A stretch of DNA of 10,193 nucleotides from an uncultured Aquificales bacterium (GTDB taxonomy: Bacteria > Thermosulfidibacterota > Thermosulfidibacteria > Thermosulfidibacterales > Thermosulfidibacteraceae), in assembly GCA_964453345.1 (NCBI GenBank), contig CAYVOC010000021.1:8657-18849 (forward strand), written 5' to 3'. The notes under the pieces were generated by a model, which searched no databases, was not told where the DNA came from, and saw nothing but the letters and a program-made list of their open reading frames with translations. Below are positions 1 to 10,193 of this stretch, one piece after another; the stretch's first letter is position 1, and each line of letters starts with the position of its first letter. A program made the position numbers and the translations under genes.

Positions 1-1
1 T

Positions 2-51
2 GCAGGTAGAGTAGGGGCCCCTCGCCCCTCTCTGCCTGCGTTTTTTATTTT
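2..51 (+). terminator. Rho-independent terminator-like hairpin with U-tract
   Basis: GCAGGTAGAG(T)AGGGGC pairs with GCCCCTCTCTGCCTGC (about 16 bp, one bulge, one G-U, short CCCTC loop), followed by TTTTTTATTTT at 41-51. Confidence 0.85.
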
Positions 52-63
52 GGAGGTAAGTTT

Positions 64-1575
64 GTGAGATTGCTATTCTCTATTTTACTGTTTTGCTTTC
101 TTTTCTGGAATGCCTATGCTGGGAGGCTGATTCTTCTTACAACCTCTGACCTTCAGGGGCAGGTTGAGCCTGTAAGGGAGAAGGAAGGCAGTTTCGGTGG
201 TTTTGCCCGGATAGCCTGGATCGTAAAGCACTATAAGAAGCATTCCAGAGATCCTGTGTTTGCGGTTGCCACAGGTGACGATTTAATGGGGGAGTATTTC
301 GCCCATTACAAGGGATGTGCCATATACCCCCTCCTTGGGGAGGCCGGTTTTGATGTCGCAACCCTGGGAAACCACGAGTTTGATCAGGGGCCTGAAGTTT
401 TGGCCAAGGCTTTGAGATGCGCTCCTTTCCCGGTTGTGGTCGCCAATCTGAGGCCTACCCGCGAAAGTCCTCTGAAGGGGCTTTTGAAGCCCTATGTGGT
501 TTTGGAGCGCAAGGGTTTGAAGGTGGGCTTCTTTGGCCTCATAACGCCTGATCTTCCGAGTATCTCAAGACTTGAGAATGCCGCTGAGGTGGAGAAGGAT
601 CTGGTTTCTGTTGCCAGAAAGATGGCCGAGCTTCTCAGGAGAAAAGAAAAGGTTGATGTTGTGGTTGCCCTCACCCACATAGGGCTTGAACTTGATAAGC
701 TGTTGGCTGAAAAGGTTCCCGGGATCGATGTTATTTGCGGTGCCCATTCCCACGATCTGCTCAAAACTCCCTATGTTGTAAGGCATCCCGATGGGAGAAA
801 GACCGTTGTGATCCAGACAGGAACGAGGGGAAGGTTTTTGGGGGTCTTGAAGCTTGATGTGGACGGAGGGGTGAAAAGGGTTGAATGGGTTCTCGTCAGG
901 GTTGATTCAAGCATCGGGGAGGATGGGAGGGTTTCTGCCCTGATTGAGCGGTTCAAGAAGGGCCTGCCCAAGGCGAGGGTTATTGCGAAAACAGAGGTTC
1001 CCATCGACCTGCGCTCGGAGTTTCTGAGGAGAAATGAGGCTCCCATAGGCGATTTTGTGGCCGACCTTGTGAGAAAACGATTTAAGGTTGATATTGTTCT
1101 TCTCAATAGCGGCGGTTTCAGGGGAGACAGGATCATTCCCAAGGGGCCCATTACAAACAAGGATATTGCTTCGATCTTCCCCTTCGGTAATACCATTGTG
1201 ATCCTTAAACTGAAGGGAAAGGTGGTTAAGGAGGCTCTTGAGAGGGGAGTCTCGGCCTATCCGACACCGGCTGGATTCTTCCTGCAGGTTTCAGGGATAA
1301 GGATGGTTTTTGATCCGAACAGGCCTCCATATCGAAGGATAGTGAGCGTGCAGGTCTGCAACGACAGCGGATGCGCTCCCCTTGAGGATGAGAAGATCTA
1401 CAGAGTGGCCGTCAACTCCTTTATGGCTTCCGGCGGCGATGGTTACACCATGCTGGCGCGGTTTGTTGACAGAAAAGACACCTACGTGACTTTGAGGAGC
1501 TTTGTGGAATCGGCTGTTTCCGAGCTGAAGATTATAGCCCCTGCTGTTGACGGCAGGATAAAGTCCCTTCAGTAG
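64..1575 (+). CDS. Secreted bifunctional metallophosphatase / 5'-nucleotidase (UshA/CD73 family)
   Basis: GGAGG at 52-56 before a GTG start. Sec signal peptide MRLLFSILLFCFLFWNAYA. Calcineurin-like motifs SDLQG, TGD, GNHEFD, LTH, GAHSH. C-terminal nucleotidase-domain motifs NSGGFR, PFGN, FLQVSG, GGDGY. Confidence 0.92.
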   Translation: MRLLFSILLFCFLFWNAYAGRLILLTTSDLQGQVEPVREKEGSFGGFARIAWIVKHYKKHSRDPVFAVATGDDLMGEYFAHYKGCAIYPLLGEAGFDVATLGNHEFDQGPEVLAKALRCAPFPVVVANLRPTRESPLKGLLKPYVVLERKGLKVGFFGLITPDLPSISRLENAAEVEKDLVSVARKMAELLRRKEKVDVVVALTHIGLELDKLLAEKVPGIDVICGAHSHDLLKTPYVVRHPDGRKTVVIQTGTRGRFLGVLKLDVDGGVKRVEWVLVRVDSSIGEDGRVSALIERFKKGLPKARVIAKTEVPIDLRSEFLRRNEAPIGDFVADLVRKRFKVDIVLLNSGGFRGDRIIPKGPITNKDIASIFPFGNTIVILKLKGKVVKEALERGVSAYPTPAGFFLQVSGIRMVFDPNRPPYRRIVSVQVCNDSGCAPLEDEKIYRVAVNSFMASGGDGYTMLARFVDRKDTYVTLRSFVESAVSELKIIAPAVDGRIKSLQ

Positions 1576-1585
1576 CTTTCGGCTC

Positions 1586-1612
1586 TTAAGACCCCACCCC
1601 TTTTGCCGATCT
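1586..1612 (+). promoter_or_regulatory. Putative sigma28 (FliA) promoter of fliD
   Basis: TTAAGACC-N11-GCCGATCT matches the TAAAGTTT-N11-GCCGATAA consensus in spacing and in the GCCGAT core. It lies immediately upstream of the fliD RBS AGGAGG (1621-1626). Confidence 0.75.
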
Positions 1613-1634
1613 ATATCCCCAGGAGGTGATGGGC

Positions 1635-4256
1635 ATGGAGGCCTTGCGCGTTGGTGGACTTGCTTCCGGGATTGACGTCAACGGAATAATCCAGGAGCTG
1701 GTGAAGGCGAGATCCGGCGTTCTGGATCAGCTTAAGGAGAAGGAAGACAGGCTCAAGATAGAGAAGGATGTTTATAAAGAGATCAGCAACATGGTCAACG
1801 ATCTCAAGGATTCCCTTCTGAAGCTCAGGCTTCAGTCAACCTACCTTTCAAAGAAGGTCTATTCTTCAAATGAGGGTGTTATTACGGCTACTGCCTCAAT
1901 TGATGCGGCCTTTGGAACCCACAGGGTAAAGGTTCTTCAGATGGCAACTCCCGCCATGGCCTCTTCCATGTATGCGAGGGCCAGGCTCATTGATGCAGGG
2001 GCCACCGGTATTTCGTCCATATCCGGCAGGCCCGAGGAGACCCTTGAGGGGACCGACAGCATAGAGATCTATCAGGATGCGGATACGGGCAAGTATTTCG
2101 CCGTTGACAGGTTTTCTCTTAAGGGCAAGGGAAGCGTTGATGCCTATAGGGGTTCTGTTGTTGAGGATTCGAGCAACGAGGGCACCATAAAATCCAATGT
2201 GTCCAAGGGAAGCAAAATCTCCTTCACCTACGGTGGAAAGAGCATAACCGCCTATACGGGCATGGATTATACCGCCGGCGCCACTTCCCTTTACGATGTG
2301 GCAGAGGATTTGCAGGATGCCCTGAACGACGCCATAAACCAGGCTATGGGGACCAAGGATAAAACCTATGTGGCCGTCAGAGTTGATGCGAATGTGGGAG
2401 CCGGCAATGACGCTCTGGTTGTATACGATGTTGAGGGGCTGGGTTTGAGCTTTGAGGATGGCGATGCGGTCTCTGCCCTCGGTCTTGACGCCGCCACACA
2501 CTCCACCGCTTCTTACATAGAGTCTCGGGTTTACGCGGATACTTTGGATGATCTTTCCGGAAGGCTCGGGAGGCTCATAAGGGGGGTTAACTTTACTGTT
2601 GGTGATGACGGACTTGCGGAGGGCACTGTTACCATAATAAGGGACGCCACCCTGAACATAAAGATGCCCTCTCCCACCTATGTTTACGGTGGAGCCGGGG
2701 TTTCGACCGGATCCGGGATAAATCTTGACGCCACCCTTGATAAGGCCGGGTTTGCCAAGGCGCCCACTGAGAGCACAAACGGCTATTTCACCATAAACGG
2801 AGTGAAGATAGAGATAGATGACTACACCAAGCTTACGGTGAGGGATCTTCTGGCCAAGATAAACTCTTCGGGTGCCGGTGTCGTTGCGGAGTATGATGCA
2901 GAAAACGACAGGTTCGTTTTGAGAAGCGTAGAGAACGGCGCCGATATAAGGCTTGGCTCCTTTGGCGATACCAGCGATTTTTTGAGCATCGCAAAGCTGA
3001 CGGTGGTTGAGGGGGCTGAGAAGGTTGAGGGAAGCGACGGGGGTAAGATAGATCCCACCGCTCCCCTTTCCCAGACGGGGATGACGGTGACCCCCACCTC
3101 GGGAACCTTCACCATAAACGGCGTCAGCATCTACGTTGATGTGACAAAGGACAGTCTCAACGATCTTATTGAGAAGGTGAACAATTCCGGCGCCGGCGTA
3201 AAGATGGTTTACGATTCCGCCATGGATAAGGTCATAATACTTTCGGATCCCAAGAACGGTGGGACCAACGATGCTTTTATAAAACTCGGCAGTGATAGTG
3301 ATACTAGCAACATTCTATATGCTTTCAATCTCGTGCCCTCAACAGGTTCTGCCTTTGAGGTGGGGAAGAGGGGCAAAGACGCTGTTATTGAGGTTGACGG
3401 CATAACCTACACAAGACCCACCAACACCATAGACGATGTTATAGGCGGGGTTACTCTGAACCTGAACGGGGTTTCCGATAACTATGTCACTTTGAGCATC
3501 AAGCCCGACGAGGACACAATCGTTGATAGATTTGCAGATTTCATAGCCAAATACAATGCGCTTGTTAAAAAACTGAATCCTCCGGAGCTTACCGATCTTG
3601 AAAAGCAGTATCTTGAGCCCCTGAGTGAGGAGGATAAGCAGTCCATGACCGAGGATGAGATAAAGGAGTATGAGAAGAAGCACAAGGAGTATCTCAGCTA
3701 TCAGATAATCAGCAGAAGCCCCGAATTGAGAAGTTTTCTGTCCCAGCTGCGGAGCACTCTGTTTTCCATGGTGGAGGGACTTTCCCCCTACGATGATCTG
3801 ACGGATATAGGCATAACCACCGATTTCTTCGGCACCTATGAATCGCAGCTCAAGGGATACCTTCTCACAGAATCCACGGATAAGGATGAGATAAAGGATC
3901 TGCTCAGGCAGAACGATAGGTTCATGGATGCGGTGAGGAACCACACCTACGACCTTTACAAGCTCATGGCCATAGATTCCGACGGCAAAAAGGGAATTGC
4001 AAGAAGACTGTCTGACGTTGTTGACTCGTATTTCGGGGTTAACGGGGCTGTCTTCACCTACATAAAGCCGGGAGGGTATCTGGACAGGGAGTTGAGGGAT
4101 CTTTACAAGGAGATGAGCAGCCAGCAGCGGATGATAGCAAGCTACGAGGAAGAGCTGTGGCAGAAGTTTTCCATGATGGATCAGATGGTTGCCAGAATGC
4201 AGGCCAACTACCAGTATATGCTGGCTCAGCTTGGGATAAATCCCAATCAAAAATAA
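1635..4256 (+). CDS. fliD: Flagellar filament cap protein FliD (HAP2), long form, about 873 aa
   Basis: N-terminal GLASGID..IIQELV motif. C-terminal GKDAVIEVDGI..TRPTNTIDDVIGGVTLNL and 'YEEELWQKFSMMDQMVARMQ' motifs. Followed by fliS. Start placed at ATG 1635, 8 nt after AGGAGG; the track start at 1626 lies inside the RBS. Confidence 0.95.
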   Translation: MEALRVGGLASGIDVNGIIQELVKARSGVLDQLKEKEDRLKIEKDVYKEISNMVNDLKDSLLKLRLQSTYLSKKVYSSNEGVITATASIDAAFGTHRVKVLQMATPAMASSMYARARLIDAGATGISSISGRPEETLEGTDSIEIYQDADTGKYFAVDRFSLKGKGSVDAYRGSVVEDSSNEGTIKSNVSKGSKISFTYGGKSITAYTGMDYTAGATSLYDVAEDLQDALNDAINQAMGTKDKTYVAVRVDANVGAGNDALVVYDVEGLGLSFEDGDAVSALGLDAATHSTASYIESRVYADTLDDLSGRLGRLIRGVNFTVGDDGLAEGTVTIIRDATLNIKMPSPTYVYGGAGVSTGSGINLDATLDKAGFAKAPTESTNGYFTINGVKIEIDDYTKLTVRDLLAKINSSGAGVVAEYDAENDRFVLRSVENGADIRLGSFGDTSDFLSIAKLTVVEGAEKVEGSDGGKIDPTAPLSQTGMTVTPTSGTFTINGVSIYVDVTKDSLNDLIEKVNNSGAGVKMVYDSAMDKVIILSDPKNGGTNDAFIKLGSDSDTSNILYAFNLVPSTGSAFEVGKRGKDAVIEVDGITYTRPTNTIDDVIGGVTLNLNGVSDNYVTLSIKPDEDTIVDRFADFIAKYNALVKKLNPPELTDLEKQYLEPLSEEDKQSMTEDEIKEYEKKHKEYLSYQIISRSPELRSFLSQLRSTLFSMVEGLSPYDDLTDIGITTDFFGTYESQLKGYLLTESTDKDEIKDLLRQNDRFMDAVRNHTYDLYKLMAIDSDGKKGIARRLSDVVDSYFGVNGAVFTYIKPGGYLDRELRDLYKEMSSQQRMIASYEEELWQKFSMMDQMVARMQANYQYMLAQLGINPNQK
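2787..3121 (+). repeat. Anchors of an internal tandem domain duplication in fliD (107-codon period)
   Basis: Exact 14-mer TTCACCATAAACGG at 2787-2800 and 3108-3121. Protein copies G.FTINGV.I...N.SGAGV...YD...D...L. Confidence 0.8.
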
Positions 4257-4275
4257 ACCCAGGGAGGGGTGAGAG

Positions 4276-4728
4276 ATGACGGCTAATCCCTACATGAGCT
4301 ACCAGAGGAACCACGTTGAGACGGCGGACAGGGGGACCCTTCTTCTGCTCCTCTACGATGGGGCGGTCAGGTTTATGAGGGAGGCCCGTTCCTATATGGA
4401 GAGGGAGGAGTTTTCCAAGGCCTTTGTCGCCCTTGCGAGGGTGGACAGGATCGTGAGGGAGCTTGTCGCCAGCCTGGATATGGAGAAGGGAGGGGAGATA
4501 GCGGTCAACCTTTACAGGCTCTATGAGTTTGTTCTGTGGAAGGTCTTTCTGGCTGAGAAGGAGAAGGAGGTTTCCCATCTGGATGAGGCTCTGCACATAA
4601 TAGATGAGCTGAGGATGGCCTGGAAGGAGGCTATTGAGAAGGAGAAGCAAAAGGAGGCGCAGCCTAAGAAGGATAGGGTCTCTTCCAAGTCTTCCGAAGA
4701 GAAGCCTTCTGTGAGTATAGTGGGCTGA
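4276..4728 (+). CDS. fliS: Flagellin export chaperone FliS
   Basis: NPY..YQ...VETA..G.LLLLLYDGA, I+.EL..SLDME.GGEIA.NL..LY and ELR.AW motifs. Directly downstream of fliD, with a GGAGG RBS. Confidence 0.96.
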   Translation: MTANPYMSYQRNHVETADRGTLLLLLYDGAVRFMREARSYMEREEFSKAFVALARVDRIVRELVASLDMEKGGEIAVNLYRLYEFVLWKVFLAEKEKEVSHLDEALHIIDELRMAWKEAIEKEKQKEAQPKKDRVSSKSSEEKPSVSIVG

Positions 4729-4749
4729 TGAAATTAAGGGGGTGTGGCC

Positions 4750-5046
4750 ATGATTATAGAGGGTGGAGGTTTTCCCATAAGGGATAAGTTGCTCAAGCTG
4801 GTTGAGGAACCTTCAAAGTCCAAAAAGAACGGCAAAGCCAAGCAGTCTTCTCGGGACTCTGCAAAATCGGATGTTTTGGAGATAACGGCCGAGAATGTGA
4901 GGGCTTCAAGGGCCAAGGTGAAGGACTTTGATCAGGCGGTGGAGCTGCTCAACAGGACCACGAGGCTGATTTCCAGAGACGGGGATATTTCAAGTGTCCA
5001 TTCCGGTTCCATAAGCAGTTCCCTGATAAAGATTATAGTTTCGTAG
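4750..5046 (+). CDS. Small hypothetical protein (98 aa) with a flagellin C-terminal (D0)-like tail
   Basis: AGGGGGTG RBS-like sequence before ATG 4750. Lys/Ser-rich N-half, then ENVRASRAKVKDFDQAVELLN, resembling the flagellin 'ENL.AA.SRI.D.D.A.E...' consensus. Confidence 0.7.
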   Translation: MIIEGGGFPIRDKLLKLVEEPSKSKKNGKAKQSSRDSAKSDVLEITAENVRASRAKVKDFDQAVELLNRTTRLISRDGDISSVHSGSISSSLIKIIVS

Positions 5047-5059
5047 GGAGGTGTGAGCC

Positions 5060-5239
5060 ATGGATGTTCTGGCCACAACTGGTGTGTCCGATTACCTTGC
5101 CCTGAAGCAGTTGAACCTTAAGGCGCAGGTCAATGTCAGGGTTTTGAAGAGCGCCGATGATGTGGCAAGGCAGCAGGCCCAGCAGCTTCTGGAGTTGCTT
5201 GAACCGGGCAAGGGGGCTAATATAAATATAAGGGCATGA
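5060..5239 (+). CDS. YjfB-family putative motility protein (59 aa; not in the ORF track)
   Basis: GGGAGG RBS, then my translation MDVLATTGVSDYLALKQLNLKAQVNVRVLKSADDVARQQAQQLLELLEPGKGANINIRA*. It fits the YjfB pattern V.VLK.A.D...Q.A.QLL......G.NI(D/N)I.A. The stop overlaps the acyP start (ATGA). Confidence 0.82.
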   Translation: MDVLATTGVSDYLALKQLNLKAQVNVRVLKSADDVARQQAQQLLELLEPGKGANINIRA

Positions 5240-5508
5240 AGAGAGCGCACATCTGGGTGAGCGGCAGGGTTCAGGGGGTCTTTTACAGGGCCACCGCAAA
5301 GGAGGTGGCGGATAGGTTGCGCCTTACGGGGTGGGTGAGGAATCTGCCCGACGGGCGCGTTGAGGCGGTTGTGGAGGGTCCGGAGGATGCTGTCAAGGCT
5401 TTTATAGACTGGTGCTGGGAAGGCCCGCCACTTGCGAGAGTTGAGGATGTTGAGGTTGTCTGGGAAGATCCCACCGGTGAGTTTTCTGGTTTCAAGATCA
5501 GGTATTAG
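5236..5508 (+). CDS. acyP: Acylphosphatase
   Basis: Signature VSGRVQGVFYR and GWVRNLPDGRVE with catalytic Arg and Asn, plus GPP.ARV; 90 aa. Confidence 0.96.
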   Translation: MKRAHIWVSGRVQGVFYRATAKEVADRLRLTGWVRNLPDGRVEAVVEGPEDAVKAFIDWCWEGPPLARVEDVEVVWEDPTGEFSGFKIRY

Positions 5509-5552
5509 TTCCCTGCCCTTGATTTCCCTCCGGAACTTTAAGGGAGTGCGCT

Positions 5553-6881
5553 ATGCGTAAGTTCAGTATCCCCCTCAGCGTGTATCCCATTATCGGGGTT
5601 GTTCTTGCCCTTGGGGCCCCTGCGGGCTGGTCGGTGATAGAGAGGATGTTCAATTTCACCTGCCCTGCACCTTACAGAACGCTGCTCTACATATACATGA
5701 CCCTGGGCACCGCCTTGGCCTTCGGCTGCTTTGCGGGCTTTGTGGTATCAAGGCTGGAGAGGGAGAGCCGCCTGACCTATGAGTTGCAGATCTCAAAGGC
5801 GGAGATTGAAAGGCAAAAGGAGAAAACCAGGGCTGATATGGAATCTCTGAGAGAGAAGATGCTTAAGATAAGTCAGCTTGGGGCGAGGGTTACCAAGGCG
5901 ACCGAGGAGGACGAGCTTTACTACAGGCTTGCCTACGCTGTGCAGGTGGCGCTGGACTTTGACAGGGTGCTGATCTTTAAAAACACCCGCAAAGGGCTTG
6001 TCATAACCGAGGCGAGGGGCGTCAAGGCGGATTCAAAGGAGGAGCTGAGGAAGCTTGAGGAGCTTGTGATTCCCTGCAGCATGGATGCAGGTGCAATAGG
6101 CATAGCCTGTTCTGAGGCAAGATCCCTTATCTTTGGGACAAACGACTACATACCTCCCAAATACAGGCTCAAGCCTCCCTACAGCGAGATCGAAGCCATA
6201 AGATCGCGATCCTTCATAGTTGTGCCGGTCAAGATAGAGGGAGAGGATAAGGCGAGGGCTGTTATTGCCGCCGACAGAAAGTATAGAAGGCTTGATGTAA
6301 ACCACTACGATCTTGTGGCCCTGGAGATTCTTGCCGATATGGCTGCAACGACCCTTGCGAGATTGGAGATGGAGAGGGAGCTGGAGGTGCTTGCAAGGGT
6401 TGACGGTCTCACCGGTCTTCTGAACAGACACACATGGATGAAGGAGGCTGAGAAGGAGTTTGAGAGGGCAAAAAGATATAAGGTTCCCTTTGCCGTTGTG
6501 ATGCTTGATGTGGACGATTTTAAATCTGTTAACGACAACTGGGGACACCTTGCAGGGGATATAGTGCTGAGGAAGATAGGCAAGATACTGCGTGAGGAGT
6601 GCAGGAGCGTTGATGTTCCGGGCAGATACGGGGGCGAGGAGTTTGTGGTGCTTCTTCCCCATACGGATATGGAAGGGGCCGTGAGCTTTGCCGAAAGAAT
6701 AAGGAAGAGGATAGAGCAGGAGGATATGAAGATCCCCCGAACCGTCACCGCGACCTTTGGGGTGGCCGTCTTTGATCCTGAAAATCCGGTGGATAGCCTG
6801 GATCAGCTGCTCATCAAGGCGGACAAGGCCCTGTATAAGGGGAAGGATATGGGCAAAAATGTGGTGGTGAGGGCGGAGTAG
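5553..6881 (+). CDS. Membrane-anchored sensor diguanylate cyclase (2 TM - coiled coil - GAF-like - GGDEF)
   Basis: Two hydrophobic N-terminal segments. GAF-like 'RSFIVVPV...VIAAD'. DGLTGLLN, DVDDFK.VND.WGH.AGD, RYGGEEF with RSVD I-site, and ADKALY..K..GKN. Confidence 0.93.
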   Translation: MRKFSIPLSVYPIIGVVLALGAPAGWSVIERMFNFTCPAPYRTLLYIYMTLGTALAFGCFAGFVVSRLERESRLTYELQISKAEIERQKEKTRADMESLREKMLKISQLGARVTKATEEDELYYRLAYAVQVALDFDRVLIFKNTRKGLVITEARGVKADSKEELRKLEELVIPCSMDAGAIGIACSEARSLIFGTNDYIPPKYRLKPPYSEIEAIRSRSFIVVPVKIEGEDKARAVIAADRKYRRLDVNHYDLVALEILADMAATTLARLEMERELEVLARVDGLTGLLNRHTWMKEAEKEFERAKRYKVPFAVVMLDVDDFKSVNDNWGHLAGDIVLRKIGKILREECRSVDVPGRYGGEEFVVLLPHTDMEGAVSFAERIRKRIEQEDMKIPRTVTATFGVAVFDPENPVDSLDQLLIKADKALYKGKDMGKNVVVRAE

Positions 6882-6889
6882 CTCCCCGC

Positions 6890-8233
6890 CTATTGCAGCA
6901 TAAACAGCACCTTCTGCGCCCTCACGGCGGCCTCGGGGCTGTTGAAGATGGGGTGGATCTTCTTTGATTTCAGCCTCGCCACGTATTCCCTTTCGCCGCT
7001 TATGTAGGCGGTGATGGGCTTGTTGTATTTTCTGGTTATCTCGGAAAGCCTCTTCAACAGCATTTCTGCCTGCTCCCACTCGTGGTGGAAGAAGGGGCTT
7101 GCAAAGACTATTCCGTGGAAAAGCTCGTTTTGCGCAATTTTTTCCACTATGTCGGCGTAGGACAGAATGTCGAACACATCGCCCAAGTCAAGGGGATTTG
7201 TGGGCCTTATAACCCTCGCCCTGCTCTTTGAAAGCACAAAAGAGGTGATCTCCTCCGGGTAGTCGGGAAGGTTGAATCCGTTAAGACCTGCGGCGTCCGC
7301 AAGGATAACCCCCTCCCCGCCCGATCTGGAGACTATGGCAAGATTCTTCCCTTTAAGGGGCGGAAGCTGCAGCGCCTTTGCGGCAAGGATAAGCTCATCG
7401 GTTGTGTGCACCCTGAGCTTTTTCGCCTGCTTTATTGCGGCGCTGACTATCTCCTCCTTTGAGGCCAAGGATGCGGTGTGGAACTGGGCTATTCTTCTTG
7501 AGGCCTCCGTCACATTTGCCTTGTGCACCACCACGGGCTTGGGGCATTTTTGTAGCGCTTCGAAGAAGCCCCTTCCGTCTTTGATGCTCTCAAGGTAAAC
7601 CAGAATCACCTTGGTTTCGGGGTCCCGGCTTAAGAAATCTATGTAGTGGCTTTCGTTCAGGATCATCTTGTTTCCTATGCTCACCACCTTGCTCAGCCCT
7701 ATCCCCTCTTCGGCCAAGGCGCTTGCGTAGCCTGTGGCCACCCCGCCGCTTTGGGCGACCACCGCAACGCCCCCCGGTTTAAAGGTCTCAGGACTCAGGG
7801 CCACAAAGGGAGCCACAAAGCCCGTGTTGAAGTTCATGATGCCGAGACAATTAGGACCCACGATGAGAAGGCCGTGCTTTTTGGCGTATTCCTCTATGGC
7901 CTTTTCCATCCTTTTCCCTTCATCGCCGTATTCGGAAAAGCCGCCTGTGTAGATGATGAACCGTTTAACACCCCTTTCGTGAAGGGATTTGACCCTATCA
8001 AACACGGCCGGTGCGGGAATCAGAAGGCAGGCAACGTCTATTCCCTCCGGAAGCTCCGACACATCTGTTCTTATGGGGTGTCCCATGAGATACCCCTTTC
8101 TTCTTCCCAGAAGGTATATGGCACCCTTAAAGCCAAAGGAGACAAGGTTTAAAAGGATGAACCTTGCAAGATTGTCCTCTGAAGTGGATGCCCCGGCTAT
8201 CACCACGCTTTCGGGATTGAAGAGCCTTTCCAT
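6890..8233 (-). CDS. NDP-forming acyl-CoA synthetase (acetate--CoA ligase family), alpha/CoA-binding subunit
   Basis: LFNP.SV.I.GAS, GF.E, GPNCLG, QSGG, S.GN, YLE, putative phospho-His in QFHTASLA (codon 7478-7480), SGG, NPLDL. AGGAGG RBS on the minus strand at 8240-8245. Confidence 0.9.
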   Translation of the reverse strand: MERLFNPESVVIAGASTSEDNLARFILLNLVSFGFKGAIYLLGRRKGYLMGHPIRTDVSELPEGIDVACLLIPAPAVFDRVKSLHERGVKRFIIYTGGFSEYGDEGKRMEKAIEEYAKKHGLLIVGPNCLGIMNFNTGFVAPFVALSPETFKPGGVAVVAQSGGVATGYASALAEEGIGLSKVVSIGNKMILNESHYIDFLSRDPETKVILVYLESIKDGRGFFEALQKCPKPVVVHKANVTEASRRIAQFHTASLASKEEIVSAAIKQAKKLRVHTTDELILAAKALQLPPLKGKNLAIVSRSGGEGVILADAAGLNGFNLPDYPEEITSFVLSKSRARVIRPTNPLDLGDVFDILSYADIVEKIAQNELFHGIVFASPFFHHEWEQAEMLLKRLSEITRKYNKPITAYISGEREYVARLKSKKIHPIFNSPEAAVRAQKVLFMLQ

Positions 8234-8248
8234 GGACGCCCTCCTGTG

Positions 8249-8277
8249 TTGATAAGCAAAAACCTATTTGATAAACT
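8249..8277 (+). promoter_or_regulatory. Putative sigma70 promoter for the beta-subunit gene and downstream MNT/HEPN genes
   Basis: TTGATA (8249-8254) - 17 nt - TAAACT (8272-8277). Confidence 0.62.
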
Positions 8278-8289
8278 CAAACTTGTCAA
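8261..8289 (-). promoter_or_regulatory. Putative sigma70 promoter for the alpha-subunit gene
   Basis: Minus strand TTGACA (8289-8284) - 17 nt - TAGGTT (8266-8261). Confidence 0.7.
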
Positions 8290-8309
8290 TAAACCGCGCG
8301 GGGTGGATT

Positions 8310-8960
8310 ATGGCGACATCCGTCTTTCTGGGCGAGCTTGAGGCAAAAAGACTTCTTGCGGAAGAGGGCTTTTCCGTCAGCATGCCCTATGAGGTTAAGA
8401 GCCTTGATGAGGCCCTGGATGTGGCATCAAGGATAGGGTATCCCGTGGTGCTGAAGGTGGCCTCCAGCAAAATCGTTCACAAAAGCGATGTGGGCGGGGT
8501 CATCACAGGGATAGACTCGGCCGAGAAGCTGAAAGAAGTCTTTGATCCCTTCTTGAAGAGGATGAGGGAGATCGATCCCGAGGCTTCAGCCACCATCCAG
8601 AAGCAGTATCCTCCCTCTGTGGAGCTTGTGGTGGGCGTCTTTGAGGACGAGCTTTTCGGAAAGGTTATGATGTTCGGGCTTGGCGGGATACTCGTGGAGG
8701 TTCTCAAGGATGTTTCCTTCAGGCTCATTCCCATCACCGAAGCGGATGCGCTGGAGATGATGGACGAGCTGAAGGGCTCAAGGATCCTTGACGGGGTGAG
8801 AGGATACCCGAAGGTGGACAGAAATGCGCTTTCCAGGTTTCTGGTCAAGGTTTCGGAGTTTGCCGAAAAACATAACGTCACCCAGATGGATCTCAACCCG
8901 GTTTTCGCCTCGGGGGATGAGTTCATAATAGTGGATGCAAGAATGGAAGTGTGCAAATGA
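8310..8960 (+). CDS. NDP-forming acyl-CoA synthetase beta subunit (stand-alone ATP-grasp)
   Basis: E.EAK.LL, IGYPVVLK, HKSDVGGV, EL+VG..D..FG.V+MFGLGG+.VE+.KDVSFR, DLNP and VDAR motifs. Start placed at ATG 8310 after GGGGTG; the track's TTG 8268 falls within the promoter region. Confidence 0.92.
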   Translation: MATSVFLGELEAKRLLAEEGFSVSMPYEVKSLDEALDVASRIGYPVVLKVASSKIVHKSDVGGVITGIDSAEKLKEVFDPFLKRMREIDPEASATIQKQYPPSVELVVGVFEDELFGKVMMFGLGGILVEVLKDVSFRLIPITEADALEMMDELKGSRILDGVRGYPKVDRNALSRFLVKVSEFAEKHNVTQMDLNPVFASGDEFIIVDARMEVCK

Positions 8961-9277
8961 TAAGGGTGAGGCCCTTGAGTGATGAGGAGATTCTGTCTGA
9001 GGTTGTTTCTGTAATCAGCCGCTATTTGCCTGAGGCCACCGTTTATCTTTTTGGCTCAAGGGCCTCCGGAAGGGCTAAGGAAAACTCTGATTTCGACATA
9101 GCGATAGAGTGGAAGGAAAAGATACCACTTTCCACCATCTCCAGAATAAGGGAGAAGCTGGAGGATCTTCCCACATTGAAAAGCTTTGATATAGTTGATC
9201 TTAAAAGGTGCTCCGAGGAGTTTGTGCGCTCTGTGAAGGAGAGGGGAGTGGTTCTTTATGACGGAAAAAGAGCTTGA
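8957..9277 (+). CDS. Minimal nucleotidyltransferase (MNT, pol-beta superfamily; HI0073/MntA-like antitoxin)
   Basis: YLFGSRASGRAKENSDFDIAI (GS-x10-DxD), distal DIVD, terminal GVVLY. ATGA overlap with the beta-subunit stop. Confidence 0.9.
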   Translation: MIRVRPLSDEEILSEVVSVISRYLPEATVYLFGSRASGRAKENSDFDIAIEWKEKIPLSTISRIREKLEDLPTLKSFDIVDLKRCSEEFVRSVKERGVVLYDGKRA

Positions 9278-9404
9278 GGGTATGCTTTCAACCCTTGAAA
9301 GGGCCTACGGGCGGTTGAAGGAGGCTCTGCTCGTTGATCCCGAAGAGAATGAGCTGGCGATTGATGCAACCATTCAGAGATTTGAGTTTTTAGGAGCGGC
9401 CTGA
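9258..9404 (+). pseudogene. Truncated HI0074-type HEPN / nucleotidyltransferase substrate-binding subunit (48-aa remnant)
   Basis: GGGGAG upstream of ATG 9258. My translation MTEKELEGMLSTLERAYGRLKEALLVDPEENELAIDATIQRFEFLGAA*. D..IQRFEF is the family hallmark, normally continuing T.EL.WK and later an Rx4H motif in a protein more than twice as long. Confidence 0.85.
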
Positions 9405-9406
9405 AC

Positions 9407-9826
9407 ATGAACCGTGCGCTGGACTGGCTGAGGCAGGCCGAAAGGGACCTGGACAAGGCCAAAAACGATCTTGAGGCAGGCTTTTATGAATGGGCCTGTT
9501 TTGCCTGTCAGCAGGCTGCTGAAAAGGCGGTAAAGGCCCTGGGGATGCGGTATGGGCTGGATGTCTGGGGACATTCTGTAAGGGAGCTTCTGGAACTGGT
9601 GAGCAAGCACTGTAGCCTTGATGTGCCCCCTGAGGTTGCAAAATGGGCCAGAAAGCTGGACAGAATGTATATACCCACACGCTATCCAAACGGGCTTCCG
9701 GCGGGTGCCCCCTTTGAGCATTATGACGCTTCGGATGCCGAGGAGGCGATCCTTGCGGCGGAGAATATCATCAGGTTCTGCAAGAGCAATCTTCCTGGAG
9801 AAGGACAGGCTGATAAGGGTTATTGA
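9407..9826 (+). CDS. HEPN domain protein (classical COG2250-like type)
   Basis: AGGAG RBS at 9392-9396. Motifs WL.QAE.DL..A, Y.WACF..QQAAEKA+KA, GHS+..LL, LD..YIP.RYP and DAEEA. Confidence 0.92.
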   Translation: MNRALDWLRQAERDLDKAKNDLEAGFYEWACFACQQAAEKAVKALGMRYGLDVWGHSVRELLELVSKHCSLDVPPEVAKWARKLDRMYIPTRYPNGLPAGAPFEHYDASDAEEAILAAENIIRFCKSNLPGEGQADKGY

Positions 9827-10103
9827 AGGGGCTTCTGCCGAGTTGAAAGCCGCTTTCCCTTATGTAAAGGCTGTTTTTCTCTTCGGCTCTTTGGTCAGGG
9901 GAGATTTCAGGGGAACGAGTGATGCAGACATTTTGGTCGTTGTCTCTCATAAGCTTACAAAGGACAACTTTTTAAAAATCCGCAACGAAATCTACGATTT
10001 TCTGGCGGAAAGGATCCCAATTGGTTTCGACCTTCTTGTCTGGGACGAAGAGATGTTTATGAATTTGAAGGACAAATACTCCCCCATGCTGAAGCTGGCG
10101 TAA
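9753..10103 (+). CDS. Second minimal nucleotidyltransferase (MNT), partner of the upstream HEPN
   Basis: FLFGSLVRGDFRGTSDADILVV (GS-x10-DxD), distal FDLLV. Start inferred at TTG 9753, 6 nt after AGGAGG (9741-9746); the exact start is less certain than the product. Confidence 0.85.
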   Translation: MRRRISSGSARAIFLEKDRLIRVIEGASAELKAAFPYVKAVFLFGSLVRGDFRGTSDADILVVVSHKLTKDNFLKIRNEIYDFLAERIPIGFDLLVWDEEMFMNLKDKYSPMLKLA

Positions 10104-10193
10104 GGAGAGACCTTCTGACTCCACTGATTTTCTCACACCCCTCTTGAATCCCGGTTCATTTTATGGAATAAGGGTTCACCATGGGACGCAGGG

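Follow-up and report, generated by a model that had tools for sequence, protein, structure and literature searches.

A small open reading frame directly downstream of fliS encodes an apparent remote homologue of the flagellin C-terminal segment with a predicted FliS-binding tail

What does a flagellar operon encode directly behind its flagellin chaperone gene when that gene is not fliT? In E. coli and Bacillus, the slot after fliD-fliS is held by fliT. In the window, by which we mean the whole stretch of 10,193 nucleotides analysed here (an uncultured Aquificales bacterium of the phylum Thermosulfidibacterota, contig CAYVOC010000021.1), this position is taken by an open reading frame (ORF) of 98 amino acids at 4750-5046 on the plus strand, with its stop codon at 5044-5046, for which neither Pfam nor NCBIfam gave a match at E ≤ 10. 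The initial annotation, made from the letters alone, had proposed a stand-alone flagellin-tail protein with one of three roles, namely to titrate FliS, to dock at the export gate or to terminate filament growth. Taken as a whole, that interpretation is partly supported by the analysis reported below, in which nothing spoke for a role in ending the filament.

The ORF lies within a same-strand block of the order fliD-fliS-ORF-yjfB-acylphosphatase, in which the intergenic gaps are 19, 21 and 13 nt and the final pair of genes overlaps by 4 nt. The first gene of the operon, fliD (1626..4256, plus strand), encodes a filament cap protein of 876 aa (Pfam FliD_N 1.9e-20, FliD_C 8.4e-36), and is followed by fliS (4276..4728, plus strand) for the flagellin export chaperone of 150 aa (Pfam FliS 2e-32, TIGR00208 2e-26), the tail of which is rich in Lys, Ser and Glu beyond residue ~125. 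On the 3′ side of the ORF stand a small yjfB-like gene of 59 aa (5060..5239, plus strand; PF14070 5.7e-9 and synteny) and an acylphosphatase gene (5236..5508, plus strand; PF00708 1.2e-29 and synteny), which overlaps the yjfB stop and closes the conserved block. A Shine-Dalgarno-like AGGGGGT, read from the sequence at 4737..4743 on the plus strand, is located 6 nt upstream of the ATG at 4750. This ATG was preferred over the program-listed start, a GTG at 4744, because the homologues begin with MII or MVI. When positions 1400-5700 were scanned for promoters and terminators, the number of sites was not above that in shuffled sequences; between fliD and the acylphosphatase gene, the same scan gave no terminator-like site, and its sole promoter-like site was weak and lay inside fliS. 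A sigma-28-like motif at 1586-1612 (TTAAG-N14-GCCGATCT) was not relied on, as it ends just 14 nt upstream of the fliD start.

We compared the protein with the flagellin C-terminus. The initial annotation had matched the last 50 residues, which indeed begin at N49 (codon 4894-4896), to the E. coli flagellin tail, with seven coinciding positions. This likeness exceeds chance, and it is stronger against the genome's own flagellin, encoded on contig C63, than against that E. coli tail. When the C-terminal ends were aligned without gaps, the ORF and its own flagellin shared 11 identities over 53 positions (E48, N49, A52, S53, D59, D61, A63, E65, N68, T70 and I74) with a BLOSUM62 score of 37, and all seven positions noted earlier were within these 11. 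In a permutation test, only 50 of 100,000 shuffles matched the number of identities and 1 of 100,000 matched the score, while the end-aligned register topped every ungapped offset (34, against 4 for the runner-up). All 11 identities fall within residues 48-74, and the part corresponding to D0-C is the least flagellin-like.

The same relationship was recovered with family profiles, which were searched against all PDB sequences at E ≤ 10. Flagellins accounted for 10 of the 11 matches of the profile built from 10 sequences (A1; best E 9.6e-4), 14 of 16 for that from 16 sequences (A2; best E 6.3e-4) and 31 of 34 for that from 22 sequences (A5; best E 9.5e-5). These flagellin matches always covered the ~55 residues at the C-terminus, with the profile stopping 2 residues short of the chain end, for example at 284 of 286, 302 of 304, 375 of 377 and 565 of 567. 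Comparison by hhalign with all 18 flagellin tails of the window's phylum gave P values of 1.6e-4 (A2) and 4.3e-5 (A5), and restriction to the seven canonical tails gave 9.7e-5 (A2) and 3.2e-6 (A5, probability 88%). The A2 hhalign score was 28.0, whereas 200 column shuffles averaged 9.7 (sd 1.8) and peaked at 15.9, and the reversed alignment scored 10.9. Flagellin paralogues of ~590 aa and ~250 aa were considered as the closest relative and set aside, since they scored below canonical flagellin by hhalign. Among the 17,940 six-frame ORFs of the genome, the top non-self match of the family HMM was the tail of the C63 flagellin (E 0.038 with A1, 9.7e-7 with A5). In the ESM Atlas, the ten best family-bearing matches were all Flagellin_C clusters, headed by a similarity of 0.94, a scale on which shuffled proteins reach 0.9 in 4-10 of 100 cases; structure matches from the same resource all fell below the tool's bar.

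The comparison with Flagellin_C was thus borne out by the family profiles and not by Pfam, in which no Flagellin_C match to the ORF was obtained at E ≤ 10. The PF00700 profile matched four other places in the genome, and Pfam scans of 10 close and 6 distant members returned only scattered sub-threshold matches. The flagellin-tail homology therefore rests on profiles custom-built for this analysis. On this basis, the last ~55 residues of the ORF are, as judged by sequence, remotely homologous to the D1/D0 segment at the flagellin C-terminus, in the same end register. Elements shared with that segment are E-N-x-x-A-S, followed by D-x-D-x-A-x-E, T and I; the likeness covers ~55 residues up to a common C-terminal end, and the same use of FliS is predicted. 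The LAQAN stretch of flagellin is replaced in the ORF by an invariant His (H84). The nearest ESM Atlas clusters by language-model features are short, Flagellin_C-only ones from Bacillota (117 and 106 aa; 0.94 and 0.92), which are similarly short but, unlike the ORF, carry a detectable PF00700 in 69% and 81% of their members.

The remainder of the protein differs from flagellin. Flagellin has Flagellin_N, the D0-N/D1-N helices and a variable domain, whereas the ORF lacks all three and carries an N-terminal motif of its own. In agreement with the earlier statement that a flagellin N-terminal helix is absent, no match to Flagellin_N (PF00669) was found in the ORF, and when its N-terminus was compared by eye with two complete flagellin N-termini from relatives, no likeness was seen; residues 1-40 form a different, family-specific region. 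Residues 1-20 (4750..4809, plus strand) constitute the motif MxIEGGGFPIRDKLLKLV, conserved in alignments A1, A3 and A5, for which AlphaFold2 (AF2) predicted a helix at residues 9-18 with low confidence. Residues 19-40 (4804..4869, plus strand) form a linker of variable length in which the alignment gaps fall, and the Lys/Ser-rich character ascribed to the N-half holds here, with 6 K and 6 S in 22 residues. Residues 40-53 (SDVLEITAENVRAS; 4867..4908, plus strand) match, by alignment to flagellins, the final part of flagellin helix D1-C and contain the invariant N49 (4894-4896) and A52. Residues 55-97 (4912..5040, plus strand) correspond, by flagellin-tail alignments, to the end of D1-C and the D0-C tail, include the invariant H84 and are predicted by co-folding to bind FliS.

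Only M1, N49, A52 and H84 are invariant among 22 diverse members (down to ~20% identity), with A63 kept in at least 90%, and the last ~12 residues are absent from members of genus g2 and from protein P0013. The AF2 monomer, computed from an alignment of 12 sequences, reached a pLDDT of 56.4 and a pTM of 0.24, with helices at 9-18, 36-53 and 57-77. These values were too poor for a fold search with the monomer model, and the poor prediction fits a protein that folds on its partner, as flagellin termini and FlgM do. The ORF is the founder of an unnamed family of about 80-120 aa, in which a family-specific N-terminal motif is joined by a flexible basic linker to a diverged version of flagellin D1-C/D0-C. 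A profile search with A2 found no longer, fused forms of this family, which is weak evidence for their absence. As it lacks the N-terminal D0/D1 helices, the ORF protein should be unable to polymerise, and a role as an ordinary filament subunit is excluded.

We examined the distribution of this family. In the window's phylum, the family profile identified a member in 10 of 18 genomes, each directly 3′ of fliS. Six of the eight member-less genomes belong to a single taxonomic family (f3) that is non-flagellate, with flagellin in 0/6 and no FlgM, and the ORF family likewise occurs in 0/6 of them. In G002 and G006, which are also member-less, the locus is probably unassembled, because FliS was not found there either. 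Across 1.84 billion representative proteins, a profile search returned nine sequences at E ≤ 1e-3; a word-based protein search returned 18 at E ≤ 0.01, and the few named ones among them are labelled hypothetical. The gene order was fliD-fliS-member-63 aa-FliT-like in a Deferribacteraceae MAG and fliD-fliS-member-69 aa in a Thermodesulfobacteriota MAG, whereas in an unclassified MAG fliS is followed by an FlgN-like gene and then by the family member. The yjfB-like gene stands 3′ of the member in the loci of taxonomic family f1, except those of genus g2, and in those of f2. In two other lineages, small, unverified ORFs occupy the yjfB slot.

In the phylum of the Deferribacteraceae MAG (hereafter the second phylum), a member was found by profile in 28 of 68 genomes and by hand in one more (G065), giving at least 29/68. 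All 28 profile-found members lie, by their coordinates, within about 200 nt 3′ of fliS on the same strand, and the six loci checked by ORF all agree. Six of the 40 match-less genomes were opened: one (G065) contained the missed member, four showed fliS followed by a FliT-like ORF, and one had an unrelated gene. Flagellated relatives with FliS and FliW but without the ORF family thus exist (4 of the 6 opened 'negative' genomes), and some flagellated lineages can do without the gene. Because four of the opened genomes have fliS and the FliT-like ORF in direct succession, the ORF family is best described as an accessory gene inserted between fliS and fliT and not as a component that every flagellum has. 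The homologue search agreed with the stand-alone flagellin-tail protein first proposed, since short homologues are conserved in synteny with fliS.

Binding of FliS by the tail, as anticipated in the initial annotation, was supported as a prediction by co-folding. FliS residues 1-125 (8-row alignment) and the ORF protein (12-row alignment) gave an ipSAE of 0.84, against 0.11 for the best of three controls. Of 80 solved complexes, 58 reach the mark applied, as do 2 of 110 mismatched pairs, counts that hold only roughly here because our own alignments were used. The runs shared at least 81% of contacts, and the partner pLDDT was at least 58. The predicted interface joins ORF residues 55-97 to FliS residues 19-29, 55-85 and 104-123, and it includes 9 of the 10 conserved C-half positions of alignment A3 (F60, A63, L66, L67, T70, I74, V83, H84 and G86). 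E48, N49 and A52, as well as the N-terminal motif, lie outside it. Because FliS-flagellin complexes are among the solved structures, the co-fold result may simply restate the likeness to flagellin, and binding of FliS through the tail is accordingly predicted only.

Based on these results, we favour, with somewhat better than even confidence, a reading in which the ORF is a non-polymerising flagellin surrogate that is made with FliS, sits in the flagellin-tail groove of FliS, and competes with, buffers or times flagellin delivery. The protein would be made together with FliS from the fliD-fliS operon, and its residues ~55-97 would occupy the FliS groove that normally holds the flagellin tail. 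Such occupancy would make it a surrogate for flagellin in FliS-dependent delivery. Residues 40-54, with the invariant Asn, would be left free for a second partner, most plausibly FliW. Competition with flagellin, FliW binding and any regulatory outcome are points that we infer.

The closest published case is HP1076 of H. pylori, and the ORF would join such flagellin-like, non-filament clients of flagellin chaperones. HP1076 is described as a flagellin-D1-like protein that binds FliS with a Kd of ~15 nM and competes with flagellin (PMC7248283). It has 171 aa, forms a folded helical bundle like flagellin D1, stacks on helices alpha2-alpha3 of FliS and is said to be confined to epsilon-proteobacteria (PMC7248283). 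The ORF, in contrast, is a mostly disordered tail mimic; its gene adjoins fliS, and its predicted docking site is the D0-C groove. Structures of HP1076 have been solved, and none of its chains was among the PDB matches at E ≤ 10 for any of the three family profiles. The hp1076 null mutant is reported to be motile (PMC7248283), so that a mimic like the ORF may have a subtle phenotype or none. FlgM, reported as a further FliS ligand in Salmonella (PMC8527033), is a second precedent.

The segment outside the predicted FliS interface raises the possibility that FliW is the main partner. On this account, which we regard as rather unlikely, the ORF would be a third FliW ligand in addition to flagellin and CsrA; its capture or release of FliW would shift the CsrA-FliW-flagellin switch that sets flagellin translation, and it may still ride on FliS as in the FliS/flagellin/FliW trimer. 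The two invariant residues N49 and A52 are at the centre of this argument, and N49 is in register with the Asn of flagellin on which FliW depends. N49 precedes the last residue of the ORF by 49 residues, and N237, which HMMER aligns with it in a flagellin of 286 aa, is equally far from its own chain end. In ungapped coordinates (profile 43-99 to chain 246-302), N49 falls on residue 255 of the 304-aa flagellin 5wjv, the length of which equals that of 6GOW chain D, identified as B. subtilis flagellin in PMC7248283. FliW binding is reported to need a flagellin Asn that is N237 for T. pallidum, N255 for B. subtilis and N287 for B. burgdorferi (PMC12327847). In addition, flagellin residues 240-260 are protected by FliW (PMC6070490); these correspond to ORF residues ~34-54, a segment outside the predicted FliS interface. 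The E-N-x-x-A context of the FliW-dependent Asn is likewise present in the ORF at N49 and A52.

The genome also encodes flgL-fliW-csrA, and its CsrA shows the same E-N-x-x-A motif at N55, the residue described as a FliW contact in B. subtilis CsrA (bioRxiv 10.1101/2020.07.02.184341). The C-terminal FliW site of CsrA in the Hag-FliW-CsrA switch thus has E-N-x-x-A with an invariant Asn in common with the ORF; the five-residue motif alone is shared, and the fold context is different. Against FliW as the main partner, flagellin's N-terminal 72 residues are reported to be enough for FliW binding in vitro (PMC6070490), and the ORF lacks them. Its gene is linked to fliS and not to fliW. In the second phylum, FliW occurs in 27 of the 28 genomes with a member, and it was also found in both distant MAGs tested, a co-occurrence that says little because FliW is present in 60 of the 68 genomes of that phylum regardless of the ORF family. 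The Asn matching N49 is presumably also present in the E. coli flagellin tail, and E. coli is not known to have FliW, so N49 may instead be kept for helix packing.

N49 and A52 are the most conserved positions, lie outside the FliS interface and match the FliW-dependent Asn, which points to FliW/CsrA as much as to FliS. Judged by its sequence, the ORF keeps two separable flagellin handles, the FliS-binding tail and the Asn segment, the second as a putative FliW grip. The surrogate reading favoured above could accordingly be taken further, and we regard it as possible, if rather unlikely, that the ORF also holds FliW, feeding the CsrA switch, or is exported in an FlgM-like manner as a checkpoint signal. 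In a specific form, which we put forward tentatively and consider improbable on present evidence, the protein would act as a proxy flagellin that presents both the FliS tail and the FliW Asn segment, forms a FliS/proxy/FliW complex, is exported late or kept as a buffer, and sets the CsrA-FliW-flagellin threshold tied to FliS availability. If true, this would make it a previously unseen fourth player in flagellin homeostasis, and comparable mimics may have emerged independently in more than one phylum.

It is quite improbable that the ORF is an adaptor substituting for FliT, with its tail plugged into FliS and its N-terminal motif holding FliD or another late substrate for escort by FliS to FlhA. 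The ORF does occupy the slot 3′ of fliD-fliS, its conserved N-terminal motif is outside the predicted FliS interface, and no FliT was found in the genome, in which the best candidate scored 14.6 bits against a cut-off of 29.5. The protein itself shows no likeness to FliT, however, and the absence of a match to PF05400 agrees with the earlier view that it is not a FliT. Moreover, a member and a downstream FliT-like ORF occur together in the second phylum (L041, with a FliT E value of 0.0025 that is below the cut-off, and L074). Because member-less lineages have fliS followed by a FliT-like ORF, the member is an insertion between fliS and fliT and not a replacement. FlaG was also considered: the ORF gave no match to PF03646, and the FlaG of this genome is encoded 3′ of the C63 flagellin gene.

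That the ORF is a divergent anti-sigma factor, exported and of the FlgM type, is more improbable still. The similarity to FlgM lies in size, in a disordered, basic N-half and in the stretch SDVLEIT (residues 40-46), which the initial annotation had likened to a motif of FlgM-like proteins. A short motif D-x-V-E-[IL]-[ST] is indeed shared, in that SDVLEI[ST] resembles DRVE[IL]S of local FlgM proteins; the profile similarity is not significant, with hhalign P values of 0.19, 0.14 and 0.098 over just 20-39 columns and little beyond that motif. Salmonella FliS is reported to bind FlgM, a small, largely disordered flagellar regulator (PMC8527033), and sigma-28 (FliA) is encoded in the present genome. 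A canonical FlgM is nevertheless encoded elsewhere in the genome, beside flgK/flgL, the ORF has no PF04316 match, and every profile comparison was won by flagellin tails. That the ORF is a decayed flagellin fragment or a mis-called frame without function, as the lack of a curated family and the small number of homologues might suggest, is close to refuted: the frame stays open and is conserved, down to ~20-30% identity, in at least 40 genomes from three or more lineages, its N-terminal motif is not that of flagellin, its synteny is fixed and a ribosome-binding site precedes it.

Flagellin is among the most abundant proteins of motile cells, and its supply is controlled by FliS at export and by FliW-CsrA at translation. 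A conserved, operon-linked protein that reproduces no part of flagellin other than the end to which chaperone and regulator bind would add a new element to the control of this supply. We found no description of a flagellin-tail mini-protein 3′ of fliS in the full-text literature outside subscription journals. The family also offers a natural experiment that separates flagellin residues retained for FliS/FliW binding from those retained for filament packing, and here N49, A52 and H84 alone survive. Its carriers are Deferribacterota-type genomes, a small phylum from hydrothermal vents and, in Thermodesulfobacteriota, at least one MAG. Several of the matches in the second phylum have coordinates in the megabase range of a first contig, a sign that these genomes may be complete, in which case the idea could perhaps be tested in culture.

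Directly behind the mini-protein gene of the window lies a yjfB-like gene encoding 59 aa (window positions 5060–5239; PF14070), whose stop is overlapped by the start of an acylphosphatase gene (5236–5508). Gene-order comparison showed that the mini-protein gene was followed by the yjfB-like gene in the loci examined from families f1 and f2 of the phylum, while genomes of genus g2, within f1, retained the acylphosphatase gene and lacked yjfB. This late flagellar operon carries a fixed acylphosphatase gene. The mini-proteins of genus g2 were also distinctive in being only 82–83 aa long (locus L059 of genome G004, gene at 1510–1758, and locus L058 of genome G007). They stop a few residues past the conserved His, so that the end of the hydrophobic tail is missing, and they carry S-N instead of E-N. 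The FliS of this genus was likewise shorter, at 122 aa in G004.

At the head of the block, fliD (1626–4256) encodes an unusually long FliD of 876 aa, in which approximately 470 residues separate the FliD_N and FliD_C matches. Comparably long FliD proteins were found in two distant genomes with the same order of fliD, fliS, and family member, namely a Deferribacteraceae MAG (875 aa) and a Thermodesulfobacteriota MAG (at least 800 aa). Upstream of fliD, we detected a sigma-28-like motif, TTAAG-N14-GCCGATCT (1586–1612), and FliA is encoded in the same genome. Because only 14 nt separate the end of this motif from the listed GTG start of fliD, doubt falls either on the assignment of this promoter or on that start.

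Beyond the canonical flagellin, which in the genome of the window is truncated by the end of contig C63, two more flagellin classes were identified in the phylum, in this genome and its relatives. Their genes in the genome of the window are located on contig C10 (about 9300–11396) and contig C2 (41633–42376). Members of the class of ~590 aa are Flagellin_C proteins with a His inside the LAQAN stretch and an extension beyond the LLF motif; the class of ~250 aa has a divergent D0 tail.

Near-identical DNA for window positions 4200–5600 was present, beyond the sequencing run that may be its source, in seven further runs from four studies (0.59–0.82 of sampled words), three of these runs being labelled hydrothermal vent metagenome and none of them an RNA run.

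Directly 3′ of the flagellar block lies a gene for a GAF-GGDEF diguanylate cyclase (5553–6881; GGDEF, 1.4e-41) with a hydrophobic segment at its N-terminus, which may couple c-di-GMP to motility. An ADP-forming acyl-CoA synthetase follows (6890–8960), its two parts encoded by divergently oriented genes: the minus strand codes for CoA_binding plus Succ_CoA_lig, and the plus strand for ATP-grasp_5. The consecutive, partly overlapping genes for a Polbeta nucleotidyltransferase, a HEPN protein, and a second nucleotidyltransferase (8951–10103) likely constitute a HEPN/MNT toxin–antitoxin-type module.
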